This document shows, piece after piece, positions 1 through 64,000 of a DNA stretch of 64,000 nucleotides. Where the stretch lies: NCBI GenBank assembly GCA_002189035.1, contig CM007991.1, forward strand, positions 3,348,001 to 3,412,000, written 5' to 3'. This stretch comes from Utricularia gibba. Lineage: Eukaryota > Plantae > Magnoliophyta. The number at the start of each line of letters is the position of its first letter. Position 1 is the stretch's first letter. The translations under genes were made by a program, and so were the position numbers. The notes beneath the pieces are model-generated. The model had not been told where the DNA came from and did not search any database. It was given only the letters and a program-made list of their open reading frames with translations.

Positions 1-660
1 GCGTGTACTAACAGCTCTTAACAAGAAAGCGAGCTCCATCAGCAACAAAGGCCCACCTAAAACAAAATATATGCAAAACAAAAAATGGATCAGTAAAGGA
101 ATGCGTGGAGCAAGCTAAAAGGCCAGGGTTAGTTCAAAATCAAGCGATGAAAAAGTGGGTACGACCCTACTAGTGTGGGAATACGTCAGAAACGCAGGCC
201 CAGACTCCATAGCCACCACATTAGCCTTTAAAACTAAAAAAACATCCATGCTGCTATGAAGATCGATAAAGTAGTAATTCTATCTTTACAATTTCCATAG
301 TTCTCATCAGTAATGTTAAAAGGCTCCAAGGCTTGATCTGGTTCAGAAACCATCAGCATAAAAAAACACTCTTCAAAAAATGGAAGAAAGACACGGAAAT
401 CAAGTACCAGAGAGCGACAACTCGTGCGAAACCATGAGCACAAGCTTTGATCTCATGAATTCTAGCGAGTTCTCTCCTTCCCCTCTAGATCTACTGCCTT
501 GAAAGCCAGACAATGGAGCTGAAATCGATAGATTCTCTTCATCACGAACATAACCGCGGCCGCAGGAACTAAACGAGGATCCGATGAGAAATGCCACCGC
601 CGTTGAGAAAGCGATGCACAGCAAGAAAACCAACCGCTGTTTCTTAGTCACTACGCCCAT
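1..660 (-). CDS. Glycosyltransferase (GT4 / group-1-like), membrane anchored; 5' part only, continues off the window
   Basis: Exon 660-408 encodes an N-terminal TM helix and SKLVLMVSHELSLSG. A GT-AG intron (407-57) joins in frame to GGPLLLMELAFLLRAVSTR (56-1). SHELSLSGGPLLLMELA is typical of this plant GT family. Confidence 0.8.
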
Positions 661-1126
661 GATCGAACAGGATCAAGAACCAATTCGTGAACTAGGGCAC
701 CACATTGTTAATTTGAGTACCACCCCTCCAAAACCTGACTCCCCAATCCCCAATTCATAGCTTTGCTAAACGGATCCATTTTCCCTAATAATTACCAAAA
801 AAAACCTCAATTTGGCTTATTTAAAAAAATGACCAAAATGCCCTCAATTTGGCCCATCGAAGCTCAATAGAAGAGGAAGAAGAAGAAGCTCAGTGACGAA
901 TGAAGAAAAATTCACAGCATCTGTGAGTGGCAGTAGCAAGGAGACAGGTCTGCTATTTCCAGTACATGAAGAAAAAGAGACACAGAACTCTAGAAAAATC
1001 TATGGCACATCATGAGGCCATGAATTCCCAGATCTCGTCTGTAGAGTTGTCCATAGTACATGCACAAATAGATAAACTATACATAGTACTAGTTTACTAG
1101 AACTCGTCTTCAGAGTTATCCACAGC

Positions 1127-2756
<1,630 letters not shown>

Positions 2757-3181
2757 CACCTTCCAGATTGGCTCTCGAGTTTCTGGGTTCTCGAGAAATC
2801 CTTTTGTATACACTATTCGCCAGAAATGAAACGCCACACACTTTTCAGATGACGTGGCCGTTCCGCTGATGAGGACTCATTACTCCATTCCCAGCCATTG
2901 GACAGAAATCGCTCTTTACCCTGCAGCTGTACACGAAAATGGTTGCCTTTCAGAGCCCAACACGTGGACGCGGGGACGCGCACAGCGCACGGACAGATGA
3001 ACAAATGGGCCTTACATGGGCTTTCTATTGAATTTAATATTGTCAATGTCCATGGGCAACCTTCCATGTTTAGATATTTTCAAAATTCAATATATTTTTT
3101 TAATTAGAATTTCTATATCAAAGATCCACACTTCAGACAAGGAATACTGCTATAAACCCATCAAATCGAAGTTTCTAGAAT

Positions 3182-4731
3182 TCAAACACTCAGTGACTCG
3201 GCAAGAAGGGGCTGAGTGATCGGGGCGGCATCCATCGGCTCTCTTCCGCCGCCGTTCATATGCTCGGCGCTGAGTTTCCTCTCCTCGTTCTTCCCCCACA
3301 GCACGAGGTACAATCCGGCAATGATTAGTGCTGCTCCGATGATGCTGTCAATGAGTTTGTGGAAACCCCATGTTAGTAATGTTTTGTTTCACGTATGTAT
3401 TGGGGCATGGATGTCTTAAGGAGTTGAGGTAAGAACAGACTGGTACATACCCCCCGAGATAGAACTCCTCTCCGAGAAGAAGAGAAGCCATGATTGCCAC
3501 CACGAGCGTTTGAACCGGTTGGTACACCGCCACGAACACCGGTCCGCCCCGATCGATGCACCAGATTTGGACCGCAAAGCCTGTGCCTGATGCCACCACT
3601 CCCTACATACAGTTCCACAACTTGCTGGTTTTTACTTGTGCTATTTTTGTGGTACAATATGAAGATAAAGGGGGCACTTACAGCGTACATGACGCTGAGG
3701 AGCTCGCCGCCGGAGTGAATACGCCACGCCTGAGAATTGGTCTCCGTGAAAGTGGCGATCAGTAGAAACTGGATCACTCCAAAGAAGCACTGATACGAAG
3801 TGAAGGAGAGCCGCGCCGGGTACTTTTTCAAAACCGGCGACTGAAGGACAAGCCACCCGGACCAGGAGAGGCAATGGCCGATCAAAAATATGCACCCCAG
3901 TGTCCAGTTCTTGCTTCCGGCAGAGGAAACGGCGGCGGCGAGATTCGGCGAGATCGCGGACACCGTGCTTCGAAGCGGCGGCTCTGGATTGTAGATAGTG
4001 GGCCCTTTGTAGAGTGTTATCACCGATGCGCCTGCGACGCAGAGTACTGTTCCGGCTACCTTTGAGACCCCGTCCCTACGATTGAGCCTCACTTTTTCAA
4101 TCCTGCAAATCGGTTTGGAGGAGTGATCAGTTCAAACCCCTCTCAAATATCAAATTCTTCTGAAATTTTCACGAAAGTCAACTCTACCTAAGAATAGCTG
4201 CCATGAGAAATGTGATCGCTGGAACCGAGTTCTGAATCGCGGAGGCGAAGGTGGGAGAAGTATGTTCTAAGCCAAGCAAATAAAATCCTTGATTCGCAGT
4301 GATCCTGTTACATTCCAACTGTTAATTCTCAGTTCTTACACAGGGAGGGCTCTGTTCTTAGCAATAAAAAAACACTATACCCAACAATGGCAAGAAGAAA
4401 GAACTGGGTAATGAAGCTCCACGAAATGGGCGGCCTCTCTTTCCTGTCCATGCATCGTCACCAGTTCAGACGAAAAACACGGGGAAAAAGAAAGATATTT
4501 TACAAGCAAACACAAGAGAAAGAAAAGCTCATACTTCTCTAGAAAGTAGGCGAAGGGGAGAAGGAGGAAGAAGGCGAGGATATTCCGGTAAACCGGGAAG
4601 ACTATTTTGCTCATCCCCATATTGAGGGCGGCGCGTGACACCACGTGGAAACCGGCATAGCCAAATTGCATCGCGAGCATCGCGATGTGAAGTTGAAACT
4701 TCTCCGGTACGGAGCAAAAACGGAAACCCAT
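3182..4731 (-). CDS. WAT1: WALLS ARE THIN 1-like EamA/MtN21 (UMAMIT) tonoplast transporter
   Basis: Multi-exon. VPEKFQLHIAMLAMQFGYAGFHVVSRAALNMG, ITANQGFYLLGL, CLSWSGWLVLQ, GGPVFVAVYQPVQT; C-terminus ITQPLLAESLSV with stop at 3182-3184. Confidence 0.88.
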
Positions 4732-7727
4732 CCTTTCTCCGATCACTTGCTGGGTGGCTAGAAAGGAGGAGAGCATAAGAAAGTGAGGAGAGCTGTGGAG
4801 AAGACACACATATAAATAAAAATATAGGATACTTCAGGACAAAACCACCTCGCAGCCATTCGGGCCCCATCCCATTAGGTGTAATAATAAACAATTTTAT
4901 ATTTAGTTTTAACTTTTTTATAATAGTTTAAATCTAATTAATTTTTAATTATATTTAAGAAATATTTCTAAAAAAAAATTATTTAGAACATTTTGAATCT
5001 ATTTTTCGATTCATTCGTAGTTAAACCTATAATTTTAAAACAAAGAATCTTCTAATTTTCAGTAAAATTATTACACAAAACATAAGTGTTTTAGAAAAAT
5101 AAACACTCCTTTGAAACTGTGTGATAAAAATTATCACTTCATATGTAATTTTTTTGTTTTACTATATAAGATATAAAGTGACCGTACCCATTTTTACAAA
5201 TGAGATCATAAAATACAGTAATTTTCAATGGCTAAATATGAAAATAAATTTAAATCTTTTTTAAAATGACATCAATTATGTAAGGTGACGTTGACACTAG
5301 AGCCGTGTGGGTAGTGTGTGTTTTCTAATTGTCGTCCTTTTTTTATTCTAAAAAAACCATAAATCTCTCCAATTCCCATTTTTCTTCAATTATTTCTCCC
5401 GATCAAATCCTCATATTTATTATTTTGCACGTGGGTTTTGTTTGGTTTGGTTTCCCACGTGTTGCCAACACACGATGATTCCGAAGAGGAAGGGCGTGGA
5501 ACCGGTCCCCAAACACAATGATCGAATGAAAGCTGGTCCTGGCCAAGTATAATTAAGGGTACGTGAACAGAAGACACAAGGGGCCGCCGGTGCGGTGGCG
5601 TGACGGAGAGCGCTCGCCGGCACCGTGTACCCGCTCCACTTGATTATGTCGTCCGCTATCCAACCGTACAGATGTGCAGCCACCCATCGTCACTTCTATT
5701 ACATACAATGCACATTAAAAAACAATCAATATTTGATGAGTTAGTGTATTTTTTTTAATGTGGGAGTTGGAATGGAGCCATCATCGCCTAAGCATTAACG
5801 ATTTAAATCCATAAGAAGGATGATGATGGCATAACATAGGTGTACTGTCGGTATAGTAAGGCAGTGTTTAATTGAAGATATAAGGAGGATTAATTAATAT
5901 GTATTAGATATTAATGTGTTTGGTTTGTAAGTTTATATATTTTGAATTTATGCACGAATTTGATAAACCCCTGTAGATGGATTTATATAAAGTAGACACC
6001 TCATTTACTTTATCTACTAACTAACCAAACAAATTCATAAATTATATACCAATTCGTCCTATTTTATCTAATCCTCATTAATATAAACACATCTCATCAT
6101 ATTCTTGCCAACTAAATGCTGACTTCAAATTCTATAGCAATATATATTTTAAATAACGTCCGTTTCGAATATCAACAACTCATGATTTGCCTTTTGAAGA
6201 AAAAATTTCGCTCAACATTAGAAAGATTCATTTATTTAAATATATTTATATTTATTCATAATTAGAATGAGATATCATCATTAAATCTTTAATCTTACAT
6301 ACTCACTTAGCTCGGCCTGGTTTTTTCTGTGCGCCAAGGTCAGCCTCTTCACTGGCAACCTCGCCCATCGAGAATATGATATGTACCCATAAGGATCTGG
6401 TGGCTCTGGATGATTCATTTTTTTGAAGAATCAGAAGTTTCTTGTGTGAGGATTCCTTTATTTAGCAGATAAAATAACCTATCTACACCATGTGCGACAT
6501 TAAATCTGTGTTGCATTGCATAGTTGTACTGTCTCTACTCAACTGGATCCGATTCTCCAGACAAGGATTTAAGTACCACATGTAAACGAAAAAAAAAAAA
6601 AGATCGTGGTGATGGATGGAAGGAGGCAGGAGGGGATGTAAAGCGGATTCGTACGCGAGTTTGTGTTGTTTCGTATTACACACTTTGTTCTAATGGGTTC
6701 TAAACACGTAAACTAGTTGGTTGATGCATGAATATTACACATATAATTATGTGATACATCGAATCCTTAATTTCAATATAAGAATCAATTTGGATTGGGA
6801 GTATGAGGTCACAGGTTGATGCTCGGAAAATTGATCATCGTGCAGATGTGGTGATGCACATGCGTGGTCTTGGATCGCGATGGTTTCGTTGTGCCGACCT
6901 AAAAGAAAATAGTTCTATGGAATTTTGAACTGAAATGATATTTCGATTTTAATTTTTGAATTTTGATATGGATTCGATTATTGATCATCCCAACGACCTC
7001 TCAGAACGTTGGACAAACGTGGCCGTGACACGTGTCGGGAAAGCTCTGACATCTGAAGTGTCTTCTTTGAGTTCCGAAGGGGCCGCTTTTTTTTTTTTTT
7101 TTTTTCTGCTGAGCCAAGTGTGAGATTTGGGCCTCTGCCAGCCCAACTCCGCAGGATCGTCTTGCAGATGGTTAGAAGTTCCAACAGCGTGATACATGGC
7201 CCGACACGCCTTTCACTGGTCGCATGAGGGATGGCATCTCTTCAGTTTCGAATGGTATTGTTGGAAAATTGAGCTGGATACATTTGCGATATTTTGGCGC
7301 GTAGATGGATGGGATTGAACCTGATCACTGAGTTGGATTGACCGAAACTGTTGTAGTTGGGTAGTCTTCGTTCCAGGCGAGAAGGGATGATTGCACCACA
7401 GTTTCATTTCCCACGAAAAGGTTAGTGCTTTTCGGATGGTGGGTGAGCAATAATTTCATTTTCATGGCGATGATTTCAGAATTGTAACGGCGACGGTTTT
7501 CATGTGATTTCGAATTGCCGACGGCCCAATGTTGATTTCTTGATGACGACGGTTTATGCTTAGAAATACCACAAAATCACTTGAATTGCCGACGGCCAAT
7601 GTTGTTGATTTCTAGTATCATTTTGAACTCCGTACTTTGCTCTCGTAGGCCAACCCAAATCCGCTTTAAACTACCTCCTCAAGACGTAGAAAATTTCATA
7701 GAAAGACCAGTTTGTTGATTTAGAAAA

Positions 7728-8519
7728 ATGCCGAATCTGGACAAAGTTTGTGTGGATGATGTTTCTCTTCTTTCTCACTCAGACCCTGTTGTGTTGGAAC
7801 TCAACAGGTTCCATAATCAGATTACAGGTTACACAGTTTGTGTTGGTTGACGCTCATTCCTCAATTGTTTCACTCTGTATTTTCATATGATTGTTACAGA
7901 GACGGAAAGGGAAATTGGGAAAGCTCAAAATGAAACTCGTGCACACTGCACTAAAGCCAGTCAAAGTTGAAAGGATAAAGCTGCTGGAAGGGTAACTTCG
8001 ATATATCAGATAGTTTGAACTTGGAGTTGTTACTCATGTGATGCCATGAAAAAGTGATGTCTTTGTGGAGCTTGTGTGGGACGTTGAAAGTTAGGATGAA
8101 AAGCCAAACTAGATGAAAAGGAGATAGAACAAAAGGTGGGGTGATTAAGCTTCTGTCTGCTTTTTCTTGAAACTACATGTGCATCATAATTTGCATTTCT
8201 TCCTTTGAAGCAGAATCTTGAGATCAAGAAGGCGATACATGTTAAAAAAGAAGCACTGGCAACACAATATGCACTCTTGGCAGACTGTATGCTGATGGGA
8301 AGCATTATGATCCGGTTCCCATCGAATCAACCATCGCCCCTCTCCTGGCGGATCTCATCCTTAGACACACGGTTAACTGCTGCTCTCCTGCAAAAATTGC
8401 CTTTTTTATACTTCTGTGATTCATTCGTGCTTCGAGCTCATTTTCTATTGGTTTTTATGGCTGTTTGCAGCAGGCAAGAAGATGAAAGGGCACTGGAGCC
8501 ATGTCTTCTTGAATCTTGA
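7728..8519 (+). pseudogene. Decayed, 3'-truncated microtubule-associated protein 70 (MAP70-5-like) pseudogene
   Basis: ATG 7728 gives MPNLDKVCVDDVSLLSHSDPVVLELNRFHNQIT, then ETEREIGKAQNE with an in-frame TGA at 7968-7970. Next come NLEIKKAIHVKKEALATQYA, a frameshift to RLYADGKHYDPVPIESTIAPLLADL, and QEDERALE ending in a stop. These match MAP70 coiled-coil motifs. No downstream exons are seen. Confidence 0.75.
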
Positions 8520-8685
8520 ACACAAAATAACAGTACATGGAACACACATCAGGCGTTGAGCAATGAGTTACGTTACAGTTTGACATAAATCAACGGGTAG
8601 GATTTCCCGGGTATACGGGTCAGGCCATACCCGGCTCTTATTTCTTGTGTATGTATTGTGTACCATATTTTACGAGGGACGATGA

Positions 8686-9954
8686 TCACATGATGGAGCA
8701 GCCATTGGGATTCTCATCACTGAAGTAGTAGTCGCATCTGCTGCGTCGCTCTCGGATTGGGACTGGGACCTTCTCGGACGCATATCCATAGTCATACACG
8801 TACCCTTCGTATTGGGGCTGCGGCGGATCCGGAGCCCCGAAACCGTACCCGTGAGTGCACGGGCCGCCCCCGTATCCGTTGTAGCATTCCATGCAGCAGT
8901 TTCTCCTGTCCGGACCCCAGGAGCCGAAACCTTGATAACATGGGCCTCCGCCGTGTCCGTGATAGCACTCGGTGCAGCATGTTCCCCATGGTCTCGGGTA
9001 CCCGCTTACGAAATCCGGATATGGGTATGGATCCGGATCGGGATCCTTCTCTGGTTTTTCAACTACCACAACCGGGGGTGGTTCAGGGTCCTTGGGTGGC
9101 TCGACCACCACGACCACAGGTTCAGGATCCCTTTCAGGTTCAATAACCACAACTGGGGAGGTTCAGGGTCCTTGGGTGGCTTGAACACCACGACCACCGG
9201 TTCAGGCTCCTTTGGCGGTTCAGGAACCATCACAACAACTTGAGGCTCAGGCTCGTTGGGTGGCTCGGGAACCACCACCACAACTGGCGCCTCCGGCTCC
9301 TGGGGTGGTTCTAGAATCACCTCCGCAACCGGTGGCTCCGGCTCTGGTTCAGACTCTTCCTGTGGCTCCGGAACAACCAAGATAACCGGAGGTTCAGGCT
9401 CTTGCGGTGGCTCGGGAACCACAACAACAACCGGTGGTTCAGGCTCCTTGGGTGGTTCCACTATGACCACCTTCTTTTTTGGCTTTTTAGGCTCCGGTTC
9501 AGGATCTTTGATCAGAATGCTCTTGATGACATTAGAACCTTTGCAACACAATTTATCTCGAATTCCCTCAGGATCGCAGCAGAAAACGGAGATGGTAATC
9601 GTGTTCGCCTTTTCATCGAACACCTGGTCTCTGATTTCTTTCGTCCACAACACATTTTTTCAACAGGAAAGAAAAAAAGAGAACCAACCTCAGTCGACTC
9701 CAATCAAAATAACTCTCCCTTCAAGAACAGGGGATCACGCACCACCCCCATAACTATACACAGAAGCAGAGAAGAAACTCACGGGGAAATCTGCTGAGGA
9801 TCTTCTTAACCTTCTTGTAGCATGTAACGCACTGGAGATCAACCTTGAGAACCATCGTCGTCATCCTCTGAAACCACAATTAAAAAAAAATCACCCTCTG
9901 ATTGACTGAAAAACAAAAAACCAAGAATCATGTCACAGCTACCTTGTACGCCAT
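8686..9954 (-). CDS. Heavy-metal-associated isoprenylated plant protein (HIPP / Pi21-like) with long PEPP-VVVV repeat tract
   Basis: Exons 9954-9943 (MAYK), 9867-9783 (VLKVDLQCVTCYKKVKKIL, CxxC) and 9637-8686 (VFCCDPE, KLCCKG, Pro/Glu/Val repeats, CaaX terminus DENPNGCSIM). One apparent -1 frameshift at G-run 9155-9158. Confidence 0.82.
9060..9480 (-). repeat. Coding tandem repeats (about 39-48 nt units, EPPKEPEPPVVVVV-type) in the HIPP gene
   Basis: Roughly ten degenerate units such as ggttcaggctcc/ggttcagggtcc ... accacaac, visible directly and in translation. Confidence 0.85.
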
Positions 9955-12552
9955 GAAAGGCTGATCCGGGAAAGGAAAGAAATGGTGAAGACGATAGAGA
10001 GACTGGTGGAAAAAAAAAAGGCGAGAGTAATAAATATACAATTTAATATTAAATTAAAAAAACAAATCTGCGCACCGCACTAATTTCAATGCCCGCAGAC
10101 AATTAGGGTTAAATTATTTCTTACGTCAGGAAATTCCTTAATGTCCAAAGGTGATTAAATGACATTAATCAGGATTAGGCCGGTGTCTAATCATGTGGCT
10201 AAAAAATAATTCCTAATAGTAAGCCCAGCAGTTGACCCATAAAATTAAAAAATGTATACGAAAAGACATTCTTGCCCTTGGGGATTATATAATTTTTTGA
10301 AATAATTTATTTGATAGTAGAGATTTTTCCATTTTTTTTTCGAATTTGACACATGGATAGTAGTAGGGAATTAGGACCCCAGTCCAAAAGGGCGAGCTGC
10401 GTCCCCCACTAGGGCTCCTCTCCTGTAATGACTATTTTATCCTTGCGGCTTTTCCTAGAAAGACTGTTTTACCCTTTCGGGTAATAATCGTGTCTGTGTG
10501 TCTGTGTCTGTGTATGGGATCCATTTATGCATGAGTGTTGATGAGGAAGAGCAGGGTCTGAATGGGGCACTGGGAAGTTGGCAAATGCTAAAGGGAGGAG
10601 GAGGGCATGTGCTCGGGAGGGGTTTCGATTGTGTCGGCAAATTGCGACCGTGGGGGGCCGCAGAATAGTGACCAATTAGCTGGCGTTGATGGGCACTTCC
10701 CAACGCCCGATCTGGATGACAGGATCACTAGTATTCCAACGCCCTTCCTTCCTTTCTTGCACAGCACCCGCAGACGAAGAGCTCCCCGCCCACGCACGCC
10801 CTCCCCAACCAGCGAATTCGGTGGCAATAGAGTGCTCTTCTCTGTCTGATTGTTGGTGAAGGTTTTACTGTCTCGTTTGATAGGATGATTTGTTTTACAG
10901 TAAAATAAAGGATTTGAAAAGATTGATGTATTTTGTAATAAATGTTATTTAATTTACGTATTTAATAAAACAATTTTATAATTGGATTTATGTCTAAATC
11001 ATTAAAATATCTATATTTATATATATATTTAAATAATTTATAATAAAAAAATCTAATATATTATCATTATTTTTAAAAAATAATTTAATGTATGTCAGAT
11101 TATTGAAGTGATTCATTATCTTTTATGCATTAATAATAAATAAATAAATTTATTTAGGCTCAAATGCGTTCAATTCATGCCTAACTCAAGCACTATCAGG
11201 TACAAATTTTCAAATCCAAACATAATTGAATTAAATGGGTCAGGTTTAGGGTTAGGGTTAGGTTTATCTAATCCATTTGCACTCCTAATTAAACCAACAC
11301 AGGGGATTTTTTTTATGTATTTTTTGGTTGAATCCATTGAAGTACTGAATATCTATCGACCAGGAAATGTAAGGGAATGACTGTTGAGCCTGTTTGTCAG
11401 TGACAAAACAAAGCAGTGATGTATCAGAGAAGCATGTTTGGGAGTTTTGGTTAGAACTCACTTTCAGGAGATGTTGATGGGAAGCAGTATTTGATGACCC
11501 CACGACCATCCTCCCGCAACTGATGGGTTTTTTGTAGTACTCCACTTGATCCGCTTTAGATGGCTGGAGGTCCCCTTCTCTGAATCGTTCTTATTTCTCT
11601 GCAACTTAAATTTATAGAGTCTATTGATGTAGGACTGAGGCACGTGTTGGGTGGAGTCTTTTCCTGATCCCTGCCTGCAAGGTACAACACCTGTGGAGGA
11701 GAGTGCTCATAAACCATGATGCTTAAAGAGTGCGTGAAAGCCTTCTGAGTTCTGTGCAACTACAGTTCAGGGGATGCTCATAAACCATCATGGATAAGGG
11801 GTATGGGGAGCCATCAGCCTTCTGCTGTTCCTAAGAAGTGGTTTCATTCTGATAGGCCTTCAGGTTTCCAGAATTCTGCATCAGAGATTGAGATTAAAAA
11901 AAAAAAAGTGTTTAGAAAAGTGAAACCATCAACGATTGCAAATGTGAGGTAGCAGTGGTAAGTGGTGTAGCCATGTATTACTCAGTTCCATGAAGCAAAG
12001 AAAAATACCACCGGTTCAATGCAGATACTGAGAAGAAAACCAAAGGGATTCTCCGAAAGTGTACAGCAGCTGGAAGAGAAAAGAGATAACTGCTCTGCAT
12101 CATGAAGAATTGGAGCTTCCATTTTCGCTTCCCGCATCACATTCATGGCTTCCACCTTGGTTCTAAAAGTTTGTTTCATCTACACGAGATACCAGAGTAA
12201 TGGGGTCTCAACAGCATAAACCTTTCAAATTGATGTGCGTTGCTCGTTCAGATGGGGATAGCCAACACACGACGAATCCGGGGCATCATAAGAAATGATT
12301 GTAGAACAAGATTACACTTCTTTTGCAGATCATATGATGACTGGGGATGCAGTTTCACTTGCTTATTTCAACCTCTAAACCAGTGTTGGAATCAGAACAC
12401 AAAACACAGAGGCAGCCTCATCTCAAATATAATCATCTCAATCACAATGTAATACTAAAGGAACAAAAACATATGCTAAAAACTACGTGCAAGGAAGCAT
12501 TCAGAAATAAGAGGAAACAGCCACTTGTTGAAAGGAGGAACCGCAAATCTGA

Positions 12553-13146
12553 TTAGCTAGCTTTAGGATCAGGCATGGGGAAAAGTCCAGCACCAGCAGC
12601 ACCCCGCGGCGGCGAGAAACCCAACAGTTTCTGCAGGTTAGTCCTTATACTGATAGAACACAGCAAGTATAAAAACGCCATGGAACAATCTGTCATGTCG
12701 TTCCCGAGCAAACCCCTGTGGGTCATCTTCTGTATCAATCTAATGGGTACAAATGGGATCTTGGCTACAGGTTTACCGTCAAACAAACTGTTGAGCAACC
12801 CAAACACCATGAACAGAACCAGGGCCACGACGGCGCCGGATTTGAATTTGAACATAGACAGATCCCGACTGGATTCTTTCAAAGACGTCTCTACCCGGTC
12901 CATCTTCTTGGTTTTAGATGATTTCTTGAGAAGATTTGAGGAGGACGAAGAATTTGAGTCGGTTGTCTTCATCGTCTCCAGCTTTTTGGAGGCTTTGTCG
13001 ATGGTTGACTTGAGAGATTTGTACGAGGATGTTCTGTATATCAGCACCCAAGATATGGCTTCGCAGAGCACGGCGGTGCACATAGATATTCCGACGACGA
13101 CCAGCGCATCCGAGTACTTCGCACCGGCGAGTAGTTGGGCCGCCAT
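12553..13146 (-). CDS. TMCO1: TMCO1-like ER membrane protein (DUF106/EMC3-TMCO1 family), single exon, 197 aa
   Basis: Intact ORF: AISWVLIYRTSSYKSLK, RDLSMFKFKS, KIPFVP, HRGLLGND.TDCSMAFLYLLCSISIRTNLQKLLGFSPPR. Confidence 0.9.
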   Translation of the reverse strand: MAAQLLAGAKYSDALVVVGISMCTAVLCEAISWVLIYRTSSYKSLKSTIDKASKKLETMKTTDSNSSSSSNLLKKSSKTKKMDRVETSLKESSRDLSMFKFKSGAVVALVLFMVFGLLNSLFDGKPVAKIPFVPIRLIQKMTHRGLLGNDMTDCSMAFLYLLCSISIRTNLQKLLGFSPPRGAAGAGLFPMPDPKAS

Positions 13147-14542
13147 CGAGAGAGATCACAACGCAGGAGAACCCTGTGACGAGGCCGAATAATAAGGACC
13201 CTCTGCAATTGTGTCCTTAATGGGCCTTAGACCAATTACCGGCCCAATATTCAATCAAACACCCAAGCTTCATTAATAAATAGTACTTTTGTTAGGATAA
13301 TTTAATTAATTATATATTTAATTTTTTTATATTTAGATATGCATGCATTACGTCATCGAAATTGAAAATATATTTATTAAAAAATTTTATGAATATATAT
13401 TTAAAATATAATTATGTTTAGTAAATGTGCTCAAAATGAATAAAAAAATATAAAACTCAATTGATTAAAAAAATGTGAAATAATAGTTTTAATAGTATAT
13501 GGATAACAATCATTTTATAAATCGTGTATATATTAAAGAAATATCTATTAAATAAATATATTTCTTAAGATATGCATATTTATAAATGTACATAGGCGTA
13601 TAAAATATGATCAATAATTTAAATTATCGAATATTGCAATACATTATCATATAAAATTCATATGTTCAGGTATATTTATCTAAATATCAATAATTACAAT
13701 ATTTTATCACATCAAATGTAACAACTCATCTTATCCTATATGTTTTGGGTAATCAATTCTTACAAATTCATGTTCTCTTTTTTCGTAAGATCATCTTTAA
13801 TTATTTTCAGGAATACTGATGTGGTACTTCTAAAAATGGGATAAATGTTTACGAAAATGGATAAACTTGTTTACCAAGTTTTCTTTCAAAAATGATTTAA
13901 AATATAATTTTTAATATTTTATTTTAAATTTACGATTTTTGAAAATAGATACAAATCTAAATAAAACTTAATAATTCAATTTTTAAAAATATCATGTCAG
14001 TATTTTCGAATATTGTTAAAGATGCTCTAACTCATGTAGAATTCCATTCTTACTTGGGTTGGATCCAATTGGATTATTTCACTTCTATTGTAAAAAATCC
14101 AATGAACCTAAGCGATTAGAGAGATTCGAAAGCTACAGTGAAGCCGAAGCTTGGCCCTAGAATTCGCATCCCTAAGGAGAATCCAAGCGCAACGCGTGGT
14201 TGCCATTTTCCAGGTTCAGATGCTTGCATGGTGGTTGGAGGAATGTGAACCTACTAGGGGTCAGGGGTTAGGACCCTGGTTCCAGAATCTTGAATCGGCA
14301 GGGCTGAGTTGATAGCATAAATGGGTTGGTGGGTAGTAGTAGTAGAAGCCTGTAGCCGGTCAAAGCCCTCCAATCCTGAGTGCTGCCCAACTGTGAAAAA
14401 CAATTAACAACGCCTATTCCCCACGGGCGAATGCCCTTCTCTCGTTCTCCCCGCCTCTTCTTTCTCTCTATAAATCAATTACTCTGCTCACACGCTACTG
14501 CTACTTCCAACATTTTAAACCCTTCCTTCACTCTCAGTGGGG

Positions 14543-15733
14543 ATGGAGCTCGGTGGCAACAATGGAGTTGGAGGAAACTCCAGCAGCTTCCATGGCTTCC
14601 GCAGCCTCTCTGCACCTGGTATTTTCAGTCCACTTTAGGGTTTTTTCTTCTTTCTGTATTACTTTCTTCTCCCCTTAAACCCGGGTAGTGATCTCGCTAT
14701 TCAGTTTGGTCTTCAGAATTAGGGAATCGTAGTGTAAAATTGGTTGCCAATGCCTGAAGAGAAAGATTCCTCAATCTGGGGTTGAAGATGAACTGATTGC
14801 CATGTAAACGAACAAGTGTCATGCCATGCATGCCATTTTTGTCTTGACTCGTGGCCCAATTATTTATTTTTTTATAAAAAAAAGCCAGAAATTGCTTGTC
14901 TATCCCATTCTTTTGTCTTTGTTCATTACACACACGAGATTTGTGTTGGTTTTCAGTTTCAAATATGGGATTTTACAGAGTCGGCACTTGTGTTTTTTGT
15001 CTGATAATGGAAGTCTGAAAGGGGGTTTTGTCGAGATTTGATGCTATTTTTCTGGGTCACATTTGTTAATAAAATTGTAGAACACACTTCAGGAGGCATA
15101 TTGTTTTCTACTATGTCATGTTTATACCTGGATTTTTGTGTTTACTTTTAAAAAAACAAAATGGTGTAAATAGTGATGCACTCGCCGGAGATCGCTAGGG
15201 GCCTCCCGGCGCTGCCGTTGCTTCCCCAGAACAGCGAATGCATCGTCCGCGAGCAGGATCGCTTCATGCCGATCGCGAACGTGATCCGAATCATGCGCAA
15301 GATCCTTCCGCCGCACGCTAAAATCTCCGACGACGCCAAGGAGACCATCCAGGAGTGCGTCTCGGAGTACATCAGCTTCATCACTAGCGAAGCCAACGAC
15401 CGCTGCCAGCGCGAGCAACGCAAGACGATCACTGCGGAAGACGTGTTGTGGGCCATGAGCAAGCTCGGGTTCGACGACTACATCGAACCCCTTACTTTGT
15501 ATCTTCATCGCTACCGCGAGTTCGACGGCGGGGAGAGGGGTTCGGTGAAGAGGATGGTTGAGCATTCCGGCGGAATGGGGTTCCCCCTCTTCCACAATAC
15601 GCCGCCGTTTCACAGTGGCACGCATCATGGGTATTTTCCGACTCCTCCGGCGATGAATTTGTTCAAGGATGCAGGGCCGGGGATGGAGGGGCCGCCGGGG
15701 TTTATGGACCGGTTTCCGCCGCGGAAGGAGTAG
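14543..15733 (+). CDS. L1L: LEC1-type NF-YB transcription factor (LEAFY COTYLEDON1-LIKE / NF-YB6)
   Basis: Exon 14543-14618 (MELGG...FHGFRSLS) spliced to 15174-15733. B domain [32 protein letters not shown] carries the LEC1-diagnostic Asp (ISDD rather than ISKD). Confidence 0.85.
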
Positions 15734-15920
15734 TTGTGATGCCTAGTCTTCCATCTTTTGCAGGTGGGATTGTTGATCTTATGCTTCTTTTTTTAAGATA
15801 ACTGTCGTTCTCCTTTCTACTTTCCTATGGTTGTCTGGCCTCCCTGGACTAGGTGTTTTTTCTGTCAGAAATGTGATGGATAATCAATGAAAAAACCCAG
15901 TTATTCGAAGGTAACTCATC

Positions 15921-18900
15921 TCAGACAACGGAATAAAAACCAACAGAATTAAGAATATGCATTTGCAGGGAAGAGTAAAGCTCCATCTCATCTTTCTCCT
16001 CTAACCTTTGAACGGCCGAAACAACGTAACTAAACCGCGGCCCGTAGATGTATGAAGCAACTGCTGCTTTGTGCGTCAACATCTTCAAGTCGTCTGCAAT
16101 GAAGGAATTATAAGAACCTGATTCAGTGGTTGTATGAGCCACTGGTTTCCACGAATCAGCCTACGGTGCGAAGAACAAAACTAGCTGTGAGTTGTGAGTA
16201 CCTGATGATATATCCTTTTGAAGATTTTTGGGGTGGAAGTGGCGGTCAAGCCACCATCTGGCACGAACTTTCCATACGCGCCTAGATGCAGGAATTGTGA
16301 ATAGCTCGGGGATCTTATTGTAAGAATCAGTGGCATCGTAACAGGTAGAAACTCTGTCTACTTCACAGTCGGAAAGTTTCAAGAGGCATGAAGCTAGGCA
16401 TTGCCATGCGTTGGAGGCCCCAGGTGAGGCATCCAAGTGGAGTGCTATCATTTTCACCAAATTTGTTGTGTCATAAATTCCTGGCAGAAAGAAAACAAAA
16501 AGAACTGAATCTGTTACTCGGTGAAGGCTAGACTTTTGACTGCTTGCACACAGCTTGGACAGTGGAGCCTCAACGCGTCATATATAACAGAGAAACAAAC
16601 CTTGTTGATGCATGTTGATCAGTCGTTCCAAGGAGTAGCTACAACTAGGCTTCTTCATCAAAATGCTCTCATAGCACTCGCGAAGTTTGGAATGCTTACC
16701 ACCATCAAAATGCTCCAGGACATGCGCCTTGACTCTACACATTGGGGGCATGCAAGATGAACATCAGTGATCAGGAGCATACATATGATGCATTCCTGGG
16801 CATGGCACATTTTCGTAACTTGCCTAAATTATGGGAGGACTTCCCATCCAAATGGTCTAGCGAGACAATTAAAAGAGCGACATGACCATGTTAGAGAAAC
16901 TATGTGCCCTATTACCAATTTCAAGCAAGCAACTTAAAAGAGAACATCTATATAAACCACATCTCAACCCAAGGAATAACAAAATGGGGTACGACAATAC
17001 CTTAAGTGACATTCTGAGGCAGTGCTATTGCATACTTTTTCAACCTCATCAAGGGCCTCATCCACCTGATCTCCCAAAAGCAGCATCTGGCCAAGGAACC
17101 AGTTAAAAAACGTTTCAAGCAAAACCAACTTGAAGACTCCCAGCTCAGAACTCAAGTGAAATAATGTTTACAAGAAATACCTACATGGCATAAAGAAAAG
17201 GAGACTTCGGTAAAAATGACATTACAATGAAAAAAATGACAGTGGCTGTTTGAAGACAAACAGCCAAGGAAAATGTTCAAATAAATCCCCATTCTTATAT
17301 TCCACGAAAATCATGCATATCACGATAAAATTTTGACCATTAGACAAGACAGCAACATGTCTTCAAAAGGAAACAGTTTTTTTTTTTTTTTTGCTATATG
17401 GGTCTTAGTCCTTATAAAATACCTGTATGAGTGGAAGAAATGCATCAATTTTGTCTGGTTTCAACTCCACAGTTGCACAGAGGTGCTTCAAAGCACTTCT
17501 ATAGTAATCAGTGTTCAATTTCCCGCGCGCGTATCGTGCAGCTTCCAGATCTCCATCCGAGCTTGGTAATTCCACAGGTAATAGCCATAGAGGTAGCCCT
17601 AAATTTTAGGAAACAAATAGGTAGCCCCTAAAAAGAATGAAGAACAAAAGACTCCTACTTTGAACAACTGAAATAGGAAAATTAAGCCCTCATTCTGACC
17701 TTGGGTGCAGAAAATAGAAGCATGCGGAGGACGAACCTCATGATCTGAACTTTGACTATGCTTCTCATATGATTTCATATTAAATGGCTCCAAATTCATC
17801 TGAGTTGTTTCTTCTCTCAAATCACTATCTCTAAACATTTGCTCATTTTTTTCCTCGTTATCACTGTCTTCATATTTTTTATGAAAGGCGATGGATGTGC
17901 CAGAGTCATTCTTTGAGCGAAAACTAGCAGTTCCTTGATCAGAGACACTATTAGGTGCAAAAATAAAATCTGGAGGAGCTTCAGATAATGTATGAACAAA
18001 TGATGAACCCATTTCTCTCAGCTGTAGCTCATCAGGAATTCCAGAATACAGAAGCCGACAAAATACTAGGCTAACAACCCAGTTTGCATAAGGGTCGCTC
18101 TCAAAACCACGTTCCTGGATGAGCCTATCAATAGCAAATGTAGCATACAGAAGAAGATGAAGCATGAAAACTACTGAAGGATAATGGTAGCTTATTCTCC
18201 TGAAGGTGAAGTTGGCATACATTTTCCTGGGAACAATGAAACTAAATCAGAAAGAGCCTCACCCAAGAGCAGCTTCACGTGCACCCTTGATTTCTCCAAG
18301 TTGAAGGCAATGAATTATGGACTCTGATTGAACTAAACGCCTCCCCTGTCCAAGAATCAGATCTAATCATTGTACGGAAAAAGAAGAAAAATGAACTATA
18401 CACAACAGAGATGAGACATTCTCTTAATTCATATCCTTATTATAGTACAAACGTACTAAAACAACTCCATCTGTAAAAACCACAGAAGGCAAAAGCACAT
18501 ACGAGAACATATAAACTCTCCTGCTCTTATTATGCACTGATAATATTGGGATGGAAATCAAATAAACAAGTCAACAGAGGCATCGCTCGTTGTAGGTTAT
18601 CAATGATGCCTCCATTTCAATATTAAACCTTCGTATCAAAAGATGAAAGCTTTGTGCACCAAAGATCATAGATTTTCCAAATTTCTTGAAAGCTGGTACG
18701 ATTGGTATGGAAAAGAAGCTGGAATATGGCCTGCAAAAGCATAAGATGAAAGAAGTTTCCTTAAAAACTAGAACTCACAAAGAATAATAAAATATAACAA
18801 AACAGGCCAAATGTTAGGAAATGAAAAGCATCCGACTTGCATCTTCCAACATGAAATAGGTTCCACAAAAATCAGGCGAGATAAGGCAGAGCTACTTGCA

Positions 18901-19441
18901 TTCAAAGGTTTGGGATTCCATACGGATAGAGAGTTTAAACAATAGCTAATAGATCAACAAAATTTAAGGTCTCGCTATTTCCTAACGACCAGATTTTTTC
19001 TTATTTGATTCAAGAATTAGTGTTTCCACAGGACCTAAAAAAGCAAATATTCAACTTCATGATGCGAACGAACAAAGTAACCTTAAACTTGATTCGATTC
19101 AGTGAAGGGGAAGCATCTCTGACGGTGGCTTGTAGTAGAACACTCAAAACGGCACACGCCTCTTCCCACATGTGCCGTTCCATGTACTTTTGGAGCAGAC
19201 GCAACAATCTATGCCTGTTCTGAGACCGAAGACTTCCATCTCCTTGAGAAAAGCTGCCAATCCCCGTCTTCAAACAATAGCTAGGCTTCCGAATAGCTAA
19301 GGACGCAGCTTTCACTTTTCTTGCTTCCAAAGATGGCATCTTGATGCCTTTACGCTTCCTAGACACTTGAATTTGCATCGGAACTTCAAGACTAAGTCCT
19401 TCAGGATCCAATGATAGCTCCCGCACGGGAGAAGGATCCAT
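15921..19441 (-). CDS. TAF1A-like RNA polymerase I TBP-associated factor subunit A
   Basis: Multi-exon. LLRLLQKYMERHMWEEACAVLSVLLQAT, LIQERGFESDPYANWVVSLVFCRLLYS, WQCLASCL, RARWWLDRHF and LTHKAAVASYIYGP resemble plant TAF1_subA proteins. First in-frame ATG is at 19441. Internal exon boundaries only partly checked. Confidence 0.65.
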
Positions 19442-20003
19442 TGCAACTACTGATTTTTGCTCCCTACCATTTTCAACAAACAGCGTGGTTACATAGATGG
19501 TCGCCGACACTTCTATTCATTTATCCATGGTAGTGCAGTTAAGGAACCAAAAATCGTATTTCATCAGTAGAAAAACACATATTGTCAGTAATACCAATTA
19601 AACACATTGCAACGAAGATAAACTCTAAGCTAAAGATTAACTGAGTTAACACTTAATAAACCAGCCCTGAGTTTAAGAGCCCGGATTTCTTTGTGGCATT
19701 TCATCGAACAGGTGGAGCACACAGACGCTAAGAACAATTACATTGTTAAAAACATTACCCCTGTTACCTGTCTCTGTTCTTGCCTTCTTCTTCTACGTCG
19801 CCCTAGGATCACCGTCAACGGCACAGATGACCAGAAACAACGAAATCCCGCCCTCGGTGACTCGCTGGTGAAGAAACTAGCCTAACGGCCGTTGAAGGAA
19901 CTAAAATGGAAAAGAGGGAATATTCCTCTTATGTGGCATTAATAAATAAATAAATAAAACCCCGCCCAAAAGTCCAAAGCATTCCTAAGAATCTATTTGG
20001 CAT

Positions 20004-20085
20004 AAACCCTAAATATTCGCATGAGGTATGCCACGCTGGATGCCCTACCCAAATAGGGCGCGACTTGGGCTGTTTTATAGGGTTT
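20004..20085. promoter_or_regulatory. Two telo-boxes (AAACCCTAA 20004-20012, TAGGGTTT 20078-20085) with a site II-like TGGGCT, upstream of the TAF1A-like gene
   Basis: Motifs seen directly. Telo-box plus site II is the established signature of ribosome-biogenesis promoters and fits a Pol I factor. Confidence 0.55.
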
Positions 20086-20511
20086 ATTATTATTATTATT
20101 ATTTATAAATTATTTATTATGAAATTTAAAATCATTAAATTTTAAATTTGATAAGAATTGATATTTTAAATTTGCTTATTTAATAAATAAATTACTAAAA
20201 CACAAACTCCAATCACTTTAATTTTAACTGCATGATAATAAATGATTTCTTAAATATTATTATCTATTTAATTTATTAGTTTTAATCACATGTAAATTTT
20301 AATCTAAATGTATTTAATATAAAGATTATGGAAATTTCAACCAGGAAAAATGGCTTAAAGTGGGATGTGAAGTGTGAAGGCGTTGACGATGCCGAAGCCG
20401 GTAGATTTTTATTTCAAGAAGGGAAATGTGGCCAGAGTTGGCTGCCAGTATTCATTTCCTCTCCACCCCACAAAATTTCAGTAACCCCAAAGTGCAATCA
20501 TCGACTGTAAA

Positions 20512-21762
20512 ATGGATGGGGACTATAGCCGGAGTGCCCCCGGGAAATCAACCTCCGGCGGAGATCCTACTGTTGGATCCTTCTCTGTCAGTAACGGAGA
20601 CGCCGTTTGGGAGATTGAGGAGGAGGAGGGAACTGCAAATGAGGAACCTCAAACGAGAACAAGGTTTCAAGTGGGGGACTTCGATTTTCACGGCGGTGGC
20701 GGAGAAGACGCTGTTTACGTGGCGGTGGGGCGACAAAAGGAGAAAACAAGCATGGATGCTTTGGTGTGGACGCTCGACAATCTGATGACTCCTTCGACTC
20801 TAATTTTTCTCATTCACATCTTACCGGAGACCAAATTCATCCCCACACCCTGTAAGTTTTTCGATTCATTAAAATTGATCAACTTTGCATCGGAGAGATG
20901 AAATGCCGTGTGGATTCAGCTCTGCATGTTTTCGTCTCCTGAACTTTGTGGCATCTTTCGTTTAGTCAAAGCTTCAGTCTTTAGCTTCAGGGTATCCCAA
21001 TCGCACAACAGTTGTTGTGTGTGTGTTTAGTCAATGGTTTAATGGATGCGTAGACATCGAAGGTAGTTCTTGGATGATCAACTTTGGTTTGGTGAGCAGT
21101 GGGAAAGATTCACGTCAGCCAAGTGAACGATGAGCAGAAGGCCAATCACAAAACACAGCAAAGATCTGAAACAACTGAGTTTCTCCAGAAGTTCATCACC
21201 GTGTGTTCTGCAAGGCAGGTACTTGAACAAACCCCAAGTTCTGTTCTTGTGCCCTGAGCAACGGCAATGAGGTGCCGCTACACCGTTCATCATGATTGAG
21301 TCCAGGAAGAACTTGTTTGGGATGATAGGTTGAAGTTGAGACGGCGGCGTTGGAGTCCGATGACGAAGCAAAAGGAATATCCAACCTCATCAACATCCTC
21401 AAGATCAGAAAGCTGGTCATCGGAATCGGCCGAGATGATCTTCGGTAAGTTTCAAGTTCATGGGCACTTACTTAGCGTAGCTTGCTATTCTCAATCGCAA
21501 CTTAATTGGTTCGATTTTAAGTAGGAAGCTTGAGAGGAGGAAAGGAGGTAGTAATGGAGTTGCGGACGAGATTATGAAAAGTGCAGGGCAGTTTTGTGAA
21601 GTTAAGATCGTGTGTGAGGGAAGGGATGTCTCTGGATTGGCGTTGGAGCCTCCTCGTCCTCCCACTCCGCCACCGGAGGACTCAGGGGCGGGCCACGGTG
21701 CAGAGGCCAGCCCTGAAAAGGATAAGAAGAAACCAAAGTTGGGGTGTTTCTTTTTCCGATGA
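20512..21762 (+). CDS. Universal stress protein (USP / adenine nucleotide alpha-hydrolase-like) domain protein, resembling the N-terminal domain of PUB33/35-type proteins
   Basis: Exons 20512-20851, 21100-21218, 21329-21444, 21525-21762 join in frame: VYVAVG, SMDALVWTL, IFLIHILPE..IPTPLGKI, ESDDEAKGI, IRKLVIG, FCEVKIVCEG. Confidence 0.75.
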
Positions 21763-23901
21763 TGGCGCCCGGTACGATGAGATTGAAATACTAAATGCAA
21801 AATACGTTTTTATGGTGTATAGTTATACTCGAATAAGCTATTGCCATGTGAAAGCATCCCATCGGCCCCGTTCGCCCTGTTTCAAAATTTACCTCACTGC
21901 TTTCATGATTTACCGACGGACCGGTGGGAGGCTGCAACCGTCGCTGCCACCGGAAGGATTTTCTGCAATGGCCTCGTCTGCAACCTCCCTACCGACTACC
22001 TCGACTTCCTCTGCGACAGCCGACAGGGCTACAGCGAAACCAAGATCCAGAAAATCCCCACTACCCCACTCCATTGTCCGAAGATTTACGAAATCCTGAA
22101 CTTGAATTACCCTCTATCTCCATTCCACAGCTCCCCGTCCGATCCATCCCCGTGGCACAAAAACCGACGAAAGTGGGCAACCACTCAATCGTAGCAGACC
22201 CGCCTCCGGGGCATTCGGCAACGGCTGCCCCGAAGCATAGACCTTTCAGAACAGAGAAAAGCTTCTTCCTCTGACCATCGGAAAAAACCAGAAAATCGGT
22301 CAAGAGGCGCAAATCCCCTGAAGCCTGGTTTGGTCCGACGGCATCCATTGTTCAAGCCCAATAGTCGAGGCCCAGGCCTATCGACTTCATTTCAATAAAA
22401 TTCAAAAACAATTCAGTATTTTTAAATATGTGACGGTGAAGAAAGGATGAAACCCAATTTCTACCGCGCAGTAAAAATTCGAAATGATAAAAATCCCACG
22501 GTCGTTCTACAAAGTGAAAAAGCGAAAGTAACCAACCCAGTCAATTAAAGGAAGGAAAGCACACATATATTCTCTACTCCCCGTCCACGCCGCGACTTTA
22601 TTGCAGATCCAATTGGGGAACCGGACCAGCTGGACATTTTTAAATATTTTATTCCCATCATTTTTTCAATAATTAAAATGTTTATTACTTAGTTACATTG
22701 CTGTAATCCACACTATACTATCTTTTATTCAAATCTAATAATAATATCATCATGCGAAACTCTACTTACATGATATTGTATACTTAGTACCTCCAATCCT
22801 CAAAATTTTACCATATTTGGCAAGGAGTTTGAAATTTCCCAGCATACTTAATTTTGGGGTTATTATCAAGTATTATCCACTGTAAAAGGGCTTGTGTAAT
22901 ATTTATGTGATCATTCTATTAAATTTCATTTTTTTTCTTGGTATGTAATTGATGTAAGATTTAATTAAATTATTTACTACTTACATTTGATAGTACCATT
23001 AAAAATAAAAATATATATTTGATAATCAACAAAAAGATATAGTTGATATCAATAATTTAGTAATTTTCTATATAAGTTCAATTTATGAAAATTTTCATTT
23101 ATATATAAATTAATCTCAATCAGATATAATATTTAAAGGAATTAAAGTATTTTTCGCACTTCTATATTTTAATTTAAAAGCCCCATGGCCCCACACGGGC
23201 CCCTCTGGTTCTTCTTTTGCTTTATTGATGGATCCTTTTTCGATTTGGACAAAAGTACGAATTTAAATTTTTGTAGGGTCTCCTTTTTCTTTTTCTATAT
23301 AATATAAAATAGGAAATTTTTAAAAAGCACAATAATTTGAAATTAAAACCGTTGGAATCTTAGGCCTGGGACAAACCTATGCTCCAAAAATAATTTCACT
23401 TAAATATATATGGGGTCGATTTGAAAGATGTGGTAAGCAGTGGTGCGCAAATAAAAATAAACTAATATATGGACCCTCGATAAATAAATATTAAAATGTT
23501 TTATTTATGGTTTAAAAAAAAAGGAATTAAAAAGCTGATATGGTCATTGAGAGCAGAGGGAGCGCGGTAAAAACCTGAGGGGAAGGGAAGAGTGATGTGG
23601 TAAAGCTGTAAAAACGCCATGTTTTTCACATACCCAGTAAAGCGAAGCATGTATGGGGGCAGAGAGTGGGTGAGGGAGAGAGTGATTCCTTCCGTATTTA
23701 TGAAGTTGATTTGGCAGTACGCGACTTGAATAAGGAATCGCGTACAGACAGGAAGGCCGAGAGTGCCTCAGAAACCTCCCACCATCAATCTCAATCACGG
23801 AGAAACCTTGACTGAGCAAAAGCGTTGATCTTGGGGAGCAATGGGTTTATATGTTCTTCTTGATTTGGATTCGTTTTTTGTCTAGTTTAGATTCGGTGGA
23901 G

Positions 23902-25695
23902 ATGGGCGGTGGAGGAGGGTCGTGGAGGTGCAAAAGGGTAGCCAGAAAGCTGTTTTTGAGAACTTGTGCCTCCTTCTGCCGAGACCCTGCGGCTGGGGCC
24001 ATTGCCATTGCCGTAAGCTCCTTATGGATTTCTGCTTCTGGTTGTGTGAATTTTGTGTGATCTCAGATGCATTGTGGTTCTTTCACAGGAAAGTCGAAAG
24101 AGGGACGTTTCTTGCCCGAAGAATCCATTAGAGATTTCTGGGTCAGCCAATCCGACTATCAGTCCTGCTAATAAGGTATCCTTTCGTCAATTTTCTTACT
24201 TCGGGTGTATGGATACGGCCTGCATTTCTCGGATTTCGTATAATCTCTTGAATTGAAGCGAGTTGTGGCTTTTTGGGCTCTACTTTGTCTTTGTTGTGTG
24301 GGATGGATGAAGCTGAGATTGGCTTACTTTGTTCTTTGTGTGGTTTTTCTTCAGAGCTTGTGTACAATATGTCTGGATCCTCTGAACTACGGCTCCGGTG
24401 GGAGCCCCGGGCAGGCGATATTCACTGCGCAATGTTCGCATGCCTTCCATTTTGGCTGCATTTCATCCAATGTCCAGCACGGCAGCATAACTTGCCCCAT
24501 TTGTCGCGCCGAATGGACTCAGCTACCCCGCAATCTCCGCTTCCGTGGCTGCGCTCCTTCTGTTAAAGCTGATCCTGTTCTTCAGATCCTTGATGACTCC
24601 ATTGCCAATTCCCGGCTACACAGACGGTCATTCCTTCATTCAGCTCGCTATGATGATGATGATCCAATTGACTCTGATCAGATTAGTGCTCAGCCTCGTC
24701 TGCAATTCTCTCTCACCCCCGCTTGGAGTCACCATACCTGCTGCCTGAGTTTTGACTCCAGAGAGGGCTCAGGCCATTGTTCTGGCTCTTCTTCTAGAGC
24801 CGGATCGCCTCTTGCTGTAAAGGATTTTTGGGGCGAGGCATTTCATTGTTCTCCTAGCAACGTCGCTTATCTTCATGTCAAACTTGGTTATCGGCCCCCT
24901 GTCGATCTAGTTCTGGTCGCTTGTCCTGATGGACCACATCTCCGAATGATGAAGCAAGCAATGGCATTAGCTGTTTTCTCCCTTGAGCCAGGGGACCGTC
25001 TGGCCATTGTAACTCACTCTTCTTCTGCTGCCAGGATCTTCCCTCTCCGACGAATGACTCCACTGGGAAAGAAAACCGCGCTGCAAGTCATCGATCGCTT
25101 GTTCTATTGCGGACAAGCCGATCCATCTGAAGGGCTACAGAAAGGAGTGAAGATTCTCACCGATCGACTCCACATGAACTCCCAGTCCTGCATTCTGCAC
25201 CTGACAAACAGCTCAACCAGATCCTACCACCTTCCCGCCGTCGCAATGGTGGATGGTCAGATCAGCGTGCACCGGTTCCACCTCGCAGCATCCGGTTTCG
25301 GAGCTTCCATGGGACTCACTATGCATGAATTCGAGGAGTCTCTGAGGCAAATGCTGAGTGGCGCCATCCGAGACATTCAATTAAGGATCGAAGAAAGCTG
25401 TCGGATAATTCAAATTACAGAGCTGAGGGGTGGCGAGGAGCAGCAGATCCCGATTCACGGACACGAATCCTCCTGGCCTCTACATGTCTCGTACAGCTAC
25501 GTGGACCCTGCAGACGGCGGACGTATCAGGATGGGCAAAACCGAGGTGGGTTTCGAGGTCAAGGGCGAGGAGGGGATCGAGAATGCCGACGTTGCGACTG
25601 TGACCGGAAGGATGAGCTCCGGCGAGAACTGGGACTACTACGATCCCTTCATGGCCAGAAGATGGGCTAAGCATTTGCATGGACATCGACTGTAG
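23902..25695 (+). CDS. RING-H2 E3 ligase with degenerate vWA domain (WAV3/WAVH-related)
   Basis: Exons 23902-24012, 24089-24175, 24355-25695. CTICLDPL...GQAIFTAQCSHAFHFGCI...CPICRAEW. The vWA-like region DLVLVACPDGPHL lacks DxSxS. C-terminus DPFMARRWAKHLHG. Confidence 0.82.
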
Positions 25696-26103
25696 AATCT
25701 AGTGTTTGTGCCCAAATTTCACACATATTTGAGTTGCAGGGCACTGTTTTCTTGGTGGCTGGTTTGAAATGAAACAAACTCTTCATCCATTGAACTTGAA
25801 CAAATATGCTATCGGCATTGAAATCATGGAAAACGAGGAATGGAGTTGATACAAAATGATTATAATGAGACAATGGAAAGCGAGGAGTGGAGTTGTTTGC
25901 ACATATTTATGCATGGTAGCAGAGTTTGTTTATAGTTTTCAAGTGCATCAAAGATGAATAAAGAGCTGATTCCATTTCAAATCATTAGCAGACCACACAA
26001 CACACATTGCGGTCTTCTCTTATTGCAACAACTGAAGTACACAAATGCATCACGAGCAGGAGACGAAATAACTTAAAAACTCCCGCCAGTTCTTGCGTTC
26101 AGC

Positions 26104-26430
26104 TCATCGGTTGGCGACCTCAAAGGGGGCGGAGGGAGAGCGAGGACGACCGGAGTTGGGGTAGACCACCTCAAATGGAGCCGAGGGAGAGCGAGGACGG
26201 CCGGAGTTGGGGTGGACCACCTCAAATGGAGCCGAGGGAGAGCGAGGACGGCCGGAGTTGGGGTGGACCACCTCAAATGGAGCTGAGGGAGAGCGAGGAC
26301 GGCCGGAGTTGGGGTGGACCACCTCAAAGGGAGCTGAGGGAGAGCGAGGACGGGTGGAATAACCAGGAGAAACGAAGAGGGCGACAACTAGGAGAAAGGC
26401 AAGAAATGCGAGTGCTCCTCTGGAAGCCAT
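26104..26430 (-). CDS. Family A copy 1: secreted multi-repeat peptide precursor, 108 aa
   Basis: Intact ORF. 25-aa hydrophobic signal peptide ending GYS, four RPRSPSAPFEVV(H/Y)PNSG units and a terminal RPRSPSAPFEVANR. TATAAAT at 26490-26484, 60 nt upstream of the ATG. Confidence 0.85.
   Translation of the reverse strand: MASRGALAFLAFLLVVALFVSPGYSTRPRSPSAPFEVVHPNSGRPRSPSAPFEVVHPNSGRPRSPSAPFEVVHPNSGRPRSPSAPFEVVYPNSGRPRSPSAPFEVANR
26107..26352 (-). repeat. 51-nt coding tandem repeat (4.8 units)
   Basis: Near-identical units gagagcgaggacggccggagttggggtggaccacctcaaatggagc(c/t)gagg on the + strand. Confidence 0.95.
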
Positions 26431-27616
26431 ATTCAGAATCTAGTAGTTATGGTTTTGCATGGATTGGAGTAGAATCGATGGCCATTTATAGGATGACACC
26501 ATGTCCAAATTCGTTGTACAAAAAATGGCCGATCAGAGGGAAGTCTACGCAGGGGGCGGACGGCTACCAGACGTTTCGATCTTCACACACATTCGAGAAC
26601 GTGCGAAGAAAAGTCCAAGTGCCCGCTGCCTCGTCACCCATGAGCAATATACATAATTTTTTTCTATATTGTTAGATAAATTAAACTAAAAACTAGATAA
26701 ATTAGGCTAATATAAAGTCCAATTAAACCAATGAGAAATATTTTAAACCTTGTTTGATTTTATTTTTTAATTATCACAATTTGAAAAATATTGTATTAAA
26801 ATTAAATGATGCATGAAGTCATCATTTACTTAAGTGATCTCTTTAAGGACCGAATGCTCCCGAGGCAATGCATATAATCGTATCGAAAACTCCAAATTTT
26901 ACGTCATTTCATCATACTCGTATGTTTTGAAAAAAAAATTGCATTGACATCAAAATGGGATTCCCGAACCGCGTCCTACTGATCATTTATTAAGATACTA
27001 AATACTGGATAAATTGGGTTAATATATAGTCCGATTAAAGCACTGGGGAGGGTAAAAGAAAGACAAGTTTCACATGCCGCGGGAGCCTTATGCTTTCCTT
27101 TCCCGGCGGTTATTAGAAAGAAAGAATTGTGCACATGTTTTGGAATACAAAAAAATAAGTATTTAATAATTAATGTGTGAGTTTGTGGGTCCCATCCCCG
27201 ATTCAGTGAACCGTAGTCATTGGAAAAAAGAATTGAAAAAGAAGCATGGTGGGCGGTGAGAGAATGCCGACGTCCGTCCATCAAACTCCTGGGTGTATTC
27301 CTCGGTCCCAATCCCATAAAAAGAAATGGCGGCTGGAAATGGAATAATTTCTTCACGTTTATTGGGGTTGATTTTTTTTAAAAAAAATTCTGAATGCGTT
27401 GGAGCAGTTGGGGTTTCTGCGTGAGGTTGCAATGGGGATGGATTTGTACCTTGGATTCACAACGCAGAAGTCGCGCGAAAGTGCCCCCGCTGGCTGCACA
27501 GCACATACGGGATGGTTTCTTTATTTGAAAGGGAGTAAAAACAGGCAACATAAGTAGAGGATAGAAGAGCTCCGACGCCTGCCGGATCGGCCCTCAGGTT
27601 TCAGCTCCAGCCTCCG

Positions 27617-28080
27617 TCAGTTGTTGATGTCGCTGCCGGGATGCCCGGGGCGCTTAGCTTGGCCGACGCCATGGCTGATTCTGCCGAGGATGGTGGCCTC
27701 CTCACCTTTTTTCACTGACTCAAAGCAACAATATCGCCAATAAGAAGAAATCCATGATACATCGGCAAAAAAGGAAAGCCATAGCCTTCATTGTATCACC
27801 ATGCTCAACCAAGCCGGGATGCCCGGGGCGCTTAGCTTGGCCGACGCCATGGCTGATTCTCCCAAGCTCGGCGGTCTCTTCACCCTTTTTCACTAAAAAA
27901 ACGTATCATTAAAATTAACACCGCAAACCATTGGTTAAATACCCCCCATAACCAAAACTACTGGTTACATGCATCCATGGAGTTGAGGTCAAAGCCCTCC
28001 GCAGTGTCTCTACCAGCAGCAACTTCAAGAGAAACCAGGAGAGCAGCAACTAGGAGAAAGGCGACTACTTTGGAAGCCAT
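27617..28080 (-). CDS. Family B copy 1: secreted 100-aa precursor with GRP-like signal peptide and a tandemly duplicated exon
   Basis: Exons 28080-27969, 27892-27800, 27714-27617 (phase-1 GT-AG introns) give MASKVVAFLLVAALLVSLEVAAGRDTAEGFDLNSMDAL-KKGEETAELGRISHGVGQAKRPGHPGLVEHV-KKGEEATILGRISHGVGQAKRPGHPGSDINN*. TATAAG at 28133-28128. Missed by the ORF track because it is spliced. Confidence 0.72.
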
Positions 28081-29843
28081 ATCTGTATCTTAAAGCTTGT
28101 GTGGATTTGAGAGGACTCCCGCAGGCTCTTATAGATACGAGACCCTAAACAGTAGCATTTGAAGATACAGAACCATGTCACCATTTGAATGAACCAATGG
28201 AATGGATCCCACAGCTGCTAAAGGAACCGTCCAGATACACAGATGAGCTGACAACACTCCAACCCTCTCGCTCTTAGGTTGGATCGCCCACTAGCCGGGA
28301 GAAGCTGGATTCAGCTTAAGATCAACACCTGTCCCGATTTCCAGATCGCTAAACACCTGTCCATGTTTTCGGATATGGACGATAAATCAGCATACTATTT
28401 GCTATTTCGGTTTTTGTTGTTCGCTGTAGTTGATGAGATCTCCCAAGTTGGATCCACGCAAAGCCGCCCACGAAAATTATTGCATGTTGCCAAAACGGAC
28501 GGTGGCGTGAGAGGATTTCGGATGAGTGATAAAAATGATCATTCTAAATAAAATAATACGAGATTTCATAATTTTCCAAAATAAAATTGTTTTATTTTAT
28601 CATAATTTATCGTTATGTTTTTATTTAACAATATCTTTTTGTAGGCGTTGCACTCAACTTTTTTTATAATCATCTTCATTATAAAAATATTTACAAATAA
28701 TTTTTTTTTCTAAATTAAACGAATATCAACAAAATCATCATAGTTATTTTCAATTATTTTATACTACAAAGAATAGTAATTCCATCTTTATCTTTAATGG
28801 ATCCAATATATTGATGAATTCAAAATTATTTCCCAAGAGTTTATTTTTATTCATTTAAAAAAGAGAAAAAGAAAGAATAGTACATCAACTTTAAAAACCG
28901 AATTAATAAAAATAAATTATCCTTCAGCATGGAAATTCGAATGGGCTTGGTTGGGATATTTTGGGCAGGACTAGATTGAGGTTTTGGGCTCGATAGTGTT
29001 GGGCCTTGCTAGATGGGCTGGAAGAAGCCCGGCAAGCGGCCGAGGCATCGATGGGGCGCCGACAGGGATGGCCGGGGAAGCTCCACCGGTGGACAGGCTC
29101 CGGTGTAGATACAGTGGCGGTAACGCAGCGACGGAGGATCGGGTGACGATCGAGAAGTCAACAGCGGAGGGCGGCGCGGCGGGGGAGAGCTCAGGCGACG
29201 GTATCAATGGGAGTAAACTTGTGTTTTTAAATATAATTGAGGATTTTCAAGGCAATCTTCTCCAATTCGAATTCCAACACTATCTCGGCATCGAAATCAG
29301 AAACGCAAGGATGATGGCGAAATATTTAAATTTAATGTGGATAATAATACAGATAATAATGACGTAAAAATGAGGATGAATATTATGTGGAGGATAGAGA
29401 CTGTATTGAAAAATATTTAAATTTAAAATAAAAAAATTATGTATTGATAGATAAATTTTTGGAGTATTTTTTTTTTAATTCCATAGGGGTTCCATCTTGA
29501 AATCATACAGTTTTGATTACAGAATCTCGAAATGGAAAGGGTTATATGGTTTTGGTTCCAACTACGAGTTTGATTCGAATTGATCGAATAATTAATTTGG
29601 AATAAATTGTATTTATTAACTTTATTTACATTTTGAAATATGCTAAAAATTCTTTAAATTTTAAAATATTTAAAACACAACTGAAGATGGGATTCCATTT
29701 GAGATCACGTGGCAGACCAGACGACGCACATAAACACACTGTCGTCTTCCCTTGTTATTCCAGCAACTGAATTATGCAGCAGCAGCAGCAGCAGTAGACG
29801 AGACGATATAACTTGAAAACTCCACCGGTTCTTGGGGTTCAGC

Positions 29844-30203
29844 TCATGGGTTGGCGACCTCATGGGGAGCGGAGGGGGAACGGGGACGGTTGTTGGGGTA
29901 GATCACCTCATGGGGAGCGGAGGGAGAGCGAGGACGGAGGTTGGGGAGGATCACCTCATGGGGAGCGGAGGGAGAGCGAGGACGGAGGTTGGGGAGGATC
30001 AGCTCATGGGGAGCGGAGGGGAACGGGGACGGTTGTTGGGGTAGATCACCTCATGGGGAGCGGAGGGGAACGGGGACGGTTGTTGGGTAGATCACCTCAT
30101 GGGGAGCGGAGGGGGAACGGGGACGGTTGGAATAACCAGGAGAAATGAGGAGGGCGATGAGTAGGAGAAAGGCAGCGCAGGCGAGTGCTCCTCTGGAAGC
30201 CAT
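29844..30203 (-). CDS. Family A copy 2: secreted precursor with six 16-aa units (120 aa if three G-run contractions are corrected)
   Basis: ATG 30203, signal MASRGALACAAFLLLIALLISPGYS, units RPRSPSAPHE(V/L)I(Y/L)PN(N/L), terminal RPRSPSAPHEVANP*. As written, three G-runs (30085-87, 30065-68, 30018-21) are one base shorter than in sister units, giving an early stop. TATA retained at 30265-30258. Confidence 0.72.
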
Positions 30204-30740
30204 CTTCACACTCCCTCCACTAGTTAAGCAGCTTCAATGGAATGGAATGGAGGGGCCTTTTTATAGAGGGATGGCATGTCCAAGTTCATTGTATCAAAAT
30301 GGGGGATCGGAGAAAAGTCTACGCAGGCGGGCTGACGATGACGAGACGTTTCACTCGTCATACACTTCTGAGCACATGTGGCTGGAGATAAGAGGCAAAG
30401 GCCAAGCCCCGCTGCCGGATGTTCATAATTGCTGCAATCATTCATCGCTGCTGTGCTTTATCTAGAAACCTTACCTCCAAAAATTTCACACATGATCACG
30501 TTTCTAAATCTCAGACAAGTTATTTATGAGGTCTAAAACAATATTAGACCAGTTAAATTGGGTTAAGATGTTGTCGAATTGAAGCAGTGGGGAGGGTCCA
30601 AGAACGGTAAGTTTCACATGGCGCCGCAAATCTCAACTTTCCTTTCCCGGCGGTTGATCTCATGTTTCCGGGTATAAGAAGTGATTGATTAATTAATTAA
30701 TGCGTGCGGGGCCCACACGAGACAGTGGACCCGAGTCACG

Positions 30741-30810
30741 GGAAGGAGAAAAAAAAAGAAGCTGTGGAAACGTCGGGAAGGAGAAAAAAAAAGAAGCTGT
30801 GGAAAGGTCG
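30741..30810. repeat. 35-bp direct tandem duplication in the 3' region of family B copy 2
   Basis: ggaaggagaaaaaaaaagaagctgtggaaa(c/g)gtcg at 30741 and 30776. Confidence 0.85.
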
Positions 30811-31059
30811 CTGGAAATGGAATAATTTCTTCCCGTTTATTTGGGTTGATATTTCCTTGATTTTTTTTTCTAAATTCCGAATGCGTTGGAGCAGTTGGGG
30901 TTTCTGCGTGAGGTTGAGGACTGGTTGCATTGGGGAAATGCACAGCAGATACGGGTTGGTTTCTTTATTTGAAAGGGAGTAAAACAGGCAACATAAATAG
31001 TGGATAGAAAAGCTCCGACGCCTTCTGGATCGGCTCTCTGGTTTCAGCTCCACCCTCCG

Positions 31060-31717
31060 TCAGTTGCTGATGTCGCTGCCGGGATGCCCGGGGCGCTTAG
31101 CTTGGCCGACGCCACGGCTGATGGTGGCCTCCTCACCCTTTTTCACTAAAAAAAAAGGGGGTATCATTAAAATAAATATACGATGATAGCACTTGTTGAT
31201 GTGTGTGTTTTTGGTGATGCTGAGCATAAAACGAATGATGTATAGCCTTTTGTTCTTGGTATTGAGAAGATCTTTGATTGAAAACAGGCTCCTATTTTTT
31301 AAGTTGATTACAGGTATTTATACAGTCAGATTTACAACGGCAGCCTATACACTAGGAATTAACCGTTGTGGTTGCTGTAGACATCAAGCTTAGGGCCTTG
31401 GATAATCATGTGACTTGGTTGCTGGATCAACCTTGAGAGCCCATTTACTTGATTTTCGGTCCAATATGATAATTCCAAGTTCGTGTTGTACTCTTTTCTT
31501 CCTCTTGCCTCCTCCCGTCGTTTTCCTCATTTCAGCATCCGATTTTTCAGAGTTTCTTTCAGAATGCTGCTGACTCACCTTTTGTTCATCCTTAACCATC
31601 ATCATACGACACCAATGTCCAAATACCCTCATGTATAGAATGATAAAACAAAACTACTGGTTGCATTCATCCACGGAGTTGGGAAATAAGGAAAAAGGCG
31701 ACTACTTTGGAAGCAAT
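31060..31717 (-). pseudogene. Family B copy 2, pseudogene
   Basis: The last exon 31145-31060 is intact (KKGEEATISRGVGQAKRPGHPGSDISN*). The start codon is ATT (31717), exon 1 is internally deleted, the donor has changed GT>GC (31664), and the intron carries an insertion of about 430 bp. Confidence 0.75.
31194..31630 (-). mobile_element. Insertion in the B2 intron, possible LTR remnant
   Basis: Absent from the homologous B1 intron. On the minus strand it has a GTATAAATAC TATA-like motif (31323-31314) and ends ...ATCAACA (31194), as Copia-type LTRs often do. No target-site duplication found. Confidence 0.35.
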
Positions 31718-32569
31718 CTCATCCCACCAATTTCATGCATGCCAAAGAACGATTATGTACTAGTAAAAACTAATGGTTGATGATGAATCAATTTTAAGCA
31801 ATCTCATCCGACCTGCCATGAACTCAGAGCTGCTGCTGGAACACATCGCGTGCAATGAGGAAGAGGGAAGAAGCCGTGAGATGAAGACATAAAATCAATG
31901 GGTTAAAATATTGGGCCTGCGATGCATGGGTTTGCAACAATAAGCCCGAAGGCCAAACCTATGTCTAAAGAGCAACCCAAACCAGACCGGCCCGACTACT
32001 GAACAACAATAACCTGCAACACTAATGCAAATCTATATCCTAGTTCCCACACCCGGTGCGCAAGTGTGGGGAATTTGCTGCACATTCGTTGTACGGTGAG
32101 TTTTTTTTTTTTTTAAAAAAACTATTTAATCAAATTCCAACTCATTCACTTGATTTTTCATATTTTAGTTCATATTCATCAATCGATTATTCAATCATCA
32201 TCATCATCATCCACCATTTAAATTACGATGATCATCATTTATAGATTATCGTTTTAATTTTCATTTGTTTTTTTTAATATTGATTTTTTTATTTGAAATT
32301 TATATTTCTAGATTTATGAATTTGATGCTATGATATCTTTAAATTGTTAATTATTTAATTCTAATCTATTTATGTTTACTTATTATTTGATCATGATTAT
32401 ATAAATATATTTTGTTTTTGGTAACAATGACATAAATAATGTATGAAAATTTATTTTCAAAATGCACATACTCCATACAATATATTTTTCATTAATTTTT
32501 TAGTTAAAAATTATTTTAATTTAGTATTTTTTTTAAAAAATAATAATAATATAACTTAAATATAATATT

Positions 32570-32955
32570 ATAGGAAGGAAGGGATGGAATAATTCCAGGT
32601 GGTATAATACAATTTTATCCTTCTTTAATATTATATTACGATCTTCATGATTTTTTTCACCTCATTTTCGATAATTCCCATTCTTTCAAATAATTATTCC
32701 TTCTACAACCTTCTTTACTATTTGTTCAAATAAATTGATATTCGATGCGTATTTTGAAAAAGATGTATGTTTTCAATCATGATTTATTTAAAAGAATATG
32801 ATAATCCAACGCATTTTATACCATATTTTTTACTTATCAAACTAAATATGATATTTAAAATGCTTTTTTTATTTAATTATATCCATTTTCTATCTAATAT
32901 TCTTATTAAAATATTTCTTGGTATATCAAATTTTCCTAAAACAAATACACCCTAA
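32570..32955. mobile_element. Possible degenerate Tourist/PIF-type MITE remnant
   Basis: AT-rich stretch ending caaatacaccc+taa (32942-32955), resembling a Tourist TIR plus TAA target. The partner TIR was not found. Confidence 0.25.
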
Positions 32956-33175
32956 GTGTATTTATATATTTTTACTATATTACTAATAACGTCAAGTGTA
33001 TGAAAGATGAATAAAAGAGCTGAACTGATTTTATTTCAAATCATGTGGCAGACCACACACACAACACAGACATTGTGGTCTTTCCTTCTTATTCCAACGA
33101 CAACTGAACTGCAAATGCAGAACGAGAAGCAGCACACAAAATAACTTGAAAACCCCACCAGTTCTTGGGTTCAGC

Positions 33176-33385
33176 TCATGGGTCAGCGACCTCAAAGGCG
33201 GCGGAGGGAGAGCGAGGACGGCCGGAGTTGGGGTAGGCAACTGAGTGAGATGGAGGGCGGCCGGCATTTGGGTAGACTAACTCACGGGGAAAGGATGGGG
33301 AAGGAGGGCGGGAATAACTAGGAGAAATGAGGAGGGCGACAAGCAGGAGAAAGGCAGCAAAGGCGAGTACTCCTCTGGAAGCCAT
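33176..33385 (-). CDS. Family A copy 3: secreted precursor, 69 aa, three divergent units
   Basis: Intact ORF MASRGVLAFAAFLLLVALLISPSYS-RPPSPSFPRELVYPNAG-RPPSHSVAYPNSG-RPRSPSAAFEVADP*. TATAAAT at 33445-33439, 60 nt upstream. Confidence 0.82.
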   Translation of the reverse strand: MASRGVLAFAAFLLLVALLISPSYSRPPSPSFPRELVYPNAGRPPSHSVAYPNSGRPRSPSAAFEVADP

Positions 33386-33639
33386 CTTCAGAATCTACTA
33401 GTTAAGCTTTTGCATGGATTGGAGTAAAATCGGTGGCCATTTATAGGATGACACCATGTCAAATTCATACTATCAAAAATGGCCGATCAGAGGGAAAGTC
33501 TACACAGGCGGGCGGGCGGGCGGCTACACATTCCAGCACGGCAGCACGTGAGATGAAATATCCAAGGCCCGCTTAGCCAAACTCAGTTAAAATGGAAAAA
33601 AAAAAAAGGTTTCTGACATAGTTGCTTTGAGCATTTCTC

Positions 33640-33935
33640 GTCAGTGAAAAGGCGGCTGGGAATGGATTAGTTTCTCCCTCACGTTTATTCCCGTTGATGC
33701 TTTCTTGAAGTTTTGTTTTTAATTTGGAATGAATTGGAGCAGGCGGCGTTTCTGCGTGAGGTTTGAGGACTGGTTGCAATGGGGATGGAATGTACTTTGG
33801 ATTCAGATCGCACAAGTACCTCCCTGACTTGACTGCCCACACCGGGTGGTTTCTTTATCTGAAAGGGATAAAAAACAGGCAATAGAAGTAGTGGATAGAA
33901 GAGCTCCGACGCAGCCCGCAGATTTAGCTCGCTGT
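33640..33935 (-). other. Orphan 3' region of a third family B copy (coding exons absent)
   Basis: Matches the B1/B2 downstream sequence (ggcggctgg.aatgga, ttggagcag, tttctgcgtgaggtt, ggatagaagagctccgacgc). Homology stops before the B stop codon. Confidence 0.7.
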
Positions 33936-34394
33936 ATGCCAATGGCGGCAAATGGTCGTTTAGGGCTTTTATATATTTTATATTCTATTTTTTATTAATT
34001 TTACATCTTTACGATATTTTTATAGAAAAAAACATATTTTATGAATTTTTAGTTCATTTTTTGAATTAATTTAAAAATAAATCAAGTCTCTTAAAATTAT
34101 GTATTTAAAAGTACATGAATTTGAGTACTATTATGTAATGGTTAGTAACCGTCACAAAGTTCGATTAGCCAAGCTGCATATGGGAGTCCAAGTGCTTATT
34201 TCAAGGGTTGTTCGCTGTGTTATGATCAGGTGAATACGTTATATATCTGTCGTCTATGTACATAACCCAGTTTGCTTGCATCAAGATGTCCCTACGGTGA
34301 ATGCGCTTTCTCTACTCCAGTGAACAAAAAGAAATTGTCACAGCTCCGGGATTGCCAACCAGGCAGGTTTGTATGCAGACTGCGGAGCACCCAA

Positions 34395-37300
34395 TTAGTG
34401 ATAACCTCTTCTCCGGGAAGAATCGCCGCCGAAAAGCGCCTCTGCACCACAACCAAAGCTTATTAGAACCGGAAGTATGTTTTAACTGCATGTAGAACTT
34501 CTAGAAGAAGATCGTAGATCCGGGCATCCATCAACCTACCGGTCTCTTCATCGTCATCACCGCCTTGGGACGTGAAAAAGGGGGTCAGGAAGTTCTTATC
34601 TAGGGCCGTGAACGACGGAGTACTGCACAGCACGACACCACAGAATAACTCACTGGGAAGATAAACAAGACCAAAGGTGGAAAAAAAAACGCAGAAGTGA
34701 CTGTAGGCACCCCCACCTCTTGCTCAACTCTTTAAGTTTCATCTTGAACCGGTTTCCTGAAGATTGCTCACCATCGTACGAAGGAGGTGTATACCCATTG
34801 CTTGACTCCAAGCTCTGAAAAAGAAGCACCGGCATGAAATTGTTTCAACTGAAAGATAAATGGACCAGGAAAATATGGTGATGTGAATACGTACTTCAGC
34901 TATGGGACTGTCATGGCTTCCACCTACAACCTCCAAAGCTTCCAACATGGTTCCTGTAGATCCACCTATCAGCAGGACCTACACAATCCAACCAAATTAC
35001 GTAACAAACCAAAACGCCTTAGCCTGCAAAAGTTATGGTCTAAAGCATCGGTATCAAGTTAAAACAACTAGTTAGCTGTTACTTGGTGCCCAAAAAATAT
35101 ATATATAGATCAGGTTTCATAGATAAGTGCAAGCATTTTGATCGAACATGTGCAAAGCCCTGTGCTGCAAATGCTTTCTTCTTTCATCCTATACTTTTGG
35201 CTTTTTAGTCCATTTCGAGACCCACTATGCAGAATATGGGTTTCAGTTCACTTATGCATATGCATGCCTTCTACGTCTCTGAAGAAATGCAGTTAAATGT
35301 AAACAATTTGGTGCTCACAGTCAAAACAACTATTGCAGTTGTGGCAGTGAATATCGTTTGACCATGGCCTTCTGGAAGATCATGTACTGATTGAAGAGCT
35401 AGTGCGAATGCCATAGCTCCTCGAAGTCCTGCAGAAAGATTTTTATAATGGTGCCTATATGACAATAAAATTATAGATACATGTCTCATTGGGTATCGCA
35501 AGAGAATACAATGCACCAACTTACCACTGTACCAAAGTGCTTTCTGATGCTTCATTGGTATTTTTCTCTCAAGAGGTCTCGCCAAATTCACCAGATACGC
35601 ACAAGAGAAAACATTTGCAGCCCTTCACATATAAAAAAAAAAAAAAAAAACACAAAACATTGCAATCAGTAGAAAAAAATAAAATAAAATAAAAGAGAAA
35701 TGCTAACGAAAAAAACTAAAAAATGAGCATACCTTGCAATTCCAATGAACAGCTAGTTGAATTACAAAAAGCATGTTAAGGAAAACCATCACATGAAAAT
35801 CTAAATATATCCGTCAGATAAGCCTAGTTCAACATTGACAAAGAGTAAGGATACAATTGAGAAGAAGATGAATCCAATGTGCGACCAGCTGTGGCGTTCC
35901 ATGGCTATGTCAAAACCCATGTATATAAATCTGAATGATAAGATGTTCTTCGGGCATAAGTTTTGCATATGTAAAAAGTAATTATTGCAAGACAAAGTGA
36001 ATGATTACTCACACAAAAGTTTCAGCCAAAGATGAAATCAAATGGAAAAATGCTGATACGAATTTCTGAGAATTTTCTGACAAATTGGAGTATGTGTAGT
36101 GCTTCATGACCTACAAAATATCAGGATAGAAACAGGGTTCCTATCATATAAGACGTACAATAGAAGCCACCCAGGAACCCAGGGGAAAAAATTAAAAAAA
36201 CTCACTATGCCAGTAAACAGAATAGATACGATGCCCGACAGTCCAAGCCCTTCAGCTAGCATGTACCTATCGGATGTAAAAAATCAGAGCACATATTCAG
36301 TCACAAAGAAACACGAGAAAATGGAATAACAGCATAGGTAATCTGTATCTTACGAGAAATACGGGAAAAGAACAAACAGACAGCATTCCAAGTTCTGAAG
36401 GCTGCAAGCAGTAGTTGATGAATTGCAATATTCCTTGGCCAAATACGACTAAAACATGCATCCTCAATGAATAAATGCTTACTTGTCCACATCCAGACCA
36501 GCATACTTGAAAAGGTTCAGAAAGTTAAGGCTTCACATAACTAGACATGAACTCCAGAAGAACACAAGGTAAGCATTGATTATCTTATACTGTAAGCATC
36601 TTAATAAAGGATATTAAAGCAGAAGTGAACCCAACGCCAACACCTGCAAATTTTTAGACAAGTTAGATTCACCATGCCAAAAGGACGTGGAATCCTTTTA
36701 CATGTATTAGAATTTACCCGGAAATTTTACATGTATTACCCTAGAAATAAGAACCGAAAGCTTAAATGACTTATAGTTATAGAAACAAACCCGCTGACAT
36801 AGATCCAACGAAAGTCTCAAGAAATCTGACCACCACCCCAAGAAGGTTTTGGTCTGATGACATATGTCTCCTCACCATAGACATTGTCCTGTATAAAACA
36901 ACGAATATGTCACCAGATACTTCTACAAGTTTATAACCAATAATGTGAAAAAAAAGGACTAACCTGTACAGTGATATTGCCATCTTGAGAAATTTAACCA
37001 GGGAATCCAACAAAGAAAATCTTTGAATCAATAAATAACTAAAAAAGTACATCAGTATACCCTAATGCATGATATTTAAAAAAACAACTCACCGCATCAT
37101 TCAGCACAGATTCACCAAAGACTAGTGCGTAGAGATTCACATCAGTGCCAAGCTCCTAGAAATATCACAGAAGAGACAAGGTTGCCAAAAACTGAAGAAA
37201 AAGGCTAAGGTACGTACAAGGAAAGGAGATTGTATTTCTGAGAATATAAGTATCAAGCATAAAAATTTATTCATCAGACTTCAAACGAGCACATGCAGCC

Positions 37301-38903
37301 TTGATCTTAAACACCCGTTACACCATAAAGAAAAGAAACTACCAAATTTAAGCCATTTTATAATCCTACAAACAGAAACCAAGATTTCACATTTTTACAA
37401 AGCAGAAAAAAGATTACTTATTACTTGAAACGTGGACGAGGAAAGTGTCTATTTTGAAAACACTTGTACACGAAGTGTCTGGTTAATAATAAAAAGTTCG
37501 CGGGTTAAACTGGAAAAGCAGGCAGGGTGAAGAGTTAGGCAGGATAAACCTAACTGCTGGTCACCTGAAATATAGACAGTACAGTGACTGGGTCTGTCGC
37601 TGATATGAGAGCACCAAACATCAGGCACTCCACAAACGGTAATCGATAAATTAGAAATGCTGCTCCAGCTAGATACCTGCATTAAGAACAAGTAATGATG
37701 TGTGCGCCCCTCAATAAGACGCTACAGCACATTCATCAATCATGAGAACAGCGAGATGATGCTCACACCAAAATGCCTGTGACGACAGACGCGACAAACG
37801 TGCCGAAGATTGCAAATGTTACAATGGCCCCAAAATTGGAAAAGAACGGCTTCTGAAAAATCAAATAAGAAAGAAAGAACTGTATTGGTATTCGTTCAGT
37901 GGTAATCATGTTTGATTTCAACATCTCAAAGCAGCTGCTTGGACATGATATAGTTGACACGAGTGTGCGCTCCCTCAACTTTCACACTCTAACTTCTATC
38001 TCATTTTTCAATATAGCTAGCCTCCTCCACAATCACCATTCACTCAGGGCAGCAGAGGATATTCATGGAAACAGTTTGGGATAATCGAAGAAAATGAGAT
38101 ATTGCAGATAACCTAGCAGATGACAGAAGCTTAAACAAGTGAACAACAATTCCCTACAATGACACTCGTTACTTCACATGCAACGGACATTGACGGATAG
38201 GCATAGAAAATGATGGGGATGATACGAATAAGAAATGCACAGAAGAGAGTCCAGAAATGTGTGCTTACAGGTTGCAGACTGAAGCCTGACTGAGTGGAAA
38301 CAACCAAAGAGTTAAGGAAACATTTCTCATTCTATAAGCATTATAAACGCATAACAATCTATCAAAAAAATGCCCTCGAAACAAGGATATAATATAATTG
38401 GGGGTAGCAGAAACAACAAAAAAAACTCCTCGTGGAAGTTGAACCATGCCCTGCCAAACATAGACACCATCGTCACACTAAAAACATAACCGTATACGAA
38501 ACAACTGAAAAAGAATATAGAACTGATAGATCAAAACCTAATGCTAGTTTCTGTTTTAGAAACATTAGCCAGAGTACCCACAACCAAACCTGCATGAAGG
38601 GATCACTCCATTAGACTACAGTGGCATGGCATGCAAACTCGCAAAGAAAAAAAAAAGAACCAGATACACAAAACGAAAATCAGAAAACAATAACTGGAAA
38701 AAAAAGTCAAACGAGAAATTACCGATCAAGAGTGAAGCGCTGGCTTCAGGAAGATAATAGAAGCGGTGACGGCGAAGTACATGTCCTAAAACAAACGACA
38801 AAACAAGCATCATAATCTGAAGAAGAATACCGACGCCAGCGGCCTGTTGGTCTTTCGCGGGGCTCCCCTTAGAAATGGCAGGAGACATCTGCGGCTTTTC
38901 CAT
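34395..38903 (-). CDS. NHX6: Endosomal Na+(K+)/H+ antiporter, NHX5/NHX6 class, many small exons
   Basis: [51 protein letters not shown]|[78 protein letters not shown]. Stop TAA at 34397-34395. NHX5 versus NHX6 cannot be resolved by eye. Confidence 0.88.
35753..35854 (-). other. U12-type GT-AG intron in NHX
   Basis: Donor GTATCCTTA, branch TTCCTTAAC, acceptor TAG. Flanking exons GFIFFSI | LFIGIA are in frame. Confidence 0.85.
36515..36614 (-). other. U12-type AT-AC intron in NHX
   Basis: Donor ATATCCTTT, branch GCCTTAAC, acceptor GAAC. Exons [10 protein letters not shown] | [10 protein letters not shown]. Confidence 0.9.
38294..38390 (-). other. U12-type AT-AC intron in NHX
   Basis: Donor ATATCCTTG, branch TTCCTTAAC, acceptor CCAC. 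Exons FLLPPIIF | QSGFSLQP. Confidence 0.9.
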
Positions 38904-39447
38904 GACGAATCTTTCTGATTACTCCTCCGTCAACACGACCGAGGAAGAAAATGATCAGATTTCGGACTCAAGTTTCCCGATTTCACAGTGCGACGATCTC
39001 TACGAGTAGGAGGGGGGAGTTGCGGTTTGAATCCCCTAAAACTCCCTCAAATGGAAGATTCCGACGGACGGAATTGCAATTACGGGAGGGAGATGTGGAC
39101 CAAAAAAACGTAGCATTTTTTATATTAATATTAATTTCAACATATAAAAAAAGTACGCGAACAATTTAGAGGACGCACCAGGGAAAAGGTAAACGCCGCC
39201 CCTTAATTAATCAGGACTTGGGGGCCTAACCACAGGAATTTATTAATTTAATTACGTCGTAGATACAGCTACAAAACGCCCATAAATTTCATCTTAAATC
39301 AGTTCTAAGCATCATTACGTTTAATCCTCCGACTAATGGGCATTGTCTGTGAACAAGAAAAAGAGACGACGACATGGAAGCTGGATGGTTTATTGTATTG
39401 CAAACATTCCACAAGGAGGTGGGGGGTGATGGCTTGGGATGGAAGGT

Positions 39448-39687
39448 CTAGGCGCCGGTGCCGGTGGCGCCCAGGTCGGATTTATCCTCGTCCTTTCCGG
39501 CACCGAAAACAGGGCCGCCGCCGCCGACGGGGTCTTTCACCTTCTCCTGAAGCTTCTCGACCTGAATCCCTCCCACGTCTTCCATGGAGTGAATGTCCGT
39601 GCGCGTCTTGTTCTCCCCCTGCTCCACCGACTCGTACGCCGTCGCCGTGAATGATCCCGGCGGCTCCGCTCCCTGCGCTCCTGACAT
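39448..39687 (-). CDS. SMP1: Seed maturation protein 1 / PM28-like small hydrophilic LEA-type protein, 79 aa
   Basis: Single exon MSGAQGAEPPGSFTATAYESVEQGENKTRTDIHSMEDVGGIQVEKLQEKV...GGPVFGAGKDEDKSDLGATGTGA. The name is from recalled family sequence. Confidence 0.65.
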   Translation of the reverse strand: MSGAQGAEPPGSFTATAYESVEQGENKTRTDIHSMEDVGGIQVEKLQEKVKDPVGGGGPVFGAGKDEDKSDLGATGTGA

Positions 39688-39804
39688 TGGATGCACTGCA
39701 AAACCAAGTTGAACAACGTGCTGTATGTGCCGGCAACCAGCCTGTGTCGAACTCATAGGGAGCTTGTTAATTCATCATTGGCATGGTTCTGGACGCGAGA
39801 TTGT

Positions 39805-39858
39805 GCCACGTCGCTACAACCACATCCACGTGGGAGCCTCTTTGTTGGACGCGTGTCC
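39805..39858 (-). promoter_or_regulatory. ABA-response module upstream of SMP1-like: ABRE (ACGTGGC), G-box (CCACGTGG), CE3 (ACGCGTGTCC)
   Basis: Motifs at 39805-39812, 39826-39833 and 39849-39858, about 120-170 nt upstream of the ATG. This is the canonical arrangement for LEA genes. Confidence 0.7.
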
Positions 39859-39914
39859 TATGATGAATACGGGTGGCCCAATCAGTAAAGTGGCCCGGCC
39901 CACTATCAGACTGC

Positions 39915-39922
<8 letters not shown>

Positions 39923-39957
<35 letters not shown>

Positions 39958-39958
39958 T
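39923..39958. repeat. (AT)n microsatellite
   Basis: Seen directly. Confidence 0.9.
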
Positions 39959-41046
39959 AGATTCTATTATTTGTTAAATTAAAGATATAGTCTTTTTTTT
40001 TACAAATAAAACAATTTCAATAGAATTAAAATAATTTTAAATACAAAATAAATAAAAAAATATGAACAATAATTTTGGCATAAAATATAGCCAAAATTTG
40101 ATTTCACAAGATAACAATAGTTAGATATTTTCTAAAGAATTGAACAAATATTAATTTATTGGATTGCAATTTGATTTATACAATTTGTTATCAATCGAAC
40201 AAAATGAATTCAAGATTGAAATTTTAAAATATTATTCAATTTAAGGAGAAAATACATAAATTAAAATCATACCATAAAAGAATCAAATTTTTAAATTAAT
40301 TTATATTCAATTTAGAACTTTTAAATAAATAATTATATATTCAATATACACAGTACTAAAAAGAAAAGCTCGCTATTTTTCTAACGAGAATCTCTTTAGC
40401 CGTCATCGCTTGACCACACTTTTTCCCAAGCCACGTGTTCTGGGCCAGTGAATATTTACACAATTCCATTCCATGCATAATAATAATAATATCTCAAAAA
40501 AACAACTAATAATTTAGGACCATTTTCCAGTAGGGCTTATCTCATTTCATTTTTATTATATTAAAATAAAAGTTATTCTTATTAAATAATCAATTTATTA
40601 CACATGTATCACAAAATTTGGTCGAATTTCTGAATAACATTAATAAACTCTATTTTTATTATAAATTAATTGAATATTTATACTTATTATTTATGAAAAT
40701 ATGATTGCTATTATTTAATTTGATTTCAAATCTTATTTTATTCACCATCAATCAAGATTCAGATCTTCTTTTTTTTGTTTCAGTTAATGTATTTTAGAAA
40801 AAACGAAGAAAACTTGTAAATTCATTAATTCTTTTATTTATAATTCGTCTTTTTATTTATTTATTTTTCAAATTCACTTTGTTTTGATTGGATAATATGT
40901 GGTCATATACGATATTTTTAATTTAAAAAATAATTTTGAATAATACTTTAATAATAATAATAACAAAATTATTGTAATTCTTTGCACTGAGACGTATTTC
41001 CAGAGTGTGGACATATTCATTGCCGGTTGGATTCTTGTCATCAGCA

Positions 41047-41064
41047 CGATGCATGCATGCATCG
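41047..41064. promoter_or_regulatory. Perfect 18-bp palindrome of RY repeats (CGATGCATGCATGCATCG)
   Basis: Seen directly. CATGCA is the B3 (ABI3/FUS3/LEC2/VAL) core. It lies between the divergent SMP1-like and NAC genes. Confidence 0.5.
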
Positions 41065-41379
41065 AGATCATTCATGGCTGCCTGTCACTGGCTAATGTGA
41101 ATTAATTAATTAATTAAATTAATGTAGAGCATATGAATGATTACAACATAGAGGCTTCAGGACTAATATGAGTGAATTAGACAAGAAACACACGTGATTA
41201 TCGCTGTAATTAGATTTGGTGAAGGGAAAGTGGCGTGGGGGGCCAAGCTACTTTAATGGCGGTTAACGCTCCTAACACATGAGCTATAAAACGTAGCAGA
41301 ACTCCATACTCGTTTATCATCAGCAATTCCTTTCCTCTGTTTTGTTTTTCTTTTATCTTGCGTTTCTCTTCTCCGCGGA

Positions 41380-42572
41380 ATGGGACAGATGACGCTGCCG
41401 CCGGGGTTCCGGTTCCATCCGACTGACGAGGAGCTTGTTGCGTACTACCTCTACCGTAAAGTCACTGGCCGGAAAATTGAAATTGACGTGATCCCGGAGG
41501 TTGATCTCTACAAATGCGAACCCTGGGACTTGCCAGGTACGTGAAGACTGGTTGTTGATCCCAGTTCACGGGTTTCAAGGAGTTTGTCAATTCTGGTTTT
41601 ACGTTTTCCGGTAGATAAATCTTTCTTGCCGAGCAAGGATTTGGAATGGTACTTTTACAGTCCCCGAGATCGGAAGTACCCGAACGGCTCGCGAACAAAT
41701 CGGGCGACGAGGTCTGGTTATTGGAAAGCCACCGGAAAAGATCGGGCCGTTGAGTCGGGGAAACGGACAGTGGGGATGAAGAAAACTCTGGTTTACTATC
41801 GCGGGAGAGCACCCAACGGAATCCGTACAGATTGGGTTATGCACGAGTACCGCCTCGCCGCCGATTCTCCTTCCGTCCGTTTCCTCTTTTTTTCCTCCCC
41901 GAATTTTATCATCTGCTCGATTTCAATACTCTGACTTCCGATTTCGATTCAGGATTCGTACGCTCTGTGCCGCGTTTTTAAGAAAAACATAGCGATGACC
42001 AATGACGTAGAAGCCAGCGCCGCCGCAGTAAAAATCACCGAAACTACACCCACCACCACGCCGGAGATGAGTGCCAGTAACTTCTCCCTGGAATCGCCTT
42101 TCACCCAGGTGAAAATCTACCTAAATTTCACCATCCCGGTCCCAGGAATGATCCCGGTTTGGATTTTCTCCCTTCCACAACATGATTCTCGTTTCATCTT
42201 TCCGTAAAGCTTCTGGGGCCCATCCGCTTTCTCCTTCTCCTTCTCCTTCTTCTTTGCGACTCTCGATGACTTCTTTTGACTGCCTAAATTCTCGCCATTT
42301 CTCCTTCTCCTTCTCCTTCTTCTTTGCGACTCTCGATGACTTCTTTTGACTGCCTAAATTCTCTTTCCGCCATATTTCTGCAATATTTTCTTTCCCGCTT
42401 TTTTCAATAAAAGAATAAACACAAATTTAATCTTTTTTTAATTTTAAAATTCTTGCAGGATCGGTACGAGACGGTGACGACGGTGGAGGAGTTTCCACTA
42501 GTAGAGTATGAAAATATAGGGTTGGAGGAGATATTTTCCCTTCCTCCTTCCCACGAATTCTTCTTACATTGA
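41380..42572 (+). CDS. NAC transcription factor, NAC020/045/086 clade, about 228 aa
   Basis: Exons 41380-41536, 41615-41874, 41953-42108, 42459-42572. [54 protein letters not shown]. Confidence 0.85.
42231..42363. repeat. 70-bp-period direct duplication (63 bp identical) in NAC intron 3
   Basis: 42231-42293 is identical to 42301-42363. Confidence 0.95.
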
Positions 42573-43269
42573 GATATTTATTGATATTTCTATCCTAACG
42601 AATTCAAAGGTAATTAATTAGAGATGATTGTTGCTGTAAAGAGAATTAAGGAGTGTTTTCCAAGGGAATTAGTGTTTGTAATGATGGTTTTTATAATATG
42701 ATTGAGATTAACCCTTTTTTTTCCTCTACCAAGAAAATAAAATAAATAAGAAATTGGAAGTAAAAATGTGAAGTGACAAAAGGAGGGAATAAAGGGGGAG
42801 CGGGTAGGGACCACACAACTCCAATCCCGATACCCGCGCATTATACGTGTACCTGACGTCATATCCGAGTGTGAAATTTGTTATTTTTTGAAAATTCATA
42901 TTCATCTTAAAAATCAAGATTAAAAGAGTATAATATTAATAAATATTCTTAAAAATTCATATTAAAATTGAAAATATTAATTTTTGGTAAATTGAGGAAT
43001 GAAATAAATGAATGATTGGTTGGAGAACATCCACATCAGTCAGTTATAAGGGGGCGGGGGAGGGGGTGAGGGAGTTAAATGCAAATAAAGGGAAGCTTGG
43101 GGAGCTAATTTGAAATATCTGCTGAAATGTAAACGCTGTTGAAGTTGAGGGAAGATGGGCTGTCCCTTTTGTCTCTTGCTCCCACAGGGTTCGATCTTCC
43201 GATCTCGTGCCCTGTAAATCTCGCAGCTCACGCCAGCATTAGTTCGGTTCACAATACAGATTTTCAGTT

Positions 43270-44842
43270 ATGTCATCGGCTAGTTTTAGGAGGAAGCAGC
43301 GGTGGTCGCCGCAGCCGTTGACGCCGTTGATGGAGGGTCCCGATTTGGGAATGGAGGAGTCCGAGGGAGTAAGAAGGAGAGTTCATGGGATTTGATTAGG
43401 GATTGGTTTAAAATGCAGAGGATTGTTCCGGGAGGTGGAGGAAGCAATTCTTCCTCCCCGATGTCGTCGATGATGGCTAATGCTAAAACTCAAGATTTGA
43501 GGCTTTTACTCGGTGTTCTTGGGTGCCCACTTGCTCCAGTTCCGATTCCGAAGAAACCTGTTTCCCCGATTCACATTAAAGATATCCCAATTGTGAGTAA
43601 GTTCATGCCGATTGCGGGCTGATGTGCGTTTATCACGATTCCCCCTGCTTGGGTTTCTTGAATCTCTTTCTCGTTGGGATTTTTACAGGAAGCTTCCACT
43701 GCCTACTACATCATTCAGCAGTACTTAGCGGCGACAGGGTGCTCGAAGCACGGAGGCGGCGCCAAGAGTATGTACTCTACAGGGACAGTGAAGCTGATCC
43801 GGTGCGAGACGGAGATCTCCACCGGTAAGAATGTACGGACATTGGGATCCAGAAGCAGTGAGAATGGGTGTTTCGTTCTTTGGCAGATGTCTCCCGGAAT
43901 GTGGTCCCTGGAACTCGCAGTCGCCGGTCACAAAGTAGTCGCCGGAAGCGATGGCAAGATCGTGTGGCGGCACACCCCATGGCTCGGTGCTCACGCCGCC
44001 AAAGGTCCTCAGCGCCCCCTCCGCCGCATTATCCAGGTAGCCCCCGTAGGAAGTAACCAACTGTTCAGTTCCATGAAAAAAGATTAAGCCTCCGATAATA
44101 TGGTGATTATATAATTAATTAAGTAGTTAATGCATTAGAAGATCTCCACCGTCCAGTGATCTCAGATCCGGACGGTCGAGATTGGCCGCTTTTCCTAGTC
44201 TTCTTGGGATTGTCGAGAAACGGACGCTTTAAAGCGCAGGAAGCATACAGGAGGAGGCTGTGTTTCAAAACCTGCTTTTGCTTTTTTTTTTTTAAATGAT
44301 GAATTGAATGAAGCAATCTGCGCCGTTGGATGCAAAAATAGGGGCTAGATCCACGGAGCACGGCGAGCCTGTTCGCGAAAGCGCAATGCCTAGGTGAGAA
44401 GCGGATCGGAGACGACGACTGCTTCGTGCTGAAAGTCACGGCGGATCGTGCGGCGGTAATGGAGCGAAACGAAGGTCCGGCGGAGGTGATACGCCACGTG
44501 CTCTACGGATACTTTAGCCAGAAAAGTGGCCTACTGATCTACATGGAGGATTCGCATCTCACCAGAGTTCATTCCGGGGAGAACGACGCAGTTTACTGGG
44601 AGACGACGATCGGGAGTAGCATCGGAGAGTACCGCGACGTCGACGGAGTCATGATCGGACACCAGGGGAGGACGGTGGCGACGGTGTTCCGATTCGGCGA
44701 GACGTCGATGAACCACAGCAGGACGAGAATGGAGGAGATCTGGACTATAAACGACATCGTTTTTAATGTTCCGGGGCTTTCGTCGGATTCCTTTATACCG
44801 CCGGCGGCGATCCTGGACGCGACGTCGGCATCCCCTGAATAA
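43270..44842 (+). CDS. DUF620 family protein
   Basis: ATG 43270 MSSASFRRKQRWSPQPLTPLMEGPD, then (after an apparent G-run frameshift at 43365-67) KKESSWDLIRDWF, DLRLLLGVLGCPLAP, YIIQQYLAATG, WRHTPWLGAHAAKGPQRPLRR, YWETTIGS, FNVPGLSSDSFIPP. Confidence 0.85.
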
Positions 44843-45114
44843 ATCTCTCAATATATATATGTGTAAGCTGTATATTTCTTCCTATTTCTGATAAATGGCC
44901 CGGCCCATTTATTTATACCCATGCCCAAATGTTTATTGGGCCAATAGCCTGAGGCACTTAGAGCTCCAGGCCCATTGGATCAGAAATTGATGATCTTTTT
45001 TATTTGTATTTCCTGGTGCAATTTTTTTTTTGTAATTCCCAATAAAAAAAGGCAAATTATTTCATAAATCCAACGACATGCACAACTGTACATGAATCAA
45101 AACTATAGCGACAA

Positions 45115-46463
45115 TCAGATATCATGCATATGGTGCATTCTTGCTTCACCCCGGCCCAGAGGCATACTGCCGGCGGTGGTGGCGGCAGGCCGATTTATCT
45201 TACCGGAACCACCAAACTTCTTCTGATCTCCGGTGAGTAATGACTTTGAATCATACATGTTGGAAACGGAATCCCCCTCTTCACAGGTAACTGGGCACAT
45301 TTTAATCCGGTGATGATCCTGCATCGAAGCTGTGGCTCCTCCAAGCTCTTGAAGCCGTAAATCATCGGTCCATATGAACGGACTTTTGCCAGCCGAATCG
45401 GCGGGATTGAAATACAGACACGGCTGCTTTTTGCCGGAGAAAGGGCCCTGGTGGTGGTGTAGTTGATCCGGAGAAGCATAGACATTGAGATCTTGCAGAG
45501 GTGGATGATGGCTCATCGGGATTTCAACTCCACTTGCCGCATCATTGTACCCTCTTGAAACCGCCGCCGCTGCCATGTCTTCTCCGGCGAGGCTCTGACA
45601 TGCTTTTTGCAAAATGCCTTGCATGTATTTCGCTTGGGCTTCAATCCTTAGCTGGAGATGCCTTTGCACCTTTCCACTCAAAATTAGTTAATACAACTAA
45701 ATACATTCTCCCATTCATATGAAAAATGATGCATACCTCGAGCTGTTCATGGAGTCTTCTGTTGACTTCCATCTGCATCCTGAGAGCATCATTTGATGTC
45801 AGAGTTTGTGCACGTAAAATTACATACGAGGTGAAAGAGGATGATCTCACTCGTTCATATCGCGTCCAAGCATTCGCGACGAGCTCGTGTTGCTCCGGTG
45901 GAGTTCCAGCGATGAACCTGCGCAATTAGAAGCAAAGCGATAACCCCAGAAACGAACACAATCTACAAAAGGAACGACGCCCAGTTCTTTCTGGGCTACT
46001 CCAGCACCGTTCATATGAGGTAACGCGGCTCACCATCTTTTAGGGAGGGATCGGAGAAGTCCTTGTGAGGCTGCTTTCCAAGCCTGAATTTCTGGAAAGA
46101 AAGTAGCAAGATTTAGCAAGATGGGAGCAGAGTCAAGCCAAGCGAGGGTTATCTAATTCTTCTGCTTCACCTGGAGATGGCTCTTGAGATGATACAGAGT
46201 CAAGCCCTTCACTCCCATAACCCTCATGATCGTCTTCGGCGTCGCCTCTGTAGAGTTTGACAGTGTGATTAAAACTGCGCGTAGAAGATCAGGATGCGAT
46301 CAATGCATATCATGTACATACTGTCGGGGCCGCCCAGCTGAGTCACCGCTTCCACGAAGCGCTCATGGAGCTCAACGGTCCACCGGAGGCGCGGCTTGGG
46401 ATCGGTGGTGAGCACGAGGCCGGAGTCACACATCGAGCTCTTCTTCTGTCCGCCGGGGAACAT
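45115..46463 (-). CDS. APL: MYB-CC transcription factor ALTERED PHLOEM DEVELOPMENT-like
   Basis: DSGLVLTTDPKPRLRWTVELHERFVEAVTQLGGPD|KATPKTIMRVMGVKGLTLYHLKSHLQ|KFRLGKQPHK, MQMEVNRRLHEQLE|VQRHLQLRIEAQ. Exons join in frame. Confidence 0.85.
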
Positions 46464-48108
46464 GGCGGAGGAGACACAGAGATGCCGTGTGCAGTGCTAA
46501 AAAGGGGAGCTCTCCTTCTCCGATTCGTGAGAATGGGGAGGAGCTTTGCATCCGCCTCAAGCTAACTCCCACAAGCCTATAAAAGAATAAAGAGGAGATC
46601 AACTTTTTGGGTCGTTATTTCATGTTGGTTTTCCGAAATTGCGCATAGAATAGTGTCAGATAAATGGCCCCAAAGCACACCACACCATACACTTGGATTG
46701 CTCTTATGCGAAGCAACAGGGATTAAGCATTCAAAACCAAAGGGGAAAGTGCACTAACCCACCCTTTTCCATCAGATTACACTTCACGTCATCAAATTAG
46801 GGTCTTGGTCCGGATTGAAGGAAGCTTCGAGAGCATTCGAGTTGTTTCTAATTTTGAGTCCTGGTATACTATGCATGCAGACAACAATAGGGATGATTTT
46901 GGTGGAGGCGACAAGGTGTGGAGGGGCTGAAGCTACCTCCACATCTTTTTCTTGGAGCGGAATAAGTTCTTCCTTCTTTTGCCGACTAAAGCACACGATT
47001 CCCTCTCCCCTTCTCTCTCTCTAGACCCTCATCTTAAAGGCTAAGTGGGGATGGGGATCGTGTTAAGTTTGATATATTGATTTTTTTAAAAAATGATATT
47101 ATGCATTGATTATTATATTTAATAAATGAGAAAAAAATTTAATTAAAAACAAAACTTGTAGAAAGAATCAAGTGTGCTACAAATATATTTATTATCCAAA
47201 TATTGAAACACACACATTTCTTAAATGTATATAGTCATCATACTAAATTACAAATTTGATCATGTATCACATATTGTGTGAAAAAAATGATCACGTATGC
47301 GTTTCTTTTTTTTTATTCAAGTGTTTGAGAGATAATGTGACAATAGATACTTTTCTAAATGAGTCTTAGTTACCAACACATTTACTTTTAAAAATATAAA
47401 TAAAACTGTTCAATCTATTATAAAAAAATAAAATATTTTTTAGATTTAATATTTCTAAATATTAAATTTGTTACAAAAATTATTGAACTGAAACTAAAAA
47501 ACTATAGGTTTGGATTAAATCAAATCTAAACTCACATTCAACCCCGGATTTTAAAATATATCAAATACAAAATTTCTCTTGATTATAAATTCGGGTGGAA
47601 AGTCATATAACCTCTGGATTATTCGATTTTTTATTGTGGGTCCACCAAAAAACGGGGTATGTGTTTGGATCCAGGTCTAGGAGTCAAAAAATGGAAAGTA
47701 GTTTGTAACCATCTCCATGTCGTGTCCAAAGAAAATGTCCTGTTCCCTAGGGGTGAACTGGGGGCCCTTATTTGGGCATGCTTTCCTGTTCCATCTTGTT
47801 GCCTTTCCATTCAAAACCACAGTTCAGATAAATAAAGAAAGATGTTTTGGAACTCAAACCACACAGCAAAAGGAGCAAAAAGCATTTGTCATGGTGGCAC
47901 AATGACAAGCCGGCGCTTATTTAGATACCAAGGGTGAGTGGACTCATCTGATCCTTTGGAAACAACGTCTCCATCCCGGACGAGGATGGCGCAGAACACG
48001 AGGGGAGGATGCTGAGCAGTCACCATCTACCAGATGGGGGTGCTTTGACGATCTGTGTGTGCCTCGTCCATCTTCGGGCTACGTTATGTCCGGATTGGCG
48101 GTTGGAGT

Positions 48109-51100
48109 TCAGCTTATGTTCCCTTGGCATATGTATTTGACCTGCGGGGGAAGAAACAGGAACGCCATGGATGAGTAGAGCTTGAGTTGCTTGAGTAGAG
48201 AATTTAATGGAGGAGGAGGCGTACTTCCAGATACTCGTCCAATCCATATTTGGATCCTTCGCGTCCAAGGCCTGATTGTTTCACACCGCCGAAGGGAGCT
48301 ACCTGCATGGCGTGAAAGTGATTATCCACGAACAGATACCACAAACGTCTTCAACTATTGAATCGTGATGCAGACAAAATTGACCTCTGTGGAAATTAAT
48401 CCTTCATTGACTCCGACTAATCCGTATTCAAGAGCTTCTGGGACGCGCCAAGAACGCTGGATGTTAGTTGTAAAAATGTATGCAGCCAGACCTATAAGAG
48501 GGAGGATATTTTTCATCAAGGTATGTGTTAGGCAAGCAAGAGAAAACAATTGTTTAAGAGCAAGGCTTTTGAGAAGTTTAAGCTTCAGAAGAACCTGCAT
48601 TAGTGTTGTTGGCAATACGAATAGCTTCCTCTTCGGTCTTGAACTTCAGAAGCGGTGCAACAGGCCCAAAAATCTCCTCCCTGGAAGCCAAAATATTGAT
48701 ATTATATCAAAGGTAGCAAATATAAGGATACCATCCACTCTTGGGCAGTACTCATCCTATGGCTGAGGTGAAATATTCAATGAGTGTACTATATTGCTAC
48801 GACTTCCAGAAAGAGATACCTTGACAGAAGCATATCACTTTTGACATCGGTTAAGACTGTAGGCTCATAGAATGTCCTACCAAGACTGTGCCTCTTTCCA
48901 CCAGTAATCACTTTTGCTCCCTGAAACCAAAGAGATCATCATTGCAAACACAATGAGAGCCTTACAGTGGAAGGGGCCTTTTGCAATCTTGTGTTGAATT
49001 TACCAAAAATCGAAGGCAAAGCCTCAGAATTAACTTTTGTCACTTCCTAGGTTGTCGAAATGATCAAAAGTGCAAATGCAGGCTCATTTTATAAAAGATA
49101 AAAGTTACTCATTCTCTCAATCCATTACTATTTTAGCGCTAAATTAATGGAGACACACGATCAAACCTTTGAAATGGCATCTTGCATAAACTTTTCAACC
49201 TGTAGAATATTTCAAAAACAACTCAGTTTTAGGAATCTCCCATCTTGAGCTCATCCAATTCAGGGTGCGTTGACTTACCTTATGTAACGCAGCATCATTA
49301 ATTAAAGGTCCCTGGGTGAAATAAAAAATGAACATTAAGCTCTCTCTATTAGTTGACTAATAGAAGGTTCTGAAGATAAACATACAATAAATTATTAGCC
49401 TGTATGATACGGTGATGAAAACTCAAAATGCGTAATCCTTAAATATATTGAACTGCTGCATACCTGTACCACCCCGTCATCAAAACCATCCCCAACTTTC
49501 ATGCTCCCAACAGCAGCGGATAAGGCATTTGCAAATTTCTCATATATTCCTGCATTAGGCTGTCAATAGAATAAAAAAGATAAAACATAGCAATAGATTT
49601 CAGGATTACCAGAATGCATCTTACCTTCTTGAACTAGCACTCTATTTGCACACACACATGTTTGCCCACTATTCCGAAATTTGGTTGCTAACTGCATTAC
49701 CAGTTTTATCACTTGTACAATGTTCATAATCAGTGAACAACAGAAACAACAAGCATATTACTTCATATACAAATGATTTCAAAACATGATAGCAGCAGCT
49801 CCATTTTTTTCCATTTCATGCTATACAAAAAAAACAAAAAGCAACAAGCATATTATTCCATATACAAATGATCTCAAAAAAGAACAGCAGGAACCCCTTT
49901 ATTTTTTTTTCCATTTCATGCTATACCACATAACCATGGTGTTCAGAATTTTGAAAATCGTCCATCACAAAGGCTTAGTTCTTGTGTAAGAATTAGAGAT
50001 ACAAAGAAGGAATGATCGCACGGATCCTAATAAAGGGATTGCAATAACAAGAGAATGTGATTGACTTACAGTTCCCTTTACAGCAACATCAAGATCTGCA
50101 TCATCAAAAACAATGCATGGTGCATTGCCGCCAAGTTCAAGGGACACCTAGCATGATAGTAAAAGGAAATTCACACACTCCGGATTCTAAGGATACAGAA
50201 ATTTAAATCTTACCTTTTTAACAGTTGATGCAGCTCCACTCATTAGCTTTTTCCCAACAGCTGTTGAACCTGTGAAAGTAATCTTTCTCACCTATAAATA
50301 CAGAGTCTTCAACATAGGCTTTGAAATGGCAATCTAAGACTAATAAAAATATATTTTGAAAACCTGAGGGCTTGCCAGCAAAGCATCTCCAATCTTAGGT
50401 GCATCTCCCATTACAACATTTACTGCACCCTGTTGTGTAGAAAAAATGATTATAAGAAAAAATAAGACAAACAAGGAGAAAAATCATCCATATTTCGCCA
50501 AGCCTTATTGGTACCAAAAGCTAAGGCTAGCAACATAGCTCATGCTTTCCACTGAAAGATTCACCAGCCGAAGAGAATTAAAAAACCACACGTGTTTTCA
50601 CAAAAAAGTGATTACCAAATTATTGTGGATAGCTCAAGCCACCGCTTTCTTATTCCTCTTTAAGTTCATACCAATTTCAGAGAAACAAAATTTCCCAGTA
50701 TGTGTACAGCTCTTATCTGCATAAGGTGCTCAGAATTTACCGGTGGTATCCCAGCTTGGATAGACAGCTCAGCTGCGGCTAATGCTGTCAATGGTGTAAA
50801 TTCAGAAGGTTTAATCACAACAGTGCATCCACAAGCAAGGGCAGGAGCAACCTGGAAGATTTTGCTAAATGAATAAAAGGAAATCACATGTCAAAGAATT
50901 GTAATACAACAAGCCCTTTGACCTTCCGTGTTATCATCGCCAAAGGGAAGTTCCAGGGTGTAATAGCACCAACAACACCAACTGGCTGCAACAAAAATTT
51001 CCACTTTTTAAATCTAGCCATTAAATCAATGCCGCTCAAATTTTCCAAGCCACACAACATCAGTAAGGTAGCTACTCTATTCAGGATAAAGTAAAGGATT

Positions 51101-52743
51101 ATATTAAGCCAAATACAGATGCATACAGATTTCCTTATGCGGTAAAAGATAAACTAAAGAAGTATCTTCACGTATAGTGGAACGACCACAATTAGGAATG
51201 CTGAATGGGGATGTAAAATAATGATTTTGGGATTCCTGTAAGCATCTTTATCCATAGCTGACAGAAGCTAAGAAAACGTATCCATGTTTATGGTCAATCT
51301 AAGATGTAAATGTTTCACTTCGAGATCACATACCAAAACACTCTTTAAGGGGAATTATTCAATCAACGTTGGGAACCGCTTAACCTGCTTCAGGACAAAC
51401 AAACGGCGGTCAGATGATGTCGCAGGGATGATGTCACCATACACTCTCTTGGCCTCTTCAGCATAGAATTCTACAAAACTCGCCCCGTAGTTAACCTGTG
51501 AATCGCATGCTTTCCTAAAATGTTTCAACGAAAATAAGAATAGTAATTTTTTCTTACAAAATCAATAACTAATTCACCTCCCCAATGGCCTCTTTTAAAG
51601 GTTTTCCTTGCTCTAAGGTCATAAGTTGCCCAAGCTCTTCCTTCCGGCTAACTATCAAGTCATACCATTTCCTTAAGCATTTGCTCCTTTCAGCAGCAGT
51701 GAGCTTGCTCCAAGCTTCATTTACAGTTGTTGAGTGCAATCAATTGGATTGAAGAAAATATGTTCTCTCAACTTATCAGTGAACAACGATGTAGAAATCA
51801 GAATCTGGAAGCGAATTTATACACCGTAGAGTTCATTTTTACTTTCTAGTCAAGTCAATAAGGAAATTTTTTCTCCGCAAAACACAAATGATAGTTGCGC
51901 TAAGAATCTAACAGGTGTTCTAATACCTGAATGAATTATACAAAAAAAGAAAAAAAAATACTATAGCATCGGAAGGACAGGAGACTCACCAGGAAATGCT
52001 TCTTGAGCTGCCGCAATGGCATCATTTGTCTCCTTGCTGCCCATACAAGCAACATTCGTTATGACCTCCCCGGTTGCAGGATTGATAACCTGCAGCAAAT
52101 ATTGGATGAATGATGGTAGATAGGGAAAAAAATCAATAGTTCTTCTGTCGCACAACAGTGATGAGTGCCTAACCTCAAGACTTTTCCCATCATACGCGTC
52201 CACCCATTTCCCTCCGATAAAACCTTGACTTCGTATCAACCCTGCACTCTTCAGACGTTCAGCAGCGTTTTTTGATTCTGTAGACATCTGCAGTAAGGTA
52301 AACATAATCATATACAACTAAAATCACTAAAATGTGTAGCGTGAAATGGGATCAAGCAATTGCTAGTGATAGAGACAACATTATCATGAAAACATTTCAA
52401 ACTCACAGACAACATAAATAACTCAATCACCAAAGAAATACATTCTCCGATCAAAATTAGATCACAAGCCATAATAAAATCATGCATTACATCACCAAAT
52501 TGCGATCATAGAGAAGGCATAAAAATTACATTCTCAGATACAAAACAGCACTCCGAATCAAATCCCCGCACGCGATATTGAACCAAAAAAAAAACACAGT
52601 AACCAATCAAAACACGCCTAAAACATAACCTGGCGGGAATATATAGCAGCCTTTACAACGCCGTGGCGACGACAAGCTACGAATCGAGGAAAGAGAGATC
52701 TGCAGCGGTACAAGGCCATGCCGGCATCCACGCGTCCGCCCAT
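48109..52743 (-). CDS. ALDH5F1: Mitochondrial succinate-semialdehyde dehydrogenase
   Basis: Many small exons: [105 protein letters not shown]. In-frame ATGs at 52743 and 52719. Confidence 0.92.
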
Positions 52744-53187
52744 CGTCACTACACACAGACAAACGTAAGCCGCCTTGCTGTTCGAGTTTCACCACGTCGC
52801 ATCCGCTGTATATATATTTAATTGCACCTTCCAATTTATCATTTCATAACATTTTTAACCTTATCCGCATGAGCGACAACTGTGTGTGTGTGAAAATGAC
52901 ATAATTCTGCCAATGTTCCAAATAGGGGGTGTACAATCGGTGCTTGATTGATTCGTTTGAGCTGGTCAATTGGCCATATTAATAGTAATTATTATTATTA
53001 TAATTATATCAAATTTATATTGTGCAATTATTTGGGCCGGGCTTATTCTGAGGAGAAGATGGGCTTAAGTAGGCCCAAGACCAATCAACAAAATAGTAAA
53101 TCAAGTCCAGTCACAAAACGCATGCTCGAGGAAGGGATCAGCCTTTCAAATTTCGAGGTTCCCGAGGACTGTAACTCAGCCACTTGA

Positions 53188-53580
53188 TTAGGATGACGGC
53201 GACGAGGAAGTAGCCCGGCGAACAGCATTCCAAATTTGAGCCACTCCAGACCAGATACCAGCGGAGGCGACTCCGAGAGCAAGAGCCTGCGGATAACTAG
53301 GCTTCGAGTCCAGTTTCATTTCCAGATGGATCAATCGAGAATTTAGAGAGTCGATTTTCGCTCCGGTTGCATCCACTGGTTTTCTTCGGCGATTAGCGGC
53401 GACGCTACGAACCAGCGCTCCTTGGAGATCTTCAATGACTTTGAGAGATGCTTCTTGGTTTCCCATTCCTTGTTTCTCGTAGTAGGATACCATCTCTCCA
53501 GGTGTAGGCATTGATCTGCTCTTCCTCTTGTTGTCGTTCCGTTTACTCTCCTCCGGCGGCGGCGCTTGCTCTTGCTCCAT
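53188..53580 (-). CDS. Uncharacterised 130-aa plant protein with coiled coil and C-terminal hydrophobic segment
   Basis: Single-exon ORF from ATG 53580: PTPGEMVSYYEKQGM..QEASLKVIEDLQ, NSRLIHLEMKLDSKPSYPQALALGVAS. Shares a short divergent promoter with the next gene. Confidence 0.65.
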   Translation of the reverse strand: MEQEQAPPPEESKRNDNKRKSRSMPTPGEMVSYYEKQGMGNQEASLKVIEDLQGALVRSVAANRRRKPVDATGAKIDSLNSRLIHLEMKLDSKPSYPQALALGVASAGIWSGVAQIWNAVRRATSSSPSS

Positions 53581-53970
53581 GACTTGAGTGAATGAAATGC
53601 AAAATTGCAAAGTACGAAAAAATCGCCTCTACGAAGAAAAAACCCTAGCGTAAATTGCATTTATTTGGGGACTGTTTTCTGGATAAGGTAAGCATCAGGT
53701 GTAGCATGAGTGGGCTGGATAAATTCGTGATGTAGTTGGCGGGAAAATCGCCAAGGGCACAATACAAATCGGGCTAATGGGTCATCTCTGGGCTCATAAA
53801 GGGCCTTGGCCCAATAACGTAACCGCATATTCGCATCGTCCTGCGCGCCGAGTTTCTTCTCATTGAAGAGACGCGAGTTCTTTCTTCATTTTTTAGATCG
53901 AACTTCGCGACATGCCCCTCCTTCCTCTGGCCACGACACGGACTTCTCCGATTGACGACAACAGGATTGA

Positions 53971-56900
53971 ATGATGCTTCTTCGCCTCGGCGTTCGCCTT
54001 CCCTATCTTCGCCGCGCTGCCTATTCCTCATCTCCGATTTCCGGTAGTCCCTTGGATTCCCGCGCCGAAGCCAAGAATCAGCGAATTCCCCCTCTACCAG
54101 TTGTCAGTCGTGATCATCATCCTTATAAAATTCCAAATCGTCTTTCATTTTTACCCAAGGCCTCCATAGTGGCCGTCACCGTTTCTTTGGCCACCGTCCT
54201 CGCCGTCTACACATACAAGGATAACGATGGGTCCGAGACGCGGGAAGTGAAGAAATCATTTTATTCTGAAGTCGAAAATGCTATGGAGAAATCTAATGAA
54301 TCGGTTAACAAGTTATGGAATAAAATGAAACAAACCGGTGTGGCGGCGTCCGTCTTGTGGCAGTCATTGAGTTCGGTGATGTGGTCGGCGAACCACGAGG
54401 TTAGGGCTGGGTTTGAGCTGCGTGTAGCGGCGTTATTGGCTGATATTGTGGCCGCAAGCGAGAGCCGTCGGGCGGCGATTGTTGCTGCAGGAGGTGGTGC
54501 AGTGGTTGATTGGTTGTTGGAAACTGTTGCTGTCTCCAAAGACGGAAATGGAACCCAGTCTGAATCTGCTAGGGCATTAGCGTGCTTAATAGCTGACCCA
54601 AATGTGTGTGAGGCTGTTCTTGGGCGGCCTCATGCTGTTCCGAATTTGTTGAGGTTCATTTTCTCTGCTCAGCCTAGGCGGTCAAAGAAGGTAAAGTAGC
54701 TTTCAGCTGATGAGTTAGTCGAGTAAAATTTATAGTCTTCTTATTTAGTTTTGTGGATGTATCGAAAGGCTGATATATCTCAAAAAGGAGAGTAAATGGT
54801 TAGTATTTTTCATTTTAATATTTAGTTTAATTGGTAGATGTTTTCAAATACAAACGATGCACCATGCTGAAAACTCGCAGGTTACCTCTCATTCTCCAGG
54901 GTAGTATCACTAGTACGAGTCTTTGTTGTCACTATCAATGCGTGTCATGATGAAGATGAATTCTTTACGTCTTTTTTTGATGGGATAATTTCTGTTTTTT
55001 GGCTTTTCATTGTTGAAATTATGTGGTACTCTATAGTGTTTCATTGACGTACTATATTGACACAGAGCAGAAAATAAGACACAGCTCTCTTGTTGTCCCG
55101 GATAAGGGTAAGAGCATGCTTGTTGCTGCAATAATGGATGTTGTCACCTCTAGTTGCGCCAGTGTTGATAAAGTATCATTTAGTCCTCTGCTGCCTAAAA
55201 ATGCTGAAATGAGGGATATTGCAGCTGCTATTGAAGTAGTTGAAGAAGGAAACTTGCATTGGGATGAGCAACATGATGATGATGATGATGATGATGATGG
55301 GAACAAAGGGTTGAAGGGTATTGGAATTAAGGTCCTCGGTGGCACCACTGTCTTGGGCTTTCAGGTGCAGCTTCCTGGTCTAATGGGTGGAGGATGGTTC
55401 TGGTTTTTATGGCCCTATAGATGATGCGGAAATGCAAAATACAATACTGCTTAAGAAGGTGGTGGAAACACCCACAGCACGGTCGAATCTGTCGTCTGCT
55501 GTAGTTCCAGGACTATGGGATGATTTGCATTCTGAATATGTGGCAGTCCCATTTGCCACATGGGCTTTAGCCAATTGGGCAATGGCATCTGAAAAGAATC
55601 GTTCTCATATCAGAGAACTTGATCAGGATGGATTTGTCGTTAAGAATGCTTTATCAGCTCCAGAGAGATCAGTAAAATGGCATGGAAGTTGGCTTGCTCA
55701 ATTACTCTTAGAGGACCTGAATTTGCCCTTAAATGATTCTGTTTCAGATTGGACTTCTTCTCTTCTTTCTAATATTTCTCAAGCAAGCAAGGCTCAAGAT
55801 ATACCATTGGTTCAGGTGTCATCATCTGCATTATTGGTTGCCATTGGGAGATGCAGTGAAACTCATGAGTTGGTAATGGATGAAGATCTTTATTTGATCA
55901 GAGAAGCAGCGAAACAGACTGTTAAGCATAAATCTGTGCAAGAGACATTGGCAAAAGCTTTGGAGCTGTTGTGTTCCAAGGGGTTGCATATGTCACTTGA
56001 AGAGACCCAAAAATGGTCATCAGTTCTACTATCTTGGGTATTTGGTAACAACACGTCTGATAGAATCAGGTCATCAGCTATAAACATCCTTTCACATATT
56101 CTTGACGATTATGGGCCGTCCTCTATTCCAACTTCTCAAGCATGGCTGACTTTCTTGCTCTCTGAGGTTTTAATTTGCAAGAAATCATCATTAACCAAGG
56201 AGAATACTGAGGCTACAAATGATAAAGTAAAGGTAAGACTCTATGTTGAATGAGAACCTTGGTGAAGTTTTTGTGTGTTGTGTCTGTGTAGTGGTTTTTG
56301 GGATAAATTCTAAGCTTCTCCTTTACAGACACAAATTGACATGGCAAATGTTTCTTCAGCAACACAAACAACAAATCTGTTGGCAAACGCTGTTGTTAAC
56401 TTAGCCGGAATGCAGTTTGGAGCATCCACTGATGGTCCTGAGAAGTTTCCACTAGCTGATCTCCTCTCAGTTGAACCCTTTTCTGGACCATTCAAAAATC
56501 TGAAGAAGGTCAAAGCTCCAAAAATTACAGCTGCAGATTCTGCACTAGCCACTCGCAAAGGAGTAAAAGCACTAACTGAATTATGTGCTGAAGATCCTAT
56601 ATGTCAGCAGAAAATTGCCAATTTTGGTGTATTACATATAATCAGGCGTCTTTTGCTTGAAGATGATTATGAACAGCTTGCTGCAATTGAAGCATACGAT
56701 GCTTCTAGAGCTTTGGAGTCACGTGAGAGGACATCTTCACCAGATGGTGATTCTTCTGCTGTTGATTCTCAAGTGCCTTCAAATCGGGTGCCAGATACTG
56801 CTCATGTCCGGAGGCATGCAATGCATCTTCTTACTGTTCTTTCTGCCATTCCAGATGTCCAGAAAGCAATTGCAGCGGACAATTGTTGGTCTAAGTGGCT

Positions 56901-58809
56901 GGAAGAATGTGCTCGAGGGAATATTCCTGGTTGCAACGATGTTAAAATACAAAGTTTCTGCAGAGCAACTCTCTTGAATTCTTTTTGTTGCAATCCATCC
57001 AACTGGAATCAGAAAAGTGATTCTATTCAAGAAAAAAAGTCCTCAAGACAGAAAAGGAGGTGTCCATACTATGCTGACATGATTTTTCTAATTAATCCTG
57101 AGCTGGAACACTGGAAGTGTATACAACACGGGAAGCCTGAAGACAATGATGAATCATCTATCCCTGTTGACTCCTCCCAAAGGGAGAACATAGATTTGCC
57201 TACAGTTATGGGAGTTATAATAATGCTTCTACTTCGGGCCTACAAGTTCGAGCATTGAGATTCCTCCATTTGATGTTGTTTTTGTTCATGGCATCCGTGG
57301 AGGTCCATTTAAAAGTTGGAGACTGTCTGAGGATAAGTACTCAACGAAATCGGGGCTTGTTGAGAAGATTGATGAAGAAGCAGGGAAGCAAGGAACCTTC
57401 TGGCCTGGAGAATGGCTAGGAGCTGACTTTCCTCATGCCCGCATGTTCAGTCTTAAGTACAAGGTCAGTTTGGTTTCAGAATGCATGGTTTAAATGAGAA
57501 AACATAAAATCTTTCTTGATTCTCTGTTTGTGTACGTAAAAATAATTTAAGAACCGAATCAGAAAGCGTTTGCTTTCGAATCACTGAATACTCGAGTTCC
57601 TTTTTGTCGGTTCTAAATCCTTGCGCTGCTGAACAATGCAGACAAATCTTACGCAGTGGTCTGGAGCTAGTCTGCCACTTCAGGTCCGTAATTGTTTCAT
57701 CAATATCAAAAAATACTGAGCCCATTTACGGTAATTAACGAGTTAGATTAGCTCTTAAGTTCCTTGGTTTATCAGGAAGTTAGCTCTATGCTGTTAGACA
57801 AGCTAATTGCCGCAGGAATTGGAGATCGACCAGTTATATTTGTGACACACAGGCAAGATATATTTAAACCTGCATTAGATCCCATTTTCGTCAAGCCTCA
57901 TACATTCCAACCAAAATGTTATTTGCATGCATGAACCCGCAGTATGGGAGGGCTTGTGGTGAAGCAGATACTATCTCAAGCGAAGGCAGAAAACATACAT
58001 AATATCGTTGACAATACAGTCGGAGTTGTATGTTCTCTTCCAAATGTCACGTATCTTCATGTAGTTTCTTGCTGCTGATATTTACGAAATAGAGTTTATA
58101 TTTCCTTATGAGTTTCAGGTTTTCTACAGCTGCCCACATTTTGGCAGTAAGCTTGCAGACGTGCCATGCCGCATGGGTATTGTTTTACGCCCTGCACCAA
58201 CGGTAATTTTTTTTTTACATACCTGATTAAAATCTCATGTTCCATGATTCTCTTTCTGATTCAACACGATCTAAACAAATCTAGCACTAAAAGGGTCTTT
58301 CCTCTCAACCTTCCCTGAGCTTGTGAAAATGAATATGCCCAGATAGGAGAATTAAGGAGCGGATCTCCGCGGTTGGTGGATCTGAATGACTTGCTACGCC
58401 ATCGTTACAAAAAGAAGCTGCTTGACGTCCTGAGTTTCTGTGAGGTAACATACTGGTTGTCTTCGTTCTGTTTGTGGCACACATAAGTTGAGCACATCCG
58501 GAATTCTTCTCTGCAGACAATGGTTACCCCGATTGTGGAAGGCTACGGAGGCTGGGCTTTACGGATGGAGATTGTACCGATGGAATCAGCTTATCCTGGA
58601 TTCGGGGAACTTGTTGTATGTCTTCTTCCTCAACGTTAATCAAAACTCAATCCACTTTTCTCTCACCTCATCTTCTGTGGGTGCAGGTTCTGGATTCCAC
58701 AGACCATATAAACTCTTGCAAGCCTGTGAACAAATCAGATCCCTCGTATAAGAACACACTCGAGTTCCTGCAAAAGCTGAGGTCTCGCATGGCCGAAAAG
58801 GCATCCTAA
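53971..58809 (+). CDS. ARM-repeat plus C-terminal alpha/beta-hydrolase protein (SERAC1-like), probable organellar transit peptide
   Basis: HEVRAGFELRVAALLADI, VVPGLWDDLH, FDVVFVHGIRGGPFKSW, FWPGEWL, FVTHSMGGLVVK, FYSCPHFGSKLA, STDHINSCKP. Four apparent G-run contractions (55355-57, 55385-87, 57210-12, 57236-38). Confidence 0.82.
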
Positions 58810-58999
58810 ATTGGTAGGTGGTCATTGATCTGCCGCCCCAGAGCTACACAATTTGACTAATTTTTTTTCCCTCTCATGTTGTACATTAAACATATATATA
58901 TAAGCATTGCAATGTTTTCTATAGATTATATATATGTGTGTGAAAAGTATTCATCACTACTGTTGCTCAAAACTTGCTCTTGGCTCCGAGTTCCAGCTT

Positions 59000-59932
59000 T
59001 CAAGCATTTGTGGAGATAAAATGACAGCCATGATAACCTGAAAGAGATTTCAATCATCAGTCCTCAGGAGTTGGAAGAGATCCTAGAATAATGTGACGGG
59101 AAGTTTACTTGGATCCACTGTGACTAGCAAAGCTGTGCCTCCGAAGTCACACGTACCGCCGGCGGCCTTGGTGAGTTGCCAGTAGCTATTGAAAGCATAG
59201 GATGCATGAGCGAACAGTGTCTCCGGCTGGAAGCAGGGGCGTCCTGGGAGAATCTCGTTGCAGTCGGCGCCGGAGCCGCACGCGTAGTTCATCGCCTCTT
59301 GGATGATTGGGTCCGGGACCGCCGCCTTAGCCACGCACCACGTCGCTGTGAATGGTTCACTGTACGGCGGCGGTGGTGCGGACGGAGGAGTATAGACTAT
59401 CGGTGGTAGGAACCTCGGGGTCGGGGTTAACAGAGATGGCACGCTATAAGGTGGACTTGGTTCGTAGTTGTAAGGAGGGGGGCTCAAGGACGGGGGAGAC
59501 GGCGGCATGTTTATGATCCCTGGCGGACTCGATGGTGGTGTTGGAAACATCGCCGGAGGATTTGGAAGTACGAAAGGAGGAGCTTCGATGATTGAGGGTG
59601 GAGCGTTGGAGGAAGTAGACGGCGGCGGTGAGGGGCTGTAAACCGCTGCCGGAGAAGGAGGTTGAAGGGAGTCGTAGGGCGGGAAGTTGTAAGGTGAACT
59701 GATGTACGGTTTAGAGATAGGAGATTCGAAAGCTGCAAAACCAAGCTTCCGTATATCCATCGCCGCCTCTGAACAAAGAACATGCATACAATAATACTTT
59801 ACAGAGGAATAAAGAGACAAAAATCAACGTCTGTTGCCAGAAAAAAATGGTCGCCGAAATACTACCAGATGATCGGAGAAGGCGGAAAACCGTCGCCAAG
59901 GCAAGAAAGGAGAGGACCCGAACAGCCTTCAT
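59000..59932 (-). CDS. Secreted Pro-rich X8 (CBM43, callose-binding) domain protein
   Basis: Signal-peptide exon from 59932, Pro/Ser-rich stretch, WCVAK...IQEAMNYACGSGADC..I.PG.PCFQPETLFAHASYAFNSYWQ...GGTCDFGGTA. Last exon YHGCHFISTNA* ends at 59000. Confidence 0.85.
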
Positions 59933-60320
59933 ACCACTAAGCGCACCAATGAGGGGCGGCGGCGCGTGAGAAGGAAGAGGATTAAGCAGTGAGTGGTCAG
60001 TGAGGGAGACTGAAGATTATGTAGGAAGACGACGCGTGATTTGAGGGAGCAATACTTGGCTTTCTTTCTGTTAATTGGGTCGGCAGTGATCGGCGGGAAT
60101 CTCTACTTGCCTTGGCACCCGAGAAGTTTGGGGATTACGCTCGTTCTTTTTGATGGCTTTCTTCTTTCTTACTCAAAGGCTCCTGCCGCCGTCGCCGCCG
60201 TGATCAGTTGAGTTTCAGCGCCGACCGGACATGTGACCTTCATATTCTCAGGCCCATACATTAAAAAGCCCAGGCCCGTAAACATTTCAAATTAAAACAA
60301 TTTAAAATGACTTTCAGAAT

Positions 60321-60339
60321 CCAACGGGCAAGTAAACGG
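60321..60339 (+). promoter_or_regulatory. Two MSA-like AACGG cores upstream of the cyclin B3 gene
   Basis: AACGG at 60323-60327 and 60335-60339, about 100 nt before the ATG. MSA/MYB3R elements are established for B-type cyclin promoters. Confidence 0.5.
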
Positions 60340-60435
60340 ACATATATATGGCTTGAACCAGAAGGAGACCGGCGATTTTGCGCTCGTGTTCTTGAAGAAT
60401 TCACACGCGTAGCTGGGATCCTGCCGCCGGGAGAT

Positions 60436-63400
60436 ATGGTGGCAGTGAAGGTAAAATCTAATTTTTCCTTGGAGTCTCTCTACTTTCGCTTCCTTATTAT
60501 TTCATTTTTTTTTTTACTTCAGGTTTGTTCTTAGACTGTTGAAGTTGTAGAGTACTTTAAAATGCGATCTCAAACTTTCTTGGGTGTTGATCTGCTTTTT
60601 TTGGCAACGAATTGTTAAATTTCTTCGGCATTTAGGAGAGACTGAAGAGTGCAGCGAGAAAAGCAGTCAAAGATTTGAAAATGAATGAAATTGGTAATTT
60701 CTGGGATATGATGTTGAATACAGCTTTTGGTTTTAGTTTTTTCCTCTTCCACCAGTATGATTCTTCCGCATCGTTGTACTAGGCAGGGGTAAGGGTCTCA
60801 GTATTTTTGTGGAATCCGGGAAAGCAAACGATGCTCGTGTTTCTCTCAATGGCTCCAAGTAAGTTTTAGTGTCTTTAAGTGTTTGTGGTGTCTGGTATAT
60901 ATATGTTCTTCACTCCTCGCGATCTATATGTGCGGATTTACATTTATATGTTTAGTAAGTCCTACCTTTGATTTTTCAATGTATTGTGCCGCCATTATAT
61001 ACAACTTCATTTATAAATTTCAGAACAGCTACTGCACGTAAGAGTGGTGAACTTCTGTATGCCAATGCTTCAAAGGTGAATGTTTGTTTATTGTCCAGGT
61101 ATTTTATTCTACTTGCGAACTGATTTCTTGTTTATTTGAGTAGTTTTTTTCCTGTACGCAGAGTTGCATTAAGGAGTCTGAGAACAAAGGAAAACAGCTG
61201 GGGAATGGTGGTGAGCTCAAGTTCCTCTCCTGAAATCCCAGAAAATAAGTTTCAATTGACAACTTGAGAGTTTTAATTTTGAACTAGTTGAGAAAATTTC
61301 AGTGAAACCAAGTGCGGGTAGGAAAGTTTTGGCTGATATTGGCAATGTGAAGCCCAAAGCATTTGAATCTATAAAGGGGAAAAGCCCCTTACGCCTGTGA
61401 GTCATTTTAAAAATTTCATTCCCTGCAGAAGTTGAATGTCCATTCTATTTGTATCATCTCATTTCATTCCTGAAAATGTCTGCTGGAAGCCCAAGGCTGC
61501 GGGATAAGAGCAATGTTTCAAACTTGACACGGCCTTCTCTTGAGAAAAAGAACTCAGGTATGTTTCCATTCCCTATATCAAGGAAGTACATTTTTTGAGA
61601 AAGAGAGAGAGAGGGAGAGAGAGAGAGAGAGCCTTTTTAATTGTTTTTTTTTTTTTTGGAACTGGTCAGCAGTTGTTCTTAAGAAACTTACAGCAGCCTC
61701 TCATGGTGGAAATGCCAGTCTTCCTAGCCATACTTCAGAGACATCAAGGTCTGGTCTACAATTATGAAATTTTGATCTTCTCCAGCATTGATGGTTCTAT
61801 GAATTATGATCTTTTGGCGAAAAAATATGTTTAGTTATTAATTATCGCGTTTCCTTTGTTTATATTTGTTTCTGAAGGAAATCATTGCCAATATTACAAC
61901 AGGTTAGTTGGGTGGAATGAAGTTCATGGATTATGGTTTTTTATCTGTGATACTGTGCAATTTTCATGTGGTGAACTGAAGGTAGTGTGTTTTCTGGTCA
62001 CAACAGGACTATTCTTATAAGTCAGATGCTCTAAGAGGAAAAAAAGGATTCCCTGGTAGTAATTAATCCATAATTCTACTGTTCAGAAACATTTCTCTGT
62101 ATATATGATGATCAATACTCTGAATTTTGCCTCACGTAGTGAAAGCTACTGGGAAGAAAAGTATTGCGCAGAAGCCAAGAAATTTGGGTAGCCGTCCTTG
62201 GGGAAATAGAATGAGCGATGGTTTTGTACTAATGTAAGGTCTTACGAAACCATTAATGTTAATGGGCTTCGCAAGTATTTTTTCTCCTTGAGGACATAAT
62301 GTAGAAAGTTGTTTGTTTTTTTTTTTGGTTTTTCTAATGAACTATAACATCCTCAGGAACTCCAAAAACTACTCAGGAACTTTGCCAAAGAAGCTTCCAA
62401 GGGTAACTGAGCCAATATTTCATTCATATTTCATGTTTCTTGCGGTGTGAATTTTTCAATGTATTTCTTATTATCATTATAATTGTTCTTGTTCAATGGT
62501 ATTGAAAAATTTTTTGCTTCTTAAATCATATTGATGAGAGGTGTAGCTTCCATAATAAGACAAGTGAAATTTTCATGATGGAACAGGCATCATATACGAA
62601 GCATTCATTTTGTTGTTTGATGTCAGCCTGCAGGAAAAGCAGTTGTTACAGGTCAAAGAGCACCAACGAACTCTGCTAACTCCAATATTAAGCCTGATGA
62701 TTTATCAAAAGTAAAGAAGGTGCAAGGAAAGGGCTCTGAGAATAAAACAGCTCCTTCAGTTGTATCCCATGACGATTCATCGAAAGAAGAGTATATTGTA
62801 GATTCAAACCCTTCCCGTAGGAAATCTAATCGCAGGAATTCTTTTACATCCTCATTGATAATGTCCACACCAAAGGTATCCTTGCTAGCTCCCATAAAAA
62901 TCTTGCTTCAAGTGTCTAAGACGGCTTGATATATGGATTTTTATTTTGAAGTTGATGAGGGAAAGTATGAGTATTACTCCATCAAGTACTCTACCACAAA
63001 TTTATGATGAGAACAATCACCTTGAAGTCAGTGACTACGTAGATGACATATATCAATATTATTGGGTTATGGAGGTTAGTCAATTGTTTGAAATCAAGCA
63101 AGTCGATGTGTAAGCTTTTTTCAATTATATATTAATATCATGAATATCATTATGCAGGCGCAGAATCCTCTGCCTAAGAACTACATGGAAAATCAATCCG
63201 AGGTTACACCACAGATGCGTGGTATACTGATCAACTGGCTTATTGAGGTGCTCTGGCTTTGGAATTATGTTCTCTCTCTCACTCTCTCTCTGGTGTTATG
63301 CTTCATAAAACTAATCAATTTCACATTGTCTTGGAACCATTTGTATTTCAGGTTCACTTGAGGTTCGATTTGATGGAAGAAACTCTCTTCTTAACTATCT

Positions 63401-64000
63401 TGTTGTTGGATCGCTACTTATCACTTGAGACCATCAGGAAGAACGAAATGCAGTTAGTTGGCCTTACCGTTCTGTTATTAGCCTCTAAATATGAAGATTT
63501 TTGGCATCCAAGGGTACGTAATGGTTTTCATAGCGTCATTGCAGATTATCCAAAATCAATAACTACACATTTCCATTACAACTTCTTGATTAATCCATTG
63601 CAGGTTTCGGATTTGATAAGTATATCTGCAGAACCACTCACTAGGGATCAAGTGCTTAAAATGGTTCGTTCAGTCCCTTTCTTCATGTTCATTCGTACCT
63701 TCTTTTCCCTGACGTGCTCGTGAAAGTTTCATTCCTCTTTTGTGGACTTAAATTCCCATGAGAACAAAGCCTTTTTTTTTTTTTTTTTTTTGCCTTACAT
63801 GCGGAACTCTTCATGACAAACTAGCACTCTTTGAAACTATGGATATCAGGAGAAAACAATACTGAAGAAACTGAAGTTCCGTCTGAATGAGCCAACCACT
63901 TATGTCTTCATGCTCAGGTTTCTGAAGGCTGCTCAATCGAAGGTTAAAAAGGTATCCCCTAAAATGCTTAGAATACACACGTTCTTCTTACATTCATCAT
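60436..64000 (+). CDS. CYCB3;1: Cyclin B3-like, 3' end beyond the window
   Basis: Short first exon MVAVK, RKVLADIGNV (D-box-like), RRNSFTSSL, NHLEVSDYVDDIYQYYWVME|AQNP, VTPQMRGILINWLIEVH, LLLASKYEDFWHPRV, LKFRLNEPTTYVFMLRFLKAAQS. Confidence 0.85.
61597..61631. repeat. (GA)n microsatellite in a CYCB3 intron
   Basis: Seen directly. Confidence 0.85.

Follow-up and report, generated by a model that had tools for sequence, protein, structure and literature searches.

What is made by a gene that, behind a signal peptide, encodes nothing but copies of one short unit? Three such genes, here called family A (A1, A2 and A3), lie in the window, the 64,000-nucleotide stretch of Utricularia gibba DNA that was analysed. 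An earlier note had placed three paralogues at 26104-26430, 29844-30203 and 33176-33385, and a tblastn search of the window returned only these three, all on the minus strand. The A genes most probably encode secreted peptide precursors, with a putative cleavage and a putative function. The locus contains the following features.

26104-26430, minus strand: A1 coding sequence, 108 aa, frame intact (sequence, tblastn)
26485-26490, minus strand: A1 TATA box (TATAAA), -60 from the ATG; RNA contigs stop at ~26458
29844-30203, minus strand: A2 coding sequence, frame broken in the window (sequence, DNA and RNA runs)
29592-30235, minus strand: A2 transcript, 5' end at ~30235; records at 30090-30235 and 29592-29886, with loose ends
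30260-30265, minus strand: A2 TATA box, -62 from the ATG; RNA 5' end ~25-30 nt downstream
33176-33385, minus strand: A3 coding sequence, 69 aa, frame intact (sequence)
33440-33445, minus strand: A3 TATA box, -60 from the ATG (sequence)
25939-33912, no strand: tandem triplication, 70-81% DNA identity between cassettes
25939-27918: cassette 1, the only one with a complete B gene
29691-31176: cassette 2, B incomplete
32992-33912: cassette 3, B incomplete
27617-28080, minus strand: family B partner gene, three exons (splice joint in RNA run X10)

The first exon of the family B partner encodes a signal peptide, and its DNA is homologous to the A genes at their 5' end, while the payload of the gene consists of two 31-32-residue modules; its spliced joint (27714/27800, GT..AG, minus strand) was seen in RNA run X10. 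The repeat arrays score 418 (period 51) and 412 (period 48) in TRF. The A genes are intronless and each has an upstream TATA box, with TATAAA starting at -60, -62 and -60 in A1, A2 and A3, in agreement with the 60-62 nt given earlier. The start context has an A at -3 in A2 and A3 and a G at +4 in all three genes.

Each protein begins with a hydrophobic stretch of 25 residues (mean Kyte-Doolittle 3.15-3.23 over residues 6-20) that ends in (G/S)YS. The terminal ...P-G-Y-S, with the small residues Gly at -3 and Ser at -1, is of the kind predicted for a secreted protein, and a single-sequence AlphaFold model places a helix at residues 3-20. No fold besides this signal helix is present in the model, and the repeat region is disordered with a pLDDT of ~50. 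Both the conserved signal and the architecture of a signal followed only by tandem units, as described in the earlier note, were borne out: the mature protein has no spacer or pro-domain between its units. The unit has a core of 15 residues, R-P-R-S-P-S-A-P-x-E-phi-phi-x-P-N, and 1-2 variable linker residues lie between cores. The register of the units is fixed, because the first unit abuts the predicted signal cleavage site, beginning one residue past it in A1 and A2 and directly after it in A3.

In A1 the signal is followed by a Thr, four 17-residue units (RPRSPSAPFEVV[H/Y]PN+SG) and a truncated unit, with the C-terminus ...FEVANR. A2 continues with an Asn, five 16-residue units (RPRSPSAPHE[V/L]I[Y/L]PN+[N/L]) and a truncated unit, with the C-terminus ...HEVANP. 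The same signal peptide precedes degenerate units in A3, namely RPPSPSFPRELVYPN, RPPSHSVAYPN and RPRSPSAAFEVADP, and this protein ends ...FEVADP. The totals of five, six and three copies reported before hold, but the last unit of each protein is truncated, leaving four full units in A1, five in A2 and one in A3, where a further unit is internally deleted. Among the paralogues only the linker (SG, AG, N, L), which lies between invariant Asn and Arg-Pro, varies in length; all three proteins end in N/D-x. A C>G change at 26108 in RNA runs X6 and X7 makes the final residue of A1 Pro instead of Arg. The earlier note had missed that the A3 units are degenerate; the sole RNA contigs there (33204-33236) continue into A1-type sequence, and A3 is a decaying copy.

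The frames of A1 and A3 are intact, but that of A2 is shifted in the window, which the earlier note had missed. Units 1-3 of A2 each measure 47 nt instead of 48, with one C short in a C-run (30085-30087, 30065-68 and 30018-21), and these one-base shortfalls lead to a stop after residue 50. DNA runs X1, X2 and X4 contain an extra G behind both 30064 and 30084, RNA run X10 contains an extra G behind 30064, and at the third C-run (30018-30021) an X10 contig is clipped exactly at the edge of the run. Because three DNA runs restore two bases and the RNA run restores one of those, two of the three gaps, absent in other runs, look like assembly errors.

The possibility, raised earlier, that these genes might have no transcripts does not apply to A1 and A2, both of which are strongly transcribed. 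RNA contigs cover A1 over 26000-26458, and the A2 transcript is very abundant, at very high depth, with A2 words in 16 RNA-type runs that include six other organism labels. The 5' ends of the RNA contigs place the transcription start ~30 nt after the TATA box. Poly(A) is added to the A2 transcript at ~29644 or 29592, with plus-strand T-runs just before both places. The DNA between A1 and A2 is silent in the RNA runs that show A1 and A2 transcripts.

The repeats leave several frames open on both strands, and codon changes bear on which of them is used. Between A1 and A2 the RPRSPSAP half of the unit has undergone synonymous change only (pS 0.41, pN 0), and all five of its variable codons across nine units are synonymous (5/5); Ser4, Ser6 and Ala7 are unchanged despite saturated synonymous change. 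The second half (xEΦΦxPN) contains replacements only, at positions 9 and 11-13, while Glu10, Pro14 and Asn15 are invariant across units, and the signal peptide is near-neutral (pN ~ pS). This contrast is drawn over ~15 codons of the A1-A2 comparison, which alone is informative because concerted evolution homogenises the units within one gene. That codons in one part of the unit are under purifying selection shows the frame to be translated.

Searches for relatives agreed with the earlier view that the family is unrecognised. Pfam returned no family for A1 or A3 at E<=1, no related family for the A2 C-terminal piece at E<=10 and no relevant match for the two B modules, and a word-indexed search of 5.8 billion proteins with A1 or a four-row profile found no homologue. 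In an exhaustive search of 1.84 billion representatives, phmmer gave 17 matches at E<=0.001; those inspected (P0001, P0003, P0005, P0006, P0009, P0011, P0014, P0015 and P0017) contain repeats of similar period and are unrelated, repeat-on-repeat artefacts. Neither A1 nor A3 is on record by exact-sequence look-up, none of 600 pattern matches in a metagenome contig scan was confirmed as a relative, and none of four 8-residue unit strings was found in the literature. The nearest entries in an atlas feature search, plant hypothetical proteins and multi-copy precursors (CEP9, CLE, apidaecin), scored a weak 0.67-0.76 and serve as a lead only. By these comparisons family A matches no known family.

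Several known systems resemble family A in part. Multi-domain CLE, CEP and PIP precursors, like the other peptides bound by LRR receptor kinases of subfamily XI (IDA, RGF and CIF), share with family A 12-21-residue Pro-containing cores ending in Asn or His. Within this group the CLE motif has 12-13 residues (R-x-V-P-x-G-P-N-P-L-H-N type, Pfam CLE_plant model), mature RGF/GLV and CIF peptides carry an Asp-Tyr sulfation motif at their N-termini, and IDA/IDL have a single C-terminal PIPPSAPSKRHN-type motif with a [KR]-H-N end. Family A recalls IDA in its PSAP stretch and the CIF C-terminus in P-F-x-x-x-P-N, but it has no Asp-Tyr, PGxSPGxGH or [KR]-H-N end, and its spacer-less units occupy the entire mature protein. 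Pfam gave no CLE match for A1 or A3, nothing related for the C-terminal piece of A2 and no GLV1-2 match, and all three proteins lack a D-Y dipeptide; only PSAP and H-P-N are shared with IDA/IDL, and family A is multi-copy. PROSCOOP precursors contain an S-x-S core in their C-terminal SCOOP peptide. Every family A unit has S-P-S, although three residues are not diagnostic, and the protein searches revealed no homology.

HypSys precursors of Solanaceae and Convolvulaceae combine a signal peptide with 2-6 copies of 15-20-residue Pro/Ser/Arg-rich peptides in a defence-type amplification logic. Family A is likewise a small precursor with a signal peptide and then several Pro/Ser/Arg-rich units, but HypSys has spacers and contiguous Pro/Hyp runs (PPS, SPPP), whereas such runs are absent from mature A1 and family A has neither spacers nor sequence similarity to HypSys. 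The HypSys family is listed in PMC11756074. The flax linusorb precursor consists of a signal sequence and tandem repeats with conserved sites flanking variable cores (PMC9308333). Family A also has a signal, tandem repeats and conserved flanks around a variable stretch, but this stretch is four positions around a fixed Glu, and the linusorb flanks D(-2), [DAG](-1), [FVI](+1), G(+2) and K(+3) are found in none of its units. In insect apidaecin polyproteins a single signal peptide precedes head-to-tail Arg/Pro peptides, and the number of units varies from one gene copy to another. The head-to-tail Arg/Pro units of family A, also behind one signal peptide and also varying in number between genes, are similar in design, but they come from another kingdom, lack homology, have a near-neutral charge per unit and have no dipeptidyl (EAEP-type) spacers.

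Our best reading, to which we give a probability of roughly 40%, makes family A a polyprotein that is split behind the invariant Asn to give peptides of 15-17 residues with hydroxyproline, by steps that we infer. The pre-proprotein would enter the secretory pathway, where signal peptidase would cut after (G/S)YS and leave the 15-residue cores, joined by 1-2 linker residues, in one intrinsically disordered chain. The prolines of Ser-Pro and Ala-Pro may then be hydroxylated by prolyl 4-hydroxylases, cleavage after the invariant Asn would fall to a legumain/VPE-type, Asn-specific protease or to a subtilase, and trimming of the linker would halt at the N-terminal Arg-Pro bond. Each transcript would thus yield many copies of a 15-17-residue (hydroxy)proline peptide with a C-terminal Asn, which could act as an extracellular signal or defence elicitor, and specificity may be tuned at positions 9 and 11-13, where residues are particular to each paralogue. 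This reading is supported because A1 and A2 are transcribed, with A2 polyadenylated and the intervening DNA silent; because one half-unit is under synonymous-only change while Glu10, Pro14 and Asn15 are fixed; because length varies only in the linker and every protein ends N/D-x; and because the unit register is fixed at the signal cleavage and the repeat region is disordered. The reading is weaker because a lack of spacer or pro-domain is unusual among plant multi-copy precursors, because the transcript abundance is typical of structural or defence proteins more than of hormones, because the SP/AP dipeptides and 48% PAST fit an uncut arabinogalactan-type glycoprotein equally, because the evidence for selection comes from ~15 codons of A1-A2 only, and because A3 is in decay. 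Excision of FEVVHP by prolyl oligopeptidases of the amatoxin/segetalin type, with cuts after the preceding Pro and after its own final Pro, was rejected as the main model, because these enzymes are cytosolic while the A precursor bears a signal peptide.

The main rival, somewhat less probable, is a small, uncut, non-GPI, hydroxyproline-rich secreted glycoprotein, a wall or exudate protein of arabinogalactan-like or hybrid proline-rich type, in which the SPSAP stretch would bear arabinogalactan and the short hydrophobic xEVVxPN would mediate interactions. Under the Hyp-contiguity rule non-contiguous Pro favours arabinogalactan addition, and the 83 residues of mature A1 include 10 [ASTGV]-Pro dipeptides, no Pro-Pro and no SPPP. 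Its Pro+Ala+Ser+Thr (PAST) fraction of 0.48 (0.52 in A3) and clustered [AST]-Pro are those of AGPs and AG peptides (PAST >= ~45-50%), which family A also resembles in being small, secreted and disordered with clustered, non-contiguous SP/AP. An uncut chain would also suit the missing spacers, the full disorder of the mature protein in AlphaFold and the very high transcript depth. However, Ser4, Ser6 and Ala7 are held exactly, while glycomodules usually tolerate S/A/T swaps; the proteins are merely 69-120 aa long; and an uncut chain offers no role for the invariant unit-end Asn or the N/D-x terminus. Unlike classical AGPs, A1, A2 and A3 have no hydrophobic C-terminal GPI-anchor signal, and family A has a strict 15-residue period with hydrophobic, acidic and Asn positions under selection. 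Neither SPPP(P) of extensins nor the PPVYK-type Lys/Tyr-rich pentapeptides of PRPs occur in mature A1, which has no Lys, 1 Tyr and a PVKY of 0.35.

A young, fast-turnover orphan repeat gene without specific function, or a transcribed minisatellite with an incidental frame, would agree with the failure to find relatives in protein or metagenome searches, with the decay of A3 and with the several open frames on both strands. This is quite unlikely in view of the good-context ATG, signal peptide and conserved stop in the coding frame alone, the 5:0 excess of synonymous changes in the first half of the unit, a frame kept across 3, 5 and 6 units, and abundant transcripts under several organism labels. 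The conserved-flank/variable-core pattern also matches the repeat logic of linusorbs (PMC9308333) and could indicate a RiPP-type precursor, with RPRSPSAP and PN as recognition flanks and a 5-7-residue core (FEVVH, HEVIY or HELIL), possibly cyclised. The supposedly variable core contains an invariant Glu, however, the D at -2 and the [FVI]-G-K at +1 to +3 that flank linusorb cores are absent, and two paralogues only are informative. Asparaginyl endopeptidase ligases use Asn at P1, as is present at the core end, and prefer a small P1' and then a hydrophobic P2'; the post-Asn residues S-G, N-R and L-R misfit this preference, and we consider such products very unlikely. The antimicrobial option of the earlier note, a proline-rich polyprotein of the apidaecin or drosocin type, draws on the multi-copy head-to-tail design, the Arg-Pro-Arg motif, high expression and an apidaecin cluster at 0.68 in the atlas search, a score under any meaningful threshold. 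A strongly positive net charge together with several PRP (or RPP) triplets characterises such peptides, a combination that family A lacks. Because the net charge is just +1 per 15-residue unit, internal Glu included, this role is highly improbable.

Short-read assemblers break on the family A repeats, and long-read homopolymer errors break the frame. If the units stay uncut, the interest is local only, in a small and unusual repeat protein akin to arabinogalactan proteins. If they are released, family A would be a new plant peptide family that escapes standard annotation and protein databases entirely, and a rare plant case of a spacer-less peptide polyprotein. An unlikely but broader view is that family A represents an undescribed class of plant extracellular ligands or RiPP-like products, mass-produced from spacer-less polyproteins, restricted to one Lamiales lineage and cassette-paired with a second peptide gene (B) that has the signal-peptide exon in common with it, in which the invariant hydroxyproline-bearing RPRSPSAP would be the processing or binding handle and the diversifying Asn-ended half would confer specificity. 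Given release of the units, paralogues that differ at just four core positions, together with a decaying copy, would provide a natural experiment.

Three paralogous genes, A1, A2 and A3 (family A), encode a hydrophobic signal peptide followed by tandem proline-rich units, each a 15-residue core R-P-R-S-P-S-A-P-x-E-phi-phi-x-P-N with one or two variable linker residues. That there are three such paralogues, as an earlier note had claimed from the sequence, was confirmed by the ORF listing and by direct translation, which place all of them on the minus strand. They lie in a tandem triplication whose cassettes share 70-81% identity.

Features of the family A cluster
24253-25695, plus strand: RING-vWA (WAV3/EDA40-like) E3 ligase gene, intact, single exon, just upstream of the cluster
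25939-27918: cassette 1
26104-26430, minus strand: A1, 108 aa; 25-residue hydrophobic N-terminus ending PGYS, Thr, four units and a truncated unit ending ANR
27617-28080, minus strand: family B gene, three exons, in cassette 1
29691-31176: cassette 2
29844-30203, minus strand: A2, same plan as A1
32992-33912: cassette 3
33176-33385, minus strand: A3, 69 aa; N-terminus as in A1, then three degenerate units

The four A1 units are 17 residues each (RPRSPSAPFEVV[H/Y]PN followed by SG), and those of A2 are 16 residues (RPRSPSAPHE[V/L]I[Y/L]PN followed by N or L); Tandem Repeats Finder (TRF) scores the two arrays at 418 and 412, respectively. A TATAAA box stands at -60, -62 and -60 relative to the ATG of A1, A2 and A3, and the start codons of A2 and A3 have the context GAAGATGGC, that of A1 GAATATGGC. 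No fourth family A copy was found by tblastn within the 64-kb window. The best database matches of the neighboring RING-vWA gene are proteins of Lamiales, with an identity of only 60-65%; this comparison of sequences suggests a fast-evolving lineage. Elsewhere in the window, a proline-rich repeat gene (8686-9653, minus strand) consists of PEPPKEPEP and VVVVV units with TRF periods of 39-80 and a Cys/Gly/Tyr-rich tail; its end, CSIM, resembles a CaaX prenylation box, and the gene is perhaps HIPP-like. A perfect 70-nt tandem duplication (42228-42363; 1.9 copies, 100% match) contains TTCTCC microsatellite runs.

Of the three precursors that the earlier note described, A1 and A3 are intact, but the frame of A2 is broken in the window. 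A2 units 1-3 each measure 47 nt rather than 48, a single C being short in one C-run apiece, and the frame therefore stops after residue 50. Contigs of DNA runs X1, X2 and X4, which carry the same organism label, have one additional G behind each of 30064 and 30084, and the RNA run X10 has the one behind 30064. At these two places, and also at 26551, 27195, 30251 and 31864, independent DNA runs read one more G or C at full depth; the assembly thus seems to under-call G/C homopolymers, so that other frames that look shifted in this genome may be artefactual. The third A2 gap, the C-run 30018-30021, is spanned by none of the contigs listed, and an X10 contig over 30018-30087 is clipped precisely at its edge, which is consistent with, but no proof of, one more lost base. 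Given all three bases, A2 would encode an intact protein of 120 aa with five full units and a truncated one; given only two of them, its frame would end within unit 3. At A2 residue 9 (30177-30178), where the window has Cys, other accessions encode Phe, as do A1 and A3; as the last A1 residue (26108), where the window has Arg, they encode Pro.

An absence of transcripts would have counted against the earlier reading, and this is not what we observed for A1 and A2. Contigs of the RNA-type runs X6 and X7 cover A1 (~26000-26458) and A2 (29592 or 29644 to 30235), and X10 contigs extend over the repeat arrays of both. Long plus-strand T-runs at the A2 3' ends represent the poly(A) tails of mRNAs transcribed from the minus strand, and the TATA boxes stand 25-30 nt upstream of the RNA 5' ends. 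The ~3 kb between genes has zero depth in X6, X7 and X10, except for the family B gene in X10, but even coverage in DNA runs; A2 reaches RNA depths of hundreds to thousands. In a second index search, 16 RNA-type runs contained A2 words; they come from several studies and include six further organism labels (shares 0.06-0.43), and close relatives therefore seem to have near-identical A2 sequence in their RNA runs. No RNA contig of A3's own was found; the only contigs at A3 (33204-33236) continue into A1-type sequence.

Family B, the cassette partner, is transcribed and spliced in X10, where an RNA joint at 27714/27800 marks intron 2 (GT..AG on the minus strand). Its exon 1, which encodes the signal peptide, can be aligned as DNA with the 5' end of the A genes, a 12-nt indel aside. 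A and B therefore have a signal-peptide module in common but carry different payloads; a TATA-like box lies ~60 nt upstream of the B ATG. The B payload comprises two duplicated exons with one 31-32-aa module each (VKKGEE..GRISHGVGQAKRPGHPG..) and has no Pfam match. Only fragments of B are left in cassettes 2 and 3; an exon-3-like remnant in cassette 2 (31060-31227, minus strand; ..VKKGEEATISRGVGQAKRPGHPGSDISN*) is probably a piece of a gene, and no first exon of the B type lies in its vicinity. In run X4, one DNA contig lacks 426 bp at 31177-31604, as well as 36 and 88 bp around a 35-bp tandem duplication (30739-30810); these are structural polymorphisms within cassette 2.

The description of family A as unrecognised was borne out, since no relative appeared in Pfam, protein libraries, a metagenome scan or the literature. 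Neither A1 nor a profile built from A1, A3 and two in-frame pieces of A2 matched anything in a 5.8-billion-protein index, and exact look-ups were blank, as was a search of the literature for strings of the unit. In an exhaustive search of 1.84 billion representatives, the hits inspected were unrelated proteins whose repeats have a similar period, and not even a self-hit appeared; the gene is therefore missing from public protein sets. Short-read contigs shatter on the family A repeat, which probably explains the absence of a gene model and restricts what "no homologue" can mean.

We propose, with a probability of about 0.4, that family A proteins are polyprotein precursors that are secreted, hydroxylated and cleaved. 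The precursor would enter the ER and lose its signal after (G/S)YS; prolines of Ser-Pro and Ala-Pro would be hydroxylated, the chain cut after the invariant Asn, and the one or two linker residues removed down to an aminopeptidase-resistant Arg-Pro, so that each mRNA would yield many peptides of 15-17 residues. This model is favored because the unit register begins right at the signal cleavage site, length variation lies wholly between the invariant Asn and Arg-Pro, N/D-x ends every family A protein and exact residues are conserved. In Nei-Gojobori comparisons of A1 and A2 units, all five variable codons of RPRSPSAP across nine units are synonymous (pS 0.41, pN 0.00), whereas xEVVxPN has zero synonymous changes and replacements at positions 9 and 11-13 (pN 0.25), with Glu10, Pro14 and Asn15 invariant. 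This split shows that the annotated frame is translated; in the first half-unit, selection acts on the precise residues and not on composition alone. The counts come from a small sample of 15 codons in two informative genes, and concerted evolution homogenises the units within each gene. In the signal peptide pN is close to pS, and in A1 taken by itself the sites at which units differ are for the most part synonymous and include one His/Tyr replacement.

The main rival, an uncut arabinogalactan-like glycoprotein, is in our estimate somewhat less probable, and it draws on a PAST content of 48%, ten [ASTGV]-Pro dipeptides, the absence of contiguous Pro, units without spacers, very high expression and a disordered protein (in the AlphaFold model residues 3-20 form a helix and all beyond is disordered, pLDDT ~50). 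Family A matches AGPs in the compositional criterion only and has no GPI signal, and glycosylation itself is compatible with both models, which on this point are not mutually exclusive. Less likely still is a RiPP or orbitide-like precursor; the units do have a variable core bracketed by conserved stretches, but known flank signatures (PMC9308333) are not matched. An antimicrobial peptide precursor is also less likely, given that each unit carries a net charge of +1.

Family A lacks the defining motifs of CLE, RGF, CIF, IDA and HypSys, and likewise those of extensin, PRP, proline-rich antimicrobial peptides and linusorb precursors. The polyprotein model comes closest in its way of working to HypSys or apidaecin-style polyproteins, although family A belongs to neither family. 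We rate it as a new family inside a known architectural class, real, expressed and under selection, with a putative function.
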